Source: Escherichia phage vB-Eco-KMB36. From it: DNA of 44,710 nt. Where the stretch lies: the sequence record OR525703.1; one strand, 5' to 3'. The notes under the pieces were generated by a model that saw nothing but the letters and a program-made list of their open reading frames with translations, was not told where the DNA came from and did no database searches. Positions 1 through 44,710 of the stretch are shown piece by piece (the stretch's first letter is position 1; the number at the start of each line of letters is the position of its first letter). Both the position numbers and the translations under genes were made by a program.

Positions 1-2
1 GA

Positions 3-1253
3 ATGAGTATTCAGCTATCCGCGCCACAGGCGCTGTTCCTTAATTGCGATAACAAATACAAGGCCTACGTAGGCGGCTTCGGTAGTGGCAAGACGTTTGT
101 CGGCTGCCTTGACCTGCTTACGTTTATGCTCAAGCACCCCGGCACGCGCCTGGGCTACTTCGGCCCGACCTATCCCGCCATCCGTGACATCTTCTACCCA
201 ACATTCGAGGAAGCGGCTAACCTGCTCGGCCTTGATGTGCTGGTTAAATCCGGAGACAAAGAGGTTGTGGTTACTCGCGGTAAGACGGTGCTCGGAACGG
301 TTATCTGCCGCTCTATGGATAACCCCGGCTCGATTGTGGGTTTCAAAATCGCCGCAGCATGCGTGGATGAGCTCGATGTATTGAGCCGAGAAAAAGCTGA
401 ACTGGCATGGAACAAAATCGTCGCCCGTATGCGTCTGGTTATCCCTGGTGTAACCAACCACATCTCCGTCACCACGACGCCGGAAGGGTTCAAGTTCGTC
501 TACGCCAAGTTCAAAGAGAACCCGACACCGAGTTACTCAATGGTGCAGGCTTCCACCCACGAGAACGCGCGATTCCTGCCGCCTGACTACATTAGCTCGC
601 TGACCGAGACTTACCCAGCGCAACTGATTAACGCGTACCTGAATGGGGAGTTCGTTAACCTGACATCCGGCAGCGTGTATTACGCCTACGACCGACGTAA
701 GCATCGCAGCAAAGAGACAATCCAACCGGGCGACACGCTGTACATCGGGCAGGACTTCAACGTTACGAAGAACGCCAGCGCCGTGTATGTGCAACGTAAA
801 GACGGCTGGCACGCGGTAGCAGAACTGAAGGGCCTGTTCGATACGCCAGATACCGTGCGTGTGATTACCGAGAAGTGGAAGTCGCAAGGCCACCGCATCG
901 TCGTTTACCCGGACGCCAGCGGCAAGAACCGCAAAACCAACTCGGCGTCAATCTCCGATATCGCCTTACTACAGCAGGCCGGTTTTGATGTTCGCGCTAA
1001 ATCCGCCAACCCACCGGTTAAAGACCGTGTTTTAGCCGTGAATACCGCGCTGGAAAAAGGTAAGCTGTGGGTTAACGACCACTTATGCCCTGAGATAGCG
1101 AAGACGCTGGAGCAGCAGGCATATGATGATAACGGAGAGCCTGCTAAAGACGGCGTCATTGACCATATGGCGGATGCTCTCGGCTATCCTGTAGTTTATG
1201 AGATGCCGGTGGTTAAACCAGTAATCAACATCCCGGTGACTTTCGCACTTTAA
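3..1253 (+). CDS. terminase large subunit
   Basis: 416-aa ORF with N-terminal P-loop GGFGSGKT; lies directly upstream of the portal gene; begins at window edge so true start uncertain. Confidence 0.75.
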   Translation: MSIQLSAPQALFLNCDNKYKAYVGGFGSGKTFVGCLDLLTFMLKHPGTRLGYFGPTYPAIRDIFYPTFEEAANLLGLDVLVKSGDKEVVVTRGKTVLGTVICRSMDNPGSIVGFKIAAACVDELDVLSREKAELAWNKIVARMRLVIPGVTNHISVTTTPEGFKFVYAKFKENPTPSYSMVQASTHENARFLPPDYISSLTETYPAQLINAYLNGEFVNLTSGSVYYAYDRRKHRSKETIQPGDTLYIGQDFNVTKNASAVYVQRKDGWHAVAELKGLFDTPDTVRVITEKWKSQGHRIVVYPDASGKNRKTNSASISDIALLQQAGFDVRAKSANPPVKDRVLAVNTALEKGKLWVNDHLCPEIAKTLEQQAYDDNGEPAKDGVIDHMADALGYPVVYEMPVVKPVINIPVTFAL

Positions 1254-1265
1254 GAGGATTATTCA

Positions 1266-2747
1266 ATGTTAACTATGAACGGTCAGAATCAGGGTGTTAA
1301 GACAAAACACCGGGAATGGCTGCATCACTTCAATAAATGGCAGAAGGTGCGCCACGCGCTGGAAGGCGACCTCATCCGTTACCTGCGCAATGTCGGGAAG
1401 AACGAGCCTGACCTGACCTATGCGGCACAGCGCCAGGAAGAATACGAGAACGGCGCTATCTGTTACAACTTCACTAAACGTACCCTGGCGGGGATGGTCG
1501 GCAGTGTCATGCGCAAAGACCCTGAACAGATTATCCCGCCTGAGCTTGAGTATCTGTTACGTAACGCCGACGGTTCCGGTGTCGGTCTGTGGCAGCACGC
1601 GCAGGATACGCTGATGGAGATTGACTCGGTGGGGCGTGGCGGGTTGCTGGTGGACGCCCCAGAGACAGCCGCGGCGACGGCAGCCGAACAGAACGCTGGA
1701 TTATTAAATCCGGTCATCGCATTCTATACCGCAGAGAACATCATCAACTGGCGACTGACTCGCGTCGGTTCAGTGAACCGCGTAACGATGGTCGTGCTGC
1801 GTGAGGTATGGGAATACTCTGAACCGGGAGCAGAGTTCGAAACAAAGTTCGGTGAGCAGTACCGTGTTCTCGATTTGATTGACGGGCGCTACCGCCAGCG
1901 CATTTACCGCTTCGATTCCGAAGGTGGCGCTCAGGGTGACGTAATCGAAATCTTCCCGGAACTCGGCGAACAGTTACGCGGCAAAATCCCGTTCACGTTC
2001 ATCGGGGCAAGCAACAACGACGCGACCATAGATGACGCGCCTTTGCTGCCGTTAGCCGAGCTTAATATCGGGCATTTCCGTAACAGCGCGGACAATGAGG
2101 AATCCAGCTTCGTTGTAGGGCAGCCTACTCTGTTCATTGCACCTGGTGAGAACATGAGCATGGAGCAGTGGAAGGAAGCCAACCCTCACGGCGTGCACAT
2201 GGGGTCACGTTCAGGTCATAACATTGGTTACGGTGGCAATGCATTTCTTGTTCAGGCAGGAGAGAACAACCTCGCCAAACAGAATATGCTGGATAAAGAG
2301 AATCAGGCCATTCAGATTGGCGCGCAGCTTATCACCCCGACGCAGCAAATCACCGCCGAATCCGCCCGCCTGCAACGTGGCGCGGATACGTCTGTTATGG
2401 CGACAATAGCACGTAACGTAAGTATGGCGTATACCGATGCATTGCGCTGGGTAGCCACGATGCTCGGGCTTAGTGACGGTACTGAGATTGAGTTCAAGTT
2501 GAATATGGAGTTCTTCCTGCAACCGATGACCGCTCAGGACCGCGCTCAGTGGATGGCGGACATTAACGCAGGCCTGTTACCGGCTACAGCTTACTACGCC
2601 GCGTTGCGTAAAGCAGGGGTGACTGACTGGACCGACGAGGATATTCAGAACGCTATTGAGGACGCACCTCTGCCGTTAGGTGCTGTTACTCAGGTGGCAG
2701 GAGAGATTCCGCAGTCGGCGCAGCAACAAGATGTCACTCAGCAGTAA
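1266..2747 (+). CDS. portal protein
   Basis: 493-aa ORF between terminase and head morphogenesis gene; size and position typical of portal. Confidence 0.65.
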   Translation: MLTMNGQNQGVKTKHREWLHHFNKWQKVRHALEGDLIRYLRNVGKNEPDLTYAAQRQEEYENGAICYNFTKRTLAGMVGSVMRKDPEQIIPPELEYLLRNADGSGVGLWQHAQDTLMEIDSVGRGGLLVDAPETAAATAAEQNAGLLNPVIAFYTAENIINWRLTRVGSVNRVTMVVLREVWEYSEPGAEFETKFGEQYRVLDLIDGRYRQRIYRFDSEGGAQGDVIEIFPELGEQLRGKIPFTFIGASNNDATIDDAPLLPLAELNIGHFRNSADNEESSFVVGQPTLFIAPGENMSMEQWKEANPHGVHMGSRSGHNIGYGGNAFLVQAGENNLAKQNMLDKENQAIQIGAQLITPTQQITAESARLQRGADTSVMATIARNVSMAYTDALRWVATMLGLSDGTEIEFKLNMEFFLQPMTAQDRAQWMADINAGLLPATAYYAALRKAGVTDWTDEDIQNAIEDAPLPLGAVTQVAGEIPQSAQQQDVTQQ

Positions 2748-2783
2748 GTTCACATATAGCCCCGAAAGGGGCTTTCTTATAGT

Positions 2784-4754
2784 ATGCTATTAACTTTAGC
2801 GCCACAGGGTTCATCTATGAGCTTACTTACATCTCTAATCAGCCACCAGATATGGCTGCAACGCACTGCATCCGGTGAGGTGAAAGACCTCGCGCCGTTC
2901 ATTAAGGAGATGCGGGACGAAATAAAACGGCAGGTGCTGTTATTCGGCGACGACGGGCGAAGCACCGCGCGACTGAATAAACTGTTACGCGACCTTGAAG
3001 AAGCACTTACCGCGCTTACCGGTGACTGGCGGACAAAGCTGACGGAAGACCTTAAGGAGCTTGCAGCGTATGAGGCTGAGTGGAATGTGAAGACACTCAC
3101 GGCTAACGTTAATGCGGAATTTGTTACCCCGACCGCTGAACAGGTGTGGTCCGCCGCCGAGTTTCAGCCATTATCATTAAGCGACAAGCCAGTTGACTTC
3201 ACTAAGCTGATGTCGGGCTGGGGGGAAACAGAAGTCGCGCGCCTTGTAACAGGCGTTAAGATGGGCTTTGTACAAGGCCAGACAACACGGCAGATTGTTA
3301 AGAATGTTGTTGGTGCTGGTGGTTTGGCGGACATTTCAGAACGTAACGCGGCTACTGTAATCCGCACCGCGCTGTCTCATGTATCCAACGAGGCCCGTAA
3401 CGAGACGTACCGCCAGAACGACGACATCATCGAGAAGTACGAGTGGGTGTCGACGCTGGACAGCCGTACCAGTACAACGTGTTTCACGGCTGAAACAGAA
3501 TTAGCGCCCATCGCGGGGATGGACGCGGTAATGCGCGGACTCTATTCAGGAAAAATCCTTACCATCGAACTTTCCAACGGCGAGAAGTTCAGTGGCACCC
3601 CGAAACACCCTGTACTCACGCAATACGGATGGACTCCGCTTGATGAACTCGACCCAACTAAGCATGTCTTGTATACCACTGTTGACAAAGTGACTGTGCT
3701 CGAAACAGTGAAGAACATAAACATGCCAGCCAGAGCGGATTATATTTTTAATACGCTCGCTGATTTCCCCATCAGGAAAATGGTAAGCACGAGTCCCGCG
3801 GCAACAGATTTCTATGGCGATGGAGTGGGACTCAATGGCAAAATCGACATTGTACGGGCCGATTGCAAACTGCGGAACTACGTCCACGCCAGCGGAATTA
3901 AACAATTCAAAAGCGAGGGTTTCAGTCTTATTCATAGCGCCGCTTTGCTGTCGGACGATAGCTCTGGCGATTTTCTCCTCCGGGGTGAATGTCCTGTGAG
4001 TGTGCCCGCGCTTAGCGAGGCCAAGTGTTTTGACCATAGAATAGAAAACTGTTTTGCTTACTTGGGTCCTTCTTATGCACTCAATAGGCGGGACGCCGGA
4101 CTCGAACAATTCTATAGCCCTTTTTTGATTCAAAATGGTGTCGTTAGAAACCCAACCACGGGGTCGATCATGCATGAGTCCGAGCTTCTTGAGAAATGTT
4201 GTTACCGTGGTGGTAGTGACGCCGTAATTCTTGGCTATGATGCTGGCGGGAGTGCCATCTCGGTACAAAGAACAAATATCATCCGCATAAGCGTCGAGTT
4301 TAGAACGTGCCATGTTTATACCCTCTCTAGTAGTCAAGGATATTATACAGCAGGTAGTGCGATAGTCAAGAATTGCAGGGCCAGAGACGGAATGACGTGG
4401 GAAATCGGTAAAGGACCGATGCCCCCGGCCCATTTTGGGTGCAGAAGTACTACCGCACCAGTAATCAGTTCCGAGTTCGACTTCCTCGATAAAGGCGCGA
4501 AACGCGCAGCTAAGGGCGCAGAAGGTGGTACCCAGGTAAGCGCAGACACCACCTATTACGAGTTCCTTAAACAACAACCGGCATGGTTTCAGGATGAAGC
4601 ATTAGGGCCGGTTCGCGGTAAGATTTTCCGTAACAGCGGTATATCGCCGGAAGAGTTTCGCGTAATATCTGTAGATGGTTTCGGGAATCCGCTGACGCTT
4701 AAGCAGATGGCGGAACTCGATAAACGTGTTGCTGATTATCTGAAAGAGGATTAA
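2784..4754 (+). CDS. head morphogenesis protein (SPP1 gp7 / Mu F-like) containing an in-frame intein
   Basis: Extein motifs DSRTSTT...CRARDGMTWEIGKGPMPPAHFGCRS match the Mu F/gp7 signature once residues 233-530 are removed; alternative start ATG 2817. Confidence 0.7.
   Translation: MLLTLAPQGSSMSLLTSLISHQIWLQRTASGEVKDLAPFIKEMRDEIKRQVLLFGDDGRSTARLNKLLRDLEEALTALTGDWRTKLTEDLKELAAYEAEWNVKTLTANVNAEFVTPTAEQVWSAAEFQPLSLSDKPVDFTKLMSGWGETEVARLVTGVKMGFVQGQTTRQIVKNVVGAGGLADISERNAATVIRTALSHVSNEARNETYRQNDDIIEKYEWVSTLDSRTSTTCFTAETELAPIAGMDAVMRGLYSGKILTIELSNGEKFSGTPKHPVLTQYGWTPLDELDPTKHVLYTTVDKVTVLETVKNINMPARADYIFNTLADFPIRKMVSTSPAATDFYGDGVGLNGKIDIVRADCKLRNYVHASGIKQFKSEGFSLIHSAALLSDDSSGDFLLRGECPVSVPALSEAKCFDHRIENCFAYLGPSYALNRRDAGLEQFYSPFLIQNGVVRNPTTGSIMHESELLEKCCYRGGSDAVILGYDAGGSAISVQRTNIIRISVEFRTCHVYTLSSSQGYYTAGSAIVKNCRARDGMTWEIGKGPMPPAHFGCRSTTAPVISSEFDFLDKGAKRAAKGAEGGTQVSADTTYYEFLKQQPAWFQDEALGPVRGKIFRNSGISPEEFRVISVDGFGNPLTLKQMAELDKRVADYLKED
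3480..4373 (+). mobile_element. intein (Hint domain, about 298 aa) in head morphogenesis protein
   Basis: Starts CFTAETEL, block B GTPKHPVLTQYGW, C-terminal VYTLSSSQGYYTAGSAIVKN followed by Cys+1; penultimate Lys instead of His. Confidence 0.6.
3546..4313 (-). CDS. putative homing endonuclease (tandem HTH + Vsr/DUF559-like nuclease) encoded antisense inside the intein
   Basis: 256-aa ORF from ATG at 4313 with upstream GAGAGGG; HTH-like TPASIIAKNYGVTTTTVTTFLKK and VSKTVFYSMVKTLGL; nuclease-like PYNVDFAIESHSIAIEI and ERIKNIIRSGWHVYVL; lies entirely within intein 3480..4373. Confidence 0.45.
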   Translation of the reverse strand: MARSKLDAYADDICSLYRDGTPASIIAKNYGVTTTTVTTFLKKLGLMHDRPRGWVSNDTILNQKRAIELFESGVPPIECIRRTQVSKTVFYSMVKTLGLAKRGHTHRTFTPEEKIARAIVRQQSGAMNKTETLAFELFNSAGVDVVPQFAIGPYNVDFAIESHSIAIEICCRGTRAYHFPDGEISERIKNIIRSGWHVYVLHCFEHSHFVNSGIQDMLSWVEFIKRSPSVLREYRVFRGATELLAVGKFDGKDFS

Positions 4755-4756
4755 CG

Positions 4757-5215
4757 ATGGGCTTTTTCAAAGTAACTGATGTTCCGTCACGTCGCGTTGT
4801 CCAGTTTGCTCGCGTGTCTGGCTCCGGCGAGAACGTGGTGTCTATTGGGGACGAAAGTGTACTAGGTACACCGGTAGACGACATGCCGTTTGCTGACAAG
4901 ACTGGTATTGCGCAGCCCGCGGCGGGTATGCTTTATGTGATTCCGTATCTGGCTGACGCAGGCGACGTGTACTTCTCGGCGCAACCGCAGGACGCTGAAC
5001 TGGCAGACGGCAGTGCAACTATCACTGTCGAAGTTAAGGCGGGCAAAGCGCCGTATACGCTTACCTGGTACAAAGACGGAAAGGAAGTGGTAAACGCCCC
5101 TGAAGAGGCTTTGTCTCTGACGGTTAACGCGGTCGGTGAATACTTCGTTAAAGTCACCGATGCCGGTGGAGTGGAGGCTGTGAGTAAAGCGGCGAAGGTC
5201 ACTAAGCCAGAATGA
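4757..5215 (+). CDS. Ig-like domain protein (possible capsid decoration)
   Basis: 152-aa ORF; C-terminal Ig-like strand pattern TLTWYKDGKEV...YFVKVTD. Confidence 0.5.
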   Translation: MGFFKVTDVPSRRVVQFARVSGSGENVVSIGDESVLGTPVDDMPFADKTGIAQPAAGMLYVIPYLADAGDVYFSAQPQDAELADGSATITVEVKAGKAPYTLTWYKDGKEVVNAPEEALSLTVNAVGEYFVKVTDAGGVEAVSKAAKVTKPE

Positions 5216-5218
5216 TAA

Positions 5219-5241
5219 GAGGCCCCGAAAGGGGCTTTTTT
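5219..5241 (+). terminator. rho-independent terminator
   Basis: GGCCCCGAAAGGGGC hairpin followed by TTTTTT. Confidence 0.7.
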
Positions 5242-5305
5242 AATGTCTGTGATTATTCCAGTTATTCCGCTCAATTGTAAATGTTGGAATAAACTATTCG
5301 AATAG

Positions 5306-5334
5306 TTGACTTTTCACTAAAAATGTGCTAAGCT
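5306..5334 (+). promoter_or_regulatory. sigma70-like promoter (copy 1 of repeated element)
   Basis: TTGACT, 17-nt spacer, TGcTAAGCT extended -10; CTATTCGAATAG palindrome abuts the -35. Confidence 0.5.
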
Positions 5335-5340
5335 CCACCT

Positions 5341-5541
5341 GAGCTTGTGAAGTATGAACAAGCGACCGCGGCGCGGGCAGGTAACGGAGCGGGACGTAAG
5401 TCCTGAGTGTAGTTACGCTGACGCGTTCGGAAGGGCCATACTCTATTGCTTGTGTAAAAAGTAACTGGTTTACTGAGATTACGCCGTTTCTATGTTTAAA
5501 TGATAAGGACTAGCGCCCCGCTTTATGGCGGGGCTTTACTT
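5341..5541 (+). ncRNA. candidate small RNA of about 200 nt, paralog A
   Basis: No ORF; bounded by the promoter and a GCCCCG/CGGGGC hairpin plus U-tract at 5513..5541; conserved 5-prime hairpin GCTTGT..ACAAGC and box TTCGGAAGGGCCATA shared with the copy at 36997..37210. Confidence 0.35.
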
Positions 5542-5558
5542 ATCGAGAAAGGAGAAAC

Positions 5559-5945
5559 ATGAATCTTAAAGCAACTGTCGTAGCGGGCGCATGTTTCATA
5601 ATCCTGGCTTACGCACACGGCATCTACCAGTATCGCATCGGCTGGAACGAAGGCCGGGCGAATCTCGTTTCGCAGCAACAGCAGAAAGCACAGGCTGAGT
5701 TAGCGAAGAAAACACAACGGCAGCAGCAGGATGAATCAAAGGCCGCGGCAGCTGACAACGAAGGCAAGACGAAATCAGAGGTGATTACCCGTGAAGTCGT
5801 TAAGTACATTAAAACGCCTGGTCGCAGCGTGTGCACTTTCGACGATGCTCGCGTCCTGCTCAAGTCCCGCGCCGTCGCAAACGCCAATTCCATCCCCGGA
5901 TACGACGATGATGCAGCCTCCGTGCAAACTGGCGCCGCCAAGTAG
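5559..5945 (+). CDS. Rz-like i-spanin
   Basis: N-terminal transmembrane segment VVAGACFIILAYA then Q/A/K-rich coiled-coil region; Rz1-like ORF embedded in +1 frame. Confidence 0.55.
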   Translation: MNLKATVVAGACFIILAYAHGIYQYRIGWNEGRANLVSQQQQKAQAELAKKTQRQQQDESKAAAADNEGKTKSEVITREVVKYIKTPGRSVCTFDDARVLLKSRAVANANSIPGYDDDAASVQTGAAK

Positions 5946-6054
5946 CGACGCGGACGAGGATTTAGCTATCGACGTCCAGAACGCCGAATGTGTGCGGCAA
6001 CTGAGACTGAAAGTGTTCATGTTGCAGGATTACGTGAGGAATATTCTGGAATAG
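5791..6054 (+). CDS. Rz1-like o-spanin lipoprotein
   Basis: Signal peptide with lipobox LASC, then proline-rich mature region; +1 frame relative to the Rz-like gene and extending past its stop. Confidence 0.6.
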   Translation: MKSLSTLKRLVAACALSTMLASCSSPAPSQTPIPSPDTTMMQPPCKLAPPSSDADEDLAIDVQNAECVRQLRLKVFMLQDYVRNILE

Positions 6055-6136
6055 TTGCCTTGTATGTTGGAATAATTTATTCTTGACATGTAAATCCGGG
6101 AGGCCCGGATTCCAACGTCCAGGGGACATACTGACT

Positions 6137-6838
6137 ATGAATCGTTTTTTACGCTATCCGTTCCAGGAAGAAGCTGGGGCTGAAGATAAATCTGGTGGCG
6201 GTGACGCGCCGAAAATGTTCACAGCCGAAGAAGTTCAGGCGCTGATTGAGAAAGAAGTTGCCGGACTTAAGGCTAACCAGGAAGCATTGCTGGCAGAGAA
6301 GAAAGAAGCCGCTCGCAAAGCAAAAGAGGCTGAAGAAGAACGGCAGCGCGCACACCAGGAGGCGTTAAAAGCCGCCGGTAAGATGGACGAGTTCGAAAAG
6401 ACTATTCGTAGCCAGTATGACCCGGTGTTAGCCGAGAAAGATGGTCGCATCTCCAAAATGGCGGAGCGCATCCTCGGCAGCGAACGTAAGGCAGTGTTAG
6501 GCTCTTTCGCGGGTGACTTTATTACCCCGGAAGCAGTAGACATTCTTGCACCGTTCGTTAAGACTGAGTTCGAAGGCGATGACGTGGTTACTAAGTTTGT
6601 CGGTGCAGATGGCAACGTAATCACGACTGACCCGGAACAGTTCCGCAAATACCTGCGCGAACACAAAGCGTTTTCGCATTTGATTAAAGCAAATGCAGCT
6701 TCCGGCGGCGGGGCTTCCGGTGGCAAAGGCGGCGGGGCCGCACCAGCGTTTAAAGACATGAGTGAAGCGGAGCGTTTAGCTCTGTATAAATCGAACCCTG
6801 CCGAATTTGAACGGCAACTTAAAGCCCTGAGGAAATAA
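6137..6838 (+). CDS. scaffolding protein
   Basis: Charged coiled-coil-rich ORF immediately upstream of major capsid gene; ATG 6137 preferred over TTG 6083. Confidence 0.55.
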   Translation: MNRFLRYPFQEEAGAEDKSGGGDAPKMFTAEEVQALIEKEVAGLKANQEALLAEKKEAARKAKEAEEERQRAHQEALKAAGKMDEFEKTIRSQYDPVLAEKDGRISKMAERILGSERKAVLGSFAGDFITPEAVDILAPFVKTEFEGDDVVTKFVGADGNVITTDPEQFRKYLREHKAFSHLIKANAASGGGASGGKGGGAAPAFKDMSEAERLALYKSNPAEFERQLKALRK

Positions 6839-6840
6839 TA

Positions 6841-7890
6841 ATGGCAATTACCACTATCGGCGATATCGTAACTGGCAACATCCCGGTCCTGGCGTCTTAT
6901 ATGACAGAGGACCCGGTAGAAAAAACCGCGTTCTTCCAGTCCGGTATTCTGACCCCGACTCCGTACGCCGCAGAGATTGCTCGCGGTTCGTCCAACGTCG
7001 CCAACATTCCTTTCTGGAAAGCGATCGATACCTCTATCGAGCCGAACTACTCGAACGATGTGTATCAGGACATCGCTACCCCGCGTAATGTGCAGACTGG
7101 TGAGATGATGGCGCGCGTTGCGTACCTGAACGAAGGTTTCGGTCAGGCGGACCTGACCGTTGAACTCACCAGCCAGAATCCGCTGCAATCCGTAGCATCC
7201 CGTCTTGATAACTTCTGGCAGCGCCAGGCGCAACGCCGTCTGATCGCCACCGCGCTCGGCCTGTACAACGACAACGTAGCCGCTACCGATGCTTACCACG
7301 AGCGGAATGACATGGTAATCGACGTGTCCGCTACTCTGGGCTTCGACGCAGGTGCGTTCATCGACGCTACCCAGACTATGGGCGATGCTCTGATGGGCAA
7401 CGGTGGCGAGGTGCTGGGTGCTATCGCGATGCACAGCTTCGTTTATGCGCAGGCACGTAAGCAGCAGCTTATTGACCTCATCAAAGATGCTGACAACGAC
7501 ACCCTGTTCGCCACCTACCAGGGTTACCGCGTGATTGTTGACGACAGCATGACTGTAGTCGGTACCGGCACGAGCCGTAAGTTCATCTCCATCATCTTCG
7601 GCAACGGCGCTATCGGTTACGGAGAAGGTAACCCGACCAATCCGCTGGCATATGAGCGCGAAGAGTCTCGCGGTAACGGTGGCGGTGTAGAAACCCTGTG
7701 GACCCGTAAGACCTGGTTGCTGCACCCGCTGGGCTACAGCTTCACCAGCGCGGTAATCACTGGCAACGGTACCGAGACGGTCGCACGCTCCGCTTCCTGG
7801 CAGGACCTGGCGAACGCTTCCAACTGGAACCGTGTGGTTGACCGTAAGCATGTACCGATTGCCTTCCTGGTAACTGGTGTCGGTGCTTAA
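6841..7890 (+). CDS. major capsid protein
   Basis: 349-aa ORF downstream of scaffold and followed by strong terminator; size and position typical. Confidence 0.75.
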   Translation: MAITTIGDIVTGNIPVLASYMTEDPVEKTAFFQSGILTPTPYAAEIARGSSNVANIPFWKAIDTSIEPNYSNDVYQDIATPRNVQTGEMMARVAYLNEGFGQADLTVELTSQNPLQSVASRLDNFWQRQAQRRLIATALGLYNDNVAATDAYHERNDMVIDVSATLGFDAGAFIDATQTMGDALMGNGGEVLGAIAMHSFVYAQARKQQLIDLIKDADNDTLFATYQGYRVIVDDSMTVVGTGTSRKFISIIFGNGAIGYGEGNPTNPLAYEREESRGNGGGVETLWTRKTWLLHPLGYSFTSAVITGNGTETVARSASWQDLANASNWNRVVDRKHVPIAFLVTGVGA

Positions 7891-7905
7891 GGTTAAGATA
7901 TAATC

Positions 7906-7930
7906 GAGAGGGACTTCGGTCCCTCTTTTC
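7906..7930 (+). terminator. rho-independent terminator
   Basis: GAGAGGGAC-TTCG-GTCCCTCT hairpin followed by TTTC. Confidence 0.65.
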
Positions 7931-7949
7931 ATTTACTAAGAGGTAAATT

Positions 7950-8248
7950 ATGGCCAAGACCGGAAAAGGCTTGCCGCGCAGCCTTCAGAATGTCGATTTC
8001 GGCGACTTTGATATCCCTGTCGCACTGCTACTACCAGCGTAGTTGGTGGGGTTAAAAAGTCAGCTACTGTGGATGCACCTGCGGCCGTTACCGCAGCCGC
8101 AGGGGAGCAGTCCGCTGCTGAACCGACTAAAGCCGAGTTCAACGCGCTTGTAGCGGAGTACAACAAACTCCTAACCGATGTTACCGCGCTGCGCACTACC
8201 GTAGCGAACCTGTTAACCGCGCTTAAAAACGCAGGAACTGTAAGCTAA
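7950..8248 (+). pseudogene. small Ala-rich coiled-coil protein gene split between two frames
   Basis: ATG 7950 with AAGAGG RBS stops after 30 codons at TAG 8040..8042; protein-like coding continues in the -1 frame from 8012 to 8248 without a start codon. Confidence 0.3.
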
Positions 8249-8260
8249 AGGAGATTAAAA

Positions 8261-8608
8261 ATGGTTGATGTAATTAAACGTCGTATTACCGGTGTTTCTG
8301 ATGAAGACTCTGACGGTCAGGTTGAAATCGACATGGCAAACATCTCTCCAGCGTCTTTTTCTACCGCACTGAGCGCCACCACAGCAGTTACAGCCGGGCA
8401 GACTATGACACTGACCGTAGTTGTTACTGGTGGTCTGGAGCCGTATTCCTACCAGTGGTACAAGAACAACAACGCTATCGCCGGGGCAAACGCGGCTTCC
8501 TATGCGAAGGCGTCCACCACTACCGCCGATTCAGGTACGTATAAAGTGGTTGTTCACGACGTGTATGGTAATATTATCTCCAGCAGCACTAAAGTAACCG
8601 TGTCTTAA
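8261..8608 (+). CDS. Ig-like domain protein (possible decoration or fibre)
   Basis: 115-aa ORF with Ig-like pattern YSYQWYKNN...SGTYKVVV. Confidence 0.5.
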   Translation: MVDVIKRRITGVSDEDSDGQVEIDMANISPASFSTALSATTAVTAGQTMTLTVVVTGGLEPYSYQWYKNNNAIAGANAASYAKASTTTADSGTYKVVVHDVYGNIISSSTKVTVS

Positions 8609-8644
8609 TACAATGGCCCTTCGGGGCCGTAATAAGGAAAGGTC

Positions 8645-8824
8645 ATGACAGATAATTATGTAATCCGTGAAAAGTACACCCACGTCGATATTGTCGATGG
8701 CCAGGTAATGCCCGTCCGCGGTGTTGTGGAAGCGGATGCGCTGGTTGCAGCACAACCGGACAACGAAGAAGCGCACAACAACGGCGGTGGCACTAAGCGT
8801 CGTCGCCGTAAGTCAGAGGAATAA
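8645..8824 (+). CDS. hypothetical small protein
   Basis: 59-codon ORF with AAGGAAAGG RBS; basic C-terminus; below ORF-track cutoff. Confidence 0.35.
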   Translation: MTDNYVIREKYTHVDIVDGQVMPVRGVVEADALVAAQPDNEEAHNNGGGTKRRRRKSEE

Positions 8825-8827
8825 TTT

Positions 8828-9340
8828 ATGCCGCTAATCGTGGAAACTGGGGCAATCGTCCCGAATGCCGACAGTTACATTAGTCTGGCTGACGCCCGCG
8901 CGTTAGCGGCTAATTATGGTCTTGAGTTACCCGCTGACGATACTGCCGCCGAAGTAGCCTTGCGCAACGGCGCTACTTATGTCGGGCTTGCAGAACCGCA
9001 GATGTGCGGTAGACGTGTATCCGCTGAACAGTCGCTGGCGTACCCGCGTACAGGAACAACACTAAACGGCTTCACCGTAGCTGATAATGTTATTCCGTCG
9101 CAGTTAATCCGTGCGCAAGTAATCGCCGCGGTTACATATGGCGCAGGCACTGATGTTCGGGCTAACTCCGATGGACGTTCCGTGCAGACTGAGCGTGTAG
9201 AGGGTGCGGTAACAGTGACCTACTTCAACAACGGCAGCAGTGGTGCTACGACCGCGATTACCGCTGCGGACGACGCCTTACGCCCGTTACTGTGCGGTGG
9301 TCTTAACAATGGCTTCTCGTTTAATGTGTACCGGGGTTAA
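8828..9340 (+). CDS. structural protein, head-tail connector region
   Basis: ORF in head-tail joining block; no motif recognised. Confidence 0.45.
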   Translation: MPLIVETGAIVPNADSYISLADARALAANYGLELPADDTAAEVALRNGATYVGLAEPQMCGRRVSAEQSLAYPRTGTTLNGFTVADNVIPSQLIRAQVIAAVTYGAGTDVRANSDGRSVQTERVEGAVTVTYFNNGSSGATTAITAADDALRPLLCGGLNNGFSFNVYRG

Positions 9341-9342
9341 AA

Positions 9343-9957
9343 ATGGCGAAGACTAAATCTGAGATATTTATCCTTATAGGGCAGGAGTTACCCGACAACA
9401 CGACGGGGCTTATCACTCCGGCCAAGCTGCGCGGTGTTCTTACGCAGATGGCTAACTCACCTATTTACGCCACTCCTGGCGTTAAAGAGGTTGAAGTTCT
9501 CCGTGCCGTATCTACCGTAACACAAGCGCCTACCGCGGTAGATACGGCATTGCAGTTAGCTTTCGGTCCCGCGCAGGGTAGCGCATCTGACCCGGTAATG
9601 ATTAATGCAGCGGGTCTGGTTACGTTCAACACCGCAGGTAACTATGCCGTTCGTATCAAGTTACAGGCTGGGCGCACGGGCGCTAGCGGAACATCTATCC
9701 TGCTATCGCGTATTCTTCTGGGCGGCGCTCAGTACGGCTCGCCGGCAGCTACTAAACTGGTAAGTGCTGATACTACAATCCCGATTGAATCTCGCGTCGT
9801 TATTAACACAACCGCAGGCCAGACGTTTGCCGTTCAGATTATGCGGGATAGTGCCGGGACCAACTTCGGCGGCGTATATCCGCAAGTTGCTACCGTAACC
9901 GCATGGGGTACAGCACCATCCGCATTACTGGTTATTTCGAGACTGGAGGCTGCCTGA
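9343..9957 (+). CDS. hypothetical structural protein
   Basis: 204-aa ORF, translationally coupled to neighbours. Confidence 0.45.
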   Translation: MAKTKSEIFILIGQELPDNTTGLITPAKLRGVLTQMANSPIYATPGVKEVEVLRAVSTVTQAPTAVDTALQLAFGPAQGSASDPVMINAAGLVTFNTAGNYAVRIKLQAGRTGASGTSILLSRILLGGAQYGSPAATKLVSADTTIPIESRVVINTTAGQTFAVQIMRDSAGTNFGGVYPQVATVTAWGTAPSALLVISRLEAA

Positions 9958-10051
9958 TGAATAAGTTCACATGTGGTGTAGTTTTTGGTTTTCTTACCGC
10001 GGTAGTCTTGCACAGTTACGGTGTTCTTTTGACGCTGCAAGAGGTGCTAAA

Positions 10052-10411
10052 ATGAGCACCGCTTTCAGTAAACGTATGCAAGGCGTCGGTACACGCCTGC
10101 TAACCAAATTCGGTAGCACGGTATCTCTTGTTCGCGCTGGCTCGAAAGTGTGGGATGAAGTTCTCGGTGAGTATGTCTGGTCCGCGGATGAAGTGCTGCC
10201 GTTGAAAGCTGTTCCGGTTCCGGTAAACGCAGGACTGGTGAACGGTACGACGATTCAGGCGGGCGACATGATTGTTAAAGCCGATTGCAGCGTCGTTCCG
10301 AAGATGGAAGACAAGGTACAATTCGGCGGCGAGCAATGGTCTGTCGTAGGTATCGAGAAGAAGATGGTTAACGACGATGTCGTGGCGTATTTTATTCAGG
10401 TTAGAAAATGA
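10052..10411 (+). CDS. head-tail adaptor-like protein
   Basis: ATG 10052 with AAGAGG RBS preferred over ATG 9971, which lacks an RBS. Confidence 0.45.
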   Translation: MSTAFSKRMQGVGTRLLTKFGSTVSLVRAGSKVWDEVLGEYVWSADEVLPLKAVPVPVNAGLVNGTTIQAGDMIVKADCSVVPKMEDKVQFGGEQWSVVGIEKKMVNDDVVAYFIQVRK

Positions 10412-10803
10412 GTTTCGCGCTTGATGTCTCTAAGTTCGTGGAAAAGGCGAAGAAGAATCCTGAGAAGGTGATGCGTCAGGTGTCTATTAAGCTGTTTTCC
10501 GCTATCATAAAGGCGAGTCCGGTAGATACAGGCCGCTTTCGTATGAACTGGATGGCATCTGGCGGTACTCCTGCTTCCGGGGTTACAGATGCTACGGATA
10601 AATCAGGAAACACGGCAACCGGAAACGCTACGAGTTTCATACTGAAAGCCGCCGACTGGCGCGAGTTCACGCTGACAAATAACCTGCCGTATGCACAACG
10701 GCTGGAGTATGGCTGGTCACAACAGGCTCCCGCCGGGATGGTCAGGACTAACGTGTCTCGCTTCCAGCAACTAATTAACGAAGAAGCCAACAAGGTGAAA
10801 TGA
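10408..10803 (+). CDS. neck / tail completion protein (HK97 gp10-like)
   Basis: Motif SPVDTGRFRMNW resembles the gp10-like family signature. Confidence 0.5.
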   Translation: MSFALDVSKFVEKAKKNPEKVMRQVSIKLFSAIIKASPVDTGRFRMNWMASGGTPASGVTDATDKSGNTATGNATSFILKAADWREFTLTNNLPYAQRLEYGWSQQAPAGMVRTNVSRFQQLINEEANKVK

Positions 10804-11216
10804 TGGGCTACTTTGAGGACTTAACAAAAGCGTTCGACGTGCCGCTGGTAGCCTTCGGAACCGCCAACGGCATCAAGGTTGCGCTTGAAAACATCGACGC
10901 GCCGACGTCAACCGATACGCCGTATCTGGCAAGTTACATGTTACTTGCGGATACAGAACAGGCGGATTTGTTCTTCACAGAACAACGCTCAGGTGTTTAT
11001 CAGGTCGACATTAACTACGCATCGGTGAAAGGTAGCGCGCCAATCAATAAAATGGCAGACTTACTTAACACGGCGTTTAAAGCAGGTAAGTCATTTTCGC
11101 GTAACGACATCTGCGCCGAGGTTCAATCGGTTAGCCTGGGGCCGCTGATTGTAGAAAACGGATGGGCCAAACGACCATTGTCAATTAACTTTATTGCATT
11201 CACCAAGAGGCTGTGA
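10800..11216 (+). CDS. tail terminator-like protein
   Basis: Position immediately upstream of major tail gene. Confidence 0.4.
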   Translation: MMGYFEDLTKAFDVPLVAFGTANGIKVALENIDAPTSTDTPYLASYMLLADTEQADLFFTEQRSGVYQVDINYASVKGSAPINKMADLLNTAFKAGKSFSRNDICAEVQSVSLGPLIVENGWAKRPLSINFIAFTKRL

Positions 11217-11218
11217 AT

Positions 11219-12385
11219 ATGGCTACAACTCCTTTTAAGGGCGCGAATACCGCGCAATTCTATGTGGCGGAAGTGACCCCTGGCGTAACACCGACTAACC
11301 CGGTCTGGTCGCCGTTGCGTAACACTGGCGGTGTTCCTGCGGTAACCCGCGATGCGCTGACTTCCAACGAACTCGACGGCAGCAGAGAAACCACATCCAT
11401 CCGCACCGGTAACAAACAGGTTAGCGGGGAGTACGCCATCGAACTTAGCTCACGTAGCCAGGATGATTTCCTTGCGGGTGCTATGACTTCTACGTGGCAG
11501 GACGGGGTAGAGATTACGGGTGCTGAAATTACGGTCGCTCCAGCGGGTAAAACATTCACCCGCGCTGCCGGTAGCTTCATTACTGACGGTGTAGAGGTTG
11601 GCGACCTGATTGCATTCACCGACTTAACCGGCGACAACGCAAAACCGTTTATCGTGACCGCGGTTTCTGCTCTTGTAGTTACGGGTGCGGGTATCCAGCA
11701 CACGCTGACAGCAGAGACTGTAACCACCGACGCTAAAACAGGCGATAAATTGGAAACCGGTAACGCATGTAAGACGTTCTCCATCCTGACATGGTTCAAA
11801 GGACAGTGCGGGAACCCTGACGCGTACATGCTGACCAAAGGCGTGGAAATCTCCGGTTTCACCATTGAACAGGCCGTAAACGCGATGGTGACAGGCAGCT
11901 TCCCGTTCATCGGCCTGAGCCAGGAGATTCTTTCCGGGCCGCCGGAAGGTTCCGACTTCTCTCAGGTCACATTCACTGACGAGCCGTTCTCTTCTGTAGA
12001 TGTGTCTGTGTTCGACGGTTCTACGCCGTTGCGTTGCGATACTCTTACCATAACCAACGACAACGGTGCGTCCGCACAGTTCGAACTAGGAAACAGTAGC
12101 GTTGCGTTCGTAGAACGTGGCCGCGCGGCTAACACATTCTCCATCTCCGGCAAGCTGTACGACATGGCGATGATTCAGAAGTTTATCAACGAGCAGCAGG
12201 TAGAGATTAACTCTATTCTGGCGGGGGTAAACGGGGCTATGTCTTTCAGTTTGAAACGTGCAGAGCTTACGGCGGTTACACCAGAAATATCAGGCCCAGA
12301 GTCAATCACTCAGAGCATAGAAGGACAGTCCACAGGCAATCAATATCAATCTTCTATTGTAATACAGCGTATTAGCTACGCGTAA
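11219..12385 (+). CDS. major tail (tube) protein
   Basis: About 390-aa ORF with AAGAGG RBS, followed by strong terminator; position upstream of chaperone and tape measure. Confidence 0.6.
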   Translation: MATTPFKGANTAQFYVAEVTPGVTPTNPVWSPLRNTGGVPAVTRDALTSNELDGSRETTSIRTGNKQVSGEYAIELSSRSQDDFLAGAMTSTWQDGVEITGAEITVAPAGKTFTRAAGSFITDGVEVGDLIAFTDLTGDNAKPFIVTAVSALVVTGAGIQHTLTAETVTTDAKTGDKLETGNACKTFSILTWFKGQCGNPDAYMLTKGVEISGFTIEQAVNAMVTGSFPFIGLSQEILSGPPEGSDFSQVTFTDEPFSSVDVSVFDGSTPLRCDTLTITNDNGASAQFELGNSSVAFVERGRAANTFSISGKLYDMAMIQKFINEQQVEINSILAGVNGAMSFSLKRAELTAVTPEISGPESITQSIEGQSTGNQYQSSIVIQRISYA

Positions 12386-12390
12386 GGAAA

Positions 12391-12416
12391 AGGCCCCGAA
12401 AGGGGCCTTACTATTT
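12391..12416. terminator. terminator hairpin shared by convergent genes
   Basis: AGGCCCCGAAAGGGGCCT hairpin between the major tail gene end and the minus-strand HNH gene end. Confidence 0.6.
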
Positions 12417-12899
12417 ACCGTGGTTCTCGTGGAACCCTAAATCTCTTTCAGCAACTCTCCTCGCGGCAACTGCATCTAGTAGCGTTTTAAAGCATCCGAT
12501 GTGTGTTTTTACGTTATTGTTGAATATCTGTGCGTACCACAACCTTTCTTTCGCGTTCCAGTAAACCCCGGTTACTCCTGATTTATTATTACGCTGTTTT
12601 GACATATTTTTATGGTTTTCCGCATTGGACTTTTTAGCTAAGTTAAGCGGTCTATTGTTTATTCGGTTATGGTCTAGATGGTCTATTTGATCTGACGAGG
12701 TTAGCTTATCGTTAGGATTGTTTAAGTCCCAAGCTATACGGTGCGCCGCGTGCCATTTACCTCTGAAAAATATCCTTCTATATCCGTCTCGCTGTACAGT
12801 ACCTGCCTCCTCTCCAGCCTTAGCCCTCCCGGAACGTGTTACTCTGTTAAATATCCTTCCTGAAATTAAGTCGTATATGAAAAATTCATTCCAGTCCAT
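12411..12899 (-). CDS. HNH homing endonuclease with AP2 DNA-binding domain
   Basis: IDHLDHNRINNRPLNL HNH core and AP2-like SGVTGVYWNAKERLWYAQI; start taken at the ATG 6 nt after AGGAG. Confidence 0.75.
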   Translation of the reverse strand: MDWNEFFIYDLISGRIFNRVTRSGRAKAGEEAGTVQRDGYRRIFFRGKWHAAHRIAWDLNNPNDKLTSSDQIDHLDHNRINNRPLNLAKKSNAENHKNMSKQRNNKSGVTGVYWNAKERLWYAQIFNNNVKTHIGCFKTLLDAVAARRVAERDLGFHENHGK

Positions 12900-12918
12900 A
12901 ATCATCTCCTGTTGCGAT

Positions 12919-12943
12919 AAGGCCCCGAAAGGGGCCTTTTTCT
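12919..12943 (+). terminator. terminator-like hairpin
   Basis: AAGGCCCCGAAAGGGGCC followed by TTTTTCT on the plus strand. Confidence 0.5.
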
Positions 12944-13173
12944 CACTCATCAATATTACTCCTGTACTCCCGTAACTTCTCCAGACTTTCAATTGCTTCA
13001 GCTAAGTCTGTTCCGGTGTCCTTGTGGCCACGCAAGCCCATACACAACAGCTTCTTCAATGCGTGTTGCAACGCCGGGTCGCGGATGTCGAAGGCACGCA
13101 GCACATCGTAAACGTCTACCGTCATAGTGCTGCCGTGGGTATTTGTCATTGTGCGGTTGTATTTATTTGTCAC
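12943..13173 (-). CDS. hypothetical protein
   Basis: 76-aa ORF, coupled to neighbours. Confidence 0.4.
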   Translation of the reverse strand: MTNKYNRTMTNTHGSTMTVDVYDVLRAFDIRDPALQHALKKLLCMGLRGHKDTGTDLAEAIESLEKLREYRSNIDE

Positions 13174-13363
13174 TGTTAACTCTCTTAAATCGGGCTATGC
13201 CTGACTCGTTAATGTTGCCTATTTCAAAGAAGCTGCGATATTTAGGCGAATACATTCTTACGTCGCCATTCTCTAGGGTGACCCCTTCATATACAGCGCC
13301 TACTTCGAATCCATTTTTCTCCGCGTACGGACTCACATCGGTGCATTCATACATATCTTTCAT
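13163..13363 (-). CDS. hypothetical protein
   Basis: 66-aa ORF. Confidence 0.4.
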   Translation of the reverse strand: MKDMYECTDVSPYAEKNGFEVGAVYEGVTLENGDVRMYSPKYRSFFEIGNINESGIARFKRVNSDK

Positions 13364-14490
13364 CCCAGCATCTCCGGTGAAATAGTTAAACGTGCGACCT
13401 CGCCATATTCGGCACTATAGGTAATTACATTTGCACTACGACCTGACATCCACCCGCCGCGGGAGGCGTAGGCGTCTTTAGCTGCTAAGGTGCGGTGTTG
13501 CTCAACAATCATGTTACGGCTTTCTACAATCTTCTGGTGGTGTAGGTGGCCTACGTGGGCGTAGCTGTAAACGCTCTCTCCGAACGCTTTGCGGAACTTG
13601 GCAATCATAACTGGCTCGATAGCGTCGAATCGTGCTTTATGCCCGTGGTGGAAGAACAGCGTCGTTTTGCCGTGTTGAACCATCTTGTAAACATCCGGCG
13701 ACGTATCGACGAACACACGCGGCTCATTGTCGTACAGCGTACTGAACATCTCAGCCAGCCAAATCATCCCGCTTTCGTCGTGGTTCCCTTGCACGATAAG
13801 CAAGCGAACAGTTTTATGCTTAACCAGTGCCATATCGACAACACGGCGTACCATACGAATCATGTAGCGGACCAGTTTCTGATAACGAGTGTCCGCATCA
13901 AGAACATGACCACTCGCTGGCGTAACCGCATCCAGACTATCGAAGTGCGCGAAGTCACCCAGCAGGTTAATAACCCCAGTTCCTGCATCTGGTGCTTTTT
14001 GAAATGCAGCATCAAACCAGCGGGAGAACAGGTCTTCCGCAATCTTCATGTCCCAGTCGTCGCCGCTCTCGTCGGCCCAGGCCAGCATACCGAGATGGAA
14101 ATCAGACACGGTGTAAAGATTGAGCAGCTTGTCGTCGCGTTTGGCACGGGCCGCTTTAACCGGTGCAACGGGAGTAATCTCTGACTTCATGCCTTCGATT
14201 ATGGCTTTCATCAATTCAACCTGACGTTCGGCGTCAGTATCTGTCTTAACCCATTGCAGTTTAGTGTTGCCGAACTCGTCCACAAGCGACGACGTTCCTT
14301 TAATCTTGTAGCCGTCCGGGACAAGATGGCTAACGTCACGACCGTGACCTACGCCTTTCTTCGCCAGCTTCGCTTTACGGATACGAATAACTCGGTCTGA
14401 GATGCCGTATTTACGGGATATGTCGATAATCTTTGTTCCGGCGTTCAATTCTTCCTGTAACTGTTCGTCGGTTATTTTAATCTGGGCCAT
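13360..14490 (-). CDS. calcineurin-like metallophosphoesterase with N-terminal HTH
   Basis: Motifs VSDFHLG, GDFAHFD, GNHDE, HHGH, GHLHH; N-terminal IDISRKYGISDRVIRIRK HTH-like segment. Confidence 0.7.
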   Translation of the reverse strand: MAQIKITDEQLQEELNAGTKIIDISRKYGISDRVIRIRKAKLAKKGVGHGRDVSHLVPDGYKIKGTSSLVDEFGNTKLQWVKTDTDAERQVELMKAIIEGMKSEITPVAPVKAARAKRDDKLLNLYTVSDFHLGMLAWADESGDDWDMKIAEDLFSRWFDAAFQKAPDAGTGVINLLGDFAHFDSLDAVTPASGHVLDADTRYQKLVRYMIRMVRRVVDMALVKHKTVRLLIVQGNHDESGMIWLAEMFSTLYDNEPRVFVDTSPDVYKMVQHGKTTLFFHHGHKARFDAIEPVMIAKFRKAFGESVYSYAHVGHLHHQKIVESRNMIVEQHRTLAAKDAYASRGGWMSGRSANVITYSAEYGEVARLTISPEMLG

Positions 14491-14529
14491 GCTTTACTTC
14501 CTCGTGTTTAGGATTTGTCCTATACTAGC

Positions 14530-14721
14530 TCACTTCTCTTTGACATTCGAGTTGCAAGCCCAGATTAAAATAAATACCCACGGCAGCAGAACCCAGCCAA
14601 GAAACAGATTGGCCATGAATATCGCTAATTTCGCTTTATGACCCCGCATATGGGCCACTAAAAACGGGATAAAATAAACTAAAACGATAATGATTAAGAA
14701 GAACATAGTAATACCTGTCAT
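14530..14721 (-). CDS. small membrane protein
   Basis: 63 aa with two hydrophobic helices. Confidence 0.45.
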   Translation of the reverse strand: MTGITMFFLIIIVLVYFIPFLVAHMRGHKAKLAIFMANLFLGWVLLPWVFILIWACNSNVKEK

Positions 14722-14762
14722 GGTGTAGCTCCTGTTTGAGTTAACATTGTTGGTGTAAGTGA

Positions 14763-14791
14763 ATAGTATCCTATTATGTTGGGGTGTGCAA
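14763..14791 (-). promoter_or_regulatory. sigma70-like promoter with AATAG-N4-CTATT palindrome
   Basis: Minus strand reads TTGCAC, 17 nt, TACTAT; near-identical to the plus-strand promoter at 37252..37280. Confidence 0.5.
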
Positions 14792-14898
14792 GTAATGTGT
14801 TAGAATTATTTTGCGCCTAGTGTCGCACACGAAAAGCGGGTGGTTCCCGTCTGGCGCATTTTCCTTAACCTGTAACCTCTTAACCAAAGGATTAAAGA

Positions 14899-15315
14899 AT
14901 GAAACTTTCTGATTTTTATTACGAAGCTGAGGCAGAAAAAGGCGCCCGTATGCCAATACCACTGAAAGACGGCACCGATTCAGGGGAGTGGCTGAACGTT
15001 GTTTCACCGGAGGCAGACGTTGCCGTTAAAGCTATGAGGGCGTTTACACTTGCGTACCGCGCGGCATTAGGTAAATTGAAACCGCTTCGTGATAAATGTG
15101 AGGAACTGAAAGATTTCTCGGAATACAATATTAAGATGGAAGACGCCGCGACGGACCTTAACCGCCAGTTAGCACTTGAACTGGTTAACGGTTGGAGTCT
15201 CGACGATGAATTTAATAAAGAGAACCTGAACACTCTTTTCTCACAATATAAACGCCTCGCTGAACACGTTGTTGTTTTCCACAACGAACAGCTTCACCAA
15301 TTGCAGGAAAAGTAG
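14899..15315 (+). CDS. tail assembly chaperone (G-like)
   Basis: 138-aa ORF immediately upstream of tape measure; ends GAA AAG TAG. Confidence 0.6.
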   Translation: MKLSDFYYEAEAEKGARMPIPLKDGTDSGEWLNVVSPEADVAVKAMRAFTLAYRAALGKLKPLRDKCEELKDFSEYNIKMEDAATDLNRQLALELVNGWSLDDEFNKENLNTLFSQYKRLAEHVVVFHNEQLHQLQEK

Positions 15316-15320
15316 ACGCG

Positions 15321-15680
15321 TTGCTCCAGTTTGCCCGTTGGAACTTCATAACCCGCCACAAACGGCGGGAGTTTGACAGTATTGCCGACGGGCATAAAGC
15401 TGCGCTAATTGCTATGGGGGTTATGCAAGATGCGCCGGAAGCAACGCAGGATACCGGGCCAGAATGCCCCCCTGAACTACTAACCACCTTCGAGAAGTAC
15501 AGGGAAATCAAATTCACACGCCGAGTGGATGACGACGGCATCAAGATGTACCCGCGCGAACAGTTACGATGGTCGGATTTAGTGGCGTACAGCACCGTTT
15601 CAGGCCAGAATATAGGCATGTTTGAATCCGACATCATCATGAGCTTAGACGCTATTTTCGAGGGTAGAAACGATGGCTGA
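15321..15680 (+). CDS. tail assembly chaperone GT extension (likely -1 frameshift product)
   Basis: -1 frame is open from 15264 to 15680 and overlaps tape measure start; putative slip site at GGAAAAG 15306..15312. Confidence 0.5.
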   Translation: MLQFARWNFITRHKRREFDSIADGHKAALIAMGVMQDAPEATQDTGPECPPELLTTFEKYREIKFTRRVDDDGIKMYPREQLRWSDLVAYSTVSGQNIGMFESDIIMSLDAIFEGRNDG

Positions 15681-18012
15681 TGTAGCTAGTTTGGTTGTAA
15701 AAGTATCAGAGCAAGGCGCGAAAGCTACATCAGACCGTCTTGACAACCTTTCCAAATCCGCAAAAGTGGCAGGGGCTGCCGTAGCGGGCCTCGCTTCCAT
15801 CGTCGCCGCTACCGCGTACAAGGCCGCGCAGGAACTGGTAGACTCCCAACGGCAACTGGACAAGATGTCCGCCAGCCTGAAAACATTAACCGGTAGCACG
15901 CAGGGCGCGAGACAAGCACTAAGCATACTGCAAGACTTCGCGCGCGACACTCCGTATGGTCTTGAACAGGCGGTAGAGGGATTCCGTAAACTGGTGGCAC
16001 TCGGCCTTACCCCCTCAGAAGAAGCGTTGCGCTCCTACGGAAACACCGCTGCGGCTATGGGTAAAGACCTTAATCAGATGATTGAGGCCGTTGCGGACGC
16101 CAGTACATTTGAATTTGAGCGCCTTAAAGAATTCGGCATCAAGGCCAAGCAGAACAAAGACGATGTTGAATTTACATTCCAGGGCACTACTACGGTGGTT
16201 AAGAAGAGCGCTGCCGATATCGAGCAATACCTGCTCAACATTGGTAACGTAAACTTTGCGGGGGCTATGGCGGACCAGGCTAACACGCTTAATGGGGCTA
16301 TCGCCAGTGCCAGCGATTCCTGGTCGCAGTTAAAAATGACACTGGCTACCAGCCTTGATGTTGGTGCTCTTGCGGAACCTATCCGGTACATCGATGATTT
16401 AATCCAGGAACTTAACGCACAGGTAGCATCCGGCGAACTCGCCGCTGAGATGCGTATGTGGGGTGACATCGCGTCAGAAGTGGGCCGCGCGATAGAGATG
16501 TCCTTCGACGCGGCATTTGGTTTCGTAGGCGACGCGATAAACGGGCTGAATGAACTCTGGGATTTTAGCAGTAAAAGTATCACCGATAGCGGTGAACAAA
16601 CGGCGACAACCATCGCAGAATCAGCCGCCGATGCGCTAGATTTCATCGCGGAAGAATTTACCGCGATGGAGCGTTTCTTTGAAGATATGGTTAAAGGGGC
16701 GCAGGATGCTGGCCGGTTGGTGAAAGCAGCCTTCACACCAGGTGAATCGGTAGACGTAGCAAAAAACATTAACTTCCAGCTGGGTATGGCACTGGATACT
16801 CAGCGTGATGTTGCGGACCTGACCCGTAAAAGTTTCCGCGAACAGGTGGAGGCTCAGCAAAATATCGTCGCGCTTAAACGCGCGGCATATGACATCGACA
16901 AAGAAGCCGCTAAGGCAGAAGGGCTTAGTAAATTTAAGGTAACCGGTACTGGTGGCGGGTCCGAGGATGATAGCGCGGGGGCAAAAGCCGCTAAGAAAGC
17001 CGCAGATGCGTTCGAGCGCCAGAAGAAAGCCGCTGAGGATTTCTACTACCAGTCTATTCATCTCAATGATGATGTATTCCAGAAAATAGAAGCTAATCAG
17101 GAGCAACAGTTAACCAAGCTACAAGAGTTTTACGGCAACCAGCTTCTTAGCGACCAGCAATACGAGAACGCCAAAACTCAAATTATGCTGGAAGCTGACA
17201 CCGCACGACAGGAAGAACTCGCCAAGCGAGAGAAAGAACGGCAGGAAAAGAACCAGAAAGGTGAAGACTTCATGGCCCAGATTATGGGTCAGAATGCCAC
17301 CGAGCTTGAGCTTCTCGACATCCAGGAACAGCAGAAACTGGCGGTAGCGGATAAGTACCGCGAGCAGGGTTTGATTAGCGAGAAGCAGTATCAGGCCGCG
17401 CTTAACGCCATCAACGAGCAATACGCCACCAAGCGTGCCGATGCGACGGCAACGGCCTTTGGTAACATGGCGTCAAACATCGGGTCTGCGTTGGGGGAGG
17501 CTTCCAGCGCGTACAAGGCATTCGCTATCGTACAGGCCACTATAGCCACGTACACCGCAGCTATTGAAGCGTACAAGTCAACGGCCGCTATCCCTGTTGT
17601 TGGCCCGTTCCTGGCCCCTGTAGCCGCTGCTGCTGCCGTTGGGGCGGGTATGGCGCAGGTTTCCGCTATCAGGTCCGCGCGCGAACAGGGTGGTCAGTTA
17701 TCCGCAGGGCAGGCTTCCACCATCGCTGAACGTGGTAAACCAGAAGTTATCATGCCCGCTGGCGCGTCACGTGTGCGCACAGCACAGCAAATGAAAGAAA
17801 TTATGGGGCAAAATGGGTCTTCTTCTGGCCCATCTAATGTTACCATTGTAAATAACACATCGAGTCAGATTGGCAACGTATCTACCGAGCAGGATGACGA
17901 AGGCCGTTTGCGCATCATCATAGAAGAGCAGGTGGCTGCCTCTTTGCAGAACAGCAACAGTAAGATTAGCAAGGCCCGCAAGGCCACAAGAAACGCGCCG
18001 GGGTTCAAGTAA
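15673..18012 (+). CDS. tail tape measure protein
   Basis: 779-aa Ala/Gln/Glu-rich helical protein after G/GT. Confidence 0.8.
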   Translation: MADVASLVVKVSEQGAKATSDRLDNLSKSAKVAGAAVAGLASIVAATAYKAAQELVDSQRQLDKMSASLKTLTGSTQGARQALSILQDFARDTPYGLEQAVEGFRKLVALGLTPSEEALRSYGNTAAAMGKDLNQMIEAVADASTFEFERLKEFGIKAKQNKDDVEFTFQGTTTVVKKSAADIEQYLLNIGNVNFAGAMADQANTLNGAIASASDSWSQLKMTLATSLDVGALAEPIRYIDDLIQELNAQVASGELAAEMRMWGDIASEVGRAIEMSFDAAFGFVGDAINGLNELWDFSSKSITDSGEQTATTIAESAADALDFIAEEFTAMERFFEDMVKGAQDAGRLVKAAFTPGESVDVAKNINFQLGMALDTQRDVADLTRKSFREQVEAQQNIVALKRAAYDIDKEAAKAEGLSKFKVTGTGGGSEDDSAGAKAAKKAADAFERQKKAAEDFYYQSIHLNDDVFQKIEANQEQQLTKLQEFYGNQLLSDQQYENAKTQIMLEADTARQEELAKREKERQEKNQKGEDFMAQIMGQNATELELLDIQEQQKLAVADKYREQGLISEKQYQAALNAINEQYATKRADATATAFGNMASNIGSALGEASSAYKAFAIVQATIATYTAAIEAYKSTAAIPVVGPFLAPVAAAAAVGAGMAQVSAIRSAREQGGQLSAGQASTIAERGKPEVIMPAGASRVRTAQQMKEIMGQNGSSSGPSNVTIVNNTSSQIGNVSTEQDDEGRLRIIIEEQVAASLQNSNSKISKARKATRNAPGFK

Positions 18013-18512
18013 TGAGCGACTTATATTTCCCACGTAGCCTCCGCCCTATAGTGTCGAAAGGCTACTCAATGACCAGACGCAACAACGTATGGAGTGTCGA
18101 TTTAGCCGGTGGCGGGGTGCGTCAGGGACGCGACACGTATCACGACGTGTTCCCGATAAGCGTAACCCTGATTACATCGGCGCTAGGGCGGCAGGCGTTC
18201 CTGTCGTTCCTTGAGAAAGTCGACGGCGGTGCGTCAAGTTTCTGGATGGCGCACGACTTCGGCATGGGCATTGAGGATTACCAGGTAACAATTACATCCA
18301 CCATCGCGGAGTCCACCGAAGACGGCATTAACTGGACGATTACCTTCACGGCAACCGCCGAGAAATCGCCGTTCCAGGACCAAGAGAACCAGTGTCTGAT
18401 TAACAATCTTCCAGATTTGTACGGTTGTTACGGGGATTGTCTGGGTAGTTTCCTGAAAATATACGCGAACTACGAAACTACGTTTCCACGAATTTGGGGC
18501 CCGATGCAATGA
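18012..18512 (+). CDS. minor tail protein (distal tail, M-like)
   Basis: Position after tape measure. Confidence 0.5.
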   Translation: MSDLYFPRSLRPIVSKGYSMTRRNNVWSVDLAGGGVRQGRDTYHDVFPISVTLITSALGRQAFLSFLEKVDGGASSFWMAHDFGMGIEDYQVTITSTIAESTEDGINWTITFTATAEKSPFQDQENQCLINNLPDLYGCYGDCLGSFLKIYANYETTFPRIWGPMQ

Positions 18513-19024
18513 GCCAGGAATCAGTAGAAGCAGCCTATCGCCGTAAACTGGCCTCTAACCCCGACGGCGAGATGGATTACATCACGTTGCAAATCAGCCA
18601 CCCGTTGCTGTCAAAGACGTATTACCTCGTGCGCGGGTTACAGGAGCTAACGGCAACGCTGGAGACGGGCGAAACAATCACGTTTGAACCCACCCCGATG
18701 GAAGCGTCGGGGGCCGCTAATAACAGTGATATGGACCAGACGACAACGTTTACTCTGCCAGATATCCTCAATCAACTGGACGATGAGATGGATAAAATCC
18801 CGATGAGCAATACTGAGTTGCCTAAGTTCGTCTTCCGCCGTTACGTCAGCACCGACCTTTCTTATCCAGCTGACGGTCCTGTTGTGTACGAGTTGCAGGC
18901 TATAAACCAGGAGAAAGGCGAGTTCTCTGCGGATGTCGGTACACCTATGCTGAACCAACGAAGCACTGGTATACTGATGACACCTAAAGAGATACCACTA
19001 CTTCGCGGTCTTCTGACAACATGA
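18494..19024 (+). CDS. minor tail protein (L-like)
   Basis: Position in tail tip block. Confidence 0.5.
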   Translation: MGPDAMSQESVEAAYRRKLASNPDGEMDYITLQISHPLLSKTYYLVRGLQELTATLETGETITFEPTPMEASGAANNSDMDQTTTFTLPDILNQLDDEMDKIPMSNTELPKFVFRRYVSTDLSYPADGPVVYELQAINQEKGEFSADVGTPMLNQRSTGILMTPKEIPLLRGLLTT

Positions 19025-19386
19025 ATATTAACGACTACACGGGCATACCTTACGACTTTCGCAAGCGCAATTGCTGGCATCATGTGCGCATTGTACGCGC
19101 TGACGCCGGGCTAGAAACCCCGGCGTTCGACGTTACAAGCCCAACGGCGATTAACGAAGCGTTTGACGAAGGCCACCGGGACACGAAGGGGCTTACGAAA
19201 ATCGATAAGCCTGAAAACTTCTGTGCGGTGCTTATGGGATATCGACGCGGCGGTCGTATCGTGTGGCATGCAGGAGTTTACTTCGACGGGATGGTGAGCC
19301 ATTGCGAGCTTGCTTCACGTCAGGTGCGGCTTGACAGGCTGGCGGACCTCAGAGACACGTACACGGAGATTGAATTTTGGCGATAA
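19021..19386 (+). CDS. tail assembly protein (K-like)
   Basis: 121-aa ORF with Cys/His-containing segment; position. Confidence 0.4.
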   Translation: MNINDYTGIPYDFRKRNCWHHVRIVRADAGLETPAFDVTSPTAINEAFDEGHRDTKGLTKIDKPENFCAVLMGYRRGGRIVWHAGVYFDGMVSHCELASRQVRLDRLADLRDTYTEIEFWR

Positions 19387-21932
19387 TCCTGCACTACACG
19401 CGAAACGCTGATGGCGCTTTCGACCGTACAAAACACGTCGGGATGCCGATGGAGTTTGTCATTAACCGTATCCCGGACGGCGTGCCGGTGCGCGTCTACC
19501 TCGGCGAGATTGGCGATGATACTGATGTTACAGACGACTTCGACGCGCTTAAAGACGAAGACGCTGTGTACCACATTATAGAGGGTGCGGGTAGCGGGGC
19601 ACTTGGTGCCGTTAGTAAGGTGTTCGGTTTTATCCTTAAGCCAATTGCCAAGTTGTTTGGTCTGAACATGTCCGCAAACGCCAACTACACGGCGACTAAC
19701 AACCAGACAACGTCACCGAATAACAGCCTTACCGACCGCTCAAACAAACCACGCCCTTACGAGCGCTCCTATGACATCTGCGGGACTGTGCAGACAATCC
19801 CTAATGACCTGATGCAGACGTATAAGGCGTTCAACTCCACTGGTGCTTTGCTGGAGTATTCGTACTATGACGCAGGGCGCGGACATCTGCATATTGAGGC
19901 TGATGGTGTCACAGAGGGCGACACCCTGATAAGCGACATCACAGGTTCCTCTGTTGCCATATATGCACCGTATACGTCACCGAACAACACCACATCGCCG
20001 CAACTACAAATCGGCGACGTCATTGACCAGAAACTCTATGTGACATACTCCAACGACGACGTTGACGGTATTGTACTGAAAGCGCCGAACGACATCGGGG
20101 CCAACCCAAGCGCCGGTGGCACAGCTAAACGTATTTCAACCACAGGCTACATCTACGACCCGTCGGGCGACTCTGCTTTTTCTGAGTTTCTTAGCGTCGG
20201 TGATGTCGCGGTGCTTAGCAACTTCGATGTTGCTGACGTCACTAACCTGAACGGCTCGTTTGAGGTTTTATACGTTGACGACTTTGAGGTTCGGTTGTAC
20301 GTCGGGGATATAGGTAACTGGGGCAACCTTAATAGCGGAGAGACTTACGCACTTACAGAGCGTTCTGACACGTTTATCGGCCCGAGCAACACCTATGACG
20401 TATCTCTTACGGACTGGTATTACATGGTGCGCGGAGAGGTTGACCGGGTACTTGCTAACGTTGCCGGGCAGAACGGCCTCTACAAATACGACGGCGGCTA
20501 TAACCGCACCAGTGTAACCGTAGAACTCCAGTACCAGATGATTGATTCCCAACGCAACCCGTTGAGCGACATTTACACGGTACAGGCTACAATTACGGGC
20601 AACAATACTGATTACGTCGGTACGTCTATCTACGGGCAATTGCCTACTGCGTCGCGTTTCCGCGCCCGCATGCGCCGTATAACTAATTTCGACAAGGACT
20701 ACAACGGTACAGTAAGCGACGAGATAACGTTCATCAACCTGTACGGTCAGTCACTGGACACTACCCCGCATTACGGCAACCGAACTACAGTACATTGCGC
20801 CCGTAAACAGACACCACGCGCCGCCAGTATCGATAACCCTGAACTGCGCATGATTGCTACAGAGATGTGCTACAAATACCTCGGCAATGGGGTATTCAAC
20901 ACCGTAATGACACCTAACACTCAGGCGGTGCAATCACTAATTCGACTGGCCCGCGACCCGGCGGTAGGTAACTTAGAACTGACAACCGCAAACATGGACA
21001 AGTTACTTGCCGTGCAGGAAGAGATTGAATCCTATTTTGGCAGCGAATTAGCGGGACAATTCTGCTACACGTTCGACGACTACGACACCACGATGCAGGA
21101 CATCGTTCAGACTATAGCCGAAGCCGTATTCTGTACTGCGTACCGCAAAGGTGCAGATATTATGCTGCGATTCGACCGTCCGGTTGCGGGGCCTGAAATG
21201 GTGTTCACCCACCGCAGTAAGACGACCGGTACGGAGAAATGGACACGCACGTTCAATGATTCGACAACCTACGATAGCCTGTCGTTCTCGTACATCGACC
21301 CGGATACTAACGTACAGGAAACGATTTATATCCCGGAAGAACTCGGCGCAAACACCGAGGAATACGAATCGAAGGGCGTGCGCAACTATCAGCAGGCGTA
21401 CTGGCTGGCGTGGCGTCGCTATCAGCGCAACGCGTTAAGTAAAGTTGTCGTAGAGTTCGAAGCTACGGAAGAGGGTGCGCTCGCTACGCCCGGCGGCGTA
21501 ATCAGCGTGGTTAAAGGCTCCCGCATCGCGCCGCAGGATGGTTATGTTGTCGCCGTTAATGGGCTTACGCTTACGCTGTCGCAGCCGGTTACGTTTACTC
21601 CGGGGGATGACCACTCCATCATTCTTAAGAAGCGAGACGGTTCGGTGCAGAGTATCTCTGTTATCAAAGGAAGCCATGACCGCGAGGTGATTATGCTCTC
21701 TGCGCCGGAGGAAGCCATCTACACAGGGAATAGTGCGCTAAAAACTGAGTTTTCATTCGGCAACGAAGCAAGGCATAATGCACAGAAGATAGTTGTTTCT
21801 TCAATCGACCCGGGCGACGACCGCACGGTCAAGATTACAGGCTACAACTATGACGACGGATTCTATAAATACGACGGCGTCGCTCCATACGGTAGCGGTT
21901 TCTCCGACGGATTCAGCAATGGTTTTAATTAA
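19377..21932 (+). CDS. tail tip / host specificity protein (J-like)
   Basis: 851-aa ORF in tail tip block. Confidence 0.55.
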   Translation: MAIILHYTRNADGAFDRTKHVGMPMEFVINRIPDGVPVRVYLGEIGDDTDVTDDFDALKDEDAVYHIIEGAGSGALGAVSKVFGFILKPIAKLFGLNMSANANYTATNNQTTSPNNSLTDRSNKPRPYERSYDICGTVQTIPNDLMQTYKAFNSTGALLEYSYYDAGRGHLHIEADGVTEGDTLISDITGSSVAIYAPYTSPNNTTSPQLQIGDVIDQKLYVTYSNDDVDGIVLKAPNDIGANPSAGGTAKRISTTGYIYDPSGDSAFSEFLSVGDVAVLSNFDVADVTNLNGSFEVLYVDDFEVRLYVGDIGNWGNLNSGETYALTERSDTFIGPSNTYDVSLTDWYYMVRGEVDRVLANVAGQNGLYKYDGGYNRTSVTVELQYQMIDSQRNPLSDIYTVQATITGNNTDYVGTSIYGQLPTASRFRARMRRITNFDKDYNGTVSDEITFINLYGQSLDTTPHYGNRTTVHCARKQTPRAASIDNPELRMIATEMCYKYLGNGVFNTVMTPNTQAVQSLIRLARDPAVGNLELTTANMDKLLAVQEEIESYFGSELAGQFCYTFDDYDTTMQDIVQTIAEAVFCTAYRKGADIMLRFDRPVAGPEMVFTHRSKTTGTEKWTRTFNDSTTYDSLSFSYIDPDTNVQETIYIPEELGANTEEYESKGVRNYQQAYWLAWRRYQRNALSKVVVEFEATEEGALATPGGVISVVKGSRIAPQDGYVVAVNGLTLTLSQPVTFTPGDDHSIILKKRDGSVQSISVIKGSHDREVIMLSAPEEAIYTGNSALKTEFSFGNEARHNAQKIVVSSIDPGDDRTVKITGYNYDDGFYKYDGVAPYGSGFSDGFSNGFN

Positions 21933-21944
21933 AGAGGATTCTAT

Positions 21945-24281
21945 ATGTCAAGCGGATGCGGTGACGTTTTAAGCCTGGCGGATTTACAAACCGCCAAAAA
22001 ACACCAGATTTTCGAAGCCGAGGTTATCACTGGTAAATCCGGCGGTGTTGCTGGGGGTGCGGATATTGATTACGCGACCAATGCTGTTACGGGCCAGACA
22101 CAGAAAACGCTACCCGCTGTGTTGCGCGACGCTGGTTTTTCTCCGGTGTCATGGGACTTTTCCACTGGTGGTACGTTAACCGCTAATGACCGCGACAAAG
22201 TGGTGTATGACCCTGTAAGCAAGACGTGGTACTCGTATACCGGGACTCTGCCGGTTGTTGTCCCCGCATCGTTTAACCCGGTTGGTAACGCTAACTGGAA
22301 GCCGCAGACTGACCCTGATTTACGGAATGATTTATCCAGCACAGACAATGCGACATTAGGTGATGCCATGGTCGGCGTCCGACAACCATTTACCGACGCT
22401 GTCGGCAGGACGCAACACGATAAAAATAGAGAAGTAGTTTCCGTTCTGGACTTCTATTTAGGTACTGACCCTGATTACACAAACGCCCTTAACCGAGCGC
22501 TTACAGCTAGTAACGGGGTGCTTGTACCGCAAGGGGAGTATAGTACGTCGCTACTCTCCCACCCGACATGCTCTCTATTCGGAACAGGGGGTGGGGTTTT
22601 AAAACAATCAAACGATTCTGGAAACCACTTAATCTTTGATAAACCTGCAGGAGGGCTACTTAGCACCCTGAGTATTGTAGGAAATAAGGCAACGGACTTC
22701 ACACAGGGTCAGCAGGTTTCCTTCGCCGGTGGGCGGGACGTTACTATTAAAGGTATTGATTTTAAAAATGCAAAGGGAACTGGATTTAGTTTAATAGCAT
22801 ACCCTAGTGATGGGGGTCCGTCTGGATACATTGTAAGCGGCATACGGGGCGACTACTCCGGGTATGCTACAAATAAAACAGCGGGGTGCGTGCTGTTTGA
22901 GTCCGCAAGTAATACTATAATCAACGATGTTATCGCCCGAAACTACCCCCAATTCGGGGCGGTTGAGTTGAAAACAGATGCTAAATGTAATGTTGTTAGT
23001 GGCGTCATTGGGCAAAGCTGTCAGCACGTTGTTTATAATGGCACCGAGACGACCAATGCCCCTAGCAGTAATATTATCAGTAATGTTGTTGCTAATAACG
23101 CTAAGTATGCCGCTGTGGTCACCGGCAAGGGTTCAGGTAATCTGGTGACAAATATTGTAGCTGATTACTCCTCCTCCGAGGCCACGCAAGCACACGGCGT
23201 TACATTACAAGGCAACTATAATGCCGCTGATAATATTCTAATGGTTGGGTGCAGCGAAACTAATAGTTTAGGGCAAACGCAAACCGCGACTTCTATTAGG
23301 TTTTTAGACGGAGCTAGTAATAACTACGCATCGGTTTTCCCTATGTATAGTGCTTCCGGGGTTGTTACACTAGAGACAGGGACTACCCGTAACTTTGTGG
23401 AAGTAAAGCACCCTGGACCCAAGAACAGTCTTCTTAGTTCACTATCTACTATAACCGGGGTCTCTAGCATTGATGGTACTACCACCAGTAACGTGGTACA
23501 CGCCCCCGCTATAGGACAATACATAGGGTCCATGTCCGGTAGGTTCGAGTGGTTCACTAAGTATATAGATACTTCTGCATTGCATTTTGTGTCAGCTGAT
23601 AAATTCAGACTAATTTCCGATGGGGCTACATCTTTGGCTATTGGTGGAGGTACGACCTCTCAGATAAAATTACTCACATCTGATGGTACTTCTCGAACTA
23701 TTTCTCTGGTTAGTGGTAATTTACGCTTAGCCTCTGACGCATCGGCGTATATTCAAATAGCCCCGACGGCTATTACACCATCCAGCGCAAACACCGTCGC
23801 TATCGGGTCGGCAAGTAGAGCTTTGTCCGGCGGATTCACTCAAACAGCGTTTACGGTTACGTCTGACGAGAGAGCCAAGACACTACCCCTGGAATTAACT
23901 GACGCTATGTTAGACGCTTGGGCTGAGGTTAATTTAGTTCAATATAAGTACCTGGATAGGGTTGCAGAGAAGGGGGAGGATGCGGCTAGGTGGCACTTTG
24001 GAGTAGTAGCCCAACGGGCAATTGAGGCGTTTACCCGGCACGGGTTGGACGCGACTAAGTACGGTTTCCTGTGCTACGATAAGTGGGAAGCGTCTCCGGA
24101 AATTATTGATGAGGAATCTGGGGAAGTATTAACAAAAGCTACGGCGGCAGGGGAGCGGTATGGTATTCGTTATGATGAGGTATTGATATTAGAGGCTGCG
24201 TTACAGCGACGTAAAGCAGCTCAGTTAGAGAAAAGGATTATAGCGCTTGAGACATTAGTGGCTACCCTGACAAACAGTTAA
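21945..24281 (+). CDS. tail fibre/spike with beta-helix region and C-terminal intramolecular chaperone (peptidase S74-like)
   Basis: C-terminal FTVTSDERAKTLPLELTDAMLDAWAEVNLVQYKY chaperone motif; Gly/Asn/Val-rich repetitive central region. Confidence 0.7.
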   Translation: MSSGCGDVLSLADLQTAKKHQIFEAEVITGKSGGVAGGADIDYATNAVTGQTQKTLPAVLRDAGFSPVSWDFSTGGTLTANDRDKVVYDPVSKTWYSYTGTLPVVVPASFNPVGNANWKPQTDPDLRNDLSSTDNATLGDAMVGVRQPFTDAVGRTQHDKNREVVSVLDFYLGTDPDYTNALNRALTASNGVLVPQGEYSTSLLSHPTCSLFGTGGGVLKQSNDSGNHLIFDKPAGGLLSTLSIVGNKATDFTQGQQVSFAGGRDVTIKGIDFKNAKGTGFSLIAYPSDGGPSGYIVSGIRGDYSGYATNKTAGCVLFESASNTIINDVIARNYPQFGAVELKTDAKCNVVSGVIGQSCQHVVYNGTETTNAPSSNIISNVVANNAKYAAVVTGKGSGNLVTNIVADYSSSEATQAHGVTLQGNYNAADNILMVGCSETNSLGQTQTATSIRFLDGASNNYASVFPMYSASGVVTLETGTTRNFVEVKHPGPKNSLLSSLSTITGVSSIDGTTTSNVVHAPAIGQYIGSMSGRFEWFTKYIDTSALHFVSADKFRLISDGATSLAIGGGTTSQIKLLTSDGTSRTISLVSGNLRLASDASAYIQIAPTAITPSSANTVAIGSASRALSGGFTQTAFTVTSDERAKTLPLELTDAMLDAWAEVNLVQYKYLDRVAEKGEDAARWHFGVVAQRAIEAFTRHGLDATKYGFLCYDKWEASPEIIDEESGEVLTKATAAGERYGIRYDEVLILEAALQRRKAAQLEKRIIALETLVATLTNS

Positions 24282-24288
24282 ATAAACA

Positions 24289-24312
24289 AGGCCCCTAACG
24301 GGGCCTTTTTCT
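24289..24312 (+). terminator. rho-independent terminator
   Basis: AGGCCCCTAACGGGGCCT followed by TTTTCT. Confidence 0.7.
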
Positions 24313-24449
24313 TACTCTTCTGATAACTTCTCCAGTACAAACGCCAGTTGCGCATTAGCGGCATCTCTTTGCTGGCGTAGTCGCAGAACCTCTTCTTCCA
24401 GTTCCTTGATACGTTTTTGCAATGCCGGAATCGGGGCTATGATGTTCAT
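24312..24449 (-). CDS. hypothetical small coiled-coil protein
   Basis: 45-codon ORF MNIIAPIPALQKRIKELEEEVLRLRQQ...; last gene of the minus-strand block. Confidence 0.3.
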   Translation of the reverse strand: MNIIAPIPALQKRIKELEEEVLRLRQQRDAANAQLAFVLEKLSEE

Positions 24450-24634
24450 TACTCGAACTCCACCAAACCGTCGTTAAAGAACTCTGCGATTATGTAGCCA
24501 GAATCCTCGTCGTAATCGGCGACTATCTCGCCCGCGAATCCGCAAATTACGCGATACTCAATGCCGTTGTAATAGGCCTTGATATTCTTCACCTTCTTCG
24601 AACTCAGGTACGTTTGAGCTAACACAAAACAATT

Positions 24635-26065
24635 TCATTTCTTACCTCGTCTCTTCATGTAATTAAGCAACTCTTCCTGTACTGATTTTTTCTCGTCGGT
24701 GCGCGCGGCAACAACCTCGTCCAGCGTGTCTTTAGCGACTATGTGATATAGGAACACTGGTCGCTCGTGGCCTGCCTGCTTCTGGCGTGTTGGACCTATG
24801 CGCTCGACAACCTGCAAATAGTGTTCAAGGTTCCAGCCTTGTGAGATAAACGCCAGATGATGCCCGCCATCCTGTAAATTTAAACCATGCCCGGCTGACG
24901 CAGGGTGAACGCATAAGATTTCGATTTCACCACGGTTCCACGCGTCCATCTGCTTATTGCCCTTCTCACCTTTGGCAAATGCCTGTGCTTGTGGGAATCG
25001 CTTAAGAATACGCTCCAGTTCGTGCTTGAACTGATAAGCCACCAGTAACGGCGCGCCCTGTAACTCCTCAACAATCGACTCAAGAGCATCAAGTTTCGTG
25101 TCGTGCACTTTCTCCCAGTCTTTGGTCGCTTCGCCATCCGTCCCTGACACATACACGGCACCAGATGCAATCTGCAAACACTTCGACGTCTTCGCCGCTG
25201 CGTTAGCTGCTTCAACTTCTCCGCTCTCCAGTTCTGCAAATAGCTTCTCCTCCATATCTATGTACGCCTGACGCGCTTTCTTCGGCAGGTCGATTTCAAC
25301 CGGTACGATAATCGGCGCTTCACACCCGAACCACTCGGCAGGGTCGATGGTCAGGCTGATGTCTTTCATCTTCTGATGAATTTCATTATCTGCACCCGGT
25401 CGCGCATGATATTCACGCGCCATAGCCGACTTACCTTTCTGTACCGAGTTAAACCAGCGGTCTGTGAATGCCGTATACGAAGAGCCGAGGCGCTCGCCAG
25501 CGTCGATAAACCAGTTCTGGCCCCACAGGTCTTTGAGGCCGTTAGGCGACGGTGTGCCCGTCAGATTGATGAAACGCTTAACTTTACCGAACGCCACTTT
25601 GCTGAGCGCCTTTGCCCGCTTGCTACCACCTGAACGGCTGCGGAATGATTTTAGTTTCGTGCTTTCATCGGCGACAATAACCGTAAAAGGCCAGTCGTCT
25701 TTGCCGTAGTAGTCAATCAGCCACTCAATAACTTCGTAGTTAGTGCACACCACGTTAGCGTCTGACTCCAGCGCCGCGATGCGGCGCTTCTCCGAACCAG
25801 TTGCATCTACGACACGCAGACAAGGGAATTGCCATTTCTCTTGTTCAGCGGGCCACGTACCGGACGCAACACGTAACGGGGCAAGGATTAACACGCGGTC
25901 CTCTTCCGTAAGCTGCCCGTTGCGGAACAGGCGGTTGAGCACCCACATAGTGGAGGAGGTTTTACCTCCCCCCATTCCGCACCAGATATTACAGCGCGGG
26001 TGTTGCAGCATGAACGAAGTCATGAGCTTCTGGTACTCTCGACGGATAAATTTAGACATGTTCAA
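24635..26065 (-). CDS. DNA helicase (superfamily 2-like)
   Basis: Walker A GMGGGKT and DExx-like VIVADESTK. Confidence 0.7.
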   Translation of the reverse strand: MNMSKFIRREYQKLMTSFMLQHPRCNIWCGMGGGKTSSTMWVLNRLFRNGQLTEEDRVLILAPLRVASGTWPAEQEKWQFPCLRVVDATGSEKRRIAALESDANVVCTNYEVIEWLIDYYGKDDWPFTVIVADESTKLKSFRSRSGGSKRAKALSKVAFGKVKRFINLTGTPSPNGLKDLWGQNWFIDAGERLGSSYTAFTDRWFNSVQKGKSAMAREYHARPGADNEIHQKMKDISLTIDPAEWFGCEAPIIVPVEIDLPKKARQAYIDMEEKLFAELESGEVEAANAAAKTSKCLQIASGAVYVSGTDGEATKDWEKVHDTKLDALESIVEELQGAPLLVAYQFKHELERILKRFPQAQAFAKGEKGNKQMDAWNRGEIEILCVHPASAGHGLNLQDGGHHLAFISQGWNLEHYLQVVERIGPTRQKQAGHERPVFLYHIVAKDTLDEVVAARTDEKKSVQEELLNYMKRRGKK

Positions 26066-26256
26066 TCCTTAACGTAGAGTACCAGCTCTTTACGCCCGAA
26101 CGCCGTAACGTTACCCGTTACATCTTCGATAACCAGTTTACCGTTCGACTCGACGAACACCGTATCAACGGCAACAGGACGACGGGTCTTAACGCTGAAA
26201 ATCATGTCGCCTGGTACGATGTCACGTGCTGGCTTGCGGTCATATTCGTGTTTCAT
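26062..26256 (-). CDS. hypothetical protein
   Basis: 64-aa ORF downstream of a minus-strand promoter. Confidence 0.4.
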   Translation of the reverse strand: MKHEYDRKPARDIVPGDMIFSVKTRRPVAVDTVFVESNGKLVIEDVTGNVTAFGRKELVLYVKD

Positions 26257-26286
26257 TTCTCAATTCCTTATATTGTTGGTGTGTGA

Positions 26287-26574
26287 TTAACTATAATAGC
26301 TCGCTATTAGGTCGTCAACCTGTTTAAACGAACCAACGACAAAAACATTTGCACCACGTTTACGCATCCGCTCGTGCTCTCGTAACTGGTGCGGGTCCGG
26401 CTTCGTGTTTTCGTCTTTCTTAACCTCGACGAACCAGATGATGCCACCAGGGAGAATTACCAGCAGGTCAGGAGCTCCCACTCTATTTTCGTACGACAAT
26501 TTGCGTACAAGGCCCCCCATGGCCTCGAATCGCTCTTTTGCGTATTTCTGTACGCGGCCCTCTTTAGTCGCCAT
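26287..26574 (-). CDS. VRR-NUC-like nuclease
   Basis: PDLLVILPGG...WFVEVK pattern. Confidence 0.55.
   Translation of the reverse strand: MATKEGRVQKYAKERFEAMGGLVRKLSYENRVGAPDLLVILPGGIIWFVEVKKDENTKPDPHQLREHERMRKRGANVFVVGSFKQVDDLIASYYS
26290..26318 (-). promoter_or_regulatory. sigma70-like promoter with AATAG-N4-CTATT palindrome
   Basis: Minus strand reads TTGACG, 17 nt, TATAGT; palindrome at 26295..26308. Confidence 0.5.
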
Positions 26575-27070
26575 GGTTGCAAAACTCTCCGTGCAGTTTT
26601 GCCCTAAATTCTCTCAGCGATTCCTCTGCTTCATTTAGGTTCTGGAAATACCCAATCTGGTAGCGTGTACCTTTAAAAGCAACTCGAGCGCACCAAGCAT
26701 TATGAGGCTTACTCCAGTTAACCCCTTTCACGCCGCTGGTGTTCGTAACTGGGGTCTTGCGGTTATGGTTCTGTTGAAATTCATCCGCAAGCCGTAGGTT
26801 ACAAATCCGGTTATCGTCCCGTATGCCGTTAATATGGTCTATTTGCTTAGTTGGCATTTCTCCGTATACCCACCACCACGCCAGCCTGTGTGCGCGGTAA
26901 TACACCCTATTCCATCCTAACAATATGTACCCTTTACGGTCCTTGTAGGTAACAACATCTCCGGGTTTCGCGGTCTGGCATCTGTGCTTGACCCATTCAA
27001 ATATCCCGGTATCCGGGTCGTATGACAGAAAATTTTTTATGTCGTCACTTGGTGCTTTCATAATACGCAC
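26564..27070 (-). CDS. HNH homing endonuclease with AP2 domain
   Basis: QIDHINGIRDDNRICNL HNH core, AP2-like SGVKGVNWSKPHNAWCARV. Confidence 0.7.
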   Translation of the reverse strand: MRIMKAPSDDIKNFLSYDPDTGIFEWVKHRCQTAKPGDVVTYKDRKGYILLGWNRVYYRAHRLAWWWVYGEMPTKQIDHINGIRDDNRICNLRLADEFQQNHNRKTPVTNTSGVKGVNWSKPHNAWCARVAFKGTRYQIGYFQNLNEAEESLREFRAKLHGEFCNHGD

Positions 27071-27143
27071 CCCTCACGTTTCGTATGCTCAATCCCGCAG
27101 CGCGGGCAGATTCGGCAGTCTTCTTCGTAGAACCCGTAAATTT

Positions 27144-27275
27144 TCATTCCAGCACCCACAGATAAATTGCGATGAACATACCTAATACGGCTACCATCAT
27201 GCCGTATTGACCCTCATGACAGTAGACACCGGCGGCGAATCCCGCCAGTACCGCGATAATCAGTTTACTTAGCAT
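27144..27275 (-). CDS. hypothetical small membrane protein
   Basis: 43-codon hydrophobic ORF whose ATG overlaps the polymerase stop. Confidence 0.3.
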   Translation of the reverse strand: MLSKLIIAVLAGFAAGVYCHEGQYGMMVAVLGMFIAIYLWVLE

Positions 27276-30200
27276 AGCGTTTTAACTCCGCACCTTCCGC
27301 TACAAGAGGGAAACCCTCCGCCCACTCAGGCAGCGAACACATTAATTTTTCCAGTTCAGCCACCGTGTACTCTGGGGCATCTGGAGTTTCGCACACCAAT
27401 TCATCGTGTACCGAAAGCACGATGGGGTACCCGCCGCCTTCAACGTTAATCATCGCATACGCAAGTAAATCACGGCACAGCGCCTGAACAATGTTTTCGC
27501 AGGCTTTACCGCCGTGGGTGTACAGGGTAGTCCATTGGCGGGTTAACTGGTTTTCCCCCTGATACTTGATTCGCACATTCGTGTTTACCCGTCCGTCTTC
27601 GTCCGTTTCCTTTGTTACACTAACGCCGATTCCCGGATACGAGAGGATGCGACCTGACGGCAACTCCATGCATAACCACCAACCAGGAACCTCCCTGCCG
27701 GATGAATCAAATTCTACAGTACGCCATATGCGGATAGCCCTTTCCCCATTCCTTCGCAAGTGTGCTCCCGCCCAAAATTCACGACCAGGATTACGCACAG
27801 CGGCTAAAATTCCTTCTTTAAGGTCACGCCAGAACGCTACTGTTTCCGGGTGTGACTCGCGCCACATACGCTTGATTGCGTCGCATGTGCGCCACACTTT
27901 CTTGTCCAGAATATACGATGGTCGGTCATCCTTCTCACCTGGATGCGGGGGGCGCTTGGCTTCCTGGATGCGCGCCCATTCATATCCTCTCGCGGTGGCC
28001 GACCAGATGTGGTCCGGGAATGTACCGTCCATTGTTTTTGCCATCTCAATAAGGTCAAGACCTAAGTTTTTAGCAAACTGAACGAACGCCCCGACGCCAC
28101 CCTCGTAGCCTAGTCCAAGCTCGCAGTTATGCGCCACAAGAAAGCCAGAGCCTGAGGCTATAAGAAAACGGTTGCCGTCTTCCACATCAATCAGGTCGTA
28201 CACCGGCTCGCAGTAGGTTAATTTCCCGCTCAAGTTCAGCAATGCGGGCAACGGCTGCATCATACTTTCGTTGAAGCTCGGGTATTTGCCGTCTGTTTCG
28301 GCAGTTTTCAGAACGGCTGACAAACCGAATGTTTCCAGGTTCGTAGTTACCGTCTGTGTCGATTCTATCCATTTCGAGGTTCGGGTCATCCCAGCCTTCC
28401 AGAGTTTGAACATATCTAAGAAAAGACCTTTTATCAGTCCTCCACTGGTCGAATACCGTGATGCCTCTTGCCCCATAGTTTTTATAACCCTTATCCCTGG
28501 GGCTTGTTGTTCGCGTGATCGCCGCGGACAGCCGGTTGAGTAATCGCGTTCTGTGCGCATCATCCGGCATTGCGTCTTCGTAGCAGAAATACTGTTTACG
28601 ATATTTTTTTGTTGCTTCAAGGGCGCAGCGGTTGCATTGAGTGGTTTTACCCGCTCTGACGTTGTCATAATAGACCCGCCCCGGCATCTCTCCGCAATCA
28701 CATTGGACGAGTAGTTGTCTTTGGCCTTGTCGTTTTGGTAACTCGCGCAGGATAACCAAGCGTCCATACCTCTCTCCAGGGCGAGGCCCATCATATATCT
28801 GTTTGAAGCGAGTTGCTTTGCCTGCTTCCAGGAATGCGCCAAGATTTTGTGGTCTTCGGTCATTAGCACCCCGTCCACATTTATTACCGGTTTCCACCCC
28901 ATAAGGTGCGCGCCTTTTGTATTCACCCATTTTTCACCGCTCCATACTTTATCTGTTGATGTAACCGCCATAATATCCTTAAATCCGCCATCGGTCAAAA
29001 CTTGGGTATGACGGTGAAGGCACGCTTTACCAATCTGGCGCAAGTCTTTACGTTCTTTCTTAATATAGTCGGGGTCCATGCCAAACATCTTACCTGCGGT
29101 TACGCAATAAATATCCAACCCGGCGCGGAAAGTATCAAGCGCGGTTTCTTCGCCTGCCAACCACGCAAGCCCACGACCCTCAACGTTAGAGTAATCGGCA
29201 ACAACAAACTTATGCCCCACTTCCGGTATGATGCAGCTACGTACCGTCGATGCCGTTAGCTTGGCTACATCAAAACGGCGGTGTGCCCGGCCTTTAAGTA
29301 ACGCTGAAATGCCTTTATCCAGTTCATCATCGTGATAGTACCCGCGCGCCAGGTTCTGCGGCTGGAAGCCTTTACCCGCCCATCGCAGGGTACGTTTTGC
29401 CCCGCCATACTGTAAGCACCCGCGACGACGATCGTCAGACGAGCGGCCTAACAGCAGTGGGTTATATTTCGTTGACGCAGTGGATGCCGCCCCGAGGCGC
29501 ATTTCTATAATCGCGCGGGCATCGTCCGGTAAATCATCGTCTGCCAGCAGGTCGTTAAGCGTCGACTTCTGCGCGTTATGGATTCGGTGTGCTGGTGCGA
29601 GTTCACGCAGAATAGGCAGAAAGTCCTTACCGGTAAGCGAGCCGCCGTATTTGCGTTGGGCTTCTTCCTGTAACTGCGCTTTGTGTTTTTCCACGGCTTC
29701 GATTGCGGCTTCCGCCAGTGCAACGTCGACCTTAAACCCGCGGTCATTGATTAATTGGTCCAGCTCCAGTACACGGTCCTCGAACTCGGAGTTACCCCAA
29801 CGCGGCAGCTTATGGAAGACTTCGCGCATCGCAGTGATGTCGCTCACGGCGTACTTAATGAACAGCGCCCACTCGTCCGGGTGTGTTTCTGCGGTGTAGC
29901 GGCGGATTTTGTAATTCTTCGGTGTCGGTTTAGAGAAACGCTGAATCAGCGCCTTGCCGCGTTTATCTTTCGCGTTGTCCGCAGACACGCCCAACACTTC
30001 GCACAGTGCATCAAGTGACCCCGGCAGCGCGTGGCGAAACGCCCAAATCATCGTATCAATGGTGTTGCTTACCGGAATATCAAAGCCCCAGCAGTGCTTC
30101 ATGATGAGCCTGTCGAACATTAAAAAGTTATGGCCCACGATTTTCATACGTCCACGCATAACATTACGGAGAGCAACGCGGAGGCTTATTGGCATTACTG

Positions 30201-30360
30201 GTTCGGAAGTGCAATCCCATACTTCTACAGGACCGTCATCAACGGCATATGTACAAATTATAACCTCGGTCGTTGGATGCTCCGCGTACGCGTACGACCC
30301 AACTTTCTTTAAGTCCGCTCCAGAGAATGTCTCAGTATCTAGGTACAATAAACTAGTCAT
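27265..30360 (-). CDS. DNA polymerase I (family A) interrupted by an intein
   Basis: Exo motif YLDTETFS, polymerase motif A VADYSNVEGRG, C-terminal VHDELV; 299-aa insertion between RQIGKA and CELGLGYEGG. Confidence 0.8.
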   Translation of the reverse strand: MTSLLYLDTETFSGADLKKVGSYAYAEHPTTEVIICTYAVDDGPVEVWDCTSEPVMPISLRVALRNVMRGRMKIVGHNFLMFDRLIMKHCWGFDIPVSNTIDTMIWAFRHALPGSLDALCEVLGVSADNAKDKRGKALIQRFSKPTPKNYKIRRYTAETHPDEWALFIKYAVSDITAMREVFHKLPRWGNSEFEDRVLELDQLINDRGFKVDVALAEAAIEAVEKHKAQLQEEAQRKYGGSLTGKDFLPILRELAPAHRIHNAQKSTLNDLLADDDLPDDARAIIEMRLGAASTASTKYNPLLLGRSSDDRRRGCLQYGGAKRTLRWAGKGFQPQNLARGYYHDDELDKGISALLKGRAHRRFDVAKLTASTVRSCIIPEVGHKFVVADYSNVEGRGLAWLAGEETALDTFRAGLDIYCVTAGKMFGMDPDYIKKERKDLRQIGKACLHRHTQVLTDGGFKDIMAVTSTDKVWSGEKWVNTKGAHLMGWKPVINVDGVLMTEDHKILAHSWKQAKQLASNRYMMGLALERGMDAWLSCASYQNDKAKDNYSSNVIAERCRGGSIMTTSERVKPLNATAAPLKQQKNIVNSISATKTQCRMMRTERDYSTGCPRRSREQQAPGIRVIKTMGQEASRYSTSGGLIKGLFLDMFKLWKAGMTRTSKWIESTQTVTTNLETFGLSAVLKTAETDGKYPSFNESMMQPLPALLNLSGKLTYCEPVYDLIDVEDGNRFLIASGSGFLVAHNCELGLGYEGGVGAFVQFAKNLGLDLIEMAKTMDGTFPDHIWSATARGYEWARIQEAKRPPHPGEKDDRPSYILDKKVWRTCDAIKRMWRESHPETVAFWRDLKEGILAAVRNPGREFWAGAHLRRNGERAIRIWRTVEFDSSGREVPGWWLCMELPSGRILSYPGIGVSVTKETDEDGRVNTNVRIKYQGENQLTRQWTTLYTHGGKACENIVQALCRDLLAYAMINVEGGGYPIVLSVHDELVCETPDAPEYTVAELEKLMCSLPEWAEGFPLVAEGAELKRYAK
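28126..29022 (-). mobile_element. intein (Hint domain, 299 aa) in DNA polymerase
   Basis: CLHRHTQVLTDGGFKDI, TEDHKILAHS, VYDLIDVEDGNRFLIASGSGFLVAHN then Cys+1; boundaries checked on nucleotides. Confidence 0.65.
28187..28930 (-). CDS. HNH endonuclease gene overlapping the intein in the +1 frame
   Basis: Zinc ribbon CDCG...CNRC and HNH core DRIDTDGNYEPGNIRFVSRSENCRNRR; own GGAG RBS and ATG; frame offset from polymerase verified on nucleotides. Confidence 0.55.
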   Translation of the reverse strand: MGEYKRRAPYGVETGNKCGRGANDRRPQNLGAFLEAGKATRFKQIYDGPRPGERYGRLVILRELPKRQGQRQLLVQCDCGEMPGRVYYDNVRAGKTTQCNRCALEATKKYRKQYFCYEDAMPDDAHRTRLLNRLSAAITRTTSPRDKGYKNYGARGITVFDQWRTDKRSFLRYVQTLEGWDDPNLEMDRIDTDGNYEPGNIRFVSRSENCRNRRQIPELQRKYDAAVARIAELEREINLLRAGVRPD

Positions 30361-30826
30361 GGCAATAAAATTCCTTGTGCAGTTTTTCTCTTAATTTCTT
30401 TACGGCGCTTTCTGCTTCTTCAAGAGTTCCGTAGCTACCAGCGTTATAACTTTTGTAGTTAAAATGTACACGCCCGTAAAATCGGTTGCCGTTTTTAACT
30501 ACTCCCTTAACTCCGGTTCTAGCTCCCTTATTTTTAGCGTTTCGCACATTATCAGCGGTTGTTGCTTTCCTTAGGTTAGAAATCCTATTGTCTAACCTGT
30601 CACGGTTTATATGGTCAAGAGGCCCCTCGGGCCATTCACCGTACTCGAAAAACCAAGCAAGCCTGTGGGCCATGTAATATCTACCCATATAAGGTATGCG
30701 CCAGTATCCACTACTATTGATGCACCCAGCGATGTCTCCGGGTTTTCCTCGTCTGTACGTAGGTTGTATCCATGTGAATATTCCGGTTTCTCGGTTATAA
30801 CTAAGAAAATCTTTTATATGTTCCAT
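30353..30826 (-). CDS. HNH homing endonuclease with AP2 domain
   Basis: LDHINRDRLDNRISNL HNH core, AP2-like TGVKGVVKNGNRFYGRV; start at ATG 30826 after GGAG; stop overlaps polymerase start. Confidence 0.7.
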   Translation of the reverse strand: MEHIKDFLSYNRETGIFTWIQPTYRRGKPGDIAGCINSSGYWRIPYMGRYYMAHRLAWFFEYGEWPEGPLDHINRDRLDNRISNLRKATTADNVRNAKNKGARTGVKGVVKNGNRFYGRVHFNYKSYNAGSYGTLEEAESAVKKLREKLHKEFYCHD

Positions 30827-30834
30827 TCTGACTC

Positions 30835-30859
30835 CGGTAAAAAGGCCCAATGAAGGGCC
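30835..30859 (-). terminator. rho-independent terminator
   Basis: On minus strand GGCCCTTCATTGGGCC followed by TTTTT, immediately upstream of the HNH RBS. Confidence 0.6.
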
Positions 30860-30880
30860 TTAGTTAAATTGATTCAGATA

Positions 30881-31507
30881 TTAGCGACGGCGACGTTCGC
30901 GGCGTGGTGCTTCATCTTCTTCGTCATCCTCAAGGTCATTGACGCTTGCAGCGACTTTAGAACCACCGAACGCTTTACCTTCGCCTACGTATTTAATCGC
31001 CAGCAGGTTAACCCCGAGAACTTTATATTTCTGGCTGAACCAGATTTCGACGCTTACGTTAGCGACGCAGCCGCTGTAAACTTGTTCACCTTCAATCTGT
31101 TCGCCGTCTACATTGAAGTCCTGCTCTACCTGAGTCTCACCTTTTTTAGAGGTAACAATCAGCGGCTGTTTCTGTGCCTTCGCTTTGAAGTAGAAGCCCT
31201 CCGGGAAGTCTTCAAACGGATTGTCACGCTCAGCAATGTCTTTAATCGCACATTTATCCATGTGCTTACCTTCGCCGTAGTTAGACTTCATCCACTTCTC
31301 AGCGGCGGCTGCACCTAACGCTTCTTCAACTACAGCGTAAACGGTGTCGTAGAGCGCGTCGATTTGCGCGTGGTCGGACGGCAGGATAATAGTCGCGCTG
31401 TACTGACCTTTAGTGATTGAACCATCATCATTTTCACGGTCTTTTTCGCGTTCGAATACGTTAACCCAAGCAGTGTTTACTTTACGCAGATTTAATTTCA
31501 GCCCCAT
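30881..31507 (-). CDS. ssDNA-binding protein-like (acidic C-terminal tail)
   Basis: 208 aa with C-terminal DLEDDEEDE tail; adjacent to exonuclease gene. Confidence 0.4.
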   Translation of the reverse strand: MGLKLNLRKVNTAWVNVFEREKDRENDDGSITKGQYSATIILPSDHAQIDALYDTVYAVVEEALGAAAAEKWMKSNYGEGKHMDKCAIKDIAERDNPFEDFPEGFYFKAKAQKQPLIVTSKKGETQVEQDFNVDGEQIEGEQVYSGCVANVSVEIWFSQKYKVLGVNLLAIKYVGEGKAFGGSKVAASVNDLEDDEEDEAPRRERRRR

Positions 31508-31562
31508 TTCTCGATTCCTCAGTTTTCAGTTTACTCCGGGAGCTGCCCGGCCAGTGATTAGA

Positions 31563-31591
31563 ACTATAATAGCTAACTATTCAGGTGTCAA
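31563..31591 (-). promoter_or_regulatory. sigma70-like promoter with AATAG-N4-CTATT palindrome
   Basis: Minus strand reads TTGACA, 17 nt, TATAGT; palindrome at 31568..31581. Confidence 0.55.
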
Positions 31592-31595
31592 CACT

Positions 31596-32852
31596 TTATT
31601 CCAAATCTTCTTCACTAACCTGATTCCACTCAGGCCGTTTGTCGTCTGCCGTTGTGATGCATGGGGCACCTGGCTTACGTGTGATGAAGTCTTTCAGTTC
31701 TTCTTCCGGTATCACTTTAACAGCTTCGGTTGGCGTCATGAGCACTTCTTTAGTCAGCTTGTCGCCGTAGAGTTCTGTTACTTTCTCCGCGTCTTTCCAC
31801 GCACGATTGCCCATCTTACCTTCAACCAGCTTGTACCCAGGAACTTTCTTACCGGAATGCAACGCGGCAGCCATAGCTTTCTCAACCTTATCGATGTGCT
31901 GGCGCAACAGCGGCAGCTTCTCATACTCAGCTACGAGTTGCTCCGGCGTAAGTTCCAGTGCAAAGTCGTCTTCCAGTTCTTCCACCAGTACGGAATTAAC
32001 CGTCTTTGTACGCGCGGCGCATTGTTCTGAGAACCGGCACCACTGGCAACCATCGACCGACGGCCTGAAGTCCGACGCTTTCAGGTTCTTCTTACCGCGG
32101 AAATATGCATCTAACGCTAACAGGGCACGTTTCTGTGCGAACTTAGCGAACAGTTCCAGACCTTCGACCGAGATGTCCCACTCTGCCGCATCTCCCGCGT
32201 ACGGCTGGAAGATGACCAGGCGCACTACTGTGATGTTATACCGTCTCTTGAGTCGGCGATAAACACCGAGAGCGTAAAGCATAAGCTGCTTGTTTTCTTT
32301 CGCTTCGACACGATGTCGCCCGGTTTTAAGGTCACCGATAATTAGCATGTGCTCGTCGGTGTTAGCCAGTTCCTGAACGGCAACAAGGTCAGCGGTTCCG
32401 AACGTCTCGACACCTTCGTAACCCGGATGCAATACCTCAGTAAGATTGACACGCATTTCCAGCTTGGCGTAAGTCGCTACATCGATAACAGCTTTGCAGT
32501 AGTCGGTGTACTTGCGCACCTGCTCAATCATGTCAGCCGTAATCAGGACAGCGCCTTTCATCGGGCTAATTAGTGCCTTAATCTGGCCTTTGCCTTCATC
32601 CAGCACATAAGCGCCAACTTCGCGCTCTAACGGCAGCGCAGTGCCTCTGATGTACTGATTTAAATGGACCTCTGCTATGGTGTGCATGGCTGTACCTAAT
32701 ACCGCGGCTTTACCGGACGTGTTAGGGATATCTTTTTCACAGGCCAGCGATGCGGCGCAGGTTAACCACTTTTTAGCACCTGACGGCGACAGTAAGGCGT
32801 GCACATCGTTATTGCCGCCGCGTTCCTTTAAAATCATACTCTGTTCTCCCAC
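31596..32852 (-). CDS. PD-(D/E)XK exonuclease (Cas4/RecB-like, Cys cluster)
   Basis: IIGDLKTGR nuclease motif and C-terminal CQWCRFSEQC cluster. Confidence 0.6.
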   Translation of the reverse strand: MGEQSMILKERGGNNDVHALLSPSGAKKWLTCAASLACEKDIPNTSGKAAVLGTAMHTIAEVHLNQYIRGTALPLEREVGAYVLDEGKGQIKALISPMKGAVLITADMIEQVRKYTDYCKAVIDVATYAKLEMRVNLTEVLHPGYEGVETFGTADLVAVQELANTDEHMLIIGDLKTGRHRVEAKENKQLMLYALGVYRRLKRRYNITVVRLVIFQPYAGDAAEWDISVEGLELFAKFAQKRALLALDAYFRGKKNLKASDFRPSVDGCQWCRFSEQCAARTKTVNSVLVEELEDDFALELTPEQLVAEYEKLPLLRQHIDKVEKAMAAALHSGKKVPGYKLVEGKMGNRAWKDAEKVTELYGDKLTKEVLMTPTEAVKVIPEEELKDFITRKPGAPCITTADDKRPEWNQVSEEDLE

Positions 32853-33106
32853 TGGTCAATTAAATGCCTGGTCTGGTGCTGGCAGCGCATGGCCCACCCA
32901 TACATCGACTCGAAGACATAAAAGTCAGGCTTGGCGAAAGTCGCGCGTTTAATCTGCGACACGTGACGGCCTATATATTTAGGCCGCGGTACTTTGCCTA
33001 AGTACGCCATCTCTTCCATCTGGTGCGCACCGGACGGCGCACGCAACAGCCACAACGCCTCTGTGCCATCCCGCCTGTCAACGGCGCGGTAGAGTTGGTA
33101 AATCAT
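32834..33106 (-). CDS. hypothetical protein
   Basis: 90-aa ORF. Confidence 0.4.
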   Translation of the reverse strand: MIYQLYRAVDRRDGTEALWLLRAPSGAHQMEEMAYLGKVPRPKYIGRHVSQIKRATFAKPDFYVFESMYGWAMRCQHQTRHLIDQWENRV

Positions 33107-33149
33107 AATTCCGACCCTCAGTTAAAGCGGCCCTCGGGCCGCAGGATAG

Positions 33150-33650
33150 TTATTCTTCTTCGAAATACTTGTTCTTGATTGCTGTCAGTCGTTCCAGGTA
33201 TTCAGCCAGGTCTTCGTCTTTAATCGCGGCAATCTTCATCTTCTTACCGGTGAACTCTTCAAGCAGTTCATCGGAATCATCACACGCGGCGTCGCTCGGA
33301 CCTTCGTTAATCGCATCGTCGATAGCCTGAATCTGGTCACGCAGAGACTGGTAATCGACTTCTTCTTTCTCTTCTTCCGGTTCTGGCGTTGGTTCCTCTA
33401 CTTTAGCTTTACGCGGCTTGCGTTTAGGCTTCTCTTCTTCTGCTGGTTTAGTGTCAACGACGTCTTCACCTTCGACCGGGATTTCTTTTGTTTCTTCTTT
33501 AATACTTTCAGAGAACTGCTCAATTTTATGAGCGGCTACTGCGGCAGCCTCTTTGGCAGTAGTTGGCGCGAACTGTTTCGCGCTGTTCGCAGCAATCAGT
33601 TCATGTGCAACTACGAAACGTTCCAGTAATTTTAAGAATTGTTCTAACAT
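33150..33650 (-). CDS. acidic early protein
   Basis: 166 aa, strongly acidic with one basic patch KPKRKPRKAK; first gene downstream of the early promoter at 33682..33710. Confidence 0.45.
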   Translation of the reverse strand: MLEQFLKLLERFVVAHELIAANSAKQFAPTTAKEAAAVAAHKIEQFSESIKEETKEIPVEGEDVVDTKPAEEEKPKRKPRKAKVEEPTPEPEEEKEEVDYQSLRDQIQAIDDAINEGPSDAACDDSDELLEEFTGKKMKIAAIKDEDLAEYLERLTAIKNKYFEEE

Positions 33651-33681
33651 TTGTTTCTCTCCTCTCGTTTGGTATGGGCTA

Positions 33682-33710
33682 ACTATAATAGCGAACTATT
33701 CACATGTCAA
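33682..33710 (-). promoter_or_regulatory. sigma70-like promoter with AATAG-N4-CTATT palindrome
   Basis: Minus strand reads TTGACA, 17 nt, TATAGT; palindrome at 33687..33700. Confidence 0.55.
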
Positions 33711-33744
33711 TGGGCTTTTCTAAAATAATTAATATGGTACTATT
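33699..33744 (+). promoter_or_regulatory. candidate divergent promoter and second operator-like site for the XRE-family gene
   Basis: TTCACA, 16 nt, TAAAAT; degenerate palindrome AATAT-GGTA-CTATT at 33731..33744. Confidence 0.35.
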
Positions 33745-33774
33745 CACATATCAACTGACTAAGGAGTAATTGAC

Positions 33775-33990
33775 ATGCAACCATCTGAACTAGGAATCCG
33801 TGTAGAACAGCGCCGTAAAGAGCTCGGTATTTCCCAGCGCCGTCTGGCTGTCCTGACCGGCGTTTCCCAGGGTGCAATTAACCAGCTTGCGCTTGGAGTA
33901 ACTCAGGACGTCCGCCCGGCGACGCTGTTTAAACTGGCGGAAGTGCTACAAGTAGACGCTAAGTGGCTGGCGTTCGGTGAAGGGGCTTAA
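33775..33990 (+). CDS. XRE-family HTH transcriptional regulator (Cro/CI-like)
   Basis: ELGISQRRLAVLTGVSQGAINQL helix-turn-helix; divergent from the early operon. Confidence 0.65.
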   Translation: MQPSELGIRVEQRRKELGISQRRLAVLTGVSQGAINQLALGVTQDVRPATLFKLAEVLQVDAKWLAFGEGA

Positions 33991-34005
33991 AGCCCCTTTC
34001 TTTTT
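33981..34005 (+). terminator. rho-independent terminator
   Basis: AGGGGCTTAAAGCCCCT followed by TTCTTTTT. Confidence 0.6.
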
Positions 34006-34007
34006 AC

Positions 34008-36269
34008 CTATTCCAAATCCTCCTCTGTCACTATCAGCATTTCATTCGGTTCGTATATTGTCTTCGGAATCTTGTTATCGTTTATGCCCCACGGCAACCG
34101 GTATTGCTTAGGGATCGGCCTGTTGTTGTTATCCAGCCCCGAGACTATAACCCCAGCCTCGTGCATCTCTTCCAGTTTCTTTCGAAGGTCGTTATTAGCG
34201 TTAATTGGTACGCCGTAACTATCCTCTTTCGCGGCTTTGACGATAGCGGACATAGAAAACCCCCGCTTGTCGTCGCCCTGCTCCTGCAATTTACCCAATG
34301 CGTAAATAACCGTAGCCTCTTTGGTGTCCAGTTTCTCGAACTGGCCCACCTTTTCTTTAACGGCTTCCTTCTGTTCGTCGGTCATACCTTCTACTTTCTT
34401 CACGAAGACAGAGAAGGAGTTAAAGTTAACAAAGACATCGATGTGCGGATTTCCTGCGTCAAAATCGCGGACATCATCACTACTGTACCCTTCCGGTAGT
34501 CCCATGAAATTGTGAGTTGGTTCTTTCTTTTCAGGTGGTTCCGCTATCTGAATCTTCTGTATTACGAACCCTCTCGCTTTCTGCCGTTCTCCGTTTCGAT
34601 TCTTTATGTGATACAGGTTTATCTCTAAGTTATTGTCGTTGTCCGGCTTATGCAGGAACATCCCGTTATCAATGGAGTTGTGAAAGTCACTTCCACCCTT
34701 CGGCATCATGCCGTTTTCGGATGGCACAGTTTCGTCGATGTTTTTAGTTGGGTGCACCATAGCGCCTACTGCGGCGTTCAGCGTCGACGCTATTTCGTTA
34801 AGTGCCTGTGCTGCTTCTTTCATCGACCTGTTGTCGTTCTCGTCGAAGCCCGGTATGCAAGTTTGCAGAGTATCAAACGTAACCTTTACAATTTTCTCTT
34901 CACCGGCGACACGGCGCATCATTCTCACCGCCTGGCGGCGCCACGTCTCATCGAGTAAGTTACACCCATCCGCAACACAATCGATAATGTGCAAGCGGTC
35001 AAGGCTGTCACCGAGGGCGATTTGCAAAGACTTTTTATGCCGCTCGAATGACTGCGCACCTTCACCCGCGAAAATAAATGCATGCCCTTCTGCGACCTCT
35101 GCCCCGCCGAACGCATATCTTTTTTCAGCGGCTATAGCGGCGTCAATCGCCATACTAAATGTTGACTTACCGGTATGCGATTTTGCGCAAATGTAGAATG
35201 ATTCGTTAGTCTGCATAAGGCCATCTACGACGGAGTAAGCAGGTTCTTTTTCAACTTCCGGCTCGTCTTCAAGGTCTTCCAGCGTGCAAGTTACAGGCTC
35301 TTCGTTCTCTGTGCGGTGCAATTCCTCAATCTCTTCGTCCGGTAAATCAGGCAAAGCCGCACGGATGCTGTTAATACTGATAGGTTGCTTGTCTACGTTA
35401 AGCTCGTCTGGGAGGCCACACATACGCAGGGCCAAATGTTGCCGGCGGTTAAGCTCGGTGCAAGCGCCGTTGTTTGTGTGCTGACACACGAAGCGCACTT
35501 CTTTACCGTCAAGCATGATGCTGGTGGAGCCTTTTCCGGTGTGCAGGTGTTCGTTAGGGCAAGGCACTTCGTACCCGCGACCGGAAGATAGAGCGTCAAG
35601 GCCAAGCTCCGCTTCGCAGAAATGAGCTATATCTGCGTTAAGCCCGTGCTCATCGGCAGCAAGCGTCTTAGCTTCACGTTTACGCAACCCCATCTCTTCG
35701 GCTTTCTTGATGTACCGCTCGGCACGGATAACACGCCCTTCTGTAACCGTTATCTTCGACTCTTTATGCGGCAGGTAGATAAGGCGGTTGCCGTCTTCTG
35801 TGCAGTGGTCGCGCAATGCTTCGTCTATTTCTAACTCCGCACAAATAGCCCGTTGCACCATCCACGCGTCGTTAGAGTTGAACGGAGTGCGAGCCGGAAC
35901 CAGAACGCGGAAAGCGTAGTCACCGTTTTTACACGCGTGCTGGTGCGACGCCGTTGTGTGCAGAATATTGAAGAACGGCGCGTTCTTGAATTTGCGGGTG
36001 AGGTCGCGGTACTGGGTACGGTTTAGATGGTCGAAATCGAACTTAACCACACTGTCTTCCAGAATCGCGTTTTTACGACGACCGCCAACAGGCGCAATAG
36101 CTTTCTGCTTAATCTTGGCAGCGTCGTACTCTTCCTTAGTCCAAGACGGGTCCACGGACAAACGCTTCGATGTATCGCAGACATACTCGACAAACTGCTC
36201 CAGCGGCATTTCACGCGCTACAGGGTTTTTATCGAATGTGTTACGCAGTGTTGCAAAAACAATATTCAT
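34008..36269 (-). CDS. replication protein, primase/helicase-like P-loop NTPase
   Basis: 753 aa; Cys/His zinc-binding segment CPNEHLHTGK...CQHTNNGAC; Walker A-like AKSHTGKST. Confidence 0.55.
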   Translation of the reverse strand: MNIVFATLRNTFDKNPVAREMPLEQFVEYVCDTSKRLSVDPSWTKEEYDAAKIKQKAIAPVGGRRKNAILEDSVVKFDFDHLNRTQYRDLTRKFKNAPFFNILHTTASHQHACKNGDYAFRVLVPARTPFNSNDAWMVQRAICAELEIDEALRDHCTEDGNRLIYLPHKESKITVTEGRVIRAERYIKKAEEMGLRKREAKTLAADEHGLNADIAHFCEAELGLDALSSGRGYEVPCPNEHLHTGKGSTSIMLDGKEVRFVCQHTNNGACTELNRRQHLALRMCGLPDELNVDKQPISINSIRAALPDLPDEEIEELHRTENEEPVTCTLEDLEDEPEVEKEPAYSVVDGLMQTNESFYICAKSHTGKSTFSMAIDAAIAAEKRYAFGGAEVAEGHAFIFAGEGAQSFERHKKSLQIALGDSLDRLHIIDCVADGCNLLDETWRRQAVRMMRRVAGEEKIVKVTFDTLQTCIPGFDENDNRSMKEAAQALNEIASTLNAAVGAMVHPTKNIDETVPSENGMMPKGGSDFHNSIDNGMFLHKPDNDNNLEINLYHIKNRNGERQKARGFVIQKIQIAEPPEKKEPTHNFMGLPEGYSSDDVRDFDAGNPHIDVFVNFNSFSVFVKKVEGMTDEQKEAVKEKVGQFEKLDTKEATVIYALGKLQEQGDDKRGFSMSAIVKAAKEDSYGVPINANNDLRKKLEEMHEAGVIVSGLDNNNRPIPKQYRLPWGINDNKIPKTIYEPNEMLIVTEEDLE

Positions 36270-36394
36270 TTCTTTTTCTCCGCACGTTCTAAGGCTTCCT
36301 GCATACGGCGCATTGCGCGGTTCATCTTTACCGGTGCGAAGAAATCAGCGCCGTGTTTCTGGCGGCGTAGCTGTGGAACTATTAACTTTGTCAT
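36266..36394 (-). CDS. hypothetical small protein
   Basis: 42-codon ORF with AGGA RBS, overlapping primase start. Confidence 0.3.
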   Translation of the reverse strand: MTKLIVPQLRRQKHGADFFAPVKMNRAMRRMQEALERAEKKK

Positions 36395-36462
36395 TGTATA
36401 ATCCTTGTGCTTACTTTGATGATTTGTACTTTAGCCCCGACGTTCTGGCGTTGGGGTTTCTT

Positions 36463-36675
36463 TTATTTACAACCAGAAAACCACGTGTGCTCGGAATCAT
36501 AGAAGCGGCATTTACTTAACACGTCTACCGGCATCTTAATAATTCGCGTCGGTTCCGACAAATGATTAGGTTTACATATTTCTGCATAGAATCCGCTGTC
36601 GGTAATTTCTGACGCAAACTTAAACCAGTATTTAACTTTACCGTTTTCAAAGTAACAACCCATACGCCCAATCAT
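36463..36675 (-). CDS. hypothetical protein
   Basis: 70-aa ORF. Confidence 0.4.
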   Translation of the reverse strand: MIGRMGCYFENGKVKYWFKFASEITDSGFYAEICKPNHLSEPTRIIKMPVDVLSKCRFYDSEHTWFSGCK

Positions 36676-36854
36676 TTCACATTCTCCTTAATCCACGCTT
36701 CAACTTTATTACGGTCGAATGTACCAGGTAAACGGCGACCCATAACTTTAATACAACAGTCGGGGAATTTGCCGCTGCGTAACCAGTTATTAATTGTCTG
36801 ACGTGTCACCCCAATACGCTCGGCTACTTCATTCTGTGTCATGTACTGTTGCAT
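36672..36854 (-). CDS. AlpA-like HTH DNA-binding protein
   Basis: MTQNEVAERIGVTRQTINNWLRSGKFP; ATG 36854 with AGGAG RBS. Confidence 0.55.
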   Translation of the reverse strand: MQQYMTQNEVAERIGVTRQTINNWLRSGKFPDCCIKVMGRRLPGTFDRNKVEAWIKENVK

Positions 36855-36885
36855 TTTTATATCTCCTGTTTGTTTGGTGAAACCG

Positions 36886-36914
36886 AGTATAGGATAGCGG
36901 GGATGTAAAAGCAA
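36886..36914 (-). promoter_or_regulatory. candidate sigma70-like promoter of the early operon
   Basis: Minus strand reads TTGCTT, 17 nt, TATACT. Confidence 0.4.
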
Positions 36915-36961
36915 CCAAAACTGAACGCAAAGTTACCAAAATACAAAAGATGCTACTGGTA

Positions 36962-36990
36962 TTGACTTTTCACTAAAAATGTGCTAAGCT
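36962..36990 (+). promoter_or_regulatory. sigma70-like promoter (copy 2 of repeated element)
   Basis: TTGACT, 17 nt, TGcTAAGCT; identical to the promoter at 5306..5334. Confidence 0.5.
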
Positions 36991-36996
36991 CGTCCT

Positions 36997-37210
36997 GAGC
37001 TTGTGAAGTATGAACAAGCGACCGCGGTGCGCGGCAGGCGAAACGAGCACGTCTAGACGTGTGGAGTGAGGCTCGCTGGCGCATTCGGAAGGGCCATAGT
37101 CTATTGTAATTCCCGCCTAGGTATCTAAGTTACTGATTTGCCGTAGGTTAGAACCGCAAGCTCACTCACTCACTCTTGGTGCCTTCGGCACCACGTTCGT
37201 TTCGTTTCGC
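36997..37210 (+). ncRNA. candidate small RNA of about 210 nt, paralog B
   Basis: No ORF; shares promoter, 5-prime hairpin and TTCGGAAGGGCCATA box with 5341..5541; ends at GGTGCC-TTC-GGCACC hairpin plus U-rich tract. Confidence 0.35.
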
Positions 37211-37251
37211 TCGCTAAACAAAAGAATCACAACGGCAACGTAACTATTCTC

Positions 37252-37280
37252 TTGCACACCCCAATATAATAGGATACTAT
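37252..37280 (+). promoter_or_regulatory. sigma70-like promoter with AATAG-N4-CTATT palindrome
   Basis: TTGCAC, 17 nt, TACTAT; palindrome at 37268..37281. Confidence 0.5.
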
Positions 37281-37305
37281 TCACTTATCGAAACGAGACA
37301 GAGGA

Positions 37306-37506
37306 ATGATGGTTATGTTTAAGAAGGGCCAGTTGGTTAAATGCGCCGACGGTGAACACGGCATAATTGAATTAAAATCTAATGTATTTCCCGGTGAGTA
37401 CGTAGTGACCGTGCAAAAGGTGAGAGGGGTAAATTCACAAATATACGTAGAAGAGGAGAACTTAAAACTCATTGGCAACAATTTTAAATTCAAAGGGGCG
37501 AAGTGA
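37306..37506 (+). CDS. hypothetical protein
   Basis: 66-aa ORF downstream of promoter; start may be ATG 37309 or 37315. Confidence 0.45.
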   Translation: MMVMFKKGQLVKCADGEHGIIELKSNVFPGEYVVTVQKVRGVNSQIYVEEENLKLIGNNFKFKGAK

Positions 37507-37709
37507 TGGAAGAATTATTTGAAGAACTGAAACATCATAGACTGGAGAAAGTGCATTTCCAGGTAAACAGATACGAAGTTGTTTTATTAGACGGCCCAAC
37601 TATTTCTTCCGGGGTATGCGAAGACTTGCTAAAAGTTTTACGTGCGCTACGAACGGCATCGAATCATGATGCTCGTGCCGAAGACTCTGAGGGAGGTTGC
37701 CGTGAATGA
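37503..37709 (+). CDS. hypothetical protein
   Basis: 68-aa ORF, coupled. Confidence 0.45.
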   Translation: MMEELFEELKHHRLEKVHFQVNRYEVVLLDGPTISSGVCEDLLKVLRALRTASNHDARAEDSEGGCRE

Positions 37710-37927
37710 ATAACACTGAGCTGAAAACAGTAGCGGAATATAACCATAAAATACGGGTCATGCGTCGGGGTGCCGGGCTGGAGCGGTTTTATAACATGTG
37801 GCGCACTGCGACGCGCGACCACGAGTTTCTTAGTACCGGGTATTATTTCAATAAAGGCATTATCCCGATTCGTGCCTGCAAGGATTACGGTTGGGTGCGG
37901 AGTTGCAAAGGCTTGGAGATTTTATAG
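37706..37927 (+). CDS. hypothetical protein
   Basis: 73-aa ORF, coupled. Confidence 0.45.
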   Translation: MNNTELKTVAEYNHKIRVMRRGAGLERFYNMWRTATRDHEFLSTGYYFNKGIIPIRACKDYGWVRSCKGLEIL

Positions 37928-37962
37928 TGTACCCCGACTTAGAAGATGATGAGGATTAAGGT

Positions 37963-38118
37963 ATGAGAGAAGCATTCGAACGTTGGGCCGTCGTCGAAGG
38001 TCTGCCGGTTAACAAGGGTTCAAAGAAAGAGTATCTGAACGTTAAGACACGTCTCGCGTGGCGGGCGTGGAAAGCTGGTGTGCAATCCTTGATTGAAAGA
38101 GGGGTGAGATATGGGTGA
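37963..38118 (+). CDS. hypothetical small protein
   Basis: 51-codon ORF with GAGGA RBS. Confidence 0.35.
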   Translation: MREAFERWAVVEGLPVNKGSKKEYLNVKTRLAWRAWKAGVQSLIERGVRYG

Positions 38119-38314
38119 GTGGATTAAGTGTAGTGAGCGGATGCCTGAAGGAACTAGTGACATCATTGTCGCCTGTTCGGATGGAATCGTAATGTCAGGT
38201 ATTTCTTATTCCCGCCGTAAAGGATTCTACATAGCTGCATTGGAGTACGATGACGATGAGCCTGTTACAGATGTTACCCACTGGATGCCATTACCTGAGC
38301 CGCCGGAAGTGTGA
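38111..38314 (+). CDS. hypothetical protein
   Basis: 67-aa ORF. Confidence 0.45.
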   Translation: MGEWIKCSERMPEGTSDIIVACSDGIVMSGISYSRRKGFYIAALEYDDDEPVTDVTHWMPLPEPPEV

Positions 38315-38438
38315 TGTTCAATAGTTTGGGATTTTACCGAGTGACTTACGCTGCTACACAGCAGCGTATCATTTTTCTCATTTTTGTTCTATTTCACCAA
38401 ACGCAACAATCGAAGCAACTATTGCAGGAGATGCAACA

Positions 38439-38609
38439 ATGAAACTGAATGACATCGTTACCTGGACCGGTAGAAACGGAGAAAAGCGATTCGGACTTAT
38501 TGTTGCGTCAGACGGCAACAAGTACCGTGTTATGCGATGGTGTCAGTGGGCACGACGCCCGAGGTACTACTGGATTCGTGGCGAACGATTATCTTTAAAA
38601 CACCAATAA
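38439..38609 (+). CDS. hypothetical small protein
   Basis: 56-codon ORF with AGGAG RBS. Confidence 0.35.
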   Translation: MKLNDIVTWTGRNGEKRFGLIVASDGNKYRVMRWCQWARRPRYYWIRGERLSLKHQ

Positions 38610-38616
38610 AATTTAC

Positions 38617-38645
38617 TTGCACACTGGGATAGAATAGGCTACTAT
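38617..38645 (+). promoter_or_regulatory. sigma70-like promoter with AATAG-N4-CTATT palindrome
   Basis: TTGCAC, 17 nt, TACTAT; palindrome at 38633..38646. Confidence 0.5.
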
Positions 38646-38675
38646 TCATTTACACAAACGAGAGGAGAGACAGAG

Positions 38676-38843
38676 ATGAAAGCAGTAACTAAAGATGAGT
38701 TTTTCAGCACAGTAGAAGGTCTTATGTATCACATGGTTATTAATGCGGGTACGCCAGAGTCTATCTACATAGATAGCGGTAATAATCTTGTCGCTAAAGC
38801 AACATGGAGTTACCCGGAAACCGTGTATGAGGTTGCGCAATGA
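38676..38843 (+). CDS. hypothetical small protein
   Basis: 55-codon ORF with GAGAGGAG RBS. Confidence 0.35.
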   Translation: MKAVTKDEFFSTVEGLMYHMVINAGTPESIYIDSGNNLVAKATWSYPETVYEVAQ

Positions 38844-39067
38844 CCCCCGCAAAAGCACGTGCGCTGTTACGCCGCAATGGGATTCTTGATGAGGTGGACA
38901 TCCTTGTAGAGAAATACGGCATACACATGATAGGTCGCCAGCCGAAAGGCGATATGCGTTGGATGGCGGGGGTCCCCGGTACGCCTGGCGTGTCATACGG
39001 CGACACATTAACCCATGCGGTCCATACTTACATTATTGAGTCGGTACTAGGAGAAACCAATGAGTAA
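38840..39067 (+). CDS. hypothetical protein
   Basis: 75-aa ORF. Confidence 0.45.
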   Translation: MTPAKARALLRRNGILDEVDILVEKYGIHMIGRQPKGDMRWMAGVPGTPGVSYGDTLTHAVHTYIIESVLGETNE

Positions 39068-39506
39068 CAAAAACGAAGTATTCGAGTACCTGATTGGCCA
39101 GTTACGGCAGCAGGTAAATGGCAACCAGTGTGAAGACCTGGCGCACGAGGTGCAGTCACTTAAGAATCAGTTACGTGATATGTCGGAGCTGGTGGATGAG
39201 CTACTGGGGACAATAACGTTAATGAACGGGAAATCTAGTCGCCGTAAGGAAGATACTCAGTACAACGCCTGGAGGCCGCATTATGGTGCACGACAACCTG
39301 TGCCGGATGGGACTATGGTATTTATCCGGTATCGCAACGGGGAGGAGCCGAAACACAGTGTAGCAGCAGAAAAGCGGTCGTGGATTTGGGATGGAACATA
39401 CGCAGACATAGTGGAATACAAGATTGACACACACAGGAATGTGAACATGACTATCGTTTGGTTCTGTGGTGTAGCGACTTACAGCAGTGCTCTAAATGCG
39501 GGGTGA
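39060..39506 (+). CDS. hypothetical protein
   Basis: 148-aa ORF. Confidence 0.45.
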   Translation: MSNKNEVFEYLIGQLRQQVNGNQCEDLAHEVQSLKNQLRDMSELVDELLGTITLMNGKSSRRKEDTQYNAWRPHYGARQPVPDGTMVFIRYRNGEEPKHSVAAEKRSWIWDGTYADIVEYKIDTHRNVNMTIVWFCGVATYSSALNAG

Positions 39507-39714
39507 TCAAATGACCAGCATCTTATTTATCTGGGTATTGTCCGCAGGCCAGATGCAACTAGCGGCATCAGAAACGTTTTATTCGATGGAGGCGTGCCAG
39601 TCAGCGGCACGCGCCGCAGAGAACGCGCACTTTCTGTTTCAGGGTGACAAGCCCAACGACTCAGAGGTACGCGCTATCTGCTCACCTAAGCGACTTGGTA
39701 AACAGGAGAAGTGA
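39496..39714 (+). CDS. hypothetical protein with N-terminal hydrophobic segment
   Basis: 72-aa ORF; possible signal peptide MTSILFIWVLSAGQMQLAAS. Confidence 0.4.
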   Translation: MRGDQMTSILFIWVLSAGQMQLAASETFYSMEACQSAARAAENAHFLFQGDKPNDSEVRAICSPKRLGKQEK

Positions 39715-39911
39715 TTATGGTACAAAGATATGAGGTAGAAAAATGGGGCTTGCCAGAACCTGAGGTGGTTGAGTACGCATACGGTGGTTATGTAAGCTAC
39801 GAAGACTACGCGAAACTAGAAGCCGAGTTACAGAAATACAAAGACCAGTTTCCGGATTACGTCGAGTGCGCGAACTGCGGGTCAATTACACATGTGGAAG
39901 GGGTGGAGTGA
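39711..39911 (+). CDS. hypothetical protein
   Basis: 66-aa ORF with CANCGS motif. Confidence 0.45.
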   Translation: MIMVQRYEVEKWGLPEPEVVEYAYGGYVSYEDYAKLEAELQKYKDQFPDYVECANCGSITHVEGVE

Positions 39912-39975
39912 TGATTGACGCGTATATCTATTGGAGTGGGGGTAGCTTTTAATTTTACCCTTATACCTGTGATTC

Positions 39976-40012
39976 TTTGGGCACTTTGGTGTTTGGGCAC
40001 TTTGGTGTTTGG
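39976..40012. repeat. tandem direct repeats of a 16-bp unit
   Basis: TTTGGGCACTTTGGTG x2 plus a partial third copy. Confidence 0.6.
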
Positions 40013-40216
40013 TACTGTTCCCCGCCGTAGAAGCTGCTAGCATGGCGCGGTACTACCGAAGAATCGGAAAAGTTCACGGGATTAAAGTGCACAGCTGGTT
40101 CAGGCTTTTCCGCGCTAACTACGAATTGTTTGGGCGCACGTTCACAGCACAGCGGTGCTCTTACGGCTATTGGGAAGGAGTAGGGCGATGGGAAGTATTT
40201 CCTGCGGAGGCCGAAA

Positions 40217-40510
40217 ATGAGCCTCGCAACTGATATCCTGAAACGAAGCGGCCTTGCGCCGCTGTCACCGAGAGCTAAAACACAGATATACAAGCGTCGC
40301 CGTAACGCGCTGTACCCGGAGATTCAGGCCAGACGTAAAGCTGTCCGCGCCTGCGGGTTCCAGAACGGGAAGGCCTTGAACCTCGGTGAGTTTAAAACGC
40401 AGGAACGTGCGGCTATAGCTAATCGGCTATTTAATTACTGGAAATCGCTGGGATACGATGATATTCCGACGAAACCACAGAGACGACAATACATCTGGAG
40501 ACATAAATGA
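40217..40510 (+). CDS. hypothetical basic protein
   Basis: 97-aa ORF. Confidence 0.45.
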   Translation: MSLATDILKRSGLAPLSPRAKTQIYKRRRNALYPEIQARRKAVRACGFQNGKALNLGEFKTQERAAIANRLFNYWKSLGYDDIPTKPQRRQYIWRHK

Positions 40511-40947
40511 CTACTATCGCGTTTGATGGAAAGACAATGGCCTGTGATACCCGTGTTGTGTGCGGGAGTAACTGTTACAACACAGACACTAAGATTTATG
40601 AGAATGATTTTGTGGTTGTCGGGGTGGCTGGTGACGCGGGGGTTGGAATCCTTTTAGTGAAGGACAATAGTATTTTAGTGCCTAAGCACTACGACTTCGA
40701 TTTCGAAGCCCTGGTGTTCGTGAAAGACACAGAAAAGGTGTACAAAGTCGCGTTTTATAAATCATGGGATTGCGCACTAAGTTCGGTTATTCCGGTTGTT
40801 GATAGCTTTGCCGCTGTTGGCTCCGGCGCGCCTTATGCCCTAGCGGCTATGGAATGTGAGTATTCGGCACATGGTGGCGTAGCCGTCGCTTCAAAGTTCG
40901 ATACCAACACAGGCGGCAAGATTATTACCAAACAACTATTAAGATAA
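40507..40947 (+). CDS. HslV/proteasome beta-like Ntn-hydrolase
   Basis: MTTIAFDG N-terminus, VVVGVAGDAG and AAVGSGAPYALAAM align with HslV TTIVSV, VIAGFAGG and AIGSGGPYAQAA. Confidence 0.6.
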   Translation: MTTIAFDGKTMACDTRVVCGSNCYNTDTKIYENDFVVVGVAGDAGVGILLVKDNSILVPKHYDFDFEALVFVKDTEKVYKVAFYKSWDCALSSVIPVVDSFAAVGSGAPYALAAMECEYSAHGGVAVASKFDTNTGGKIITKQLLR

Positions 40948-41006
40948 TTCCTACCCGTGGTATCCTCCAGTTACTGCATACTTAATACGCACCTGGAGGA
41001 TTCATC

Positions 41007-41258
41007 TTGGATAAATTTACTGAAACAGTGACGGGGTGGCTTCTCGCTGCCGCGCTAGCCGGAGGGGTTATCGGACTACGGCAACATAAGTCTGTTATTT
41101 CTGGCCCCATCGACGGCTTCTGCTTTATCGCAACTGGCTTCACCTGCGCCGTATTCGGCGCACCTCTAGCGGCTCAATGGTTCGGCATTACCGGGGAGCG
41201 TGAAATCGCTCGGCGCACCTCTAGCGGCTCAATGGTTCGGCATTACCGGGGAGCGTGA
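41007..41258 (+). CDS. holin-like membrane protein, truncated by a 55-bp tandem duplication
   Basis: Two hydrophobic helices then frameshifted tail RRTSSGSMVRHYRGA; removing one repeat copy restores a 102-aa three-helix protein ending at 41370. Confidence 0.5.
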   Translation: MDKFTETVTGWLLAAALAGGVIGLRQHKSVISGPIDGFCFIATGFTCAVFGAPLAAQWFGITGEREIARRTSSGSMVRHYRGA

Positions 41259-41265
41259 AATCGCT
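41156..41265. repeat. perfect 55-bp tandem duplication
   Basis: CGGCGCACCTCTAGCGGCTCAATGGTTCGGCATTACCGGGGAGCGTGAAATCGCT occurs twice back to back. Confidence 0.85.
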
Positions 41266-41362
41266 GGTCTGGGTTTCATCATCGCTATTCTCTGGATGCC
41301 TATCTATTCTCGCCTTTCTGGCATCGTCGCCGGAGAATACATCACACGTCGAGGAGGCCCGG

Positions 41363-41635
41363 ATGAATGAGCTATTCTGGCTCGGCGGTATGCTGGCAAT
41401 CGGAGGCACATCGCTGTTTAATGTGTATCATCCCGGCGTTGACGACGGATTATTTGGCCGTGTGCTCTATATCCTGACTGCTATCGTCTGCGCCGCCGGG
41501 TGTATCCACCTGTTACAGGGCAGCATGTCGCCAACGCTGCCCGAGACGTTAATCACATTAGTTGCGCTGCGCCAGATTCGTCAGGCGTGGCTGTCGTATG
41601 GAGGACATAAGCGTGTCTCGAAACATTTCAGATAA
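41363..41635 (+). CDS. holin/antiholin-like two-helix membrane protein
   Basis: MNELFWLGGMLAIGGTSLF and ILTAIVCAAGCIHLL hydrophobic helices; upstream of endolysin. Confidence 0.5.
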   Translation: MNELFWLGGMLAIGGTSLFNVYHPGVDDGLFGRVLYILTAIVCAAGCIHLLQGSMSPTLPETLITLVALRQIRQAWLSYGGHKRVSKHFR

Positions 41636-42101
41636 TGGACTGCATTTCACCGCCGCGTTCGAGGGGTTCCGTGGTACTGCGTATCGTGCTACGCCGAATG
41701 AGAAATACCTGACTATTGGGTACGGAAGCTATGGCCCTCATGTGTATGAAGGACAGAAGATTACGAAGGGGCAAGGCCTCCTGTTACTGAATCGCGATAT
41801 GGCTAAGGCCGTAGCTGCGGTTGATGCCGCCGCGCACCATTCACTGACACAGGCACAGTTCGACGCTGTGTGTGACCTGGTCTATAACGCTGGCGCTGGC
41901 GTGATCGCCGCTACTACTGGCACGGGCAAGGCGCTGCGTTCCGGGGATATTGCGACGCTGCGGGCTAAGCTGGCGATGTTCATCAACCAGAACGGCAAAC
42001 CGCTACTTGGCCTGCGTCGCCGTACTGCGGGCCGTCTGGCGCTGTTCGACGGTAAACCGTGGCAGGAGGCTGAGGCTATTGGGCGCGCGGTGAAAGGTTG
42101 A
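41598..42101 (+). CDS. endolysin (T4 lysozyme-like, GH24)
   Basis: FEGFRGTAYRATPNEKYLTIGYG signature; alternative GTG start 41613 has a GGAGG RBS. Confidence 0.75.
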   Translation: MEDISVSRNISDNGLHFTAAFEGFRGTAYRATPNEKYLTIGYGSYGPHVYEGQKITKGQGLLLLNRDMAKAVAAVDAAAHHSLTQAQFDAVCDLVYNAGAGVIAATTGTGKALRSGDIATLRAKLAMFINQNGKPLLGLRRRTAGRLALFDGKPWQEAEAIGRAVKG

Positions 42102-42166
42102 CACCTGAGATTAATCCGACGATACTTAAATCACCTCCTGTTCCATCCCTCTGCTCTCCAGTTTTA

Positions 42167-42199
42167 TCCCGGCCCTGACCCAGCCGGGATTTTTTTTTA
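42167..42199 (+). terminator. rho-independent terminator
   Basis: CCCGGC...GCCGGG hairpin followed by T9. Confidence 0.75.
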
Positions 42200-42220
42200 T
42201 CTATTTTCTGCAATGACTAG

Positions 42221-42249
42221 TTGACTATTAACTACGACCCTATTATATT
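42221..42249 (+). promoter_or_regulatory. sigma70-like promoter
   Basis: TTGACT, 17 nt, TATATT. Confidence 0.45.
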
Positions 42250-42282
42250 TACTTCATCGACAACGAGAACGGAGTAGAGAAG

Positions 42283-42432
42283 ATGAAAATCACAGATATC
42301 GAAGCATTCAAAGACGCACAACTGATGGCACGTATCGCCGTTAGTAACCTGAGCAACAGCATTCCGGCGGATGCGTTCTGGGCTGCAGCGATGAAGGCAC
42401 TGAAAGCAGCTTATGCAGGAGAGAAGAAATGA
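42283..42432 (+). CDS. hypothetical small protein
   Basis: 49-codon ORF with GGAG RBS. Confidence 0.35.
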   Translation: MKITDIEAFKDAQLMARIAVSNLSNSIPADAFWAAAMKALKAAYAGEKK

Positions 42433-42587
42433 GCGAACAAGGTCAAGTAAGCCAACCATTACGAGTAGGCCGTAAAGTCAGTCACGCCCCGTTCCCGACA
42501 CGTGAGGAACTTATGGAACGTAACAGTTTCCCGGGGCCGGACAAGAACAAGTATCTTAATCGCATGTGGGGAGAGCGTAAAGAATGA
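42429..42587 (+). CDS. hypothetical small protein
   Basis: 52-codon ORF, coupled. Confidence 0.35.
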   Translation: MSEQGQVSQPLRVGRKVSHAPFPTREELMERNSFPGPDKNKYLNRMWGERKE

Positions 42588-42772
42588 CTGACCGCGACTA
42601 CGAAAAGATGATGGTAGAGGCCGCAAACGGCAAAACAAACGAAGCCAGAAACGAAATAGCGGTCCTCGATGCCAGGATTAAACATCACGCACAATGGGTA
42701 GATATCCTTATGGAACGCCGCCGTGAACTGATTAACCGCTTCAAACTGAACAAAGGTGATACCAATGCCTAA
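42584..42772 (+). CDS. hypothetical protein
   Basis: 62-aa ORF. Confidence 0.4.
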   Translation: MTDRDYEKMMVEAANGKTNEARNEIAVLDARIKHHAQWVDILMERRRELINRFKLNKGDTNA

Positions 42773-43004
42773 AATCACAATCGCATCGCTCGAGCGCCGT
42801 ATTATGGTGCTTGAGTCAGAGAAACAGACGCTAGGCGGGCAACTGTCAATTAACGGTGAGTTTCAACTGGAGGCATTTAAGTTGTTGCTTGATAAGTTGA
42901 AAGAGGGTGAAAAGCCTTGTGCGCATGACTACTACTTACATGTGGTTGGCGGGTTACATCGAGCCACGTGCATTAAATGTGGTGAAGCGTATGGAGTCGC
43001 CTAA
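42765..43004 (+). CDS. hypothetical protein with C-terminal Cys/His motif
   Basis: ATG 42765 preferred over GTG 42756; CAHDYYLHVVGGLHRATCIKCG. Confidence 0.4.
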   Translation: MPKITIASLERRIMVLESEKQTLGGQLSINGEFQLEAFKLLLDKLKEGEKPCAHDYYLHVVGGLHRATCIKCGEAYGVA

Positions 43005-43173
43005 GCCAGTAGTAATTGATGGCGTCCTGTGGAAACCCTACTCGGTTAACCACATCGACGCCGACGGGAAGAAGTTTAGCTTCTACATTTTTGCAATTAG
43101 CCGTGAGCACGCCGCTTGTGTGGTCGATGATATACGAGAAACGGCGTGGCTTGGCGATGAGGTAGTGGGGTGA
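42991..43173 (+). CDS. hypothetical protein
   Basis: ATG 42991 within track ORF 42907..43173. Confidence 0.4.
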   Translation: MESPKPVVIDGVLWKPYSVNHIDADGKKFSFYIFAISREHAACVVDDIRETAWLGDEVVG

Positions 43174-43175
43174 TT

Positions 43176-43346
43176 ATGTTCAGTGACATCAACGCAGCAA
43201 TCGAAGAAGCAATATGGCGGCGCTATAACGGCGAGCAACAGCGGCACTTTTGCCTCGTGCAACGCGGTAACATGATTGCCGTAGTGCAGGACCGGGATAA
43301 CAAATATCCGAATGCGATGTGGTCAACGAGGAATTTCTTAGGATGA
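43176..43346 (+). CDS. hypothetical small protein
   Basis: 56-codon ORF. Confidence 0.35.
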   Translation: MFSDINAAIEEAIWRRYNGEQQRHFCLVQRGNMIAVVQDRDNKYPNAMWSTRNFLG

Positions 43347-43579
43347 TTACCAGCATTCCTAACCTGATTAAAGAATTCGGCACGATGGCGGAGACATGCC
43401 GACAAACTGGCCTCAACGAAATGACGATTGCTAAGTACAGCAAAGACGTGAAATGTGAGCGCCACGTAATCTATAACAACCGTCTAATGACGCACGTTAA
43501 GACAAGCCCGGTATTATTCACGCGCCGCGGTATCACTAAAACCGAGCAACGTATTGCTAAAGAGGAGAGCGGGGAATGA
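43343..43579 (+). CDS. hypothetical protein
   Basis: ATG 43343 within track ORF 43319..43579. Confidence 0.4.
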   Translation: MITSIPNLIKEFGTMAETCRQTGLNEMTIAKYSKDVKCERHVIYNNRLMTHVKTSPVLFTRRGITKTEQRIAKEESGE

Positions 43580-43776
43580 GCGAAAAACTATTGTTACTTA
43601 TGCTGCATACGCTTATTGATGACAACGGGCAGGTGGTATTCCAGTTTACCGGGCGCGATGACCTCCTAATCGACGTCTATGGTGGGACATTTGCTATTGG
43701 CGACGAGTTTGTAGAAAGAGGGGCTGCATTCCAGTATCTAAGCGATAATTACGACGTACTGGTAGATATTTGCTGA
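43576..43776 (+). CDS. hypothetical protein
   Basis: 66-aa ORF. Confidence 0.4.
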   Translation: MSEKLLLLMLHTLIDDNGQVVFQFTGRDDLLIDVYGGTFAIGDEFVERGAAFQYLSDNYDVLVDIC

Positions 43777-43891
43777 TGAGACTACTAATCATCCCTAACG
43801 CCTGGGCCATCGCTGCGGCTAACGACCATTACGGCGGCGATGGTAAAAGAGCCTCACGACACGGCCTGTATAACTGATTGGAGAGCGAGAG

Positions 43892-44032
43892 ATGAAAAAT
43901 ATTCTGGATAAACTAAGCGACTGGATTACGGCTAAACCATATCGATATTGGATCATTCAATGGCTGCTGAACTGCGTTACGTTCTTCGCCGCGTGTGTTA
44001 CGGTAGCCTTCGTATTTAAGGCTATCTCCTGA
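43892..44032 (+). CDS. hypothetical small membrane protein
   Basis: 46-codon ORF with one hydrophobic helix; RBS GGAGAG; followed by terminator. Confidence 0.35.
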   Translation: MKNILDKLSDWITAKPYRYWIIQWLLNCVTFFAACVTVAFVFKAIS

Positions 44033-44038
44033 CCAACA

Positions 44039-44062
44039 AGCCCTCTACGGAGGGCTTTTCTG
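44039..44062 (+). terminator. rho-independent terminator
   Basis: AGCCCTC-TACG-GAGGGCT followed by TTTTCT. Confidence 0.65.
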
Positions 44063-44155
44063 TACATCCCGCCCAATCCCCTTATATAATCCCTTTAGAC
44101 GCGTAGGGCGCGTCTGGTGCGCTCTGATGGTCAGACGCATATGCAAGGGGATTCT

Positions 44156-44701
44156 ATGAAGCTGAAACTCAAGCAGCCATCGCCAGAGGTGGTGCAAGCT
44201 GCACATGAAGAAGCTGTTAGCGCAAACCGCCGCCGTAAGCGACCACGCGGCAAACAGAGCCTTTATCAATCATCCCGTAATTCCGCCGCGTTGTGGGACC
44301 CGGACTATTGCGACGCGTTAATCGAGTTCTTCGACCGCACGTCATGGGAACTTGTGCCTACCTCCAAAGGCGACGAACGCCCGCTGATTCAGGACAAACC
44401 GCCGTCACTGGCCCGCTTTGCCTTACGCATCGGCGTCACTATCCCGATTATTAAGCTGTGGCTGCGCGAGATTCCCGCATTCGCAGAAGCATGGGAGACA
44501 GCGCAGGCATTGGAAGAGGCATACTTCACTGAGACAGGGGCCGCAGGTATCTCTGCTACGTTTGCCGCTGCGAAACTTGGCCTTGGCAAAGAGAAACCAG
44601 TTGAATCCGCCGAAGAAACGGCACCGACTGAGATTATTTTCAGTGTTGCGGAGCCTGTAGGTAAAATCGTAACAACGAATATGGGCGAGGTAGAGGAATG
44701 A
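44156..44701 (+). CDS. putative terminase small subunit
   Basis: HTH-like SLARFALRIGVTIPIIKLWLREIPAF; ATG 44156 with AAGGGG RBS; assignment by motif and genome-end position only. Confidence 0.4.
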   Translation: MKLKLKQPSPEVVQAAHEEAVSANRRRKRPRGKQSLYQSSRNSAALWDPDYCDALIEFFDRTSWELVPTSKGDERPLIQDKPPSLARFALRIGVTIPIIKLWLREIPAFAEAWETAQALEEAYFTETGAAGISATFAAAKLGLGKEKPVESAEETAPTEIIFSVAEPVGKIVTTNMGEVEE

Positions 44702-44710
44702 GTAAATCCC

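Follow-up and report, generated by a model that had tools for sequence, protein, structure and literature searches.

The palindrome at positions 44097–44115, which lies between a sigma-70-type promoter and the gene for the small terminase subunit (terS), is tentatively read here, with somewhat less than an even chance of being correct, as the first of two RNA hairpins that open the mRNA of the packaging genes and together form a cis-acting 5′ leader. RNA, rather than DNA, would then be the active form of the element, and the leader may act by stabilizing the mRNA. This reading draws on the layout of the region, the single-copy status of the element, strong purifying selection, substitutions that preserve its structure, and a ribosome-binding site that the fold leaves free, all of which were observed. 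The original prediction had offered the palindrome as a possible regulator site. In the broad sense that proposal survives, in that a non-random cis-element is present between the −10 box and terS; on the favored reading, however, the element is an RNA leader and not a DNA packaging signal.

The sequence analyzed (the window, 44,710 nucleotides) is a complete Kagunavirus genome (Guernseyvirinae; a K1ind/K1G-like E. coli siphophage). It has the same gene order as fEg-Eco19, and its last 830 nt match approximately 170 phage records at 80–96% identity. The junction between the end and the start of the window falls at the start of terL, and positions 1–9 repeat positions 44696–44704. Homology to most relatives begins at 44032–44036. 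Because the segment from the terminator to the start of terS is conserved among the relatives and the genes upstream of 44032–44036 differ between them, the palindrome site is a module boundary; LDDK01 and NCTh5 are recombinants at this mosaic boundary. Within the segment the order of features is terminator, sigma-70-type promoter, hairpin 1, one unpaired base, hairpin 2, free Shine-Dalgarno (SD) sequence, and terS ATG. The features are as follows.

Ending at 44032, + strand: 46-aa open reading frame (ORF), upstream of the terminator.
44038–44064, + strand: intrinsic terminator (stem 44038–44057) that closes the upstream lysis/small-ORF unit.
44061–44090, + strand: sigma-70-type promoter of the packaging operon, from a promoter scan (10 of 12 matches).
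44097–44115, + strand: hairpin 1 (the palindrome), from folding, alignment, and diversity.
44116, + strand: linker, a single unpaired base in the folding, which is G, A, C, or U among relatives.
44117–44140, + strand: hairpin 2, composed of GUGCG, a bulged C44122, UCUGA, the loop UGG, UCAGA, and CGCAU.
44145–44150, + strand: SD sequence AAGGGG, unpaired, 5 nt upstream of the terS ATG.
44156–44701, + strand: terS, small terminase subunit, 181 aa (PHROG 3064 "terminase", E = 7e-72).
Approximately 44097, across the window junction, to the terminator at ~5221–5245, + strand: packaging-operon unit with terS, terL, portal, and head-morphogenesis genes.

The terminator upstream of the promoter has the stem AAGCCCTC/GAGGGCTT and the loop TACG, followed by the T-tract TTTTCTGT. 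A compensatory change in its stem (GCCCTC/GAGGGC to GCCCGC/GCGGGC) was found in the Jerseyvirus and phiEap-2 clades, and its loops are free to vary; the consensus terminator scan missed this terminator at 44038–44057. At the other end of the operon, a separate strong promoter is located at 5306, after the terminator at ~5221–5245. The assignment of terS was based on the PHROG match and on the annotation "terminase small subunit" carried by the homologues in relatives; a search for Pfam domains in terS gave no match.

The −10-like box TATATAAT was confirmed at 44083–44090 when the sequence was re-read, with the −10 hexamer TATAAT at 44085–44090. A −35-like TGTACA is present at 44061–44066, and the spacer is 18 nt. 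In the other clades that carry the element (see below) the spacer could not be aligned with that of the window; the −10 hexamer is retained, reading TACAAT or TATAAT, with a −35 sequence of TTGCCT or TTGCCA at 17 nt. Judged by its sequence, conservation of the −35 and −10 elements around a variable spacer is the pattern of a genuine sigma-70 promoter. Transcription would be expected to start at approximately A44097, 7 nt past the −10 hexamer. In all four clades the stem of hairpin 1 starts 7–9 nt after the last −10 base (6–8 nt between them), which by promoter geometry places it 0–2 nt from the predicted +1. Because no mapped transcription start was found for any Guernseyvirinae member in the searchable literature, the location of the hairpin at +1 is taken from promoter geometry alone.

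The palindrome itself was confirmed as a perfect 7-bp inverted repeat, with AGACGCG at 44097–44103 and CGCGTCT at 44109–44115, around the 5-nt spacer TAGGG at 44104–44108. It is located 41–59 nt upstream of the terS ATG at 44156. As RNA it forms seven Watson-Crick pairs plus a U44104·G44108 pair, with the loop AGG (−11.0 kcal/mol, z = −4.2). By itself the palindrome is unremarkable, and it is its context and conservation that carry the weight. Perfect inverted repeats of 7 bp or more with loops of 3–8 nt number 38 in the window (nested repeats counted), compared with 19 ± 5 in simulated first-order Markov genomes; for a 5-nt loop, 5 were observed and 2.9 were expected from first-order Markov genomes. 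Nor is there any enrichment of the heptamer AGACGCG, which occurs 5 times versus 8 expected. Hairpin 1 was rejected as an intrinsic terminator: the sequence that follows it, GGTGCGCTC, lacks a T-run, and the terminator scan made no call there.

Hairpin 2 has a folding energy of −10.3 kcal/mol (z = −2.5), and the 44-nt segment as a whole folds into exactly two hairpins (−22.4 kcal/mol, z = −3.15). When representatives of Jerseyvirus, the phiEap-2-like phages, and the L148-like phages were folded separately, each gave the same two-hairpin architecture as the window. The longer 69-nt leader (44097–44165) had an unremarkable fold z-score (−1.08); in its minimum-free-energy fold both the SD sequence at 44145–44150 and the ATG at 44156 are unpaired. 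A third half-site, AGACGCA, had been noted downstream of the palindrome. The string is indeed present at 44133–44139; it is not a third copy of a protein motif, however, but the 3′ arm of hairpin 2. In three clades the AGACGC of this arm is ATACGC, and its partner at 44124 compensates. In Jerseyvirus and the phiEap-2-like phages G44134 is replaced by U together with C44124 by A, and the likeness to AGACGC is lost; over the distinct sequences, this compensatory change of pair 44124–44134 from C-G to A-U divides them 8 versus 9. The phiEap-2 clade carries a 2-nt insertion on the side facing the bulge, through which the formerly bulged base becomes paired. An attenuator-type pairing of the 3′ arm of hairpin 1 (GCGTCTG) with CAGACGC at 44132–44138 is possible in the window and is without conservation. 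This alternative was rejected because G44134U is compensated at 44124 and not at 44114.

For comparison among phages, upstream regions were gathered by way of the terS protein (IMG/VR and metagenomes), with a DNA pattern, and from GenBank phage records. The element was found in four clades: Kagunavirus, Jerseyvirus, the phiEap-2-like phages, and a distant group comprising L143, L148, L142, and, in part, L141. A covariance model built on 12 Kagunavirus and Jerseyvirus sequences identified one copy only in the window (80.8 bits; the runner-up scored 9.9 bits) and a single match, with nothing else, in the full phiEap-2 genome. At the searched loci of Kagunavirus, Jerseyvirus, the phiEap-2-like phages, and the L143/L148 group there was one copy per locus, always directly upstream of terS. 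The model found no element beside more remote terS homologues. When IMG/VR, metagenomes, and one genome for each bacterial species were scanned, the element was confined to Guernseyvirinae-type contigs, upstream of terS. The remaining matches to the DNA pattern, in unrelated bacteria, were dismissed as chance. The single match in a bacterial assembly (Taishania, L213) resembles a phage contig.

The element is better conserved than the gene that follows it. The terS proteins of the phiEap-2-like phages and the L143/L148 group are 29–34% identical to that of the window, and their 44-nt elements are approximately 80–86% identical. In a comparison with the phiEap-2 genome, the element stands out as an island of 78.6% identity, and the adjoining terS gene could not be aligned at the nucleotide level.

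Pairing statistics were determined from a model-based alignment of 17 distinct sequences. Standard pairs occupied 99.6% of the pair cells; sliding the partners by 1–3 columns as a control reduced this figure to 14–57%. Hairpin 1 was paired in 100% of its alignment cells. Both sides had changed in two pairs, 44103–44109 (pair 7 of hairpin 1, G-C to U·G) and 44124–44134 (C-G to A-U, as described above). One-sided changes occurred in five pairs, every one giving G·U, and pairs 3, 4, and 5 of hairpin 1 varied to G·U only. All four of the stem differences fixed between clades keep the pairing of + strand RNA; two of these four (C to U, giving G·U) break the dyad symmetry of the DNA and correspond to A·C mismatches on the − strand. 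The independent substitution events are few (approximately ten), and there are three pair-breaking singletons: G44121A in L128/L028, a terminal U to C in phage sidste, and T44123C in NCTh5. Counted alone, the single transitions gave five G·U and three A·C, which by itself is without significance. Because of the three pair-breaking singletons and the approximately ten events, the strand-specific G·U argument is suggestive and not conclusive.

Most of the variation was in the linker and bulge, at the first positions of the loops, and past hairpin 2; indels fell in the discriminator, in the bulge, and in the sequence that follows hairpin 2. The loop cores GGG of hairpin 1 and UGG of hairpin 2 were invariant or nearly so across the four clades. 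Together, the alignments suggest that pairing, rather than sequence, has been maintained in evolution, although the independent events are few and three singletons disrupt the pattern. Indels of 1–3 nt between clades exclude a conserved ORF on both strands, such as the 74-aa − strand ORF at 44045–44269.

Selection within Kagunavirus was examined by computing nucleotide diversity over 34 distinct sequences, with the following values.

Hairpin 1: 0.006.
Hairpin 2: 0.025, to which G/A variation at 44117 contributes most.
−10 hexamer: 0.000.
Promoter spacer: 0.10.
Discriminator: 0.07.
terS codon positions 1 and 2: 0.02–0.03.
terS codon position 3: 0.24.

The diversity of the palindrome is thus 40-fold below that of neighboring synonymous sites, and the promoter spacer, only 15–30 nt away, varies. 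From the low diversity of hairpin 1 we conclude that purifying selection acts on the palindrome no less strongly than on amino-acid-changing sites.

The position of the terS start bears on how the element is read. The terS ORF contains two possible starts upstream of ATG 44156, GTG 44117 and ATG 44141; the ATG preceded by an SD sequence is that at 44156. A start codon is present at the 44117 column in all clades, and many records annotate terS from there. We rejected GTG 44117, for which the hairpin 1 loop AGGG would serve as the SD sequence, on several grounds. The frame is shifted in L086, L144, and L149, and in L148 it is interrupted by a stop codon. Of the changes within the 13 additional codons, most are non-synonymous. 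The codon is buried between two stable hairpins that would occlude initiation, and in every clade the canonical SD sequence instead precedes ATG 44156. In the other clades an SD-like purine run is found at the same place with a different sequence (GAGAGGA and ACAGGAGA). Several relatives have the 44117 start out of frame or cut off by a stop codon, and terS therefore likely begins at ATG 44156. By the same comparison, terS in many database records probably begins 13 codons too early, inside hairpin 2.

The leader reading can be stated as a series of steps. Transcription of the upstream unit would end at the terminator at 44038–44057, and host RNA polymerase would restart at TGTACA-18-TATAAT, from approximately A44097. 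Because of this start, hairpin 1 would occupy the very 5′ terminus of the transcript, preceded by 0–2 unpaired nucleotides in all four clades. The base-paired 5′ end would slow 5′-end-dependent decay by RppH and RNase E, while the leader would keep the SD sequence at 44145–44150 and the ATG at 44156 single-stranded. In this way the leader may set the level and lifetime of the terminase and portal message. A trans-acting factor could possibly contact the invariant G-rich loops (NGG and UGG) as well. A target in the host (RNase E/RppH) would explain why the element is constant while terS diverges.

The precedent for such a leader is the finding that RNase E is more than 10-fold slower on a base-paired 5′ end and that the ompA and papA mRNAs are stabilized by 5′ stem-loops (PMC3997798). 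The phage leader resembles those of ompA and papA in having a stable hairpin 0–2 nt from the predicted 5′ end followed by an accessible ribosome-binding site, in having leader pairing that is conserved and partly covarying, and in the proposed target, host RNase E/RppH. It differs from them in having no sequence similarity to either, in that the start here is predicted, and in having two tightly spaced hairpins. Its invariant G-rich loops also represent more sequence constraint than a generic protector needs. This last difference counts against the leader reading, because the loops (GGG and UGG) and most stem bases are conserved beyond the needs of a purely structural protector. Conservation of loops and stems hints at a sequence-specific recognition that goes beyond a protector role.

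Searches for a known RNA gave no counterpart. The whole window had no Rfam match at gathering thresholds, and a sensitive Rfam scan of 43800–44400 gave three sub-threshold matches, none overlapping the hairpins. No account of the 44-nt element was found in the searchable literature. The element is best filed as a lineage-specific, uncatalogued 5′-leader stem-loop, a modest finding with no new principle.

The most serious rival of the leader RNA is a DNA operator, in which a dimeric phage or host protein would bind the duplex palindrome and block or delay transcription of the packaging operon; we regard this as unlikely. In the window hairpin 1 is a perfect DNA palindrome (7 + 7 bp) placed directly past an invariant −10 and centered at approximately +10, the classical operator geometry, which speaks against the leader reading and is shared with a lac O1-type operator at a sigma-70 promoter. 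The conservation is at the sequence level, beyond pairing, and a virulent phage dependent on host RNA polymerase must in some way time its late genes. The compensatory change in hairpin 2 also keeps the inverted repeat of the DNA. Other features do not fit. The palindrome has a single genomic copy, with no related palindrome at other promoters, and the operator-like palindrome that does recur in this genome, AATAGnnnnCTATT, is unrelated to it and occurs in four promoter-like repeats. The dyad is no longer perfect in the three other clades, where it has one or two asymmetries that are always in the G·T direction, although natural operators can be imperfect dyads. The asymmetric center GGG is invariant while the arms vary, which is opposite to the expectation for a symmetric dimer site, and the adjoining hairpin 2, with its bulge and compensating indel, looks RNA-like. 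Thus, unlike the lac O1-type operator, the palindrome is a single site with an invariant asymmetric center, it degenerates elsewhere toward kept RNA pairing, and it has no candidate repressor.

An RNA operator, in which a phage or host RNA-binding protein would read the G-rich loops and control the translation or decay of terS-terL, is distinctly unlikely in our estimate. Translational operator control is exemplified by gp32, gp43, and RegA of T4. Several observations would suit such an operator here: the loops GGG and UGG are invariant in four clades while the loops of the neighboring terminator vary freely, the element is immediately upstream of the ribosome-binding site, and the purifying selection on it is as strong as at non-synonymous sites. 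However, there is no candidate binding protein, the SD sequence and AUG are not sequestered, and terS is too divergent (approximately 30% identity) for an obvious conserved partner. A CsrA site was rejected separately; because there is no GGA in the hairpin loops, the leader is not CsrA-like.

The constraint on the loops could also mean that the 44-nt double hairpin is a dedicated sequence-specific control RNA, whose G-rich loops are read by RNA polymerase, in the manner of a miniature HK022 put, or by a conserved phage or host protein. We consider this quite improbable. If it were true, the timing and dosage of terminase and portal would be set by the nascent leader RNA and not by a promoter factor.

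A related and very improbable explanation is that the element modifies RNA polymerase or mediates antitermination, either as a double hairpin like HK022 put or as a nut-like hairpin plus boxA, acting across the packaging and head operon. The sequence of lambda boxA is CGCUCUUA, and 7 of its 8 positions are shared by CGCTCTGA at 44120–44127. This string lacks conservation, however (CGCTATGA or CGTTATGA in other clades), and it forms part of the hairpin 2 stem. A lambda-type nut site was therefore not retained: the likeness to boxA is found in Kagunavirus only, the order is reversed (hairpin first), and the loop is NGG and not GNRA-like. With respect to put, an RNA of approximately 65 nt with a double hairpin that acts in cis on RNA polymerase (PMC8632103), the phage leader is likewise a promoter-proximal double hairpin with near-adjacent stems, in a phage without its own RNA polymerase, and it heads a long operon directly past the promoter. 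It differs from HK022 putL and putR in its length (only 44 versus approximately 65 nt), in being present once per genome and not twice, and in having no sequence or model similarity to them and no Rfam match. There are also no obvious terminators to override: no strong intrinsic terminator was found in the unit between 44156 and ~5221. Because there is none before ~5221 and a strong promoter is located at 5306, read-through is not obviously needed. A better candidate for antitermination is the repeated 108-nt leader at 5306 and 36962.

This repeated leader is a structured RNA of approximately 108 nt behind the strong promoter TTGACT-17-TAAGCT, and its two copies are at 5306–5448 and 36962–37106. 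Covariation across related phages was seen at three of its pairs, Rfam has no match to it, and a terminator-like hairpin follows each copy. It is the most interesting of the side observations and, as a regulatory leader of the antitermination type or of another type, a stronger candidate than the palindrome.

The palindrome had also been considered part of the packaging recognition region. In that case the AGACGC repeats would be DNA sites bound by the small terminase, with series of headful packaging initiated nearby. This is highly unlikely, although the location is suggestive. Sites for initiation of packaging (pac) typically adjoin terS, as in P22, SPP1, and P1, and that of SPP1 overlaps the start of terS. 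AGACGC occurs three times within 43 bp of the window, and the Guernseyvirinae are headful, circularly permuted packagers in which pac is unmapped (PMC10783031, PMC9409062, PMC9825357). The idea is weakened, however, by the comparisons described above. The element is kept between phages whose terS proteins are approximately 30% identical and have different putative recognition helices (TIPIIKLWLRE versus STRALEDWRDK); we infer that it is the recognition helix of the helix-turn-helix of terS that contacts DNA. The third AGACGC is lost in other clades, with the change compensated within hairpin 2, and the G·U-type asymmetries fit RNA.

Database records that abut the palindrome do not identify genome ends. 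Records ending at 44116 or near 44145 are rotations to the annotated start codon or SD sequence and not physical DNA ends; these circular or linear records include Bas72, rotated to the annotated GTG/ATG start, and Kenya-K5, rotated to the SD sequence. Published PhageTerm analyses of a Kagunavirus and of Jerseyvirus SeF1 detected no fixed ends (PMC9825357, PMC9409062), and no mapped pac site or packaging end for Kagunavirus or Jerseyvirus was found in the searchable literature. The element resembles SPP1 pacL/pacC/pacR, P22 pac, and P1 pac in its location 5′ of the small terminase gene of a headful phage and in its short repeats. It differs from them in that its repeats are the arms of covarying RNA-type hairpins and in that the element does not co-vary with terS.

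A chance palindrome without function, or a mere recombination linker between gene modules, is barely credible: approximately 19 such palindromes are expected per genome and the region is a mosaic boundary at which the recombinants LDDK01 and NCTh5 exist, but the 40-fold lower diversity than at neighboring synonymous sites and the pairing-preserving changes across four clades are not explained in this way.

No mechanism of late-gene timing in Kagunavirus or Jerseyvirus phages is described in the searchable papers. With the terminator, the promoter, and the conserved structured leader identified, the start of the packaging operon is now defined, and the 44-nt element provides a concrete, mutable target for studying the control of terminase and portal dosage. 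Guernseyvirinae phages are being explored for phage therapy and as chassis for synthetic biology, and caution is needed when their genomes are engineered or rebooted: the palindrome is not to be taken as a pac site. The 44-nt element also serves as a compact, single-copy marker of the Guernseyvirinae.

Many database records begin terS at a GTG or ATG within hairpin 2 (window 44117), giving a product of 194 aa; these include PQ850621, MT074481, and PP856712 (positions equivalent to window 44117 and 44156), and in some records the genome origin was set at this hairpin-2 codon. Because the comparative frames favor it and its SD is conserved, the sequences indicate that the real terS start is at 44156, 13 codons downstream of 44117, with a product of 181 aa. 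The window itself is a circular genome that was opened at the terS/terL overlap, and GAATGAGTA is present at both of its ends (1-9 and within 44696-44710). Its final six bases are AATCCC, whereas all relatives have TTCAGC there, the sequence found at window 10-15; therefore, the last few bases look like a junction artefact.

Other repeated or conserved features of the window were as follows.

5306-5448, + strand: promoter TTGACT-17-TAAGCT, then conserved RNA, copy 1
36962-37106, + strand: promoter TTGACT-17-TAAGCT, then conserved RNA, copy 2
5515-5534: terminator-like hairpin after one RNA copy
37177-37193: terminator-like hairpin after the other RNA copy
26289-26318, 31562-31591, 33681-33710, 37262-37291: four copies of the repeat AACTATAATAGCnnnCTATTnnnnTGTCAA
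2757-2775, 5219-5240, 12390-12409, 12919-12938, 24288-24307: one family of near-identical terminator hairpins
14762-14892: non-coding island conserved with phiEap-2 (77% over 131 nt)
40216-40245: non-coding island conserved with phiEap-2 (93% over 30 nt)
41155-41264: perfect tandem duplication (2 x 55 bp, 100% identical)
41007-41258, 41200-41370, 41255-41635: ORFs resulting from the frame split at the duplication

The strong promoter TTGACT-17-TAAGCT occurs twice, and each time it is followed by the conserved RNA, which is about 108 nt long (GAGCUUGUG...UCUAUUG). One RNA copy lies at the start of the head-gene block, which begins at 5559, and the other at the start of the + strand early/lysis unit. 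RNAalifold analysis of eight distinct copies from related Kagunaviruses gave two elements, a hairpin and a long composite stem, with three pairs doubly compensated, and no Rfam match to this RNA was found. The RNA is a candidate for a new regulatory leader and might belong to the antitermination type.

On the - strand, the first three copies of the four-copy repeat read as TTGACA-17-TATAGT promoters of the replication genes. Inside this repeat is the palindrome AATAGnnnnCTATT, which resembles an operator and has no relation to the AGACGCG palindrome. The terminator hairpins share the sequence (A)AGGCCCC GAAA GGGGCCTT, and some of them border the - strand insert genes (12411-14490) within the structural gene block. 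Of the two islands conserved with phiEap-2, a relative in another clade, the longer is upstream of the tail-gene block that begins at 14899; both may be further regulatory sites. The 55-bp duplication sits in the holin-region ORFs, with the lysozyme gene downstream; as its unit length is not divisible by three, it splits the reading frame. The duplication may be real and recent, or else an assembly artefact.

A complete Jerseyvirus-type double hairpin (73 bits) was also found in the genome assembly of a member of the Bacteroidota, Taishania pollutisoli CZZ-1, where it lies at about 4452-4500 (- strand) of the 19-kb contig NZ_JACVEL010000022.1. The contig is most likely contaminating phage and not part of the T. 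pollutisoli genome.

In most relatives, homology starts exactly at the terminator upstream of the terS promoter (boundary 44032-44036), and the small ORFs upstream of this boundary vary from phage to phage. In phage LDDK01, the promoter is Kagunavirus-type and both leader and terS are Jerseyvirus-type; in Salmonella phage NCTh5, leader and terS are both Kagunavirus-type. The conserved intergenic block before terS appears to be a recombination joint between modules.
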